Positions 1 through 64,000 of a stretch of DNA of 64,000 nt are shown here, one piece after another (within the stretch, counting starts at the first letter, position 1; each line of letters starts with the position of its first letter). Source of the DNA: Carcharhinus amblyrhynchos (taxonomy: Eukaryota); assembly GCA_965287045.1 (NCBI GenBank), contig OZ336878.1:42346001-42410000 (forward strand), in the 5' to 3' direction. The notes under the pieces were generated by a model. It had not been told where the DNA came from and searched no databases. It saw nothing but the letters and a program-made list of their open reading frames with translations. Position numbers and translations under genes: made by a program.

Positions 1-169
1 GAAACCTTACCTTCAATGCCCTTATATTCATTAGCAAAATTACCTTGTACTTGTAGTCCCATATTGCTGCTGTTCATTCATAGAATGCTTCTCCATAGTA
101 CACTTTCTTCTGGAGCAGCTAATTTCGCTGAAGTAGAGTTAATGAATTCTTCATCTTGTGTGCTAAAGT

Positions 170-470
170 ATTCTATTTGTAATATCAGATGACCAGTTAG
201 TTGTTTTTATAGTGACTGAGGGATGAAGGATAACTCTTCTGCTCTACTTTGAAATAGTGCTATGGGATTTTTTATATCCACCCAGGCAGGCAGATGGGGA
301 CCTAGGGTTTAATGTTTCATCCAAAAGATGGCACCATTGACATTACAGCAGTTACTCAGTGCAACACTGAAGTGTCAGTTTTGATGTTTGTGCTAAAAAA
401 AAAACAAAATGGGGCATGAACCCAACACTTTGTGATTCAGAGGCGAGAGTGCTATCAACTGAGCAAAGTG
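170..470 (-). mobile_element. DeuSINE (SacSINE1/AmnSINE1-like), decayed
   Basis: Reverse complement contains GGATAT-AAAAAATCCCATAGCACTATTTCAAAGTAGAGCAG and ATCCCTCAGTCAC-AAAAACAACTAACTGGTCAT, resembling the Deu core seen on + at 7560-7885 and 15620-16065. Confidence 0.6.
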
Positions 471-691
471 GAACCTGCCTCTACTTCTATTGGGCCCACA
501 TTTACTTTTACTAATCAGTTCCTGTTTACATACCTAGAGAAGCATGTGCAATACGTTTTATGCTTCTTGCTAGTCTACTCTCATATTCTCTTTTCTCTTT
601 CCTTATTAAGTTCTTGGTGGTCCTATGCTGAATTCTTAAATTGTCAAGCAGCATTATAAGCTTCTTCCTTTGATCTAATACTAAATACTAC

Positions 692-746
692 GAGGGCAGT
701 GAAAGACCCCCGGAAGGAGGGCAGTGAAAGACCCCCGGAAGGAGGG
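692..746. repeat. 25-bp tandem duplication (2.2 copies)
   Basis: GAGGGCAGTGAAAGACCCCCGGAAG at 692-716 and 717-741, then GAGGG. Confidence 0.95.
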
Positions 747-1444
747 ACACAAAACAAGTTATCTCTTTGTTGGAGATAGACCTGACCAACAGTGAAGCCA
801 AAAGGGTTTGGCCAAAAGTAAGCCAAGTAGAAATGAAAGTTCTATTTATGAAATGTCCAGTAAGAACGTAATGGATTACCCTTAGAATAAATGCAGAAAT
901 TAAAGACTTCTAAAGAAACCAGGAATTATTGGATATAAAGAGGAATCAACAAAAAGAAATAATGCACCAGAGAAGACAAAACAAGATGAAATGACTGACA
1001 GCAAACTTAAAGAATAAAGAAATTGCAAATAACATTACAAAATGCAGTTAAGATAAGACAATGCAGAATAAGCTGAACTCCATAAAAAGCAACTAGAAAA
1101 TAAGTCCAGTGAAGAATTGAATAGGGAGAATAAGAGCTTGAAGAGAAAAGCTTGACAATAAGAAATTAACTGAAGATGCAAAATTATTGAAATTAACAGC
1201 AGAATCAGCAATTCAGACAGAAAGAAACTGAGATTATGTGCCAAAACAAGATTGTTGAAATGGTCACACTAATAAAAAAACACAAGAACCAGTGTGATAA
1301 CCTGGTCAATGAAAAGGTGATGAATTGAAATGCTGGAAAGTGAAGAAATTTTATCATACGACCTAAGTTCCAGAAATAGAAAAACATGACCACAGCTTCA
1401 CAAGTAACAGACTGAGATTGTGAAAGAGCTGTCAAGACGATATA

Positions 1445-1738
1445 ATGGACAGTGGTTAGCACTGTTGCCTCACAACTCCAGGTACCCAGGTTCGATTCCA
1501 CGTTTGGGTCACTGTCTGTGCTGAGTCTGTTTGTTCTCCCCGTGTCTGCATGTGTTTCCTCCAGATGCTCCGGTTTCATCCCACAGTCCAAAGATGTACT
1601 GGTTAGGTGCATACTAAGTTCTCCCTGAGTGTACCCAAATAGGTACCGGAGTGTCGTGATTAGGGGATTTTCATAGAAACTTCATTGCAGTGTTAATGTA
1701 AGTCTATTTGTGAGACTAATAAATAAACTTGAAAACTT
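1445..1738 (+). mobile_element. tRNA-derived SINE (HE1/V-SINE-like head and core, AATAAATAAACTT tail)
   Basis: Box A-like TGGACAGTGG, box B GGTTCGATTCC, core TTCTCCCCGTGTCTGC...GCTCCGGTTTC; near-identical copies at 16897, 37818 and 43350(-). Confidence 0.9.
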
Positions 1739-1761
1739 AAGACATAGACTTTATTGTATAG

Positions 1762-4200
1762 TTATTGGATAGTTTCCTTGAACAGTGTGTGTTGGAGCCG
1801 ACGAGGGAGCGAGCTATCTTGGATCTGGTGTTATGTAATGAGGTGGGTAGAATTAGGGACCTTGTGGTGAAGGATCCTCTTGGGGAGAGTGATCATTGTA
1901 TGGTGGAGTTTCTGGTGCAGGTGGAGAAGGGCTAGATGGCCTACTCCTGCTCCTATTTCTTATGTTCTTATGTTTATGAAAGTGGGTTCCCGGACACGCG
2001 TCCTTTGTTTGAACAGAGGGGAGTACGGTAGGATGAGAGAAGAATTGGCGAATGTTGACTGGGGGAGCGCGTTGGAAGGTAGGTCTGCTGAGGAGCAGTG
2101 GAGGATCTTTAAGGAGATCTTTCTTGGTGCTCAGCAGAAATTTATTCCGATGGTTAAAAAGGACCATAGGAGGAGAGGTAATAAGCCATGGATAACGAAG
2201 GAGGTGAAGGAAAGTGTTAAATTAAAAGCGGAGGCGTTTGGAGTAGCTAAGAGTAGTGGGCAAGAAGAGGATTGGGAGAGGTTTAAATGTCAACAAAGAT
2301 TGACAAAGAAGTTGATAAAGAAGGGTAGGAGAAACTATGAAGCTGGGCTAGCACTTAATATAAAAAAGGATAGCAAGAGTTTTTATAAATATATAAAAAG
2401 GAAGAGGCTGGCTAGGGTGAACGTTGGACCCTTAGAGGATGAGAGGGGGGACTTAGTGATAGGGAATGGGGAAATGGCTGAGGTCTTGAATAACTTTTTT
2501 GTTTCGGTCTTCACGGAGGAGGACGTGAATAATTTGCCAGGAGTTAGCGATGGAAAGGTGGTAGGACTGGAGGGTCTCAATGACATTATTGTTACTAGAG
2601 AGGCGGTGCTCGACAGACTGGAGGGGCTGATTGTGGACAAGTCGCCAGGACCGGATGGAATGCATCCGAGGGTTCTGAAAGAAATGGCGGAGGTGATAGT
2701 GGATGCCTTGGTGGTTATTTTCCAAACGTCGCTGGATTCCAGGGAAGTGCCGGAAGATTGGAAAACGGCTAATGTTACGTCGTTGTTTAAGAAGGGTGGC
2801 AGGCAAAAGGCAGGGAATTATAGGCCGGTTAGTTTAACGTCTGTTGTAGGTAAAATGTTAGAATCCGTCATCAAGGAGGAAATAGCAAGGCATCTTGAGG
2901 GGAATTGCTTGATAGAGCAGATGCAGCACGGTTTCGTTAAGGGGAAGTCGTGTCTGACAAATTTATTGGAGTTCTATGAGGATGCGTCTAGGGCGGTGGA
3001 TAGAGGAGAGCCGGTGGATGTGGTCTTTCTTGATTTTCAGAAGGCGTTTGACAAGGTACCTCACAAGAGGTTATTGCAGAAGGTTGGGGGTAGGGTGTTA
3101 GCGTGGATAGAGGACTGGTTGTCAAATAGGAGGCAGAGAGTGGGGGTCAATGGGTGCTATTCGGATTGGCGGTTGGTGACGAGTGGAGTGCCCCAGGGGT
3201 CGGTGCTGGGGCCTCAGCTATTTACCATTTATATAGATGATCTGGAGGAGGGAACCGAGTGTATGGTGTCGAAATTTGCTGATGACACCAAGATTGGTGG
3301 AACGGCAAATTGCGCGGAGGGTGTGGAGAGTCTGCAGAAGGATCTAGATAGGCTGGGCGAATGGGCCAAGAACTGGCAAATGGAATTTAATGTTGGCAAG
3401 TGCGAGGTGGTCCACTTTGATAGGAATAATGGTAGGAAGAACTATTACTCACTTGGCGAAAAACTGCAGCAGGCGACGGTGCAGAGGGACCTCGGGGTCC
3501 TTGTGCATGAGTCGCAAAAACCCAGCCTACAGGTGCAGCAGGTGGTCAGGAAGGCTAATGGGATGCTGGCCTTCATAGCGAGGGGGATTGAATGTAAAAG
3601 TAGGGAGGCCTTGCTGCAGCTGTATAGGACATTGGTGAGGCCGCAGCTGGAGTACTGTGTGCAGTTTTGGTCGCCGCACTTACGCAAGGATATTTTGGCC
3701 TTGGAGGCAGTGCAGAGGAGGTTTACTAGGCTGATACCGGAGTTGAGGGGGTTGAGCTATGAGGAGAGGCTGAATAAACTAGGCTTGTACTTGTTAGAGT
3801 TTAGAAGAATGAGGGGAGATCTCATTGAGACATATAAGATGATGAATGGGATGGATAGGATAGAGGTGGAGAGACTCTACCCGCTCAGAAAGGACAGTAG
3901 GACTAGGGGGCACAGCCTCAAGATAAAGGGGGGGCGGTTTAGAACGGAGTTGAGGAGGAACTTCTTCACTCAAAGGGTGGTGAATCTCTGGAATTCTCTG
4001 CCCATTGAAGTGGTGGAGGCTGCCTCGCTAAATATTTTTAAGACGCGGGTTGATGGGTTTTTGATAAGCAAGGGGATTAAGGGTTATGGGGAGAAGGCGG
4101 GAATGTGGAACTGAGCCACGACAGATCAGCCATGATCTTATTGAATGGCGGGGCAGGCTCGAAGGGCTAGATGGCCTACTCCTGCTCCTATTTCTTATGT
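1762..4200 (+). mobile_element. Young 5'-truncated CR1-clade (HER1-like) LINE
   Basis: Endonuclease C-terminus DSFLEQCVLEPTRERAILDLVL...LGESDH from about 1768, the RT ORF, a short 3'UTR and a TTTCTTATGT tail. Confidence 0.95.
1880..4114 (+). CDS. CR1 LINE ORF2 reverse transcriptase (partial; first ~33 aa of the ORF are out of frame or insertion-derived)
   Basis: Motifs KSPGPDG, NYRPVSLTS, QHGF, LDFQKAFDKV, GVPQGSVLGP, FADD, CR1-type C-terminus RRNFFTQRVVNLWNSLP; apparent small in-frame deletion at LLQKVGGRV. Confidence 0.93.
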   Translation: MGRVIIVWWSFWCRWRRARWPTPAPISYVLMFMKVGSRTRVLCLNRGEYGRMREELANVDWGSALEGRSAEEQWRIFKEIFLGAQQKFIPMVKKDHRRRGNKPWITKEVKESVKLKAEAFGVAKSSGQEEDWERFKCQQRLTKKLIKKGRRNYEAGLALNIKKDSKSFYKYIKRKRLARVNVGPLEDERGDLVIGNGEMAEVLNNFFVSVFTEEDVNNLPGVSDGKVVGLEGLNDIIVTREAVLDRLEGLIVDKSPGPDGMHPRVLKEMAEVIVDALVVIFQTSLDSREVPEDWKTANVTSLFKKGGRQKAGNYRPVSLTSVVGKMLESVIKEEIARHLEGNCLIEQMQHGFVKGKSCLTNLLEFYEDASRAVDRGEPVDVVFLDFQKAFDKVPHKRLLQKVGGRVLAWIEDWLSNRRQRVGVNGCYSDWRLVTSGVPQGSVLGPQLFTIYIDDLEEGTECMVSKFADDTKIGGTANCAEGVESLQKDLDRLGEWAKNWQMEFNVGKCEVVHFDRNNGRKNYYSLGEKLQQATVQRDLGVLVHESQKPSLQVQQVVRKANGMLAFIARGIECKSREALLQLYRTLVRPQLEYCVQFWSPHLRKDILALEAVQRRFTRLIPELRGLSYEERLNKLGLYLLEFRRMRGDLIETYKMMNGMDRIEVERLYPLRKDSRTRGHSLKIKGGRFRTELRRNFFTQRVVNLWNSLPIEVVEAASLNIFKTRVDGFLISKGIKGYGEKAGMWN

Positions 4201-4204
4201 ATTG

Positions 4205-4480
4205 TGTTGATATGTGCCTGTATGTATTATAATGTAAGATGCCCAGCAGAGCAAACGTCAACACGGGACTGGAGAATGGCACTGCCTAAAGATTAATATA
4301 TGTAGTCATATGGTCAAAGAACAGTCTAGAACTGAACGCAATCATCAGTATGCTTGCATGGATCAGCTCCTTGCAAGACCACGTTTGGAACTGTATATAG
4401 TTAAAGCCTACCAATAAAAGTATTTATGTATTAACACACAAGCTTCAAGATCTTATCAATCGTCCAGCCCCAGTACAACA
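4205..4480 (+). mobile_element. Possible solo LTR
   Basis: Starts TGTTG, ends CAACA, has TATATA then AATAAA (~4413); no TSD visible. Confidence 0.4.
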
Positions 4481-4494
4481 GAAAAACAAACATA

Positions 4495-4965
4495 TTAAGT
4501 GTATAATACGAAACTTGTAATAATGGATCATGTTAGATCACTGGAATTATTCTCTCTATAGCCAGACCCCCATTATACTGAGTAGAGGGACGTTGGAGAG
4601 ACCAATCATTCGTAAACATGACCAATTGAGGAATAGTGAGATGCTCCAGCAATCAGTGTTGCCATTAAGAAATGCTTTCGAACCCATAAGCACCGAAGAA
4701 CTTTATCGACCTATTACTGATCCAACTAATATTTCTATAGAAGGAATTAATAATGAACTGCTTGTGCCAGAAGGGATGCTTGTATTTGTAGTTCCTCTTA
4801 ATGTTGATCCTTTGGAAGCATCTCAGACTATAGAATTGCGCTACTCTGCAAGAAACAGAAAAACCCATCAAAGACCTGATTCCATCTCTCATATTTAATG
4901 TTTAGTTCAAATTTAGGTCGGAGTAACTTATTAAAGGTTGAAGAAGGAGCAAAAGGGGAAAGTAT
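4495..4965 (+). pseudogene. Gypsy LTR-retrotransposon integrase C-terminal tail, decayed (explains ORF 4530-4898)
   Basis: Frameshifted RN...G...ITGIILSIARPPLY*VE / IIRKHDQLR and terminal ELRYSARNRK resemble the Gypsy integrase GPY/F-like region and RRSxR tail; purine tract AAAAGGGGAAAG at ~4951. Confidence 0.5.
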
Positions 4966-7559
4966 TAAGGGCAACACAGCAGAATAGGGTCACCTGATTT
5001 GGGGAACCAATTGGGACTCGAAGTAGGGAATCACCCCAAGGATGGAGCTCTCTTAGGCAGGACAGCAAGCTGCAGCCATGTGGTTGCTGAAATATTCTTA
5101 TTAATAAATCCTTTTTGTGTTCATTATAATGGAGTCTCTGTAAGTGCATCTTTACAGATGTGTTGCAAGAATCTTAGAGTAGTATAAATTGAAACTAATG
5201 TTGTAAGACAAGAAAATAACAGACCAAAAGTTGCTTGATGGCAGATATTTTGCATTGATCATTGACATTACACTGTAGTTAAATTTCTGGAACATCAGTC
5301 CAACAGCAGTGCAGCAATATTGATGTTGAATTTGGAACATTGTGAACATAGTGCCCTATGCTTTATCTCATTAACCAAGGGGAAAAAAAAGAGAAAGAAC
5401 CAAAAAGTCAGAGTAGGACATGGGGTGAAGTAGACAGTAAAAGGAATAGAGAGAAAAGAGACAAATTAAAAGAAAACAAATCTTCAAATTTAAAATTAAA
5501 CAAGCGGAAGAGGACATTGTAACCAGTTGTGTTTGCATATTACTGTGTTAGTCCTTGAAAAGTTCATGAGTGAATGACAGGGTGAATATGCAAAATGTAC
5601 AAACATTCTTGATGCATGAAGTAAAGAACAATCCATCATGATCATGAACTGTGGAACACCCACCGGGTACGCTGTTGCACTGCTCTCATAAGAATATAGA
5701 AATTGCTAACTCCAAGGTCAATCTAATTCACCTTTTGCTATCCTGAGAGTCACATAATGTAATAATAATAGAATTGTTAACTAATCATTGTATTCAATCT
5801 CCATCAGTTAGCCTAGAACAGACCATACACAAGGAAAACCTTAGTGTTTGGTGAACGTTTGGGTACCATAGCCTCAAGGTCACCTTTTTCCTCTCAAGCA
5901 TGTGACACTTGCCATGTCAGTTCTCAATTTACTTGTCTAGTATATCCCAAAATCTTATTTTAGAACTAAACCTATCTAATTTGCATTTGAATGAGTGGTC
6001 CCTAGTCGTATGTCAATGTAGCTTTGTATCCTGAAAATTATTGCCATCTAACAATAACAGGTGTGTGGAGGGCTGGCACTAAAAATGCTGCCAACACAGT
6101 TAAAAAGATACTAAACCTCTAGATACAATTCACTGCCTGCTGGTGTAAAACTTCACAGCTTCATTGTTCCCTTTCTGGGTCTCCAAGGTTGAATGTCAAG
6201 TCAGGGCCATAAATCACATCTTTAACAGAGTCCTTTATGACATTAATTACAGCCCTAAATGGCTGTGGTGGGAATAATTAGTAATAACATTGTAAATCCA
6301 GCAATTCCACAATTGCAATTAAATTCAACAGGGAGCCTCACGACATGAAGGTACTTTTATCAGCTTTGGTATTCTAGCAGAAAAGCTGTGCATATTGTCC
6401 AGCAGCTTGACATGAATCAAATCTCTGGTTTATTTTTTGAATTAACTAAAAGTCACAAGCATTGTTGATCTGTTATTGCATTGAAATGACTTCCTGCAAA
6501 CTTCTGATCCAACCATGGAGATTAAACCAGGGCTGCAACAGGAGCAAAGCCTCTTACCCACTGATTGTTTATTGTAGCAGGGTGTGCGATCCTTTGCAGG
6601 AAGTTGCTCTATAGGATTTACAATGATTACAGTGCATTGTGTTAAACCTTCTCTTCACTCAACATGTGGATGATACTAGATATCTCATTAGGATCACTGA
6701 GTAGCCATTTTCAAACACTTCGTAATGCACAATGAAGCATACATGGTATTCATATTTCCCTGCCTGCCTTTTGAGCTATATTGTTTTCTCAAAAACGAGT
6801 GCAGCTATAGAGTTTAATTGTGGTATGCATCAACTCTGCATTAATTTACCCAATTTAAGTCTTGATTCCACGGCTGTGTTTTTGCTGGCTATTGTTTTTA
6901 GTGACTGAATTCAATCTGATATCTTTAATTTGTAAACTAACATTGAGATAAACATTGTCCATCCTTAATTCACAGAGGAAGCCCATCAAGGAAACAAAGG
7001 AACCACATGAATGCTGCAAGGACAGCAGTGGCAAAAAACTTTGGACAGCCTGGTTGAGTGGAGATTTGAGAACAATGATTGGTGTGGATATGACAAACAG
7101 CAGACACTATAGCATTTTGAACAGAAATTAAACAGCTGCCTTTCTGCAGTGATGAAAACCTGACAGCCATCAGTATGGTTGTTAATGGCCGGGTCAAACT
7201 GGCGGCACTGTAACTAAATCAATGTGCGTATGCAGCTCACATATATCTGTCTAAAATGTTGATTTTTTTTAAAAAATTATAAATATGTTTGATACAATTC
7301 TGTTCATGGTGGTTATACACTTTTTATATGTAAACTGATGTGCATCGTTGCTTTGCCAGTTAGGGTGCCAGACATTTCCCAATCAAAGTATTTTGTAACA
7401 TGTTGATTTCTACAACATTTTAACAAATTTACCAAGTGGCATCTCTGTACAATATTGCTCTGTTTATCTGTAGCTCATTAATATTCTGAAATGTCTTGGA
7501 TTGTTATGACTGCAGGTGTCAAGTTTGGCTTCCATGTCTCTGAACCAATATTAACATAT

Positions 7560-7885
7560 TGTCTCAACTTCGTTGCTGTACTGGGGAAATAATGTGCTAT
7601 CTAAAGATCACCTTTCATTCGAGACATTAAAGCAAGGCAGATGTAAGAGATCCCATGTCACTATTTAAGGAATAGTTTTCACCAGTGATTAGGTCAATAT
7701 TTATCCCTCACCCATTATCATTAAAACAGATTATTGAGTCACTTTTTTGGGGGGAGATCTTGCTGTGAACCTGGTCACCATATTTTGCTACATTACAACA
7801 GTGTACTGCAGAGGTACTTCATTGGCTGAAAACTGCTTTGAGGCATCCTGAGATTGAGGAAGGCACTAAATGAATGCAAGTTTGT
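7560..7885 (+). mobile_element. DeuSINE (SacSINE1/AmnSINE1-like)
   Basis: GATCCCATGTCACTATTT...CAATATTTATCCCTCA...AAAACAGATT...TCTTGCTGTG...CTACATTACAACAGTG...TACTTCATTGGCTG...AATGCAAG. Confidence 0.8.
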
Positions 7886-8959
7886 TTTTTTAATATTTAT
7901 GTTTACTTTGGTATTTTCGGCTGATAGATTGTACTGGTATCTTTAAATGCCTTTTTTCTTAGAAGAACTTGGTTCAAAAAGGAAAAAATTGTCAATTCTT
8001 TTTGCTAAATCGCATCATTGTGGATTTTGTTTTGCTTTTCTCCTTTTATCATGATTTTACGTTGTTAGTATTTATGGTAGTGGCAAGAGTTTCCTCAAAG
8101 TAATACCAATGTTTATTTAAAGTTTTAGCAAATTGCACATGCATGTCTTAAACTAAAAGCCAAGCATGTATAGGGCTGCATTAAGATGCTGATTAGATAT
8201 AAATAATAATTGTGAGATATAATGTCAGAGTGGAAAAAAATTGTTGAGTCAGGCAGGGGTCCATGCCCCCATTCCTGGAATCAAAAAACTGGATATTGAT
8301 ACTAATTATTGTGCTACCAGAGCTCCAGGGCAAGTAATAGAGACAGAGAATATTGCCTAATATTTTCAAAAGGATATAATCTTTTTTGAAACTAGTAACT
8401 ACATGAAAATTTGTGCTTCTAATTGAAAAGTATGCTTCAGAAATAAGACTCCTAAGTGGTTCACGAAAACTGATAGATTTAGTGAATGCAATGCCCAAAT
8501 ACAGAATGAAAAGTCCTAAAATTCTATGTAGTAAAAATAAAATTTCACATATAGAAACCTGTAGGCCTAATTTATAAACACATGGAACTGTGGAATACAA
8601 TTATCAAAACACCAGTAAAAATTTCAGAACTGAATGTAATAACCATGGACTTTGGCTCATGAGACATTGGCAAACCACAGTTTTGTTCATCTATCAAAGG
8701 TGCGCAATGAATACAGTTGAAATAACACAAGGAAATTTTGAAAGCTGAGAGAGATCAATAATAGTCATTAAAAATTGGTAAAAGTAATGTACTACATCCA
8801 TGAGGCTACAAATATGATGCATTATTTCTTTTTTGCAACAGCTCACACCTTGCTTCTACATTACATCTCTTCTGGTCAATCACTGTAAGAGAGGTCTTGC
8901 ATGGCCTCGTTCTTAACTGTCCAAGAGCATCAGAATCTCTTCAGCAAAGGATTCTCCCC

Positions 8960-9120
8960 CCACCAATGTATGCACATCTATACAATGCTGCAAGGTTTAG
9001 TCCCCTATTATTTCCCTGACTTATATTTTGCCTCTTGGAAGAATAATCTTTAGTCATGGAGTCATTTTAATCTTCTAAAATTATTTTTGCGATGCAAATT
9101 TTGATTTGCCACCTCACTCA
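8960..9120 (+). mobile_element. Old L2-like RT remnant
   Basis: Degenerate translation resembling QG..(G)PLLF...Y.LPLG.II.SHGV. Confidence 0.35.
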
Positions 9121-10959
9121 TGAGCAATGAACATTTGTACTGTAGTGTATGGATGGATCAGGGTTTTGATATTGGAATTTTCACATTGCATGTCTTGGAA
9201 CAAGGAATTTTAAACAGTTTGCTTATTATTTTATTGCCGTTTTAACTTTGAACTTCCCCCTGGAGACTAATACAGTCTTGATGTTCAGGTGGCTGTATAA
9301 CTATACAAGTTTCACATGTGATTTGAAGTTCATTGAATGTAATAGACAGTTAATCATAATTCAGTGATCACTGGAGGCACTGATTCCCAGTTGAGTCCCC
9401 AATGCTTAGAATGTAATTAAAATATCAGCAAAGTAACATAAAGTGTGCTGTCTACAAATGCCTTGCAGTATATGAAAATTGACTATTCCAAAATATTTGT
9501 ATGCCATCAGAAAGATGTATTAATACCTTCCATATTTTTGACTCCCTGTGGAGCTCAATGAAAATTAGCTATTCCCAAAAAATAATTTTGATTGCTATAA
9601 CTTTTTCTTCACTGCGATACTTTTAGTGAAACTAAAGTACAAACCAGGGAACAATTCTATTTCATTGTGCACACCACGCATTTTGGAAGAAATTGAATTT
9701 TCCTTAGAAGTCAAACAAACATTAATGACTCCAAGATGGTGAGCCTTATTCACAGTGTTTACAATGTGATTTATTAGCTGACATTCAAACAATTTATCAT
9801 TATTTGGTTTCTGGTTCCGCCCATTCCCCAGAAAACAATTTGAAGCATTCCAGTTAATAACTTCTAATTTTAGAGGGAGTAGCAAAGGATAAGGTACTGA
9901 GGAGAATTATGTGGGTTTTATATTTATATGTTGTTAATCATTTCATTATCTGTGTTAGAGTACAGTGAAGTAATGTTAAATATTACACAAATATTGGTAA
10001 CAATTGAATGCAGTAATAATGAACTGTTTTGTGGTGATGGTTTAACTGTATTATGTTTCAAATTAATTCTTCTAACCCATAGAGCAATAGTTAAAAAAAA
10101 AGAAACATTCTCTGTCCTAATCTGTTTTACATGGCAAAATGTAATTAATAAATTTCATTAGCCTAATAGGTTACATTACCTATTTAACCTTGTATCAGGA
10201 GCTTCCTTTACATCTATCAGTTTGGGTCTCTGGAATGTTGAAGAGCAATTTTGTTGATATGAGTAACTGGCTTCATCAGCTCAAGCCTTTGCTGATCAGA
10301 AGTTATTAATGATTTTAAAGTTGAAGATAACATGGATATTCCTATTATGTAGAACTTAAAAATATGCGTTTATGCAGAACTTTCCAATGCTGGCTGTGGC
10401 CCATTGAATCTCATACCAATTGCACCATAGTGTTGAGGTCATTGAGATTGAGTAGTCATGGAAACAGTAACAACCAACATGTTCTAATACAACAGTGAGA
10501 AGTAGGGTACCATGTCCAGGACTTGTTGCACATGCAAGAAAATGTTTTATGAACTAATAAGAAAGGGAGAAAGTTAAATGTAATAAATCTTCATGGACTT
10601 AACATATGCATACGTACCTTGAATAAAAATATATTGTTTCTGTACTCTGCAGTATTTTTTTCTTTTTTGTAAGTGTAGCCAAAAGTTATGAAAAACACTT
10701 CAAAAGAAACATATAAAATTATCTGGCCTTGGTCTGGGAACTCTTATCCTTGGATATTATTTATCAATGCAAAGTTTTTAAAAATTTCACAAGCAGTCAT
10801 TCTCTACATTTCATAAAGATTTTAAATATTGTAATTGTAATTTTAACAGGCAGAGTAATTTTACTTATTAAAGCTCATGTATGGTGTTAACTGTGACAGG
10901 ATTTAAGAAACCTAATTACAAAAACTCCACAAGTTTTTGAGAATAAAAATACACTTGCA

Positions 10960-11175
10960 TCATCCTTGGCTTCTGATAGCACCCTCCTCTCTGAGTCAGA
11001 AAGTTATTTGTTTATATGCCACTCCATCGACACAGGAACATAATGCAGTATTGAAGGGCTGCTGCTGTGGCAGGTGTTGTCTTTGTAACATTGCATGAAA
11101 AGAACAACAGGGGAGCTTTCCCTCTATCCAGCATTTATCATTAAACCAATACCTCTAAGATTATCTGGTAAGTTC
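10960..11175 (+). mobile_element. DeuSINE fragment
   Basis: TAGCACCCTCCTCTCTGAGTCAGAAAG head, GCAGTATTGAAGGG, CAGGGGAGCTTTCCC, AGATTATCTGGT. Confidence 0.5.
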
Positions 11176-11602
11176 ATTGCTTGGTTCTACTCTTGCCTAT
11201 CCAGTCATTGCCAAATAATCTTTTGCGATGTCTACTCATCCTGCCCCTGCACTCTTTATTCGAATTCCCTCAAGAATTTGATTTGATTTATTATTGTCGC
11301 ATGTATTAATATACAGTAAGAAGTATTGTTTCTTGTGTGAAGCACACTGTACATAGAGAAGGAAAGGAGAGAATGCAGAATGTAATGTTACAGACATAGG
11401 GTGTAGAGAAAGATCAGCTTAATGTAAGTTAGGTCCATTCAAAAGTCTGATGACAGGGAAGAATCTATCCTTGACTCCCATAGGTTTGCTTTTCTGATGT
11501 TCAGAATAAGAAAGTTTAAGAAATCAAGTGAGATACAAGTTATTTTCAAATTTCAGAAAACTTAGTTTGACATGCACCACAACAATTGTTTCAGAAAATA
11601 AT

Positions 11603-12273
11603 GGCCCGGATCTTCCAGTCATAAAATCATCAAATCACTACAGTGCAGAAGAAAGCCATTTGGCCCATCAAGTATGACAGAGCATCTTACACATGCCCTT
11701 TCCCTGCAACCCAATACATTTGCCATGGCTAATCCAACTAACCTACACATTTTTGGACTGTGGGAAGGAGACACAGCATCCAAAGAAAACCTACTCAGAC
11801 GTTGTTGGGGGGGTAGTGGAGAGGGGAGGGGGTGAAATGTGCAAATTCCACACAAAGTCACCCAAAGCCTGGTCCCTAGTGCTGTGAGGCAGCAGCCCTA
11901 GTCACCATGTCACCCAGTCTCTGGAGATGCACTTTTAATCCATCAGAAACCCCGGCTTTAGCATACTCCTAGTACTTGTGCAGTAAGTTGAAACTTTGTT
12001 TGTCAGCTTTACCCTACCTGGATTGCTCTGTGATTGACCAGAACCACACAAACTTAGACTGTTTACCTTATATTTACCCTTGTTTATACAAGTATCTATT
12101 TTAAGAGTTTTTCATAGCAGGTATATAACAAGTGAAATTCTTAATAAAATCAGCCATGGTGCATTCCAGAACCCACAGCAATGTTCACCACTTCCAACCA
12201 ACTGGCCCCACACTCCCACACCTGACTGACCAACAATCTGGCGTTGATTGTCAGTCCACAGAAGATTCGGCCC
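11603..12273. mobile_element. PIF/Harbinger-type MITE with a nested SINE
   Basis: Imperfect TIRs GGCCCGGATCTT / AAGATTCGGCCC, flanked on both sides by AAT. Confidence 0.6.
11621..11913 (-). mobile_element. HE1-like SINE with CR1-type 3' tail
   Basis: Minus strand: tRNA-like head ...GCTGCTGCCTCACAGCACTAGGGACC, V-like core, tail CTTCTGCACTGTAG..GATTTTATGA; CCAGTC on both sides (11615-11620, 11914-11919) as TSD. Confidence 0.75.
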
Positions 12274-12831
12274 AATGAATTTTCATGTAACCAGTGATTA
12301 CAAGTCAGGACAAATAATTGATCACATTCTTTGTGGTGAGGAGAATATGCAGGCTCCTTTTCTGCAGTATCTTGTTCCGTTTCTCCTGAAAAACTTTGTA
12401 GAATGAGTGATATCCAAATTCTGTTATTTAATATAAAACATGAAAGAATCGCATCAGTTTGCAGGTCATATACTTACTTATCTCCAAAACTAGTCACATT
12501 GTTTTTTCTTATCAGTTATTTAGATGATATTCTTACAAAGCCTCCACTTTGGCTGTGCACAGGTTTCTCCTGTTTCTCAGCAACCTGCACAGCACAATAA
12601 GAGCCCTGACCTCAGTCAAGATATAATCTTAATTAAGAAAATGAGGTTTCACTCAAGGACATTGTTACAGTCCCTTCAAAACATGTATTAAAAGTCCAAA
12701 ATCCTTCATGTTTCCTATTTTTTAACTACATGCTCAGCAACATCATTCACAAATTTTATGGGGAATTTTATGAGGCAAGCAGAGTGGGTTTTAAATCCCC
12801 TGAAATCAGTTTTGGATTGGGATCCAAGCAC

Positions 12832-14082
12832 CATAGAACATAGAACACTACAGCACAAACAGGCCCTTCGGCCCACGAGTTGCGCCAATCACATCAACAC
12901 CTATCTATAACCCCCAATCCCATAAAACCCCATATACTCATCCAGAAGTCGTTTAAAAGACCCCAGCGAGTTCGCCTCCACCACCACTGACGGCAGCCGA
13001 TTCCATTCACTCACCACCCTCTGAGTGAAAAACTTACCCCTAACATCACTTCTGTACTTTCCTCCCCGCACCTTAAATCTGTGTCCTCTTGTAGCGACCA
13101 TTTCAACCCGGGGAAATAGCCTCTGAGAATCCACCCTATCCATTCCTCTCAACATTTTATAAACCTCTATCAGGTCGCCTCTCAACCTTCGTCTCTCCAG
13201 GGAAAAGAGACCCAGCTCCCTCAACCTAACTTCATAAGGCATGCCTCCCAGTCCAGGCAACATCCTTGTAAATCTCCTCTGTACCCTTTCAATAGCTTCT
13301 ACGTCTTTCCTATAGTGAGGCGACCAGAACTGCGCACAGTACTCCAAATGAGGCCTGACAAGGGTCTTATAAAGTTGCAGCATTACCTCCCGACTCCTAA
13401 ACTCAATCCCTCGATTAATGAAGGCCAGTACACCATACGCCTTCTTGACCACCTCTTCCACCTGCGAGGCCGATTTAAGAGTCCTGTGGACCCGGACCCC
13501 AAGATCCTTCTGCTCTTCAACACTACTAAGACTCCTGCCCTTGATGGTGTACTCGTTCATCCCGTTGGTTCTGCCAAAATGGACGACTACGCATTTATCT
13601 GCGTTGAAGCCCACCTGCCACTTCTCCGCCCAGTCCTGCATCCTATTTATGTCCTGCTGCAACTTTTGACATCCTTCCAGACCATCCACAACACCACCGA
13701 CCTTCATGTCATCAGCGAACTTACTTACCCATCCCTCCACTTCCTCATCCAGGTCATTTATGAAAATGACAAACAGCAAGGGTCCTTTAACAGATCCCTG
13801 GGGCACTCCACTGGTGACTGACCTCCATTCAGAAAAAGACCCATCCACAGCCACTCTCTGCCTTCTGCAGGCAAGCCAGTTCGGGATCCACAAGGCCAAA
13901 GGCCCTTGGATCCCATGCCCTCTCACCTTCTCAAGAAGTCTTGCATGGGGGACCTTATCAAACACCTTGCTGAAGTCCATGTACACCACGTCCACGGCAC
14001 TTCCTTCGTCAATGTGTTCAGTCACATTATTGAAGAACTCAACTAGACTTGTAAGGCACAACCTGCCCTTGACAAATCCATC
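12832..14082 (-). mobile_element. 5'-truncated CR1 LINE with open RT frame (ORF 12901-14157)
   Basis: MDFSKVFDKVPH, GVPQGS, FADD, FFTQRVV..WN; (TTCTATG)n tail at 12832-12847; ORF N-terminus above ~14082 is flank read-through. Confidence 0.95.
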
Positions 14083-15124
14083 CTGGCCTCTTCTGGGTTT
14101 CTGTAGGACAGATCCCCTTAGATCTTCAAATCCGAGCCCCCAGAGCAAATTACTCATCCAGAGACAATACCACTACACTACTGCTTCCCCTTTCTGACCT
14201 GTTACTAACTCACTGAGGCAAGTATATGGTACAAAATGCTCCTTCAGTGAAACTGTAAAGCTGGGATGGCTTGAACCGTGGCCAGGCGAGAGGCTGTTGT
14301 TAAAACACTTCTCTCAGTGAGTGCATTCACTACTTTGACAGGTGATTGCCAACTTTCTGGAAGACACTCATGTCTAACATCCCACTCATCTTCAGCTGCA
14401 TTTCCCTGTAGCCAGGTTTTACCATCGCAACGGAGCAGTACATGTATGCCCACTTTCCATCTCTGCTAAGGGCCAAGAGCAGAAGCAGCACCACCACAAT
14501 GAGCAGCAGGAGGAGCAACACACTGCCTTCTCTTCAGCAACATGCCCCTCCATAAAGCAGGAGGGATGGACTCTGAGATCCAAATAGAATGAGGCGAGAG
14601 CCCGAAACACAAAGTCTATAGCAAGTGGTCAGTTCTTTTGCTGAGTCCAAGCACCATTGCCTCAGATGCACAAGCTGCTATGGCAGATCAGTGCTGAGAT
14701 CTGCAGCTTCCTGCAACAAGATCTCCTTCCCTGGTGAGCAGATGGCCATTGCATTGCCAGTGGCTGATAAGATGCCTGTCACTGGAGGGCATATATGCAC
14801 ACAACAATGTCACTCTCGCATGCTGACAACTTCCACCTCTATCTCATTGTTATCTTTCTTAACCCTTTAGCTGTCTATGTGTGTCAGATTACCTGTCTGA
14901 AATCCAGTATCGATGAGCCAAAAATCTTCCCATTAAAGAAAGAAGACATAGCCTTCGAGCTCCTAGTCATCAATTTGATCCCTCTCTCAGACATTGTCTC
15001 AGATTGAACCAGTCTCAGTCTATTGACAATCTTGATAGTCTATTTGACTCACAGTTGAGCTATTAATCTCAAATATTGCTGATCATAAAGACCACAGTCA
15101 GCTCTATGCAGCAATTATGTCTTT

Positions 15125-15410
15125 GTCACCTCTGGATTTGACTATTCCTAAGTTTTCCACCCTTCATCCCTGTTCCTTTGACTCTGGTGCTATGTGCACC
15201 TCTGCTTGTCAATGCACCATTGGAGAATGTGATTCCAACCTTGTGTTCTGGAATTCCCTCCCTTAACCACTCCCAAGCCACAAAGACTCTGCACCTCCTT
15301 CTTTCAGATATTGCTGAAAATCTGCACCTTTGTCCAAACTTTTTTCTGATTATATGTTTATGAAGCACCATGTGACATTGTTCTACGTTAAAGATGCTAT
15401 ATCAATAAAA
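15125..15410 (+). mobile_element. Old L2-like 3' end
   Basis: CACCATTGG...TCTGGAATTCCCTCCCTTAACC...TGAAGCACC..GACAT...GCTATAT pattern typical of L2 3' ends. Confidence 0.5.
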
Positions 15411-15619
15411 ATATTAAACTCATTTACTGAAGGTGATATATCACAATTTAATCTATTTTACTGCCCAGTTGTAAGCAGTGTTTTGCATCAATGGAACATG
15501 TCACATAATAGCAAGTACTTTTGTAAAATTTGAGCTTCCTGTTGTTATTTGGTGCCTTAGTGTACCTACTTCCATAGGTTACAATCTTGTTCTTAGAAAT
15601 GTCCATTTATGCCTTACCT

Positions 15620-16065
15620 GTAGTTCAGCTGAAAGCAATTTTGCTTCTTAGTCAGAAGATTATAACTTCAATTTCCGCTCGAGCAACATGAGCAGAACAT
15701 TACTAAGCTAACACTCTGGCGCAGTATTAAGGGAGTGCGGCACTGTCAGAGGTTTTGTCTTTCAGGTGAGCTATTAAATCAAGGCCCACCTACCCACTTG
15801 GGTGGATGTAAAAGATCCCAATATTTCAAAAATGTCAATGGGTTAGCTCTGATGTTCTAGCCAATATTTCTCCTTGATCAACAACACTGAAAAATATTAA
15901 CTGGTTGTTATATTCCTGTTTGTTGGACCTTGATGTGTGCAAATTGGCTGCTACATTTTCTATACTGTAACAATGGCTGCGCTTCAAAAAGTGCTTAATT
16001 GTCTGTAACATGCTTTGGGACATCCCCAGGTTATGAGAGGTGCTGTATAAGTCTTTTTTTACTTC
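15620..16065 (+). mobile_element. DeuSINE (SacSINE1-like), near full length
   Basis: Head TAGTTCAG..AGTCAGAAG; GCAGTATTAAGGGAGTGC; GGATGTAAAAGATCCC; GTGCAAATTGGCTGC; GCTTTGGGACATCC; tail AAGTCTTT. Confidence 0.8.
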
Positions 16066-16149
16066 TTTAAGTGGGAATGGAAACCCACGATGCCAGTATC
16101 TCAATTTAATTCCACGCCCTGGCATCTAACATCTAAGGATAGCAGATTT

Positions 16150-16455
16150 TTAAAAATTTTTTAATGGGATGTGGGTGTCGCTGACAGCGCTAGTATTTGT
16201 AGCCCATTTCTAACTACCCTTGGACTGAGTGACTTGCTTTGCTATTTCAGAGGACAGCTGAAAGGCAACCACACTGCTGTGTGTCTGGAGTCACATGTAG
16301 GCCAGATAAGGATGGCAGATTTCCTTCCCTAATGGATATTAGTGAATGAGATGGGTTTTCATAACAATCAATGATAGTTTCATGGTCTCCATCACAGATA
16401 CTGGCTTTATATTCCAGATTTTATTGATTGAATTTATATTTCACCAGCTGCCATG
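16150..16455 (-). mobile_element. SINE sharing its 3' tail with the second LINE family
   Basis: Reverse complement of the element at 27455-27800 (GGAAGGAAATCTGCCATCCTTA, GTGACTCCAGAC, AGCGACACCCACATCCCAT tail). Confidence 0.7.
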
Positions 16456-16896
16456 CAAAAATTACTTGTTTTACAGAGATCCATTGGAATTTTAGCCCTG
16501 GAGGTATTGTGTGTGTGATTAGGGAGTGTGCTTGCTGACAGATGTGACTGGGTAATCCTAATGCACCATCATGTCACTGATCTGGTTCAGCCGTATCTCA
16601 ATGTGTTCTGTTTGTTTAGTGCTGGGCAAGGAAAGGGGGAGGTATTGAGACCATGGGTAGGATTTTTTGGCCTCCCACCCCACTGCCAGCTATGATTTCC
16701 GTGGTGGACAGGATGGGAAAATTCTCCAACACGTTTCTTTTCTCTGAATGTTTTCTCCTGTATCTCGAGAAAACTTAGAAGTATTTTTCTTATCTTTTTA
16801 GTAGCTTTGTGAGATTGGCTGATTCTCTTCAAGAGATTTTGGCTTTTTCAACTGCAAGGAATAACACATACCATAATGTTTGGCATTTCCAGTGAA

Positions 16897-17165
16897 ATAG
16901 TGGCTAGCACTGCTGCCTCACGGTGCCAGGGACCCAGGTTTGATTCCTGGCTTGGGCCACTTCTGTGTGGAGTCTGCACGATCTCCCTGCGTGCTCTGAT
17001 TTCCTTCCACAATCCAAAGACGTACTGGTTAGGTGAATTGACCAAGATGAATTCTGCCTTAGTGTACCCGAACAGCCGCTGGAGTGTGGAAACTCAGGGA
17101 TTTTCACAGTAACTTCATTGCAGTGTTAATGTAAGCTTACTTGTGACACTAATAAATAAAAAAGC
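16897..17165 (+). mobile_element. tRNA-derived SINE (same family as 1445-1738)
   Basis: GTGGCTAGCACTGCTGCCTCA, GGTTTGATTCC, tail GTGTTAATGTAAGCTTACTTGTGACACTAATAAATAAA. Confidence 0.9.
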
Positions 17166-19912
17166 TTTAACACTATTGTTGTGTATTGTGGCAATTCTCT
17201 GGATGTTTTGAAGAAAGACCAACTAAAATAATTGTCTGCAGCATATGCACACAACTGTCAGACAAGTCACTCTGATGGAACATTGGTTAATGTGTTATGA
17301 ATGTATGCTGGGAATATACAGCACAGGCAAATCTTGATGTCAGTCAGACAGCAATGCCGACAGTGGCATTTTGGAAGCCAGTTCCCCAACCAACATACTC
17401 TCTTCAACTCACACAGTTAAACACACATTTAGTAGCAGGAGGGTTCCCCTGCCCACCCTCACCCCTTCATCATCACGGTCACCAGAACTATTTAAAGGAA
17501 TCATCAACTCTTACAGAGTACTAGTTAATTTATGTTGGCTGTTGCTATGATTCAAAAAGTGCTTTCCATCAGAATTATACATTAGGAAAGTCTACAGGAA
17601 GCAGTGTGGCACCTGCTGAAGTCCTGTTTGCTGACTTCAAGGCTTCTGCACAAACTAGTTGCTCCCAGTAATGATTGCATTAGTAGGCTTTTCTTTTGGA
17701 AAACTGCATGGTTTAGAGAACGAACAGATTCGCAAAGGGGAGGACAAGCTGCTGGAAGAGGAGAGGGGAAGTTGAGGGAGAGAAATTCACTCAGCAGGAA
17801 GCCAGATCCATCCAGAGTGCTCAGGGAGCAATTCCTCTAATCTATTGTCTAAGGCAAGCGCAATGTCAGTGCCTGAGCTGATAGCTGCAAGTTTCAAATC
17901 AAGTGGCAATGTTTCTTCACCATCTCTCTCTTCTTGGTGTTTTTCTGCCTGACCAGGTTGCAGCTCTGGAGTAAATGAAAGAGAAAACCTCGAGGGGAGG
18001 GAAGGGGATGTGTTTTGAGGTTGAGGGGGAAGTAAGAGCTGTCTGAGTGCACCACATGAAACATGCCAATCAGAAGTGAATATCGATGAGGGAAACATGC
18101 TCCAGGCTCAATGCTGTTGCCTTTAAGTAGTGCTGTCTAGCTTTTATGATGATAACTACTCATAATTCTATCCCCCTCCTGGTACATCCAACAAATGAAG
18201 AACAAGGTTAGCACAGGTTAAATGCAGAAATCATATGGATCCAGATTTTGCAGTTGTAATGAAGATGAAACTGTCATAATTCACCATCATTACAGCCATG
18301 AAATTGACACAACTTCTGGCGCCTGTACACATGCAGTAAAACACAGAAATTGAGAAGTTACTAACACTGATTCTCTATTCCTCCATAGACTGTATTGTCA
18401 AAGTCCCTGCAATGGAAATCTTTGGATACCGCTTTAAATGGGGGGAACTTCAACTTTTAACTCTCCAATCTCACTGTAAAATTCCTGCCAAAACAATTAC
18501 ACCTTGTCAAATGAACTATAATTAGATTTGTAATAGCATACTAAGTCATTCCTACTGCTGAACAGTCTCGCTGCCCCAAAAAATAATTTTCTAATTGTGG
18601 AATGTCAAATTCCCCCATTAGGATAAAAATTCTATCTGTTTCTAATATAACAAAAATATTATTTTATAATTTGTTTCTTGATTTTAGCATGTACTGTAAT
18701 TTAATGCCATGTGTATGACCTAATCTTTATTTCACTCTCTGTAAAAAAAATTAAAAACTGCTAATGCAATTAACCTAACACTCGTTAATTGTCGCAAGTC
18801 GCTCACGGATGAACATCTGTCTCCAAAAATGTCATAGCAACTGACAAAACCATTCTGCTTTTCAATAAAATTTGTTGTGAAAATCTTATTAGCATTAACT
18901 TCCGCAAGTCCCAGCACTCATATTTGTCTGTGGACTTGAGATCCTGCAAGAATCCCCAATTTATGTTATCCTCCAGTTTGGAACAGTAACTTCTTGCTTA
19001 AAGTAGACAAAGTTTGAAATCCCAGTTACCCACCAGAAGAATAAAGCCACAAGATTCCACAATTTTAACAAACAAAATAAACCTTTCTGTGCAAAGTCAG
19101 CAAAGTAAAACAATTGAAAATATCTATTTTATATTCCAACATTTAGAATTTAGAATGAAGTAAATGTTATTACATTTATTATGGTTGGACATGCCACAAA
19201 GCACACTAAATGGTAGATGCAACCAAGACAGATCCCATGGATTTCACGGAGGCATATCAGTGGCTGCCATGAGTCAAAGAAATCTCATTAAATCTCAGTC
19301 TTCCTCATGAGGGATTTCAACTCCTCACTTTCAAATATTTAGCCTCTGAATCCCCTTGAAAGCCTCTCTGATTGCCCCAATGAGTGCTCATCTCCTGATG
19401 GTTCAATCTCTTCTCCTGAGACTGTGTTCCACAGGGTTCACAAAGCTGCACTGCCACCATTAATTACTGGTCCAATTCTAATTCCTTCACAAATCAATAA
19501 CTTTACTAAGCTGACGTTGCACCTGGGTTTCTCTGAACCCCAGTCACCTCACTGCACTAAGCTATACATGGTTCCCAGATCTTCTCTGAGCAACAGCTGC
19601 CTGCACAGAATCTATGACTTTCTGGCACCTTCTTAGCAACCTAAGATTCCTCTGAATTGGAACTGCCTAGAACTTGTGAACCAAGGCTTCTGAATGAGCT
19701 GCAAACCACATGAGGTTGAAACTGCAACCAACCTCCTCTCCCAGCAAGCACATAGACAAATTGAAACCAGAGAACCTTCTTAAGCTCTAACCAATTCCAT
19801 GATGACATAACTTTTCAGGGTTCACCAAATGCTTTGAAACGAATTTTGCTCTAACTCCAGAAACAAAACACTTCACTGAACGGCATTTCTTTGCAAACAG
19901 TGTAGACATTTT

Positions 19913-20030
19913 GGGCAGGATTTTATGGCCGTGCTCATCCCAAGGCTGGAAAGTCAAACCTGAGGTCAACAGACCTTTGCACGGCCCTTGTCTCACCCGC
20001 TACAATTCCCGTGACAATAAAATCCTACCC
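19913..20030. mobile_element. Short Harbinger-type MITE
   Basis: TIRs GGGCAGGATTTTAT / ATAAAATCCTACCC (13/14 match); TSD imperfect. Confidence 0.6.
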
Positions 20031-21059
20031 TAGGTCTTGAGTTCTCCAGCTAAGTAAGCCTATCTGCTGTTTTATGGCTCCATGTCTTCTATCCTGATGC
20101 TGTTAAACAAATATGGGTAACCTTGTGGATTATCATTTCCTTCTAGGTAATCTGGCAATCTCTAAAGCCCAACATTTTATTTGTCTTACCTTCACAACAA
20201 TAATCTTCTCAGAACTAAACAGTACCTCCAAAATATTAACACAAACTATAAACTGGATAGTCGCAGCACACCTGAATAATCTGCTGGATTGTCAACCCAG
20301 ATATTTGGTCAAGTCTCTGGAACAGGCCTTAAATCCTTAACCTTCTGACTCCGAGCTGGAGATGCAATCATTGCAAGGAGCCATTAATTTTGCCATAAAA
20401 CAGCACTTACTCCCCAGTAACCTGCTTACTGGCACTAAGTTTGGCCCTGCCGCAACCATTCGGTTTTAGATTTCATTACACCCTTGACCTAAACGTAGAT
20501 GCAAGAACTGAATTCTGGAATTGAAGTGAAAGTAACTGCCTTTCAGACGAAGGCAGCATTGGACAGAATATAATCTTAGAATGGTAGCAAAAGAAGGCCA
20601 TTCAATCAGTTGAGTTTGTGTCAGCTCTCTGCAAGAAGAATTTAGGTAGCCTCATTTTACTGCCCTTTCCTCATAGCCCTGAACGTTTTTCCCTTCAGGT
20701 CTCATCTAGTTTTCTTCACAATGTAGATTGAATCTACCCCTCAAGGGGCAGAATTTTCGGCTTGAGACAGAGGCACATTTGGAAGTGGGCTTACCAGCAA
20801 TTTCTCACTGGCCAACCAGTCTGCCGTAAGTTCCTGCTTCTAGCCTATTTTCAGTGAGGCTGCTTCAGGAGTGTGAAGGCTACCCGCATCCCAAGCAACA
20901 GGTGGCCAATTAGGCCAAATAAATTGTCAATTCAGGGCACTCTTTACATGCTGTCTAGATTTTCCCTAAAGTAGATGAACTTCCCCTGATGTGGCTGGAG
21001 CCTATAAATTACATGGTGACAACTTCCAGCTGAGGACTACAGCTATGGTTGCAGATTAT

Positions 21060-23490
21060 TGCAATAGAGAGTGCAAGGGGGCATGCCAGAAACAGCGCCA
21101 GGCATACATAAAAATGAGGTGTCAACCTGGTGAAGCTACCAAACAGGACTACTTGCATGCCAAACGGCATATACAGCAAGTGGTAGCTAAGCGATCCCAC
21201 CATTAATGGATCAGATCTAAGATCAGATTATGAATGGTGGTGGACAATTAAAGAACTCACCGGAGGAGGAGACTCCGCAAATATCCCCATCCGCAATGAT
21301 GGAGGACCCCAGCACATCTGTATAAAAAATAAAGCTGAAACATTTGCAGCAATCTTCAGCCAAAAGTGCCAAGTAGATGATCCATTTGGCCTCCTCCAGT
21401 GATCCCCAGCATCTCAGCTGCCAATCTTCAGCCAATTCGATTCACTCCATGTGATATCAAGAAATGGTTGGAGGCACTAGATACTGCAAAGGTAATGATA
21501 ACATTCTGGCATTTAACCAACAAAGTGGAAAATTGCCAGTGACATCCTGTACACAAAAAGTAGGACAAATCCAACCCATCCAATTATCACCCAATCAGAC
21601 TACTCTCGCTCATCAGTAAAATGATGCAAGGGGTCATCGACAGTGCTACCAAGTGGCACCTGCTCAGCGCTAACTTGCTCAGAGATGCCCAGTTTCACCC
21701 AGTTTGGGTTTCACTTTGGTTTTCTCTTGCTCTTAGGCCTTGGTTCAAACATGGACGAAAGAGCTGAATTCCAGAGGGTGAGGTGAGAGTGACAGCTGTT
21801 GACATCAAGACTGCATTCAACCGAGTATGGCATCAAGGAGCCCTAGCGAAACAGAAAACAATTTGTAAAAGGGAGCAAACTCTCCTCAGCTGGTTGGAGT
21901 CATAGCTGATACATGGGAAGATGGTTGTGGTTGTGGAGGGTCAGTCATCTCAGCTCCAGGACATCCCTGCAGGAGTTCCTCAAGGTGGTATCCTAGGCCC
22001 AACAATCTTCAGCTGCTTCATTAATGATCTTCCCTCCATTATAAGGTCAGAAGTGGGGATGTTTACAATGATTGCACAATGTTCAGCACCATTTGCAACT
22101 TTTCAGATATTGATGCAGTCCATGTCCAAATGCAACAACATCCGGACAATATCCAGGCTTGGGCTGACAAGTGGCAAGTAACATTTACGCAACATAAATG
22201 CCAGGCAATGACCATCACCAATAAGAGACATTCTAATCACTGTCCCTTGACATTCAATAGTCTTACCATCACTGAATCCCCCACTATCAATATCCTTCAG
22301 GTTACCATTGACCAGACACTCAACTGGACTCACCACATAAAAACAGTGGCTACAAGAGCAGGTCAGAGGATAGGAATACTATGGTGAGTAACTCACTTCC
22401 TGACTCCCTAAAGTCTATCCACCATCTACAAGGCACAAGTCAGGAGTGCGATGGAATATTCCCCACTTGCCTGGATCGGTGCAGCTTCAGCAAGACTCAA
22501 GAAGCTTGACATCATCCAAGATAAAGAAGTCTGCTTGATTGGCACCACATCATCAAGCATTCACTCTGTCCACCACTGACACCTGATAGCAGCAGTGCGT
22601 ACTATTTAGAACATAGAACATAGAAAACTACAGCAGAAATAGGCCCTTCGGCACACAAGTTGCTGTGATGATATTCCTACCTACTAGGCTTACCTATAAC
22701 CCTCTATCTTACTAAGTCTCATATACTTATCCAAAAGTCTCTTAAAAGACCCCAACGAGTTCGCTTCCACCACCACCATCGTCAGCCGATTCCACTCACC
22801 CACCACCCTCTGAGTGAAAAACTTACCCCTGACATCTCCTCTGTACCTACTCCCCAGCACCTTAAACCTGTGTCCTCGCAATGCGACCATTTCATCCCTG
22901 GGAAATAGCCTCTGAGAATCCACCCGATCTATACCTCTCAACATCTTATAAATCTCAATCAGGTCACCTCTCATGCTTCGTCTCTCCAGGGAGAAAAGAC
23001 CGAGCTCCCTCAACCTATCCTCATAAGGCATGCCACCCAATCCAGGCAACATCCTTGTAAATCTGTACCCTTTCAATAGCTTCCACATCCTTCCTGTAGT
23101 GAGGCGACCAGAACTGCGCACAGTACTCCAAGTGGGGTCTGACTAGGGTCTTATAAAGCCACATTTGTAAGATGCAGCAATTTGTCAAAGATCCTTAGAC
23201 TGCACTTTCCAAACCCGCAACCACTTCCATCTAGAAGGACAAGTGCAGCAGATACATGAGAACACTACCACCTGCAAGTTTCCTCCGAGCCACTCACAGT
23301 CCTGACTTGGAAAATATATTGCCGTTCCTTCACAGTCGCCAGGTCAAAATCCTAGAATTCCCTCCCTGCCGGCATTGTGGGTCAACCCACAGCACATGGA
23401 CTGCAGTGATTTAAGAAGGCGATTCACCACCACCTTCTCAATGGCAATTCTGGCCAGCCAGCAACGCCCAGTCCTACAAATGAATATAAG
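21060..23490 (+). mobile_element. Second LINE family (CR1/L2 group), decayed ORF2 RT plus 3'UTR, interrupted by a nested CR1
   Basis: NYHPIRLLS, AVDIKTAFNRVWHQG, GVPQGGILGPTIFSCFINDLP, WADKWQVTF; 3' end GGCCAGCCAGCAACGCCCA..TGAAT. Confidence 0.85.
22608..23158 (-). mobile_element. CR1 3' fragment nested in the second LINE (same family as 12832-14082)
   Basis: ORF 22690-23121 RGDLIEIYK...FFTQRVVGEWN; (TTCTATG)n tail; host LINE resumes at ~23160. Confidence 0.92.
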
Positions 23491-23834
23491 AAAATTCTGT
23501 GGATTGATTCCCTGTCCACAATAATGGCCTCAATCTTGAGGCACCCCCACTGTCCATCTACTATAGCAGCAACTTACATCTTCCCTGGGGAGACTGCTGG
23601 TCGCTCAGCACCTCGGGCACTCCCATTGATCTTTATGGTCCACCTATAGCCCCCCATAACCTGTGAACAAATCTGTAGGAAAGTGAGAGAAGCAGTGGGC
23701 TATGGAGCCAGGTCCAGGAGTGCACCTGAGGAAGAATCTCTGACCATCAACAACATCCTGTGGTGCTGGAAAGAGGGTGTTGGGCACAAATGGCCAGAAA
23801 CTTAACTGGACCAACCACATAAATGCTACTGCTT

Positions 23835-26800
23835 GAAAGGATATTGGAGTGGGAAGAGTGAGGATCCACTTATTGTGGTCCACACTGGGACAAACAACAT
23901 CGGTGAGACTAGGAAAGAGGACCTGTACAGGGACTATCAAGCACTAGGAACTAAATTAAAGAACAGGTTAGAATCTCTGGATTATCATCTGAGCCACGTG
24001 CAAATTGACATAGGGTTGAGAGAATTGGGGAAGTTAACACATGGCTAAAGGAATAGTGCGGGAAAAAGGGGTTCCATTTCATGGGGCATTGGCATCAGTA
24101 TTGGAACAGGAGGGATCTGTACCATTGGGACGGTCTTCACCTGAACCAGTGTTCTAGTGAAAAGGATAAACAGGGTGGTTACAGGAATTTAAACCAGCAA
24201 GTTCGGAGGAAGGGAAGAGTAAAACTACAGGGAATATAATAATTAATAGAAAGCAAGGCAGTAGGTTAGCATGTGGGGAGAAGGTTCCAATTACATTGAA
24301 AATCAGGAAAAAAGTTAAAAGAAGGGAGAGCTCAGGAGATGTTATTAATAGAGGTGTTAAAAGTCAAAAAGAAAATACAAAAACTAGCATAAGGCACTTA
24401 ATCAGAATGCCTGTAGCATTCGAAACAAAGTCCATGAATTGACAACACAAATCATTGCAGATAAGTACGATTTGGTAACCATTGCAGAGCCATGGGTGCA
24501 GGATGGTCATGATTGGGAGTTAAATATCCAGGAGTATCAGACTGTTCAGAAGGACAGACAGGGAAGGTAAGGGAGATGGTGTAGCTCTGATATTTAAGAT
24601 AACATCAGGGCAGCAGTGAGAGATGATATAGATTCTATGGAAAAAAGGTTGAATCCATTTGAGTGGAAATTAGGAATAGTAAGGAGAAAAAGTCGCTTAA
24701 AAGCGTAGTCTATAGGCCACCAAATAATAAGATCACAGTTAGGCCGAGAAATAAACAAGAAAATAACTGATGCATGTAAAACTGGTACAGCAATTATCAT
24801 TGGGGGATTTTAATCTAAATGTCAATTGGTCAAACCAGGTCAGTCAAGGCAGTCTTGAGGAGGAGTTCATACGATGTATTCGCGATAGCTTCCTCAAACA
24901 GTATGTAATGGAACCTATGAGGGAGCAAACTATTCTAGATCTGGTCCTGTGTAATGAGACAGGAATAATTAATGATCTTATAGTTAGGGATCTTCTTGGA
25001 AGGAGCGATCTCAGCATGGTTGAATTTAGAATACAGATGGAGTTTGAGAAGGTAAAATACAATCTTGTGCTTAAACAAAGGAGATTACAATGGAATGAGG
25101 GAGAAGTTGACTAAGGTAGACTGAGAGCAAAAACGTTATTGTGGGACAATTGAGGAATCATGGAGGACTTTCAAAGCGATTTTTCACAGTGCTCAGCAGA
25201 AGTATATACCAGTGATAAGGAAGAACTGTAGAAAAGGAGCTAATCAGCCATGGATATCTAAGGAAATAAAGGAGGGTATCAAATTAAAAGAAAATGCATA
25301 CAAACTGGCAAAGATTAGTGGGAAACTAGAGGAGTGGAAAATCTTTAAAGATCAACAAAAAGTCATAAAAAACACTATAAAGAGAAGTAAAATGGAGTAG
25401 GAGAGTAAACTAGCTCAGAATATAAAAACAGATAGCAATCATTTCTACAAATGTATAAAATGAAAAAGAGTGGCTAAAATAAACATTGGTCCTTTGGGGA
25501 ACGAGAAGGGAGATGTAATAACTGGAAATGAGGAAATAGCTGAGGCATTGAACAGGTATTTTGTGTCGGTCTTTACAGTGGAAGACACAAATAACATGAC
25601 AAAAATTGATGACAAGAGGCTATGGCAGATGAGGACCTAGAAACTATCATTATCATGAGAGAGATAGTATTGGGCAAGTTAACGGGGGCTAAAGATAGAC
25701 AAGTCTCCTGGTCCTCATAGAATGCATCCCAGGGTACTAAAAGAGATGGTGGGAGAAATAGCAAATGCACTAGTGGTAATTTACCAAAATTCGCTGGACT
25801 CTGAGGTGGTTCCCGTAGATTGGAAAACAGCAAATGTGACGCCACTGTTTAAAGAAGGAGATAGACAAAAAGCAGGTAATTATAGGCCAGTTAGCTTAAC
25901 TTCTGTAGTAAGGAAAATACTTGAATCTATCATCAAGGAAGAAATAGCAAGACATCTGGATATAAATTGCCCCATGAGAAGTTGTAGCATGGGTTCATGA
26001 AGGGCAGGTCATATTTGACTAATTTAATGGAATTCTTTGAGAACATTACATGCACAGTGAACAATGGGGAATCTGTGGATATGGTGTATCTGGATTTCCA
26101 GAAGGCATTTGAACAAGGTGCCACACCAAATACTGCTACATAAGATAAAAGTGCATGGTATTACAGGTAATGTATTAGCATGGATAGAGGATTGGTTTAC
26201 TAACAGAAAGCAATGAGTGGGGATAAATGGGTATTTTTCTGGTTGATAATCAGTGACTAGTGGTGTGCCTCGGGGATCAGTGTTGGGGTTATAATTGTTT
26301 ACAATTGACATAGATGATTTGGAGTTGGGGGCCAAGTGTAGTATGTCAAAATTCGCAGATGACTCTAAGATGAGTGACTGAGCAAAGTGTGCAGAGGATG
26401 CTGAAGGGATATAGATAGTCTAAGTGAGTGGACAAGAGTCTGGCAGATGGAATATATGTGTGGTCATCCATTTTGGCAGGAATAACAGCAAAATGGACTA
26501 TTATTTAAATGGTAAAAAATTGCAGCATGCTGCTGTGCAGAGAGACGTGGGTATCTTTTTGTATGAATCATTAAAAAGTTGGTTTGCAGGTGTAGGAGGA
26601 AATTAAGAACGCAAATGGAATTTTGTCCTTCATTGCTAGAGGGATGGAGTTTAAAAACAGAGAGGTTATGTTGCAGCTGTATAAGGTGCTGGTGAGGCCA
26701 CACCTGGAATACTGTTTTTGTCTCCTTACTTGAGAAAGGTAAGGAGAAAGGATCTCCTTACTTGACTGGCACTGGAATGGGTGCAGAGGAGATTCACTAG

Positions 26801-27278
26801 GTTGATTCCAGAGTTGAGAGGGTTGGTTTATGAGGGGAGACTGAGTAGACTGAGGCTATATTCATTGGAATTCAGAAGAATGAGAGGAGATCTTATAGAA
26901 ACATATGAGATTATGAAGGGAATAGGTAAGATAGAAGCAGGGAAGTTGTTTCCACAGGCCGGTGAAATGAGAACTAGGGGGCATGACCTCAAAATAAGGG
27001 GAAGCAGATTTTTAACTGAGTTGAGGAGGAACTTCTTCACACAAAGGGTTGTGAATTTGTGGAATTCCCTGCCCAAAGAAGCAGCTGAGGCTACCTCATT
27101 GAATGTTTTTAAGGCAAGGATAGATACATTTTTGAACAGTAAAGGAATTAAGAGTTATGGTGAATTGGCAGGTAAGTGGAGCTGAGTCCATGAAAAGATT
27201 AGCCATGATCTTATTGAATGGCAGGGCAGACTCGAAGGGCCAGATGGCCTACTCCTGCTCCTAGTTCTTATGTTCTTA
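23835..27278 (+). mobile_element. Near-full-length decayed CR1 LINE (ORF1 SGNH-esterase remnant, ORF2 endonuclease and RT, tail)
   Basis: ORF1 EDPLIVVHTGTNNIG (GxND-type block); EN NACSIRNK, GDFN, ILDLVLCN; RT NYRPVSLTS, LDFQKAF, FADD; tail TTCTTATGTTCTTA; many stops and frameshifts. Confidence 0.92.
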
Positions 27279-27282
27279 AGTT

Positions 27283-27354
27283 GCTCTAGCAGATCAGAAG
27301 CTGCTATTTTGTCGTGAGCTCTAGCAGATCAGAAGCTGCTATTTTGTCGTGAGC
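27283..27354. repeat. 35-bp perfect tandem duplication
   Basis: GCTCTAGCAGATCAGAAGCTGCTATTTTGTCGTGA twice. Confidence 0.95.
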
Positions 27355-27454
27355 ACTCAGTTCCTGTCTCTCCAGAGTATCTACAAAACGAAAGTCAATT
27401 CCAACAACAATCAAAAGATTTGACATCACAAAAGACAAGGTAACCTGCCAGCTC

Positions 27455-27800
27455 AGCACTGGGGAAGCAGTTGTGTAGTGGTATTATTACAGGATTAGTA
27501 ATCCAGTAACCTCTAAGCACCTGGGTTAGAATTCCACCCTGGCAAATGATAATATTGGAATTCAACAAAAATCTGGCAAATTCTAATGATGTCCATGAAA
27601 TCACTGTCGACTGTTGTAAGAACACATTTGATTCACTAATGTCCTTCAGGGAAGGAAATCTGCCATCCTTACCTAGTCTGGCCTAAATGTGACTCCAGAC
27701 CCAAAGCAATGTGCTTCACTTTAAAATATGCCCAGGGATGGGCAATAAATGCTGGCCTAGCCAGCAAAACCCACAGCCCATGAATTAATTAAAAAAAAAC
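27455..27800 (+). mobile_element. tRNA-like SINE with the tail of the second LINE family
   Basis: Head GTGTAGTGGTA..GGATTAGTAATCCAG..GGGTTAGAATTCC; tail GGGCAATAAATGCTGGCCTAGCCAGC..CCCAC..CATGAAT resembles 23440-23490 and 62705-62780. Confidence 0.75.
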
Positions 27801-28011
27801 TGTTGGTAGTTTTTGGCATTGGGATTCAAACAAATTAGAAGAAATTCAAACAAAGTGCTCAATTCTTAGTCTTTCTCATGCATTTTCTTTGAGAAGTACA
27901 TTTTGTCTTTTTTATTAAGCCCCCTAACTTGTGTTTTTTCTCCCTTCTCAATGCTTATTCAATCTCTTTATCCCACCAATCATCTTTTTCCTTCTGCAGT
28001 GCGAAATATTG

Positions 28012-28162
28012 CCAATGCTGGAAATCTGAACTAAAGGCAGAAATTTTTGGAAACATTCAGCAGGTTGAGCAGCATCTTTGGAGAGAAAAACAGGGTTAAC
28101 ATTTCAAACATTAACCCTGTTTCTCTCTCCACAGATGCTGCCTCACTTGCTGACCATTTCTT
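28012..28162. mobile_element. Palindromic Penelope-like terminal-repeat remnant
   Basis: CAGCAGGTTGAGCAGCATCTTTGGAGAGAAAAACAGGGTTAA ... TTAACCCTGTTTCTCTCTCCACAGATGCTGCCTCACTTGCTG; single arms recur at 37210-37335 and 54140-54250. Confidence 0.6.
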
Positions 28163-30821
28163 ATCCATTTATAGCTGATTGTTTTACCAATCAGATTCCA
28201 CAAAAAAACTGATCCTTTTCTGATTGTTGAGATTAGGAGCTACAATAACTGCATGTTTCCATAGAAAACACAGCTGCACTGACGGTTCCTGCCAACACCA
28301 TCTTCAGCCTCTGCAGTTAACCTCCCCGAAAAACTAAAAAGCCGGTTGTTTGCTTCTTTTGTACTTTCTGCAGACGTTCCAGAATTATATTTATGCATGC
28401 ATTTTTTGTCTCCAGGTGGGATAAAGGGAAATTCTATATCTGGAGATTAATTTTAAGTTCTGATTCCATGACATTTACTTTATAACTTTTAAATTCTAAG
28501 AAAAATGACCTAAGTAGCTTATAATAGAAAAAAAATTGACTTGTGCACAATTCAGACTCCTCCTCCACACAAGTTAAAAAATGACTTGCCAAAAGGGATT
28601 TTGTGCAGACGATGTAATTACTAATGTTTACATTTGGCAGTTCTTCTTCTCCCTCACTATTTTAGTTACAGCTTCCTCTTGTATTTATTGTCTCTGATAT
28701 AGTTTTTATATGGCTTGCATAATAGGCTTATAGTTTAAAGTTCCCCCTTTTATCTAATGCATGGACTCCAACTAAGCACATGTGTCAAACATTGCTGAAT
28801 GATCCATCTGAGTGAGGTTAAAGGTTGATGAGTAGAAACTTAGAATAATAAAACCCTTTGGCTTAGTAAATAACTCAGTAATTGCTAACAGTATTATCAC
28901 ACAAGTATATAATTTATAATGAAATTGTATTCTGCAAATCCATGAATAATATGAACAATCATTGATGTCGGTGTAACCATATTAAAATTCCCAGTGTCGT
29001 TAGCTAGCCAAACCTGAATTTTTCATTGTCTTCTGTTAACTGTTACTAACAAGTATATTAATTATTAAAAGGACGTATTAACATTTTCTGAGACTTGCTC
29101 TTTACCAAAAGGAAGTTCCTTTGGCAATACTTAGGCCTTGCACTCTTGAGAATATACTGTAGAATGTCGCTAAGTTTCTGGCAGAATAGCGCATGTCTTC
29201 CTCCCACACTTCAATTGGCTTATTTCTACTCAAGGTCTAGATTGAAATGCATTCAGAACATTTTGGAGTTATGCTTCACGTTACAGACCAGGAGGGAGGC
29301 TGGAGGGAGGATTTAGGATCAGAACATGTGTGAGTACAGATTTTGCAAACATATCTTTCTACTTATTGTCCATGTGTTTTGCAGACCGTTGTATCATGCT
29401 TTTGCTTTGCAAGCACATGTTTAAAAATTAAAATGAAAAACATTTCTGATTGCAGGAATGTTTGTGACTCATTGAAGTTACATGTATTTTAATTCTCCTG
29501 GAACATTTTTAGCACTTTAATATGGAGCAAGTTATTGCTGTTAAATTTACATAAAGAACAGTATGGATACTTTGGAGTGTAATTTTCTTATTATTACATC
29601 TTACAACTCACTTAGCTAATTGCATTCATGATTAATAATTAGTATCATAAAGTCTTGAAGGCCAGATAGATTGCAATGGAGTATAGGAAGCGTCACAACT
29701 ACTATTTTTGAAAACCTAACACAAAATACATAAAGTTATAGCAAAAGATGTTCTCTTTGATATTCAGTTCATATAATCATAGAGATATACTGCACAGAAA
29801 CAAACTTTTGGCCCAACTTGTCCATGCTGACCAGGTTTCCTAAACTGAACAATTCATTTGCCTGCGCTTGGCCCACATCCCTCGAAACCTTTCCCATCCA
29901 TCAGTTTTAAAAATAACTTTCAAGTTGAAATGAGGAGAGATGAACAGAGTTTCTACCATGTTCCTTTGAAAAGAACGCTCCAATTAGTCAATTGAGCAAA
30001 CATGCTGAGTTGCTTGAATCAAAGGAATGAGACTTGATGTGCTACATTCCATCAGGACAGTGGAGGCCCTGATGATGGGCTGGAAATCTGGACTCAACCT
30101 GCCTCAACTATCTGAAGGATTTCTGGCAATTTAGAGCAATCCAGCAACTAATTAGCCTGACTCCCAAGGGCTGCTGGCCAAACAGAGGACTGGAAGATCT
30201 TTATGTTCAACAGTGCAACTGAGAGTGGTGGCCATTACTGGGATTGCACCCAGCTGAGAGGACACAACCCTTGCAACCACAAATACGGTCAGGCTAAGGG
30301 CCCAATTTTACCATTTGGTATCTAAGGGCCGGATCCGGGTGTAATACAGATCCAAGCCCGGAATCCTCCTTGCAGCGCGCCCATATGCTTTTCCGGTCTG
30401 ATCCATGCAGTGGGAGGGGCTTAGCGCTGCCGGAGCAATCGGAGCTCTGAACTGCACATGCGCAGTTTGAAAAAAATCTGAAGTAGCGCGCCCGGGTGGG
30501 AAAGAAAAAGCAGAGAGAGCAGCTCTCCGACACATAGAAGAGTTGGCAATAATTATGCCGGCCCTTGTTAGAGAAAATATTGTTCTAACAATCTGATAAT
30601 ACTATTAAACTCAAAGCTTTTGTTGAAAGATTACATTTGCATCCATTTCAACTGTCTACTTTTGTCTCAGTAATGAATGTGAGCTGCTTGGGTTATTTTG
30701 GACTGATTGTGTCTACTTGCAGGGTTCAAGTGAAAAATAAAATTTGCATTTCTGAGTATCTTTGACCAGTAAAAAGTCTGACAACACCAGGTTTTAGTCC
30801 AACCTATTTATTTGATAATAT

Positions 30822-30861
30822 ACTCACTAGCTTTCGGGGTTACCCCCTTCGTCAGGTGAAT
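30822..30861 (-). ncRNA. Minimal type-I hammerhead ribozyme motif (inverted copy)
   Basis: Exact reverse complement of 31854-31893. Confidence 0.7.
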
Positions 30862-30996
30862 GGAGAGTTCTGGCCTCAGACAGAGCATATAAAGCACAGA
30901 CAGTTTAGAGATTACTGATTACTCATAGATCGGCAGTTCCGATGCGCCACAGCGAAAAACCGCACCGATCTCCTCAGAAGGCAAACACAGGACACA

Positions 30997-31641
30997 GTGG
31001 ACAGAGTACCCTTCGTCGTCCAGTACTTCCCCGGAGCGGAGAAGCTACGACATCTTCTCCGGAGTCTTCAACATATCATTGATGAAGACGAACATCTCGC
31101 CAGGGCCATCCCCACACCCCCACTTCTTGCTTTCAGACAACCACACAACCTCAAACAGACCATTGTTCGCAGCAAACTACCCAGCCTTCAGGAGAACAGT
31201 GACCACAATACCACACAACCCTGTCACAGCAACCTCTGCAAGACATGCCGGATCATCGACATGGATACCATCATCACACGTGAGAATACCATCCACCAGG
31301 TACATGGTAAATACTCTTGCAACTCGGCCAACATTGTCTACCTGATACGTTGCAAGAAAGGATGTCCCGAAGCATGGTACATTGGGGAGACCATGCAGAC
31401 GCTACGACAACGGATGAATGAACATCGCTCGACAGTCACCAGGCAAGACTGTTCCCTTCCTGTTGGCGAACACTTCAGTGGTCACGGGCATTCAGCCTCT
31501 GACCTTCGGGTAAGCATTCTCCAAGGCAGCCTTCACGACACACGACAGCACAGAGTCGCTGAGCAGAGACTGATAGCCAAGTTCCGCACACATGAGGACG
31601 GTCTCAACAGGGATCTTGGGTTCATGTCGCACTATCTGTAA
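30997..31641 (+). CDS. Penelope-like GIY-YIG endonuclease (C-terminal part of the polyprotein; frame open from ~30922)
   Basis: Linker C..xC..C (PCHSNLCKTC), NIVYLIRC...C...WYIGET..TLRQRMNEHR, VGEHF..GH, AEQRLI..F....GLN. Confidence 0.93.
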   Translation: MDRVPFVVQYFPGAEKLRHLLRSLQHIIDEDEHLARAIPTPPLLAFRQPHNLKQTIVRSKLPSLQENSDHNTTQPCHSNLCKTCRIIDMDTIITRENTIHQVHGKYSCNSANIVYLIRCKKGCPEAWYIGETMQTLRQRMNEHRSTVTRQDCSLPVGEHFSGHGHSASDLRVSILQGSLHDTRQHRVAEQRLIAKFRTHEDGLNRDLGFMSHYL

Positions 31642-31853
31642 CCCCCATGACTTGCCTGGGTTTGCAAAACCTCACTTACTGTACTGTTTGGAGACAATAC
31701 ACATCTCTTTAAACTGTGATCAGTGCTCCTTCCACTCACATTATCAGCCACTTCAGGTCTTGAACAGCAGGTTAGGTGTAAGGATTCGCATTTTAATCAG
31801 TAATCTCTAAACTGTCTGTGCTTTATATGCTCTGTCTGAGGCCAGAACTCTCC

Positions 31854-31893
31854 ATTCACCTGACGAAGGGGGTAACCCCGAAAGCTAGTGAGT
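31854..31893 (+). ncRNA. Minimal type-I hammerhead ribozyme motif
   Basis: AUUCAC-CUGACGA-AG-GGGG-UAA-CCCC-GAAA-GC-UA-GUGAGU: stem I, CUGANGA box, stem II, GAAA box, palindromic AGCU in place of stem III, UH site at 31886-31887. Confidence 0.75.
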
Positions 31894-33324
31894 ATATTAT
31901 CAAATAAATAGGTTGGACTAAAACCTGGTGTTGTCAGACTTTTTACTGTGTTTACGCCAGTCCAATGCCGGCATACCCACATCATATCTTTGACCACACA
32001 GAACAAAGTACATTCATATCATTTTGAGTGTCTGTTCATTCCTGCTGTCACAGAGATGTCTCCCCATCAACATATTGTAAAATAAATATATAACAAACCC
32101 AGTACTTGAAGCATATATCCTGAAGCAACAGTTGTTTAGAAGAAATTTCTAGTTCCAGGAATGTCTAGGATATACTTAAACAGTGTCAGAAGTTTAATCT
32201 TTTAGATCAAGTAAATGTATTGATAGTTTATGCAGGAAAATTAGTTGATTAACTTTCTAAAGTGCAACAATATTTTGAAACGAGATGCTTTTTACTGTTA
32301 AAGGATAGGAATTAAAATATTCAATGGTTTAAGTGCCTGGAATGGTTTAAGTCCTCCCCCCCTTCTCCCCTCAACCAGAGACCCACCCTCTTCCTCTCCT
32401 CCACTCCCCAACCAGAGATCCATCTGAGCCCACCCTCTCCTCCGGTGGACACCAGCAGAACGGTGTAAAGCCTGGTTACTTCAGCCATGGCTCCAAGTCT
32501 GTGGCCAGGAGGATGCAGCAGGCTCTCGAAGGACTGAAGATGGCTGAGAAGGATGGTGGAGGGAGGCCACCAAGCGAGGCAGGTTGGAGGTGTGGTCTGC
32601 TGAAGGAGGCCTGCATCCCAGAGGGATCTGATCCGGGGGGTCAGCAGGGAGTGGGATGCTCTGCCAGGAAGTCTGCCTCCCGTCGGGGGGATCTGCCTCC
32701 AGGGAAGAGGTGGTTGGTCTGCTGGGGTGGTTAGCGGGGTGGGTGGGGGTGGGGGGGGGGGGGGGATCTGCCAGGGTGAGTGGGGTGGAGAGATTGCCAG
32801 TGCTGGGGGGCATGGGCTGGATATCGGGGTACTCTGAGAAGGATGGTGGAGAAGGATGGTGGCCGCAGACTGATTTCACAAGGGCAGAGAGAGCTTCGGA
32901 GGTTCCCCTGCAGAAGAGAAATCCACTTCAGATTTTCATTTTGCAGGTCGCTTACAGCGCGGATCCGGAACGGACCAGAAGAAGGTAAAGTGGGATTTGG
33001 TGGTTGAGTTGGGCACAGTTGATCAAATCAATTTAAATGCATGCTAATGTATTTAAATTGTCAGGCTCCCTGATTCGGGCGTGGACCGGATCCGTGCCCG
33101 AATCGGGTGTCGGTAAAATTGCGATTTGCTTGGACGCCTGAATTTACCACAATTTCGTGCCCGAAAAAAGGTGGAAATTGTTGGTAAAATTGGGCCCTAA
33201 GAGACGACTTAGACAGGCTCTGGTGAGGGAGGGTATTAGTAAGGGCAGAGGAGATGGCATCTCAGAGTGCCAAATTAGTAGGTCCCCTCACAACCCAAGG
33301 GAGACAACTAGGATTCACCAGGCT

Positions 33325-33930
33325 CTCGCAAGAATACAAATGGTATGCTGGCCTTCATTGCGAGAGGCTTTGAGTACAGAAGCAGGGATGTGTTGTTGTA
33401 ATTATACAGGGCCTTGGTGAGGCCAAGTCTAGAATATTGTGTACAGTTTTCTCCTTTCCTGAGGAAGGATGTTCTTGCTCTTGAGGGAGTGCAATGAATG
33501 TTTACCAGGCTAATGTCAGGGATGGTGAGACTAACATATGAGGAGAGATTGACTAGATTAGGATTGTTTTTACTGGTGTTCAGATGAATGAGGGAGGGTC
33601 TCATAGAGACTTACAAAATTCTAACAGGACTCGACAGGGTCGATGCAGGAAGGATGGTGGGGGAGTCCAGAACCAGGGGTCACAGTCTGAGGATTTGGAA
33701 TAGAGGAGACATTTCTTCACCCAAAGAGTGGTGAGCCTGTGGAATTCATTACCATAGGAAGCAGTTGATGCCAAAACATTGAATGTATTCAAGAGGCAGC
33801 TAGATACAGCTGTTGGGGTGAATGGGATCAAAGGTTATGGGGAGAAAGCAGGATTGGGCTATTGAGTTGGACAATCAATAATGAATGGTGGAGCAGGCTT
33901 GAAGGACCAAATGACCTCCTAACTTCTATG
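33325..33930 (+). mobile_element. Decayed CR1 3' fragment
   Basis: NGMLAFIARGFEYRSR..., FFTQRVVSLWNSLP, 3'UTR AATGGTGGAGCAGGCTTGAAGG. Confidence 0.85.
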
Positions 33931-34316
33931 TCTCTCTGTTTCTATCTCTCCATGCAATGAAGTGCACACCCACTCCTGGTAAAATAACAGTGGATGAGGG
34001 AGAGACCATAAATTGACCTCTTGAGTGGCACAATTGGTCCCTGGGCATAAGAACCATTCTCCAAATACACCCCACTGGCAGAATATGATAGGAGCAGGAA
34101 GACAATGGTACTCCACCACTACACCCCCATCTTGCCTTCCCTCGCCATTTTACAGGCCACTTGCCTGTTCTAGTAGGCTAGTAAAATCCAGTTGATTTTT
34201 CAATTAAAATTTAGCCTCGCTCCTGATCTCGCAAGAGGGCTGTAAAATTCTAGAGTTTTTCTATCAGGAAAATAGGAGATACAGGCACTTTGCTAAACAC
34301 CAGGCACAAAAACATG

Positions 34317-34918
34317 GGACAGAATTTAACAGGGGTGAGTGGGGATCCTTTAATCAGGCAGGAGGAAGCCAGATAGTGACCTGACACCATCCCACCTCTG
34401 CCCCAATCAAGTCCAGGATGGAAAGGCTTGTCAATAGCCTCCATGCTCCGATGCCAATTGAGGCTGTTAGTGGGCAATCTATGTCCACTTAAGGGCCTCA
34501 CTGGTGGTACGGAACCAACGGTGGTCGGGCAGTTGCCATGTGAGGAGACTGAAAAGCAAACCCTGTTTTGTTTGGTTGCTGGTTCCTGAGTGAGGCCACT
34601 ATTGTCAAACACTGTGAGTTTGCTGAGATCCATCCCCTGCCTCTTCTTCCAAACCTCCTCCTGGGCCTCCGGTGGGTGTAGTATATGACAACTGCCACCA
34701 CTGCCCTAGTACCATTGATGGTAATGAGTGCTGTTGGCCTCTGATTAGCCAGCAGCTCTCAGGGGTGGGATCTCTGCACACTGGGATCGTGATCCTGGGC
34801 AATGCTGACCAGTAACAGCTGACTGACACTTAAAATAGATCTTCCCCACAAGAGGTGACATGTGGTCTTGCCATCTCTCCACCCAGTGGGTGAGACCTAC
34901 CTAGATTAAATTCCACTC
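34317..34918. mobile_element. Old Harbinger-type MITE
   Basis: Degenerate TIRs GGACAGAATTTAA / TTAAATTCCACTC with ATG on both sides; related sequence at ~45180-45710. Confidence 0.45.
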
Positions 34919-37209
34919 ATGGTCTTGGTGGTCAGGAGGTGAGCCAGAACTATACATTGTTCAGTGCCTGCCAGTTTACTATTAGTATCTGAGCTGAATG
35001 TCCCTTTTGTTTTGGTTGCACCTGGGATGTGATCTGTCGGGGGAGGGGGGTGTGTGTGTGTGTGTGGTTGGGGGAGGTGCAGGTAGGGGTGTGCAATTGG
35101 TTAAGTGTGACTATTTTTAACCTAGCATATTTCATGCTGCTTCCCATACTGCTGATTGGCATCTAATCAGGCAAACACAATATGATTGACAATCTAATGA
35201 AGTAATCAGAAAACTCCAGTCTGTGGTTATGACTTCAGTTCTCCACACTTCAGTCAAATTTAGCCTTGCGAATCTGAATGTGGACTAGATCAATCTCCAG
35301 GTAAGATGTAGGCTGGTGGGCCATGGGTTTCACACCCCTTGTATAACCCGTGCCCTCTGCTCACCAAAATATTGCTGGAGTTGTTGTTCTGCTGAATCAT
35401 TATCTCTCCTTCACCCTGCCCATGTTCCCACCCTTGCTGTCTCCCACCCTGAATGCTCCGACATTCAACTCTCGTGACTTGATTGTGTAAAAAAAACCTT
35501 CCTCCTTTGCTCTTGTTTCTTTCTTGGGAATCCTTAGCCTCAGTCCCCTGGGTCTCTGTTCACCCACTAGTGGAAACAATCTTTAGTTATTTAATCATAG
35601 TATAACCCCCAGGTATCACTCATCTCTGTACTGCTCCTCCTCTGACAGCACCCCTTCCATTCACCACATTGCTGCTGTCACTCCTGGCTCAATGGGAATT
35701 CCTCCTTAGGTTTAAATATTAATAATTTCATTGACCCCCAAATTCCCCAGATCTTAAAATAATTTGCAGAGATAACAAGCAAGTTCATAAATCTAATAAC
35801 TGTGGATGCACCCAAATTATTACTCTTTTTAATTAAGGATTTTGGCAAACAGTGCTTCATCTGTCAGTCACATCTATTGTGGTAAACAATTATCAAGTTA
35901 CCTGTTTCCATAAAACAAATTGATATAAATTAGCTTTGTACCTTATTAGCTGAGTGCAGGATAAGACACAGGGTAGCCTTACATTAGCTGTTATTAGGTT
36001 TAAATATTAATAACTAAATACTGTTGTATAATATGGAACCAGGCAAAGTGGAATGTATCTACATTATAGAAGGAATCAGAAGATTGACCTTTAATGCAAA
36101 TTTAAAACTAGGCTTGTTACTATTCATTTAGAAAAATATGGTTGCTATACAAACGATTAAAAAGAAATATATTTATATTTAAATGATGCAAAAGATGTAT
36201 TAAGTTGCAATTTATGTTCTTACAGAACTTCACATTTGGTTCAGTGGTCCTTCAAATCTAATGACTTCAGATTCCCTTGAAAAAGTTCTTGACCTAGAAT
36301 GCATTTTTCACAATCAAAGTTACAAGAGTTAATAATTGGATCTTCAGTGTTTTAGGTGCTGTCATTACTTATATAACTTTAAATATCGAAAGCAAATTGT
36401 AACATTTGAGAAGAAAGTTTCATTGTATTAGAATGGCAGAATGCCAAGTACTTGAAACTGTGCATAATGCGTTCAGATAACGTTACAGTGTACAATGCAA
36501 CAACAAGGGTAATTGAAAAGGCACACTTAAGAAGCTACATTCTTATAGAAGAATCTTTAGATTTACATCCATAGTTAATTTTGTTCGGGTACTGGTTACA
36601 GGCTGGTTTTTAATTCGTCGTATCTAAGTGGAATATTAGTTAACTACCTTCACAGAAAAAATGTTATGTTCTATGGTTATGTTCTACAGCTGTCATTGAT
36701 TTCCATGCCCAACCTTAAGGACATCCTGTTCTTCTGGCAAGTTTTGCTTCTATGAAATCTTTCATAGTAGGTCATGGCTTTTAAATATGCATGTGAGGTT
36801 ACAGGCCATATGTGTTTAATCAAACTTCAATTATTACAGTGTGCATGCTCGAAACTGATGATTCCAGGTTATAATGTATGACGAAATGGGTCATTCTAAT
36901 TGGATCAGTATGGAGACATTATGAACCAAACTCATTATGATAAGTTGCTTCCTGTGTTAAAGGTTCTCTTGAGCTTATAAGCTTGGCTCACTACCTTCAA
37001 TCAGGCTATGTTATAGTGCCCAGGGAACAACAGCGCTGTTTTCCCTATAGGACATCATACAGCCAAGAAGCTATGTTTTTCCCAAGTTCCGTCTTGTATC
37101 TCACTTTACAAGTCAACTGATCCAAATCCCAAACCATGGGCTGTGCCAAATACTGTCCCAGATTGCATAACGATGTTAAAGGGGTTTTTTTTCACAGTGG
37201 AGTCTGTTT

Positions 37210-37335
37210 TGATGAAACCTAAAATGCTAACTCTGTTTCTCTCTCCACAGATGCTGCCTGAACTGCCGAGTATTTCTTGCATTTTCTGTTTTTTTAAATT
37301 TCAGTTTTCCAGCATCTGCAGTGTTTGTTTTTGAA
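37210..37335 (+). mobile_element. Penelope-like terminal-repeat arm
   Basis: TAACTCTGTTTCTCTCTCCACAGATGCTGCCTGAACTGCCGAGTATTTC...CCAGCATCTGCAG, same as the right arm at 28110-28160. Confidence 0.6.
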
Positions 37336-37817
37336 CATTCATTTGTTAGAGTGCCAGCCATAAAAGTCAAATTACATTGCATGTAATGTGAATGTACACT
37401 TATGTAAAATCTCGATGAAGCAGAACCTTTTCTTTTGGCTGTGACAAGCCGTTTAAAAACAAAGTTAAATGATTTTGGTTATGTGTTACTTGAGCCGTGC
37501 TAATTTTTGGGTGCGTACATTTTGCAAATTTTATTTGAAAATCAAAACATTTAGTTGTATGTGTATGCTGGCAGCGTGTCACTAAACTCAGTCACACCAT
37601 GTAGTATGTACATGATTTGTCACATCAAGCCCGATTACAGCTTGCAGTTTTCATGTGACTTACAATACCCAAACTTTTCCTTCTTTGCCACAATCAGCTG
37701 AGGAATTAGAAAATAGTGGCAAAGCAAAAACACAAGGGAATCCTCATCAATGTTCAGTGTCACTGACAGCATAATAATTGCAGCTATATTCAGAAAACAA
37801 TTAAATCATTCAGAAAT

Positions 37818-38122
37818 GTGCAGTGGCACAGTTGTTAGCACTGCTGCCTCACAACACCAGGGATTGAGTTCAATTCCCAGCTCACTGTCAATGCGGAGTC
37901 TGCACGTTCTCCCCCTGTCTGCATGGGTTTACTTTGGGTACTCCAGTTTCCTCCCACACTCCGAAAGATGTGCATGTTAGGTGTATTGGCCATACTAAGT
38001 TCTCCCTCAGTGTACCTGAACAGGCACCGGAGTGTGGCAACTAGGGGATTTTCACAGTGACTTCATTGCAGTGTTAATGTAAGCCTACTTGTGACACTAA
38101 TAAATAAACTTTAAAAACTTTA
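37818..38122 (+). mobile_element. tRNA-derived SINE (same family as 1445-1738)
   Basis: GTGGCACAGTTGTTAGCACTGCTGCCTCA, GAGTTCAATTCC, tail AATAAATAAACTTT. Confidence 0.9.
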
Positions 38123-38419
38123 AAATGCATTGTAGTTGTAGCCATAGCCCAATGCAAAACTCTGCCAGTATGGAAAGTTAATAGTAACCTCAACAACTGA
38201 GAGGAGAATAATTAATTTCTACAACTGGAACAAACATAGATAAAAAAAGACCCTTACCAAAATTAAAAAATCCTAAGCTCTTAACAGTACATTGCATGTT
38301 GGGAAAGGCAAGCCTACAACATTCAGCTCAGTATTGCTGAGCTGAAGAAACAGGTATGGAGCTTGATCCTTGTCAAACCTCTGCCACAGCCTCCACCCAT
38401 CACAACATTTGGGGAGATG

Positions 38420-38642
38420 GACTGGAACTGCCAAGGGTTCTACTCCCCGAATGTGCAGTTGGTATGTGACCATGTACAGATCATCATGTTGGTTAATCCC
38501 CACTACATTGGCAGCAGTCACAATACTTTTATTCTGTGCCAGCCAGCCATTCCTCACATCTTCAGACTGCCGCACAGTACCGTAAGCTGGCTGCGTGTCA
38601 ACAAAGGTTGTCCACTCCACTTGTGGCTAACAACACCCATCC
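38420..38642 (+). pseudogene. PIF/Harbinger (HARBI1-like DDE) transposase fragment
   Basis: NCQGFYSPNVQLVCDH...YIGSSHNTFIL...WLRVNKGCPLHLWLTTP parallels NRKGFHSLNVQLVCD...YPGSSHDAFIL...WLLGDKGYPL..WLMTP; catalytic Asp positions mutated. Confidence 0.85.
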
Positions 38643-38704
38643 CCCACCCCCACCACCAGCCAACCATGTGCCCACTGCTCTCACAATGAGAAACAACAGA
38701 AAAA

Positions 38705-38935
38705 TAATACTTGCATTTACATAGCCCTTTTCATGATCATAGGGTGTCTCAATGCACTTTTCAGCCAATGAGTTACTTTTGAAGTGTAGTTACTGTTGTA
38801 ATGCAAGAAACATGGAAGCCCATTTATACATATATAAACCTATCACAAACAGCAATGTGATAATCACCAGAGAATCTGTTATTGTGGTGTTGATTGATGT
38901 ATATATATTGTCCAGGAAATTGGACGAAAAACCCC
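38705..38935 (-). mobile_element. DeuSINE 3' half
   Basis: CTTGCATTTACATAGC...CAGCCAATGAGTTACTTTTGAAGTGTAGT..TGTTGTAATG...CACAAACAGCAATGTGATAAT is the reverse complement of the Deu tail. Confidence 0.8.
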
Positions 38936-39096
38936 TCTGCTAAATGCAGCAATTCTGCAACCAGGAAGGTCATGGGGAGGTCTGCATTATTAAGTCTGAG
39001 CTTCCACTGCAACACCCAGATATGTAATGATTTCATGAAGGCCTTGAAGGCTTCTCAACTTGACCCCTTGCCAGAAGTGTGGTGATCCTCCTCCAG

Positions 39097-39992
39097 TCGG
39101 AGGAGGGTGTGGAAAGTCTGCAAAGGGATCTAGATAGGCTGAGCGAGTGGGCGAGAACCTGGCAGATGGAATACAATGTTGGCAAGTGTGAGGTTATCCA
39201 CTTTGGCAGGAATAATAGTAGGAAGGTCTACTACTTACAGAGCAAAAAGCTGCAGCATGCTACGGTGCAGAGGGACCTGGGGGTCCTGGTGCACGAGTCG
39301 CATAAACCCAGCCTACAGGTGCAGCAGGTGGTCAGGAAGGCAAACGGGATGCTGGCCTTCATAGCGAGGGGGATTGAATATAAAAGTAAAGAGGTCTTTC
39401 TGCAACTGTAGAGGGCACTGGTGAGGCCGCAGCTGGAGTACTGTGTGCAGTTTTGGTTGCTGCACTTATGCAAGGATATTTTGGCCTTGGAGGGAATGCA
39501 GAGGAGGTTCACTAGGCTGATTCCGGAGTTGAGGGGGTTGAGCTATGAAGAGAGGCTGAATAAACTGGGCTTGTACTCGTTGGAGTTTAGAAGGATGAGG
39601 GGGGATCTTATAGAGACATATAAGATAATGAAAGGGATGGATAGGGTAGAGGTGGAGAGGTTCTTCCTGCTCAGAAAGGACAGCAGGACTAGGGGGCACA
39701 GCCTCAAGATAAGGGGGGGACGTTTAGAACAGAGTTGAGGAGGAACTTCTTCACTCAAAGGGTGGTGAATCTCTGGAATTCTCTGCCCGTTGAAGTGGTG
39801 GAGGCTACCTCACTAAATATATTTAAGGTGCGGGTAGATAGGTTTTTGGTAGGCAAGGGAATTAAGGGTTATAGGGAGAAAGCGGGAAAGTGGAACTGAG
39901 CCACTTCAGATCAGCCATGATCTTATTGAATGGTGGGGCAGGCTCGAAGGGCTAGATGGCCTACTCACGCTCCTATTTTTATGTTCTTATGT
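39097..39992 (+). mobile_element. Young CR1 3' fragment (family of 1762-4200)
   Basis: Aligns closely by eye with ~3315-4200; one stop and one frameshift; TTATGTTCTTATGTT tail. Confidence 0.95.
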
Positions 39993-40409
39993 TCAGTCAG
40001 CTCTTCCTCTCAAAGGGTAGAGCAGCCAATAGTCATTTGGGACAATGTAACTTTGCCTTTTTATCTTCCTTAAATACAGAGATCAAAACTGCGCACAAGA
40101 CTCCAGGTGTGGTCCTCCCAAAGTCTTGTCCAATTGTAGCAAGACTTCCTTATTCTTCCACCCCAATCACCTTGCAGTAAAGGCCAAAATGCATTTGCCT
40201 TCCCCATCACTGTAAACTTCAAGCTAACTCTGTGTTTCTTGCACAAGTCATTGTCAACATCAACATTTACAAGTTTCATGTCTTTCATACCAAAGAGATG
40301 TGATGGACTTTAAACTCTGAACAAAGCCCTGTTCCATGTTTGTAGTGCATTGAAAACTGCGTTATGTCCACTTTGAGCTATCATGTCCATGTACCAGCAG
40401 CGATAGTCA

Positions 40410-41553
40410 AGGAACAAAGAACAATACAGCACAGGAAACAGGCCCTTCGGCCCTCCAAGCCTGCGCCGCGCATTGGTCCAACTGGGCCATTCATTTGTAT
40501 CCCTCCATTCCTAGTCTGCTCATGTGACTATCCAGATATGTCTTAAACAATCCTAGCGTGTCCGCCTCCACCACTCTACTTGGCAGTACATTCCAGGCCC
40601 CCATCATCCTCTGTGTAAAAAACGTTCCTCTGATATCTGAGTTAAACCTTACCCCTCTCACCTTGAACCTGTGGCCTCTTGTGATCATCACCTCCGACCT
40701 GGGAAAAAGCTTCCCACTGTTCACCTATCTATACCCTTCATAATTTTATACACCTCTATTAGGTCTCCCCTCATTCTCCATCTTTCCAGGGAGAACAACC
40801 CCAGTTTACCCAATCTCTCCTCATAGCTAAGACCCTCCATACCACACAACATCCTGGTAAACCTCCTCTGCACTGTCTCTAAAGCCTCTCCGTTCTTCTG
40901 GTAGTGTGGCGACCAGAACTGGACGCAGTACTCCAAATGTGGCCTAACCAATGGTCTATACAGCTGTAACATCAGACTCCAGTTTTTATACTCTATACCC
41001 TGTCCTATAAAGGCAAGCATGCCATATGCCTTCTTCACCATCTTCTCCACCTATGCTGCCACCTTCAAGGACCTGTGGATTTGCACATCCAGGTCCCTTT
41101 GTGTGTCTATACTCTTGATGGTTCTGCCATTTATTGTATAACTCCCCCCTATATTAATTCTACCAAAACGCGTCACTTCGCATTTATCTGGATTAAATTC
41201 CATCTGCCATTTCTCCACCCAATTTTCCAGCCTACCCATATCCTGCTGTATTGTCCGACAATGTTCATCGCTATCAGCCATCTTTGTGTCATCTGCAAAC
41301 TTACACCTTCTTCCAAATCATTTATATATGTCACAAATAGCAGAGGTCCCAGTACAGAGCTCTGCGGAACACCACTAGTCACAGACCTCCAGCCAGAAAA
41401 GACCCTTTGACTTCTACCTTCTGTCTCCTGTGGCCAAGCCAGTCTCTAGCCATCTAGCCACCTCTGCTTGTATCCCATGAGATTTAACCTTTTGCACCAA
41501 TCTGCCATGAGGGACCTTGTCAAACGCCTTACTAAAATCCATATAGATGACAT
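40410..41553 (-). mobile_element. Decayed CR1 RT fragment with 3' end
   Basis: MDFSKAFDKVPHG, GVPQSSVLGP, RPHLEYCVQFWSP, FFTQR; GAACAAAGAACAA tail at ~40411. Confidence 0.92.
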
Positions 41554-42559
41554 ATGGATTGTTCTGGACATAGTCCAGAAGGAGAATAAAGGAATCCATG
41601 TTTTAATAACATGTGCGGTTTTGATTCAGAATGTTTCTTACTGATTCATATTGATTCATCCCAAGAACTGCACAGTGTTCATGCAGGATCTTCATTTTTC
41701 TTGAAGCTTTCAGGCAATCCTGCTTATGCACCAAATATTTAACTGTATGTGCCTATCAGACTTCTGTAGCCTAGCCATCCAAATTGCTATTCTGAGTTCT
41801 CTGCAGCAGTCATGTGTGACCCCATTTTCTGGTGAGCTCACACTGAATGATCCTTGCCCTCTGTTCTGGCTGCAGCCCACCTGTGCTCAGTGTCTCACCA
41901 CTTACCAATCTTGTCTCTACGCTATCCTCTAAAATATAGAGTATGGGTGGTTGAGATGATGAGTGTGATTTTCAGAGTGAGAGACAGCATTCCTTCATCA
42001 ATAGCTTCATGATTTTTCACCTCTTGCTCCTCAATTCCTGTCTAAGCAGGTTGCAGTTCTTGGGTATTTGGAAGGACAAAGGCAGAGGATAGGTAGATTA
42101 ATTTGGATAGATTATGAGATCCTGGGAAAGCTGATTAGGTTTGAGTACATTATCATCTTCAAAAATTTCAGCCACAAACACAATCATGGCCATTCCAATG
42201 AAGTTGATCCTATCTCCTCCTGCAAGGTAAGGACATGCAGCCTTGCCTGACCCCCACTAGTTAGGAACTGCTGCCTTGTTCTGCAGGAGAAAGGGAAGTG
42301 TGTCAGTGAGTTTGGTGTAATCTATCTGGATGATATGATTGCCATGATCGAATACCTGTCAGTGCGTGCAAGCTTTGAGATGTGGGTCTGAGGCTTGAGC
42401 CAGTACTCAGTGTGTGAAGATGAGTTGAAGCTATGAGTTATGCATGAATATTGATTGACAGATTGTTGGTAGCTGAGTGATGAGGGTGGTGCATTGAGCA
42501 ATAAATGAAGCAAGTGATTCAGCTGCTGGGATGTGGTATTTAAAGATTCATTCACTGAT

Positions 42560-42780
42560 GTTAACTGAGGTCAATGAATCTTTTGCAGCACTGCATCAAG
42601 GTCCTTGCGTAAACTTCTGGCATTGACTATCATGGCTATCTGGTTCTGTTGCCTTCATAAAGTTTGTTTGGAGGGTCTCCTGGCCCCCTCTGAATAGATC
42701 ATATGTAATTTCCTCTACTAAAACGGCTAGTATTGCATCACAGAACTGTGAAGAACAATCTCTCCCTTGTATAAATCACT
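42560..42780 (-). pseudogene. Harbinger-associated Myb/SANT-like DNA-binding protein, N-terminal remnant
   Basis: Minus-strand translation with frameshifts: RDCSSQFCDAILAVLVEE...GARRPSKQTL*RQQNQIAMIVNARS..RTLMQCCKRFIDL, fitting the F..L..LVEE...W..IA..VN...RT..QC.K.F.DL pattern. Confidence 0.7.
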
Positions 42781-43349
42781 CTTCGCTTTTTCTAAACAGT
42801 TCCAGCACCTGCTACAGCTAGAATTCCTTTTAAGATGTGCAGGCTGGCTTTAGATACACTGTATCTCTGCCAGCTTATAAGAGCCACCTTTAACCAGCAA
42901 AGTTTTTAAAAGTAACTTTGTGGAGATGACTGGACAGGAATTGTCCGTTAACTCTATAGTCCTGGGGAAATGTATTTCAGGGTAAGATAAATAGCAGCCT
43001 CTCCAGTCATGACTGCAATAAATAGATGCAATATCTTTCAAAATTCATAGGAAAACAGCTTTAATAACTGTACCATAAACATCTCTGCTCCTGGCAGTAC
43101 AACTACAATGTACTACGTTGGTAGCAAACATAGACCCTTAAGTAGTTCAGCACAGATTCAAATGCTGCTAGCCTTGCACAAAACTAACCCTCTGTTGAGA
43201 TGTGCAATCACTTAACAGCACATTTATCGCAGCCTACACACTGCAATCAAAAAATAGCAGGCAGCACAAGTTGACTAGAACAATGCATATGGATTATTTT
43301 CCATCTTGCTCCCTCACCATTCCCAGGTGCTATGAAATTGAGCACCTTT

Positions 43350-43645
43350 TTAAAGTCTATTTATCAGTGTCACAAGTAGGCTTACGTTAGCACTACGATG
43401 AAATTACTGTGAAAATCCCCTAGTCGCCACACTCGGGCACCTATTAAGGTACACTGAGGGAGAATTTTAGCATGGCCAATGCACCCAATCAGCAAGTCTT
43501 TCGGAGGAAACCAGAACACCTGGAAGAAACTCACGCAGAGACGGTGAGAATTTGCAGACCCTGCACAACCAGTGACCCAAGCCGGAAATCGAACCCATGT
43601 CCCTGGTGTCGTGAGGCAACAGTGCTGACCACTGTGCCACTGTGC
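43350..43645 (-). mobile_element. tRNA-derived SINE (same family as 1445-1738)
   Basis: Minus strand GTGGCACAGTGGTCAGCACTGTTGCCTCA, GGTTCGATTTCC, tail CTACTTGTGACACTGATAAATAGACTTT. Confidence 0.9.
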
Positions 43646-44407
43646 TGCTCTTTGGAAATACCAAGGATGAGTTGAACTGCTTCACAATTTTAAAAGGAGC
43701 CCAGGATGATGTTTTGGATGATTAGTGATAAGGGCAGCCCTATCATACCAAAAGTGACAAAAGAACGACACAATGTACTGTGCAAATCACTGTCCTGAGA
43801 ATGTTTCTTACGCAGTTGCCTTCCTTCATTTGCTTGATAAAATGCTTGGCTTCAAAGGACAATAGAACAGCCAGATGTTTAAGCAGCTTGCAGTGATTGG
43901 TAACTCATACCAAACACTGGAAGAACCAGTGAAAAGAAAAGATCTCTAATGTGTGTTGAGAATTCCATTTCTCAAGAATATTTGCACTCCATAATAATAT
44001 GCAGAGCAACAAAATGATTAGGCTGATATCAAACTTTTGGTAGAATATGTACCGACAGTGACAAGACAAGGCAAAATAAAATGTTTATGTCAATTTCTCA
44101 TAATGGCCGTACCTGCTGAAAATATATTTGATGTCTTCGAGCACATAGATCAGCTATATGCCCCAAACATACTGACCACACTCACTTTAGAGTTTGAAAT
44201 GAAATTTCAAACGCATCTAACATATTTGTGAAATTGTGAATGCGAAACAGTTACCAAGATTCTGGATTTGGGAAAGACTGTTTTCAATGGGATGAAGTAG
44301 ATGCTGTTCACAGCAAAGAGGGTAAGTCTGCTAATATTTAAAACAACCAAAGATCAGTGGGACGTGTTCAGAAAATCATTTAACGTGCATCAGCACCAGT
44401 TTTAAGA

Positions 44408-45178
44408 GCATAAGAAATAGATGCAATCAACCCCTCGAACCTGCTCCACCTTTCAATAAACTCATGGTTGATCTCTGTCTCAACATTACTCTTCCATGCA
44501 CTCTTAAACACATTGATTCCCTCAGCACCCAAAAATCTATCCATTCTCTAGCCCAGTGGATTATTGTGGTAGCATGGCCCCTTTAAAGGAGCATTCCCTG
44601 CTCGTGCAAGTCCCTATTGAGTGTCGAGGCAGAAAGCTTAGCCAATCAAGTATAAAGGAAATATTTGGGTCAGGAAAGATTGGCAATTAGAGCCAGGGAG
44701 GAGTGATGGACAGTCACATAGTTATTCTGTCGGACCCTATTTGTATACATCGGTAATCTTTGTGTTGGCAGTAAACTCTTTTTTCTGAACCCTCATCGAA
44801 TCACCCTTGATCTGTTATAATTGTAGGCATTCTATTGTTGAGTATTTTCACTGTCTTGAGTGTATTCAACAATGGAATATTTTCAATCCTCGAGGCTAAA
44901 GGATTCCAAACAATCTAAGTAAAGAAATTTCTCCCCATCTCAATCTTGAATGCTAGACCTTGCATTCTGAGACTGTGCCCCTAGGTTTATAGGTTCCTCA
45001 TCCGGGGAGGCAACCTTTCAGTGTCTACCCTGTTAAAGATCTTAAGTATCTTGTATGCTTATTGAGAGGACCAATTTATTCCGTCTCTGATCATAGGATA
45101 ACTCTCTTATCCCAGGAACCAATTAAGTGATACTGTGATGTACTGCCTCCAATGCAAGTATGTCCTTTTTTAGATGTG
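44408..45178 (-). mobile_element. Old CR1 3' fragment, interrupted by a possible solo LTR (~44565-44820)
   Basis: CATAAGAAATAG...CCCCTCGAACCTGCTCC tail, AAGAAATTTCTCCCCATCTC, GAGACTGTGCCCCTAG; the interruption has CCAAT, TATAAA and AGTAAA. Confidence 0.6.
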
Positions 45179-45899
45179 GTGCCATTTTTGTGCCCTCCTA
45201 CTGGCAAGCTTGGCAGTAGAGGGTTCATTTAATCAGGCGGGAGGGTAGTGAGTGGAGATCCTTCCACCTTTCCATCTTAACTCTGATTAAGTTCGTGGCA
45301 GGAAGTTCCATGAACTGCCCGCCCATTCTACCACCTCATTCAAAGGCACCCAGTACCTGATCAACAAACCTGGAAATGGGAAGGCTTGCTCCTTGCTCCG
45401 TCCCCCCTCCCCTGTGATCCCATCCTGCAACAGTCCTCCCATCATCACTAATCTGTGGCCTGGGTCTATCCATGTTTCTAGGCATTCTGTGTGTGTCGTA
45501 CCAGCAGAAACCACCATCTCCCCAGTGGCACTGCTGTGCAATAGAATCACTGGCCTCTGATTGTTGACTGCCCTTGTCTTGGCTCTTCCACTCCAGGGGT
45601 CTTTAATTACTGACCTGTCAGGTGCCTTTCCCAAAAGAGGTTATGCGAACCTCTTGCTGACTCTCCAGCCACTATTTGAAATAAGCACATTGACACGACA
45701 TTAAGATTGACAGATTGTTGCTAGCCAGGGATATGAAGGGATATGGAGTTAGGTCATAGATCTAGTTAAATGGCAGAACAAGCTCCAGGGGTTAAACAGT
45801 TTTCTCTTTTTCCTATGTTCTTAAACAAGATCCATCAATGCTGTGCAGGTTGGGCAGATTAATTGTCATGCATGATCTGATCTTTCATGAGTGAAACAA

Positions 45900-46245
45900 C
45901 TATGGAAGATTTTCTTCTTGTAGTTAAGAATGTAAACAGAGACATGAAAGCCCTAATTGCAGGCATTAACTTTTACAAAGATCAACAGGGATGATTACAT
46001 TGGAAACTGCCGAGTTTATGGTTGCAGCAATTATTTTTGCTGTCATTGCAATGAGATGAAAGTGAAGAAGACAATGATGACAGTTTGCTGAATTGGTCAT
46101 CCACTTAAACAATGATGAACGAATATAAATTGATGAAGACAATGTGCAAAAATGCCTCAATGTATTACTGAAAGTACAAAGAATGATTGAATAAGAAAGA
46201 ATGACTGCCAGAAGGCAATCAAAGGTAAATTACTTTTTTGATTAA
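45900..46245 (+). pseudogene. Possible Tigger/pogo transposase C-terminal remnant
   Basis: Acidic DESEEDNDD followed by ERMTARRQSKVNYFF, resembling the KQxKITDFF end of pogo-type transposases. Confidence 0.35.
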
Positions 46246-47769
46246 CATCTTGCCTTACCTACTCTGACATTGTAAATGTTCTGTAAATTCTTGCACTGTA
46301 TTTTAAACTTGTACAACTATACAAGCTGTTTGGTGACATGAAAGAACACAGAACAAAAATACTTTATTTTTTCCTCAGAAAAATGATGTTATGTTAATAT
46401 ATTGAAGTGTTGTAATGTTTTAGAGGATATACCTTAATGATGTTCCCAAATCTTTTAATTTTAAAGTGTGGGTACTTCACTGAGCAAAAGTTAGCATTAA
46501 ATAATGAATGGCAAACTAACAAAGATATCTCTACACCCAGCAATACCAAAGAAACCTCTTGGACACTTATGAAGCTTCAAATTCTTGGCCTATAAAGCCC
46601 CCATTACATCATAAAACTAAATATATCGATTTATATCATAGTTTCTTGTTGTGTTTTGTGTTCTTGAGTTTTGTGAAAGAATTTGGTTTTCCTAATGAAT
46701 GCATTTATCTTTCAACTGTTCATTTGAGATTTACTTTGTAATCTAGTCTTCATTCCCACGGCACATAATGGCTGCTGAGAATTTGGCTTAGAATAAAAGA
46801 AATATAATAAAATTTGTTGCGCTTTCTGTAATACACTGGGGCACATTTGCACATTGTCTTCATCAATTAATATTTCACCTCTTCTACGTTGGCAGCAAAA
46901 ATAATTGCTGCATGTATAGACTCAGCATTTTCCAAGACATTCATCCATGTTTATCTTTGTCAAAGTTAATTCCTGCAATTAGGGTTTTCTTTTACAAATT
47001 TAACTATGAGAGAAAACTTTTCTATCATTGTTTCATTTATGAAAGATCAGTCCCAATAGGTTTCGTTTGGTTTTGTAAGAGTAATTTGATTGGTAAGAGT
47101 TGAAAAATCAGATGGAGACATGTGTCATAAAGGCTTAAGTAATTATACTTGCAAATTAGACATAAAGAGTTACTAAGCACAACAAAAAAATGACAAATAT
47201 TGCATACTTCAGCCAAGAGCATTGAAGGTTAATTTCCCTTACCTAAAGGTTCCCTCACCTTAAAAATTGCCACACTGTCTTTTGCTGATTTAAACCCCAA
47301 GACTGAGATATTTTTGCTTTGGCATTCACCAACCAATTTTCTCTTTTGTTTAAATAAATAGGGGAAAATCACTTGTAGAAAATGCAAACTAAAACAGTCC
47401 AAGATGCTCCCTCCAATTTTCAGATCTTCAGGTTTTCTTTTATGATACAGGTAATGCCAGCTTATCATATGGAATTCCTCCACCTGATTTCTCAGGGTGC
47501 CAAATGAATAGAGGATCTGCATATTACCATTCAATCTTGCGTTAAAAGCTTCTAAAACAGGGCTCCCATACAGTTCTGTTTAAAATGAAATGGAATGCCC
47601 ATTCTATGAAATTTGAACCTAAAATTGGATGAGTTTTATTCAATAAAGCCATATGAAATGTGTTCTCTTGGAATATGGGTGACATGCTTTGTTTCCTTGC
47701 CTGGATGCATTAAGGATCACCATGTAGTAATCCTTTTTTCTGGTGCAGGCTCACAAATTACTAGATTTA

Positions 47770-48040
47770 TTAGATTCATAGAACCCCACAGTGCAGAAAC
47801 AGGCCCTTTGGCCCATTGAGTCTGCACCAACCACAATCCCACCCAGGTCCTATCCCCATATCCTTACACACTTACCACTAATCCCTCTAACCTACACATC
47901 CCAGGACACTAAGGGGCAATTTTAGCATAGCCAATCAACCTAGCCCGACATCTTTGGAGTGTGGGAGGAAACCCACACAGACACAGGGAGAATGTGCAAA
48001 CTCCACACAGACAGTGACCCGAGCCGGGAATTGAACACAG
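47770..48040 (-). mobile_element. HE1-like SINE (5'-truncated) with CR1-type tail
   Basis: Minus strand GTTCAATTCCCGGCTCGGGTCACTGTCTGTGTGGAGTTTGCACATTCTCCC...TCTGCACTGTGGGGTTCTATGA. Confidence 0.85.
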
Positions 48041-48597
48041 ATTCAATGTTATTACTATCCATAGTGGAATTTGAATTCATGAACTTGATTGCATCACCCC
48101 TCAATTTTCAAAACACAAGGGAGCATTGGCCAATTTTATGCAACCTGACACCATAAAATAAGGTGATTCTGTGCTGTATGGCTTATATCTTTCCCAAAGT
48201 TCTGCACCCAAAATTGAATGTAGTATTCGAGATGTAGTCCAACCAAAGTTCTGCACAACTGTAGCATCACTCCTCATGTTTTCCATCCTCCTTCGAGATA
48301 AAGATCAATATTTCATTCGCTTACCTGTATTAGCTTTTTATTAACACGTGCAAATCTAACTGTGCATGGGATTGCTTTTAAAGTTGGCAAATGCAATCAG
48401 ACTAAAGGCAGTAATCATTGGCTTTCATTATCATGTATATGTTGGTTAGTTCACTTTTAATATGTTCATGACGGGCAGAAAAATTCAATAACTTGTCCAT
48501 TAGACTAATTCTCATTTATAATAATGGCAATGCCACTGAGGAAAAATATATGCAGAATGATAACTACTATAATTGCGCTGATTTGTGTGTTCACTAA

Positions 48598-49118
48598 TTA
48601 AGAACATAAGAACATAAGAAATAGGAGCAGGAGTAGGCCATCTAGCCCTTCGAGCCTGCCCCGCCATTCAATAAGATCATGGCTGATCTGTTGTGGCTCA
48701 GTTCCACTTTCCCGCCCTCTCCCCATAACCCTTAATCCCCTCTCTTATCAAGAACCCATCAACCCGCTTCTTAAAAATATTTAGCGAGGCAGCCTCCACC
48801 ACTTCAACGGGCAGAGAATTCCAGAGATTCACCACCCTTTGAGTGAAGAAGTTCCTCCTCAACTCCGTTCTAAACTGCCTCCCCTTTATCTTGAGGCTGT
48901 GCCCCCTAGTCCTACTGTCTTTTTTGAGCGGGAAGAGTCTCTCCACCTCTATCCTATCCATCCCATTCATCATCTTATACGTCTCAATGAGATCTCCCCT
49001 CATTCTTCTCAACTCTAACGAGTACAAGCCTAGTTTATTCAGCCTCTCCTCATAGCTCAATCCCCTCAACTCTGGTATCAGCCTAGTAAACCTCCTCTGC
49101 ACTCCCTCCAGGGCCAAA
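48598..49118 (-). mobile_element. Young CR1 3' fragment (family of 1762-4200)
   Basis: ORF 48698-49117 nearly identical to the end of ORF 1880-4114; (TTCTTATG)n tail. Confidence 0.95.
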
Positions 49119-49548
49119 ATTCTAATTATAATTAACTGGAATTTTGTATTCCACGTTATTCACTGCTCTTGACTGTTTTAACAGTTTCCACAGCCAATGT
49201 ATATGGTGACACTAAAGACTGAACTTCCATTGTAGGAGTGGAAAGCTGATGTGGAGATCTGTCCCAATCCCACATGATGTATTCCAGACACAATCATCAG
49301 TATGTTTTAAGGAATGCCCAAACTAAAGGGCAAGAGGTAGTCTTGACATTCACTTTGGGATTATAGATAGGCTCCTGAATCTGGAGAGATTCTGGGGGGC
49401 CCTCTGGCTCTGCTATTTGGCAGAGGCAGCGAGAGGGGAAGAGGCAGTTAGTAAGACTTTTTTTCTTTTTGAAGGCCATATATGCCATGATCTTGGAGGA
49501 GTGATAGTTCCATGAGATGGCCAGTTGTCGCAGCTGTGGGTATGAGGA

Positions 49549-50432
49549 CATAGAACATAAAACGTAGAACATAGAACATTACAGCGTAGTACAGACCCTT
49601 CAGCCCTCGGTGTTGCGCCGACTTGTGAAACCAATCTAAAGCCCATCTAACCTACACTATTCCAATATCATCCATATGTTTATCCAATGACCATTTAAAC
49701 ACCCTTAATGTTGGTGAATCCACTACTGATGCAGGCAGGACATTCCACGCCCTTACTACTTTCTGAGTAAAGAACCTACGTCTGACATCTGTCCTATATC
49801 TATCGCCCCTCAATTTAAAACTATGTCCCCTCATGCTAGCCATCTCCATGTGAAGAAAAAGGCTGTCACTGTCCATCCTATCTAATCCTCTGATCACCTT
49901 ATATACCTTGATTAAGTTACCTCTGGGCCAGGTGGGATTTATCCTAGGATTCTCTGGGAGGCTAGAGAGGAGATTGCAGAGCTTTGGCTTTGATCTTCAG
50001 GTCATCATTGTCTACAAGAATAGTGCCAGAAGACTGGAGGATAGCAAATGTTGTCCCGTTGATCAAGAAGGGGAGTAGAGACAACCCTGGTAATTATAGA
50101 CCAGTGAGCCTTACTTCTGTTGTGGGCAAAGTTTTGGAAAGGATTATAAGAGATAGGATTTATAATCATCTAGAAAGCATGGTTTTGTGAAGGGTATGTT
50201 GTGCCTCACAAATCTTATTGAGTTCTTTGAGAAGGTGACCAAAGAGGTGGATGAGAGTAAAGCAGTTGATGTGGTGTACATGGATTTTGGTAAAGCGTTT
50301 GATAAGGTTCCCCATGGTAAGCTGAAGATACGGAGGCATGGGATTCAGGGTGATTTAGCAGTTTGGATCAGAAATTGGCTAGCTGCAAGAAGACAGAGGG
50401 TGGTAGTTGATGGGAAGTGTTCATCCTGGAGG
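49549..50432. mobile_element. CR1 insertion with internal inversion: 3' end on - (49549-49924) joined to an RT segment on + (49925-50432)
   Basis: Minus: RGNLIKVYK..FFTQKVVRAWN plus (TTCTATG)n; plus: GPGGIYPRIL..NYRPVSLTS..MDFGKAFDKVPHG..SSWR. Confidence 0.85.
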
Positions 50433-50894
50433 AGGTAGTGGTGTGGGGATGGCTGGGGGTGGGGGGTGGATGGGTGGTCACTGACCAGTTCAAGCACAAA
50501 ATGTATCAACACAAGTTGTAACTGGATTCTATGGTGGTGCTTTTTAAAGCAAAACTTTGCCTTACATGGAATGAAAAGAGAACATCAAAAACTGCTTAAC
50601 TGGACTGTTCCCCAGGAACAGGTACATTTTCATGGAGAACCTTTAAACAGGAATTGAGGGTCAAATGATTAAAGTAATAGGAATTTTACAGTCATTAACA
50701 AAACCACAAACAAAATAGACTTGCCAATCATATTTTCCTAGGGAAGTTATAGCTACAGCACTGACGTTTTGAAAACCACATAGAATCTAATCATAGGAAA
50801 TACTCCAAAGCAATTAGTGCTTTAGTTGCACGATTCACTAACTTTCTGAACAGCTCCACTATTATTCCTTCAGATGTACAGATTGGAGAAACTT

Positions 50895-51180
50895 GAACTC
50901 GGAGGTGCGGTTTAAAAATAAGAGGTCTCTCTTTTAAGACAGAGGTGTGGGAAACATTTTTCTTTTAGAGATTCATTATTCTGTAGAATTCTGTTCACTA
51001 GAACGCAGTGGAGGTTGGATCATTGAATTTATTCAAGGCAGAGTTAGGCAAGGGAGTCAAGGGTAATGGGAAGAGTGGAGTTGAGACCACAACCAGATCA
51101 GCCATGGCCTTATGGAATGTCAAATATGGCTTAAAAGGCCAAATGGCCGACTCTTGGTTTTAAGTCCTGCGTTCCCATGT
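50895..51180 (+). mobile_element. Old CR1 3' fragment
   Basis: TTTAAAAATAAGAGGT..., CAGATCAGCCATG, AAATGGCCGACTC 3'UTR motifs. Confidence 0.6.
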
Positions 51181-51474
51181 TCCAATCTATGAAAATAGTT
51201 CAAGATTTCATTTGTAACAAAAGTGCCGGAGCGGGGGGGCAGCGTGGTGGAGATGTATATAGTGTTAGAGGAACTCCCCAAGCCTAGTTGTGAAGAAGAC
51301 ATTGAGACGAGGACTGTTTATTGCAGAGCTGATTTCTCTACCAAAACCTCACACCCAGTGCTGGCAAACTGTTCTTACAAAACCTAATCAATACCCAATA
51401 CTTGATACCCAGTAGTTTTACATAATCGTGTTATTTAATATTGATCAATAGAACCTATTTGAGTTTTTAAAATT

Positions 51475-52180
51475 CCTTTGCAGTATTTGGGCGCCACTGG
51501 CTCAATAAGCATTCAATGCCCATTCCCAGTTGCCTTTGAGAAGATGGTGGTGAGCTGCTTTCTTGAATCTGAAGTGTAGATACACCAACAGTGCAGTTAG
51601 AGATGGAGTTCCAGAATTCTGACCCAGTGACTGTGAAGGAACAGCTATATTTCCAAGTCAGGGTGGTGAGTGGCTTGGTAGGGAACCTACAAGTGGTGGT
51701 GTACCCAGATATCTGCTGCTCCTATCCTTCTAGATGATAATAGCTTGGAAGGGGCTGCCTAAATAACTTTGGTGAGTTCCTGCAGCGCATCTTGTAGATG
51801 GTACACATGGCTGCCACTGTTTATTGGTGGTGGAGCAATTGCATGTTCGTGGAAGGGATAGCAAAGAAGTGGGCTGCTTTGTTCTGGATGGTGTCAAGCT
51901 TCCTGAATGACATTAGATCTGCACTCATCCAGGCAAGTGGACAGTATTTGATTACACTCCTGACTTGTGCCTTGATGGGGTCAGGCGGTGAGTTACTCAT
52001 TGCAGGATTCCTAGCCTTTGACCTGCTCTGGTAGCCACAGTATTTATATGGCTAAACCAGTCCAGTTTCTGGACAATGGTTTTCCCTAGGATGTTAATAA
52101 TAAGAATTCAACACTGGTAATGCCATTGAATGTCATGGGACGATGGTTAGATCCTCTCTTGTTGAGGATGGTCATTGATA
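51475..52180 (-). mobile_element. Second LINE family, 3' fragment
   Basis: Reverse complement of ~22200-23490 without the nested CR1 (TTGAGAAGATGGTGGTGAGCTGC, TTCCAAGTCAGGGTGG, CATCCAGGCAAGTGG, CCTGACTTGTGCCTTG). Confidence 0.85.
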
Positions 52181-53415
52181 ATCCCATCTGCAGCCTAAAA
52201 TTTGTATAGGTTTTACATATTTAAGTTTTAGTTTGCAAAACATTAGTGAAAAATAATTAACAAATCACTTTGAAAATTAATACATTGTCCATAGCCAGCT
52301 CTGGAATAGTGGTGGAATATCTGGAATGTTCTTTCAACTTGGCTTACTATAATTCTCCCAATTGTGCTATTAGGAACTTGTTTTAATAAAACTTGGCACT
52401 GTGAAAGGTAGAGAGAAACAATGCTTAAAAGTTAAGATTACCTGAGGCGGTATATAAATAATCTGTTGATCTTTAAAAAAAAATTAACAGCCATAATGGG
52501 AACATCACTGTTAAAAACATGCATAGTTTCTGGTGTAATGAGATTAAATCTCATCATCAAAAATCAATGTTTGCTGCTTGTAATAGCCACAGGTGCTAAT
52601 GTCCATATGGATGGAAGGATGCAAAAAATGGCAGAATAACCTCAACTGTGTTTTATAAACCAGTGTTATCCAGGAAACAAGGAAATACACATTGATACTA
52701 AGATCATAGTCAGAACATAAACCACAAAAATATTTGACATGCCCCCCACATCTTTTAAAACTTACATGCATTTCTACATCTCTATGATGTTTTAAAAGAT
52801 ATATCATTCTTCCACAATGGAAACCCCTGCCTCAAGTAGTATTTCTTGTGCTAAGTTTTTTAAGCCATCAGTTCAACTGAGAAAGAAAATGGAATGTCAT
52901 GTCATATGCCTCTTATAACCTTCCTCCACCACTTCTGCAGACACATCACAGCACCAGTTTAGCATTATTCCATTCCTACTTGCCTGAAGGTAGGAAGCTG
53001 TTGTGTCAATGCTTTTTTTTAGAATTGCCCTCATTGGTTCTGAAGGTGGACTTTTGAATGAAGGTACCATCCTAGTGATGGATTTCCTGTCTGGTCCTTT
53101 ACAAATGTAGATTTTGCTGTGAGTGAGATGGCAGGAAGATTGGGAACTGGAATTGCCATAGAGATATCTACATCAGCCATGTAAATTGTTATCACCACAA
53201 CCACAGCCACTACCATCATCCTCCTCCTACTGATCATTTTCTCATTGTGGTCAGAAAACTGTGTGAAGGTGAGGCCAGGACAACTGTAGGGCAATTATAG
53301 CTTCTTAGTATGATTTTGCAGTTTGATAAATCCAAAGGATGTAGACCACCCTAGACTGCAATACTAATCATGGTATTTGCAATATTAGAACTTTGGCTAT
53401 GGGATGCTTCTCAAG

Positions 53416-53418
<3 letters not shown>

Positions 53419-53498
<80 letters not shown>
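53419..53498. repeat. (GT)n microsatellite, about 40 units
   Basis: Direct reading. Confidence 0.98.
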
Positions 53499-53499
<1 letters not shown>

Positions 53500-54139
53500 G
53501 ATCCATCATGAAGTACTGGACAGAAATTGGTTGTGAGACCTGTGAAAAACTTTTAAAGTCACAGGCTGTATGGTATACATTCAAATGATTCTATGATGGA
53601 TTGATCTTGATCTATCAAACAACGTCTCACTTTGTCACAATTTTTTATCCTCCATGAATGTTTGTCACTGTGTGATACAGTTGTTGCCACATTGGGCTGT
53701 GAGACGTTAGGCTGAAGCTACAGTGTTGTCTCAGTAATTGCCATCTCTCGGTCTCTAGATGAGAAAAGCAAAGTCTTTACCATGCTTTCAGGAAGAAAAT
53801 CTTTATTGCACCTCATAAAGATTTACAGAATGTGACAATGTTGACTAGTCTTTTAGGGGATGAATGAATAAGTAAATAAGGAATTACGTAATGATAAACA
53901 AATATTAGCCATGAATCTGAGGGAGGCCTCTATCTACATGTTCACTCAATTCATAGCCTTCATGTCCAATATCTTGACGGCACTTTTCTTATTAGGGGAT
54001 CATGGTCCGAAATTCCATGAATGCTCCCTAGTTTTCCACACTCTCTGCTACTCTGTCTGCAACTGCTAACGCTTATATGTTGCATCAGGTTTATAGTAAC
54101 AAACAATGAAGAAGCTTGACAAGTCAATCCATGGAGGTA

Positions 54140-54250
54140 TTCTAATGAAAGGTCATCAATCTGAAACCTCAGTTTCTCTCTCTACAGATGCTGCCAGACC
54201 TATTGAATGTTTTGACATTTCTTCATTTTACTTCTGATTTTCAATGCTGT
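54140..54250 (+). mobile_element. Penelope-like terminal-repeat arm with degenerate hammerhead core
   Basis: CTAATGAAAGGTCATCAATCTGAAAC followed by TTTCTCTCTCTACAGATGCTGCCAGACCT. Confidence 0.55.
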
Positions 54251-56349
54251 TCTGGTAGGATGTCACATGGTATATACATTGCCTGGTAAGCTTGGCTAGG
54301 TGTTAGGATGTGATAAAATAGGACCATTAACAAAGCCAATAATTGAGAATGTGTTTTGGTGGTTGTATGGTTAAAACAAAAAAAAGGTATTTTTGTCAAG
54401 GAAATTGGAAAAAGAAAAGACAGATTGGCTGGGTTGATGGAACTAGGGTTTTGAGATGCTGATCAGTCTAACAGTACTGTGAACTAATTTTTACTGAAGG
54501 CAAATTGGTAACAGTGGGAGATGGAGTGTCAAAATCTAAAATAGAGATGGTAAAAATTCAAAAGAGAAGATTGGCATGCATTTCACATTTACATTCTGAA
54601 AGGTGAACTCATGTAATAAAGGTAGTTAGAAGTGACTTCTGAGAAGTTTAGTTCAGAAAAGGTAAAATCAAAAGAAAAAACAGCGTATTAGAGGTAAATT
54701 CACCCGATGCAAGAGGATTGTTTTGAGACTGCAGCCCACGTAGCAAGCTGTATCTGGAGAAAGTCTGTTTAAATCAGAAGCAACTCCAAAAAATATGGGT
54801 GCCATGTGTGGTAACTATTGCTGGATTCTGATTATAAGTTTTAAAACCTATGGGATGTTATTTGGGAAGATTTAGCTCTGACGTTAAAAAATTAGAAAGA
54901 TTTGAAGTGGGTAAATTTAAAGATATTGTGGATAGCCATTAATATAATTAAATGTAGTTTTAGTTGACTTTAATTTTGTGTGTTTTGCTGTTTAACAAGC
55001 ATTTATTTTGTTTAAAATCATCACAAAATTATCTGGGACATCCTTCACTTGTCAGTAAATTATGCCAAATTGCAAAGATAAAGTTGAGAGCAAGCATTCC
55101 AGAGTTGCCATTTAGGTTTTGGAATACCCTGGCATTTACCATCAGCTGTGCTTTCAACAAAGGTCAAAATATGTCTTCCTCACCTGCTCAAAGCCTTCGA
55201 GCACAGGTGCCTGCATGAAGCACTCTATTGCCCCCAGCAGTGCTTCTCTGGATGTATCCCTTATCCTCTTTGGAGACAATCGTTGATTTCCTGCAATTAG
55301 ATCTTGGGTTTTGTACACCAGTCCAGGTTGTAACCTATGACTCCTGACCCTGTGACACTCATATCCCCACCATGACCTCAGGCCACCTACTCCATCATTG
55401 TTCATCCAACATTTAGTGGCCAAGTGTGTTTTTAAAGAACAGTTATCCTTTTCAAGTGTGAATTATTTAAGTGCTTGAGAACAAGCCCTGAAGTTTTTTT
55501 TTGTTCACTTTACCTTTATAGGTGGAAAACAGGCACCTGATCCGCATATCTTGTAAAGTCAACTGCTGATGAAACCAGACAAGGCAGTTAGTGACTGAGT
55601 GGGCATAAACTGATGGCAGAGTTTGGAGGTTGGTATTAATTCACTTATCCTAACTGCTCCATTAACTTATTGATTTGTTGGTGTGCCTCTTGTCTAATAA
55701 TTAATTCTTTCTCTCTTGTCCATTAATCTATTGATTTACTCAGGCACCCCGTGCTTTAGCATTTTTTTCTAATTTACTGGCAATTGCTTCTCCATGAATT
55801 TATTTATTTGCTGGATGCTTCATGTTGGTGTGCTGTTGCTGCATTCATTCACCTGTTCATAATGGTACTCACTGCACCATTATTAGAGAATCACAGCATC
55901 ATACAGCACTGAAAGAGGCCCATTGGTCCATAATTTCTGTGTTAGCTGTTTGAAAGAGTTATCCATAGTCCCATTCCCCTGCCCTTTCTGTATGGCCAAG
56001 AAAATATTTCTCCTGACAGTATTTATCCAATTAGTTTATTAAGGTATTGGTGTTCCATGGTGTACAGCCATAAAATTCAGCAAGAACCAAAACAGGTGCC
56101 TGAAACACATATACAGGCAGAGTGCAAATTTTGTGCTGCTTTCTTTTTACATGGTTGTGGTGTGCAACAATGCTAAGGGCACAGCTGAAAGGCTGCACGT
56201 CGAAACAGGGAACTTAAAATTGTTTGGAGCTAACATGGGTTCAATCTAACCTATGTCTTCTAAAGATAGCCTGATTCTCTCAAAAGACAGTCAGGAGGGG
56301 TTGCTGGATGTCATTCTAGCAGTGAATTTCCCCAGAGAAAAAGACAAGA

Positions 56350-56527
56350 ATGGCACAGCTTACCAAGAGGGGGTTTGAAATTCTTATGATGCAGTTTTGA
56401 TGTGGGAGGTGCGTAGGAAGAGAGAGGTCCTCGATCCATAGGGGGCAAGGACATCCAGACAACTACTGTGAAGGAAGTGAGATCAGGCCACCATTATGAT
56501 CAGTGCCAGCATTCTAGCCCCAGAATC
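56350..56527 (+). pseudogene. Harbinger-associated Myb/SANT-like protein, N-terminal remnant
   Basis: EVRRKREVLDP*GARTSRQLL*RK*DQATIMISASILAPR, homologous by eye to 42560-42780(-). Confidence 0.6.
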
Positions 56528-57256
56528 CTTGTCTATCATGTATATTGTGGGGTGATCTCCTGGCCTCACTGCACCTGGTTCAGATTGAGCGATCCCGAAA
56601 AATTGTGTGCGGGCCTAAAAATGGGCTTCGTGCCTGGCGCCAAATGGCTTGCAATCGTCTCAGTCCCTTTCTCCTGGTGCAAACTGGATTCTTCCAGCTC
56701 CTGGGTTCTTCGAACCCTCAGGCACGGCGCAAGCCTGGCAAAAATCACGACTGGTCTCCACTGGTGGAGACCAGGCATGATGACAACGCCCGAGGGCTCG
56801 AAAGCCACTGAAGCCCTCAGGTTGTCAGGGGACATGATGTCTGCCATGAAGGGGGACCCACTGGGAGGGTCCCAGTGCCCTGATGCCGGCGATCTGTGTT
56901 GGGGAGGGGATGGAGAAACATGCTGCCAATGAGGTCCATAATGGGAAGGAGGGGCTCCCAGTGCTCAGTGAGATTGGGACACCCTTTGAAAATGCCGCCT
57001 GATTGCTTTGTAGCCGGGCTCACTGGTGTGTTTAGGCATTGCCCCTCCCAGAACTGGCGCGTAATTCATCACTGCCCCAAAAGATGACTAAGTGTGGGAT
57101 GATTGTGGTCCGGACCACGCTGGACAGTCCAGTATGGATCGCTCTGGTTTTCTTGCTGTTATGACACTTTGTCATTTTTGGGAAAATCACTGTATCTTAA
57201 GATGTTGAACAATCTCCCATGAATGCTCAAGGCCCATGAATGCCTCACATTTACTG

Positions 57257-58032
57257 AAGTTTAATCCGGACAAATGTGAGGCAATTCATTTTGGAAGGTC
57301 TAATACAGATAGGAAATATACAGTAAATGGCAGAACCCTTAAGAGTATTGATTGGCAAAGGGATCTTGGTGTACAAATACACAGGTCACTGAAAGTGGCA
57401 GTGCAGGTGGAGAAGGTAGTCAAGAAGGCATACGGAATGCTTGCCTTCATTGGCCAGGGCATTGAGTTTAAAAATTGGCAAGTCATGTTGCAGTTTTATA
57501 GAACCTTATTTAGGCTGCACTTGGAATATAGTGTTCAATTCTGACACCACCAGAAGGATGTGGAGGCTTTGAAGAGGGTACAGAAAAGATTTACCAGGAC
57601 GTTGCCTGGTATGGAGGGCATTAGCTATGAGAAGAGGTTGAAGAAACTTGGTTTGTTCTCACTGGAGTGACAGAGGTTGAGGGGAGACTTGATAGAAGCC
57701 TACAAGATTATGAGAGGCATGGACAGAGTGGATAGTCAGAAATCTTTTCCCAGGATGGAAGAGTCAATTACTAGGGGCCATAGGTTTAAGGTGTGATGGA
57801 CAAGGTTTAAAAGAGGTGTACGAGGCAGACTTTTTACACAGAGAGTAGTCGGTGCCTGGAACTCGTTGCCGAGGGAGATAGTGGACATCTTGATAAGTAC
57901 ATGAATAGGATGGGAATAGAAGGATATCATCCCCAGAAGGATAGAGGGTTTTAATTAAGTCAGGCAGCATGGTCAGTGCAGGATTGGAGGGCTGAAGTGC
58001 CTGTTCTTGTGCTATAATTTTCTTTGCTCTTT
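57257..58032 (+). mobile_element. Decayed CR1 3' fragment (related to 40410-41553)
   Basis: KFNPDKCEAIHFGRSN...KAYGMLAFIGQGIEFK...RGDLIEAYK...FFTQRVVGAWN. Confidence 0.92.
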
Positions 58033-59389
58033 GAATGCATCTTCACATGCCATATCCTCACACCTGATACACTAGCATCACATATTACTCAATGCAGCAC
58101 CTACCTTCATTCCTGCACCAATAATCTCAATCAATCCTGGCTCATCATTATCATGATCTCACTTCATTCTCACACTCTTAGAATTTAGGTGTGAGCCTCA
58201 CACTCATAACCTGTGACAAGGGCAGGATCTTTCGCCTTTAAAAGTGATCATGGATCAGAATGAATTCTGGCTCATTCTTCTGTATTTTCTGGCAGCATTC
58301 CTGCTGACACAATCTAATGGGAGGTGGTCTCTGTGTCTGCCTTACAGCTAAGGATGTTAGACAGGTTCCTCTGGCTGCAGTCCCAATCAGACCACCTGCA
58401 GTCTTGGAAGGACAGTCTTCTTGGCAGAGGTGGGCCTGTCATTGCAGTCAGTGAACTGTGAGAGCACCTTCATCTTGAGCCAAAATCTGAAGAGGTTTCT
58501 GCTTTTTAAAACTGTGGCCACAGCAGTCTGGATGACACTACGGAAAGGGAAAACCTCCCTACAGGATGGCCCATGACTGTTGAAGTAGCCCACTGATCCC
58601 TGTGCTGCCATTGTTGGGGAGGGGACAGACAGGGAGGGTAGAAGACTTCAATGAGACTTTGCAGGCTCCCTGGTCTTCTGCCCTTGTTTTGGTCTCATCA
58701 ATTGGCCCACCAGCTGCTCAGAAGATGGCAGCAGTGTCCCCATTACAACTGAGCACTTTATATGTAGATTACTGCATATTTCTAACAGGTATGCAAGCCA
58801 GAGCTGCTTCCAACCTGCCTCCATCAAGGTTAGTCAGAGGCAAAAGTACTTTAGCCCATTATTCCTGTCCCACTTTCCTCCAGGTCCTGCCTTCATACCC
58901 ACTCCATAGAAACAGGAAGGTTTCACACACTGATCATTATTCAATCATTCCATTACCGAAACACCTTGCACCAAACTCACTAATACACTCGAATCTCTCT
59001 TGTAGGATAAATAACTCAGAAGTGTAAGCAGCAGCACCTAATCTATGGTCAATAGGCACAGCTGTATGTCCTTCCCCTAATAGCAGAGAATGTGCTGCCA
59101 TACTATGTGAGGCCATAGTCACCTACCTGCTAAAACCATCAACTATGACAGTATTCGCATGCCTAATCCTCCTTCTTATATCCCACTTCTCCCCCATCCC
59201 ATAATCCCTTCAGCTTTGTGATCTGCAGGTGGTGTAAATATTTGCCTCTTACTTTACCCCACCCCATCTCCACCACATCACTGTCCTTACATCTTTATCC
59301 CTTCAAATACCCAAGGATTGATAACTGGTCAGGCAGTAGTGCAGAAGCTTGAAGGCCAAGCGGTCCAGGACACCCACAATGAAAAGATA

Positions 59390-60400
59390 CTGCTATGAAT
59401 TCAGTAAACTTGTAAACTATCTAGGATTTACTCATTAAAAAATCATACCCCAGTGGCCGAGAGTTAATGGTGAAGTCGAGTTTAATGCACATTTTGAAAA
59501 AATACACACAGATGCAGCTGAAAGTAAGGCTTGGGAGCAAATGCTGTATTGCTTTCTTCACAATTATACAGCAATTCATCACTCAACTATTGGAAAGCCT
59601 CTAGCTACACCTATCTTTACACATCCAATGTGCACATGTCTTCATGAGATACCGAGTAGAATTAATGACCAACACGTAGGGGAAGGCAATTGAGAACTAA
59701 AGGATCGAATGAGAATAAATGCAGAGCGAAACTTGAAATTTACAGCAATACCACACAAGGCACGGATAAAATGGTCATGTTGGAAAGCAAGCAACCCCTA
59801 CGACTTCCAATCATTTGCTGTGACCAACACAAATAGATCAATGATCACTACAAATCATGGTTCACAAATCACCACATGAAATGTATCATTCTTCAAAGCA
59901 CTGAAAATCCATACACATTGAATCAATTCTGACATCAACATGGACACATCAGATAAAGGCCAACATGAGTCAAAGGACACCAACCTGTAGTTAGATGACA
60001 TCCTACTCGTGAGAGACTTCCACCATACTAAAGTGATTATATTATGAAGTAAATTATTTTTAGAAGATGAACAAATTTTCATTATATTGTATATACTTCT
60101 GCGCATTGATATAGTAATACAAGAGTTAGAATATGTAATAAGTTGAATGTTCAAATGGTTCTTAAGTTTATTGTTTACACTTTGGAACATGGTATATTGC
60201 TCATTTACTAAGAAGGGGAGGAACGTAATGTGTCGGTGTATTGAAATTGAGATATGTACATACTTGTCATTTGAAACCACAATACAGAATTGTACTAGCA
60301 GAGAAAGTCTACAGCAGAAGCAGAGAGTCTAAAGCAGTTGTTTTAATAAAATAAGGCACTATGCTCTTGCATTTTCAATTCTGTCTGTCTCTAGCTGTTT
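59390..60400 (+). mobile_element. Gypsy LTR-retrotransposon fossil: integrase 3' half, polypurine tract and start of 3' LTR
   Basis: FSKLVNYLGFTH*KIIPQWPRVNGEVE..W....FLHNYTAIHHSTIGKP parallels ITP.WPQANGEVER..FL.NYRATPHSTTG; tail PVVR*HPTRERLPPY*SDYI; PPT AAGAAGGGGAGGAA at ~60210-60223 followed by CGTAAT (probably TGTAAT). Confidence 0.75.
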
Positions 60401-61049
60401 CCAGTTCCAAGGAAGCTGCCAAAAGATTATTGGGAATGCTGAGGCTCCATCCTGGTGGGAGTGATATTGGCATCATGGGACACAAACCTGCTGTCCTCTC
60501 TCAAGATAACAGAATTTGTTCTTTCATCATTGCCACTCTATCAGTCTCTTTGCCCTTGCTGATCAGATAGACAACTCATGCTGCCATTCATTCTAAAATG
60601 CTATAGTCCAAAACCCAGCCTTCAATGCCCAGAGCTGCTAGAGGTCATCCTACCAGTGAAAGGCAGTCATACTGTATCCAAGGGGGTAACACTGCATAGG
60701 AACACTAGAACATTCAGATGCATTCAGAGCAGCTAAAAATAGTGGGCAATTAGAAGATTGGGAAAGATTTAAAAATCAACAAAGAATGACTAAGAAGATG
60801 TTAAACAAGTAAGGCACATGGAAGGACAGATAAAGATATATAGAAGAGAGGCACCAGGGGAATGCACAAGGGTGGTTAGTTGATTTTTGCATGGAGTTTT
60901 GGATGGTAACTTATAAAATTACATTTTTTTTATGGTCACTTTTAGCATTGTGGCCAAGAGGACACTGTGATGACTGATATTGGATGGAAGTCAAGGTGTG
61001 AGATTGATGGTGAATGGGGAATTGGCATTGTATTTATTGTTACTGCAAC

Positions 61050-61560
61050 TGCGGTCAGGTGAGTGAACAATGAACAGTCTAGATAGCAAGGGGCCTTCCT
61101 CCCTTTCCACACCACCTCTTCTTTTCCCTCCTCCTCGTCCTCTTCCTCCTTTTCCTCCTGTTTCTCCTCCTCGACTATTTGCTGGTGGCACGAGCTCATG
61201 ACTTTGTGCAAAATGCAGCGGACCACAATAAACCAGAACAAACACTTTAGGGATGACAGCAGGGTTCTTTTGCTATAGCCTATAGAAACCAATCAACAAC
61301 CAACATGAAAGTGGTTTATGATCCTTTTAAGTATCAGTGGTGAAAGTCTAGGCAGCAGCAATGTTGCTTGAGCACTGTAATGGGATATTTGATGACATTC
61401 CATGCAGCAGCAAAGCTCTCTTTATAAGTAAGTTGCCCATGTGAAAATGGGTTTGGCTTAAGGTGGTCCAACGATAACCTGCTGTGCAGTAGCCGTGCAT
61501 TAGAGTTAGGGTCAAATACTGACTGCTACAGAATAAAAGCATTCTAACTGCTGCCGGCGG
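61050..61560 (-). pseudogene. PIF/Harbinger transposase, C-terminal half
   Basis: Minus strand AGSS*NAFIL*QS...GQLTYKESFAAAWNVIKYPITVLKQHCCCLD...FIVVRCILHK plus acidic tail, paralleling PGSSHDAFILRQS...YNESHAATRNVIEQTIGVLKQRFRCLD...VVCCMLHN. Confidence 0.8.
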
Positions 61561-62479
61561 AGTTAAGAAATAGGAGCAGGTGTACAACTCATGACAAATT
61601 GCGTTCTTCTAAGCACTGAAAATACCATTTGTAAACATGAGTTTTCTTCAGCAAATCTTCACACATACACAACTTTTCTCCCTTTGAGGGTGTGTTGGAA
61701 GGATTCTTGAGCTGATTATCAACCCCTTAACTGCATTATGAAAATTTCTTCACCGGCCAACAGATCGTGGCAATGGACTTGAACCCAGAGCTGCTGGAGC
61801 ACTACCACTGTGACACAAGACCTCCATACAACATGACTGAAAGGAGACCGCAACTTGATGTGAACTTTCAACTCAACTTTGCATACTATCCTTGTACCCT
61901 TAATTCTTTACTAACACCAAATCTACCCATCCCTATCATGAGTATAATCAATGACTGAGCTATTTGGACAGGGAACTCCAAAGATTCTCAGCCTTTGAAT
62001 GAACTCAGTATTGACCTGTGTGTTGCTCTTAGTATATTTGCACACTGTACACATGTGCTAACCAATGTACATGCATTCACTAGCATCTTACTACCTTGAT
62101 GATGCCATATGCATAGTCTGTTTGCACCTCTCTGGAAAGAGATAATGAAATCTATTCCCTTCCATCTTTTTGCAGAAGGAGTATTGGTCAACTCCCCTAA
62201 ACATCAATGGACAGTGAATTGCAAGATGCTGGAGATGTTGCCTGCTCCAGCCTGGAAGGATTCTTATGTGAAAAAGCCAAAGGACATGGTTAGTTTTCAG
62301 AAGCCACTGGCAATATCATCCTCACCCTGCTCTGAGGCTACAATTCTGTCTGCAATAGATGACAGATGGAATGAGCACTTTCTATTTTGGTACAAATAGC
62401 GCACAAACTATTCCTCACTGAGGTTGTGCAACTGGAGAATTTCTCCCTGAGGACCCAGGATAGATATCCCAAGCTTGTG

Positions 62480-62780
62480 ACCTCTACCATCTAGAAGGAC
62501 AAGGCAGCAGATGTACAACCACAGGTGCACCACCACTTGCAAGTTCCCTTCCAAGCCACACACCATCCTGATTTGAAACTATATTACTGTTTCTTTACTG
62601 CTGCGAGGTCAAACTCCAGGAACACCCTCCCTAACAGCACTGTGGGTATCCCTACAACACATGGACTGCAGCCTGTTCAACAAGGCCACTCACCACCACC
62701 TTCTCAAGGGCAATTTGTATGCCCTAAGAATTTTGGCCAGCCAGCCACACCTACATTTCATGAAGAAATGATAAAAAAAG
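62480..62780 (+). mobile_element. Second LINE family, 3' end
   Basis: CCATCTAGAAGGACAAG..GCAAGTTCCC..CACATGGACTGCAG..CACCACCACCTTCTCAAGGGCAA, matching 23225-23490. Confidence 0.85.
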
Positions 62781-63934
62781 TGCTCCTGCTGAGAGCCCTT
62801 CTCCCCTCTCCTCCCTTTGAGTGGTTTGACCTCTGTGTCACCTCTCCTCATTCTAGCTGTCATTCTGCAGGCCAAAGAGGTGAGAAACTACAATGCCCAG
62901 GACTGTGCACAATGACAGAAGCGAGAGCCAAGTCCTTTCCAATGTCTCACATTATGAGATGTGGGACGAATGGTAAATCTGTAGGCTCATGCTTACGGAT
63001 GGTAAATCTGTCAACTTCAGCAACTTTATGTAGTTCTGCAAACAGTTCTAACTCAGCCACAGAAGACAGAAATCAATCAGCAATCAATCTGAAAATGGGT
63101 TAAAGGAGGAAAGGATTCCTTCAAGTTGCTGAACACAGGTTCAGCTGAGCGAGGTTAAGCAGAAGCATTGACATTGCAAAGTCATTGCAAGCGTCAAATC
63201 ATTGTTACATGTTGACTGACTTCATTAACTGCCTTTTCTGCTAAGTATGGAACCAAAGAGACCTGGTCTAACTGAATTGAATAGTGAGGAAGACTCTTAA
63301 GTCATTAATCATATGATTAGGCTGTCAGAGGCTAATTAATTCAACCTTGGAACATTGTTGCAGGAATTCTTGAGTGCAGTATTCCTCAGTTTACATATCT
63401 TCAGCCACTATATCAATGACTTCTCTCCATCAATGAGGTCAGAAGTGGAGGTGTTTGCTGATGATTGCATTCAGAATCCTCAGAATGTGAAGCAATCCCT
63501 ACCTGCATGCAGCAAAAACCACCTGGGCAACACAAGACTTGGGTTAATAAATTGGAAGGACATTGAATTTTGGACACTCTCCCTCCCTACTTTTGAGGCC
63601 AATTCATTTTTGGTCTATGAGCTTTGTGCAACCAGGGGATCCCCTCGACAGGTTCAAGTCTGGGTTAATCTGTTGTAAACCTCACTGATGTGGTGCAAAC
63701 AATCTTGTGGGGGTGCTGGAGGCGGGGGGAGAATCCGCCAAGGGGGATCTTCAATTAGATTTAATTTATTTAAATGAATGGAAATCAGGTTCTTGCCCAA
63801 AATGAGCATGAACCTGATTATGTCGCTGATGAGGGCCAGTGAAAATCGGAGGTCCTGATCTTGCTGGCAAGATTCGCCATTCTCAGGTTTTGCTGCACCT
63901 TAAGTCCTCGTCGGTGATCTCACAGATGGAAAGT

Positions 63935-63946
63935 ATGTCTGTGTGT

Positions 63947-63978
<32 letters not shown>
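63935..63978. repeat. (TG)n microsatellite, interrupted
   Basis: Direct reading. Confidence 0.95.
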
Positions 63979-64000
63979 ACGGATGGATGCTTGCATGCAA

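What the first reader, a model, noticed from the sequence alone, without database searches (positions are those of the whole stretch)
30757..31996. Young Penelope-like insertion: GIY-YIG ORF clamped by a perfect 155-bp inverted repeat and a 12-bp TSD
Seen: arms 30767-30921 and 31794-31948 appear identical by eye, TATCTTTGACCA flanks both sides, and the endonuclease frame has no stops while the RT domain is absent. Known: Penelope-like elements often insert 5'-truncated with an inverted partial pseudo-LTR. Inference: this is a very recent insertion from a probably active family. Any read-through transcript would fold into a 155-bp dsRNA stem looping out the endonuclease ORF, a possible small-RNA or ADAR substrate.
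Basis: partly seen in the sequence, partly recalled or inferred. Interest (0 to 1): 0.7.

Follow-up and report, generated by a model that had tools for sequence, protein, structure and literature searches.

The report
Ordinary truncated Penelope retrotransposon copy
This is one of several hundred near-identical, broken-off copies of a known kind of jumping gene, laid down in that kind's usual mirror-image layout; the copy itself is ordinary, but its family shows a strict one-long-end, one-short-end rule that likely records how these elements copy themselves into DNA.

Summary
In detail: 155-bp arms, 100% complementary, a 12-bp duplication, and an open GIY-YIG frame. A paralogous empty site carries the target once.

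It is a 5'-truncated EN+ Penelope-like element of Neptune/Nematis type. It holds the last 240 of 893 codons, with no start or promoter of its own.

The layout is the family norm. There are 1,007 exact hammerhead 29-mers genome-wide. Of 73 positionally sampled loci, 55 are inverted, each pairing one tailed with one tail-less arm.

Full-length open copies and a subfamily 99.7-100% identical exist, so the family was recently active. "Very recent" is not shown for this copy: it differs from the family majority at 5 of 1,048 sites (3 CpG), and identical 155-bp arms are expected half the time. The dsRNA stem is predicted; transcription is untested.

Likely mechanism: both staggered nicks prime reverse transcription, one at each of two start sites, and the cDNAs join head-to-head. 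The scan has noted this layout in other genomes (32 notes).

The parts
30757..30768 (+). Left copy of the 12-bp target-site duplication; its last 2 nt overlap the left arm
   Evidence: single copy at the paralogous empty site L072; family duplications 11-15 bp
30767..30921 (-). Inverted, tail-less arm: 155 nt of the pseudo-LTR starting at start site B (unit position 2989, 36 nt short of the tail end)
30823..30860 (-). Minimal type I hammerhead motif in the left arm; activity untested
   Evidence: motif located; reverse complement of the right-arm copy
30921..31984 (+). Direct, tailed arm: 3' 1,064 nt of the 3,025-nt unit (unit positions 1962-3025)
30919..31641 (+). Headless end of the ORF, aa 654-893 of the 893-aa protein: CX4CxxC linker finger, GIY-YIG core with two internal Cys, downstream His pair
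31642..31948 (+). 3' untranslated part / pseudo-LTR; 31794-31948 is the right arm of the inverted repeat
   Evidence: L060 carries the same stretch as a direct repeat before its ATG
31855..31892 (+). Minimal type I hammerhead motif: 5-bp stem I, core at 31860-31866, 4-bp stem II, GAAA at 31880-31883, palindromic mini stem III, predicted cut after 31887
   Evidence: read from the sequence; stems I and II predicted; no Rfam hit; architecture as in PMC4209133
31949..31984 (+). 36-nt tail between start sites B and A; A sits at the ATG of the next unit
31985..31996 (+). Right copy of the target-site duplication
30294..33015 (.). Older dispersed repeat of unidentified class into which the element inserted (80-88% to L071/L072 over long stretches; ends approximate)

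Best explanation
This is a 5'-truncated copy of a multicopy Penelope-like retrotransposon, with a head-to-head inverted end, a tail on one arm only and a 12-bp target duplication, likely made in one insertion event in which both nicked target strands primed reverse transcription. Shown: the anatomy, the family, and the one-tailed/one-tail-less rule. Inferred: a full-length element's protein cut the target with a 12-13-nt stagger. One 3' end primed cDNA at start site B and the other at start site A, 36 nt further 3' on the RNA, usually on the same RNA molecule and sometimes on a second one. The two cDNAs (155 and 1,064 nt here) were then joined head-to-head by a template jump or end joining. 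The copy is probably inert. If it lies in a transcript, the arms would pair and would block both hammerheads.
For: Identity. Rule: of 73 loci taken in genome order, 54 were scored tailed+tail-less, 14 solo tail-less, 4 solo tailed and 1 tailed+tailed. That last locus, L118, reads as tailed+tail-less by eye. All 54 have 11-15-bp duplications. Both start sites occur alone with a duplication (solo B: L073, L084, L085, L117, 11-15 bp; solo A: L043, L135), so B is a start and not just a stop. Either arm can be the longer one (tail-less longer in 23, tailed longer in 11 of 55 after correcting L118). Inner ends coincide within 10 nt in 21 of 55, against 4.4 by permutation (maximum 14 in 20,000), as expected if both cDNAs run off one RNA end. 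Arms share lineage markers 36 times and differ 23 times, against 5.9 and 78.2 for independent templates. Target/template microhomology averages 1.5 and 1.4 nt at the two ends in 64 loci, against 0.36 and 0.29 for a one-sided null. In vitro, the Anolis element cuts and extends both strands and starts at two adjacent sites that bound the tail (PMC11167929).
Against: All mechanistic evidence is from genomic end-products. Coincident inner ends and shared markers fit fold-back self-priming equally well. One tail-less+tail-less insertion with a perfect hairpin centre and a 13-bp duplication exists (L172; 1 of 14 inverted loci in a third set of 21). Thirteen of 86 inverted loci have arms discordant at non-CpG markers, 5 at two or more, which a single RNA cannot give without a switch or later conversion. 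L058's arms share 2 private changes while differing at 4 markers, which no simple model fits. The microhomology null should be roughly doubled (about 0.7) because either side can extend by chance. In the Anolis assay the start site did not differ between strands. The 73-locus sample required an exact hammerhead 29-mer in one arm.
Confidence: 0.6

Rival explanations
1. Single priming at site A, then the cDNA folds back on itself and is copied back to site B, where the endonuclease resolves it. Later deletions at the palindrome centre make the arms unequal.
For: 21 of 55 near-perfect hairpin centres; 26 private changes shared by both arms in 43.7 kb of overlap; L172 has a perfect hairpin centre. 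Self-priming was proposed in PMC3846280 (Discussion, there on an antisense template) and EN-mediated resolution of the tail in PMC8557442.
Against: The tail-less arm is the longer in 23 of 55 loci, by up to 1.4 kb. Solo tail-less copies have their own duplications. Five loci have arms from different lineages at two or more markers. Each of these needs an extra event.
Confidence: 0.25
2. A protein dimer always carries two RNAs and each subunit primes one strand; the arms match because both RNAs usually come from the same source locus.
For: Discordant arms in 13 of 86 loci; a dimer was predicted for the Anolis protein (PMC11167929).
Against: It does not by itself explain inner ends centred on zero offset even in kilobase-long arms (for example L141 at 2195/2192 and L087 at 2387/2386), nor why two RNAs would nearly always use different start sites.
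Confidence: 0.12
3. The copy is a very recent, possibly polymorphic insertion whose hairpin acts as a dsRNA trigger for editing or small RNAs.
For: Arms identical; 155-bp stem in both the minimum-energy and the centroid fold. No filled left junction was among the pieces shown for four runs of other organisms.
Against: Five differences from the family majority, 3 at CpG; identical arms expected half the time; right-junction contigs in two samples; hundreds of loci share the layout, many with longer stems. No host exon was found among 119 of 156 frames of 75 aa or more, though short exons would be missed.
Confidence: 0.08

Closest known systems
EN+ Penelope-like insertions with inverted pLTR, one-sided tail and TSD (Pen2a_Av, PMC3846280; general scheme in PMC8557442 Fig. 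2)
   Same: 5' truncation, head-to-head inverted 3' segment, 30-40-nt tail at one end, short target duplication. Pen2a's inverted pLTR is 37 bp shorter than the direct one.
   Different: Here there are hundreds of copies about 99% alike, so the rule can be counted; duplications are 11-15 bp against 8-10 bp in the rotifer examples.
Neptune / Nematis clades of EN+ PLEs (PMC8557442)
   Same: C-terminal GIY-YIG with CCHH pattern, CX2-5CxxC finger in the RT-EN linker, DKG motif.
   Different: Neptune and Nematis were not told apart: no reference sequences were available for a tree.
PAc, Poseidon element of Anolis carolinensis (PMC11167929)
   Same: Two start sites bounding the tail; hammerhead in the pLTR.
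   Different: Poseidon lacks the linker finger. PAc's start sites lie about 111-118 nt inside the ORF; here site A is at the ATG and the hammerhead is about 100 nt upstream of it.
Minimal hammerheads of metazoan PLEs (PMC4209133)
   Same: Type I motif with short stem I, an unpaired nucleotide before stem II and a palindromic remnant of stem III; that paper also notes pairs on opposite strands 100-700 bp apart.
   Different: Stem II is 4 bp here against 7-8 bp in the Schistosoma examples; cleavage untested.
LINE-1 twin priming (recalled; only a search listing)
   Same: A second target nick primes a second cDNA and leaves an inverted 5' part.
   Different: In L1 the two parts are non-overlapping pieces of one RNA; here both start at the 3' end, so they form an inverted repeat.

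Membership tests
EN+ Penelope-like elements | Single ORF with RT followed by a C-terminal GIY-YIG endonuclease | tested here: met
   Full copy L060: 893 aa, RVT_1 E 1.4e-9, YIDD and DKG motifs, GIY-YIG at the C-terminus. The window holds only aa 654-893.
EN+ Penelope-like elements | [quoted passage not shown] | tested here: met
   motif scan; criterion from PMC8557442
EN+ Penelope-like elements | Pseudo-LTRs in tandem or inverted arrangement, 30-40-nt tail, target duplication | tested here: met
EN+ Penelope-like elements | Hammerhead motif in the pLTR | tested here: met
   Motif read from the sequence and fold; Rfam gave no hammerhead hit
EN+ Penelope-like elements | RT groups with PLE/telomerase RTs in a phylogeny | not tested
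   No reference set at hand; no homologue search was run; no PDB sequence hit at E <= 1
Neptune/Nematis clades | [quoted passage not shown] | tested here: met
   CX4CxxC at aa 755-763 of L060, also present in the window frame
Neptune/Nematis clades | Placement in Neptune rather than Nematis by RT tree | not tested
   no references
Penelope/Poseidon clade | Absence of the linker finger | tested here: not met
   Finger present; criterion from PMC8557442
Autonomous or domesticated endonuclease gene | Own start codon and complete domain set | tested here: not met
   Frame begins at the inversion junction; first Met at residue 115; no RT
Active hammerhead ribozyme | Self-cleavage | not testable with these tools
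   Core intact. Minimal PLE hammerheads cut poorly alone (PMC4209133) and the PAc one needed protein; here it is predicted to be sequestered in the 155-bp stem.

The most novel reading that the evidence does not exclude
This young family records a near-obligatory asymmetric twin priming. One RNA is read from two fixed start sites 36 nt apart, one for each nicked target strand. That would explain the inverted repeats and the one-sided tail of Penelope-like elements in a single step, and would tie the two start sites seen in vitro to the two ends of each genomic insertion.
Probability: 0.4. Interest if true: 0.55.

Novelty: new member of a known kind. Interest (0 to 1): 0.22.

Why it matters
The locus itself matters little. 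How Penelope-like elements form their tandem and inverted structures is called still undefined in PMC8557442. A family with hundreds of 99%-identical insertions, lineage markers and two sharp start sites lets that question be tested by counting. It also gives concrete predictions for the existing in vitro system. Five searches listed no paper whose title or abstract offers such counts or a twin-priming model for these elements. Most listed papers were not read, subscription papers are outside the library, and supplements were not seen.

Tried and rejected
Rfam: no hammerhead hit, two chance snoRNA scores. PDB by sequence: nothing at E <= 1.

Host gene: Pfam on 119 of 156 frames of 75 aa or more found three RT fragments and one sub-threshold ribosomal S19e match, so no host gene was identified and the intron question stays open.

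Expression: no RNA holder listed; this is no evidence either way.

Presence in other organisms: inconclusive. Contigs with an empty junction appear in X7 and X8, but they carry 3-4 differences in 66-89 nt and may be paralogues of the host repeat. No filled left junction was among the pieces shown; 604 pieces were not shown.

ADAR footprint: no hyper-edited arm among 195 arms (at most 4 A>G). Private changes shared by both arms are 8 A>G to 0 T>C, against 19 to 15 for arm-specific ones (one-sided p about 0.02, by hand, post hoc). Kept as a lead only.

Circular RNA template: L064 joins L060's ORF and 3' pLTR to the tail found in L060's 5' pLTR, with the crossover spanning the hammerhead cut. But that is 1 of 9 tailed members, and that tail occurs at 128 places genome-wide, so it is not accepted as evidence.

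The subfamily marker proved to be shared with an older lineage. One search returned nothing because of a script error, fixed.

Full report
Observation. The arms, their coordinates, their 100% complementarity and the 12-bp direct repeat are as described. The frame 30919-31641 is open for 240 codons and matches Pfam GIY-YIG at the curated cut-off. The left flank belongs to an older repeat with 28 matches in the genome. Its paralogue L072 carries the target once and runs straight into the right flank. The duplication was therefore made by the insertion.

What it is. A search of the own genome gave 3,619 candidates, of which 40 were scored; the 40 best places were 97-100% identical. An exact 29-mer from the arm occurs 1,007 times, the reversed control 0 times. 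L060 holds a full unit of 3,025 nt with an open 893-aa frame, an RT domain and an upstream pseudo-LTR. Open full-length frames also lie in L176 (two units in tandem) and L193. The window holds unit positions 1962-3025 directly and 2835-2989 inverted, that is aa 654-893, with the first Met at residue 115 of the fragment. A CX4CxxC linker finger and the CCHH pattern place it with Neptune/Nematis and outside Penelope/Poseidon by the criteria of PMC8557442 (passages); no tree was built. Each arm holds a minimal type I hammerhead (31855-31892 on +, 30823-30860 on -), of the kind described in PMC4209133 (first quarter and passages). Rfam does not detect it.

The layout is the family norm. Among the 40 best-scoring loci, 36 have an adjacent inverted arm; this set is biased towards long direct arms. 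For a fairer sample I took all 73 loci behind the first 100 pattern matches in genome order. All 27 close pairs were head-to-head. Of the 73, 54 were scored as one tailed plus one tail-less arm, 14 as solo tail-less, 4 as solo tailed and 1 as tailed+tailed. That one, L118, reads as tailed+tail-less with an 8-nt duplication by eye. Tailed ends fall at the ATG of the next unit; tail-less ends fall mostly 29-39 nt earlier. All 54 have duplications of 11-15 bp, mode 12-13. A third set of 21 loci, picked by an ORF marker, gave 13 tailed+tail-less, 1 tail-less+tail-less (L172) and 7 solo. The one-sided tail and inverted copy are described in PMC3846280 (passages and Discussion) and PMC8557442.

Age. 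The family was active recently: 9 loci are 99.7-100% identical to L060. This copy is not among them. It differs from the family majority at 5 of 1,048 sites; 3 are CpG transitions and 1 is seen in no other locus. At the family's arm divergence of 0.45%, two 155-nt arms are identical 50% of the time. Contigs spanning the right junction appear in samples S1 and S2 (18 and 22 element letters, below the tool's 31-letter rule, so a hint); S2's flanks differ at 8 of 2,279 sites. Two other organisms differ by about 1.2% in the flanks; presence there could not be decided. If the host mutates at the epaulette shark rate of 7e-10 per site per generation (PMC10587355, abstract only), 2-5 changes correspond to 2.7-6.8 million generations. 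CpG hypermutability and copying errors make that an overestimate, and the host taxon was not tested.

How it most likely formed. Inference from end-products. Both start sites occur alone with their own duplication, so both can prime. Either arm can be the longer (23 tail-less, 11 tailed of 55, after correcting L118), which a single fold-back from the tail cannot give without later deletion. Inner ends coincide within 10 nt in 21 of 55 loci, against 4.4 by permutation. Arms share non-CpG lineage markers 36 times and differ 23 times, against 5.9 and 78.2 if templates were independent. Target-template microhomology is raised at both ends (1.5 and 1.4 nt in 64 loci; null 0.36 and 0.29, about 0.7 if doubled). 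The simplest reading is that the two staggered nicks each prime a cDNA, one at each start site, mostly on one RNA. A first cDNA begun at site B leaves the tail free for a second start at site A. This fits the Anolis protein, which cuts and extends both strands and starts at two sites bounding the tail (PMC11167929, first half read), although no strand difference in start site was seen there. Against it: fold-back explains hairpin centres as well; L172 has two tail-less ends; 13 of 86 loci have discordant arms, 5 at two or more markers; and L058 fits no simple model. In the window the tailed arm is 873 nt longer, a minority class.

The dsRNA idea. Folding the 1,240-nt insertion gives the 155-bp stem in both the minimum-energy and the centroid structure, with the sense hammerhead inside it. 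On either strand the antisense arm would be transcribed first, so cleavage would likely be blocked. Whether the place is transcribed is unknown: no host gene was identified. No arm among 195 is hyper-edited; an 8:0 A>G to T>C skew among changes shared by both arms is a weak, post hoc lead.

Verdict. Real, ordinary, a new member of a known kind. The scan's earlier notes report the same layout in at least 6 genomes (read after my analysis, unchecked). The value lies in the family-level counts, which make an open mechanistic question testable. Supplements of the cited papers were not seen and may hold comparable end maps.

Noticed in passing
L175, L177, L179, L180, L182, L184, L189, L191, L192: Mini-elements made of the pLTR end joined to the first 60-135 nt of the ORF, repeated in partial tandems (L175 unit about 340 bp) and still ending with tailed/tail-less arms. 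They resemble the PLE-derived retrozymes of bioRxiv 10.64898/2026.07.22.740005 (passages) and suggest a circular or wrapped template.
   Followed up: partly
L064 (G000:C1, near 107,218,000) versus L060: ORF and 3' pLTR identical to L060 but with the tail of L060's 5' pLTR; the crossover lies in an 84-nt stretch that contains the predicted hammerhead cut. Single case.
   Followed up: yes
L172:401-4952: Near-perfect 4.55-kb palindrome with two tail-less ends and a 13-bp duplication, in the youngest subfamily; the only such case seen.
   Followed up: partly
L060:1301-7666; L032; L055: Inverted arms of 2.3-3.0 kb at 99.7-99.9% identity persist in this genome, far longer hairpins than the window's.
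   Followed up: partly
window 32444-32584 (+): 47-aa stretch with a weak match to ribosomal protein S19e (E 7e-5, below cut-off) inside the host repeat; possibly a captured pseudogene fragment or chance.
   Followed up: no
window 30294-30313 and 33182-33201: 20-nt inverted pair, 95% complementary, near the ends of the host repeat; it may mark a terminal-inverted-repeat element.
   Followed up: no
window 1871-4111 (+) and 12904-14172 (-): Open RT frames of 747 and 423 aa of LINE-like type, with several related copies in the window.
   Followed up: no
window 45877-46076 and 46852-47050: Old inverted repeat, about 200 bp at 74% identity, unrelated to this family.
   Followed up: no
G000:C21:47,700,298-48,247,095: Twelve same-strand copies of one tail variant spaced mostly 35-90 kb apart, suggesting a segmental tandem array.
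   Followed up: no
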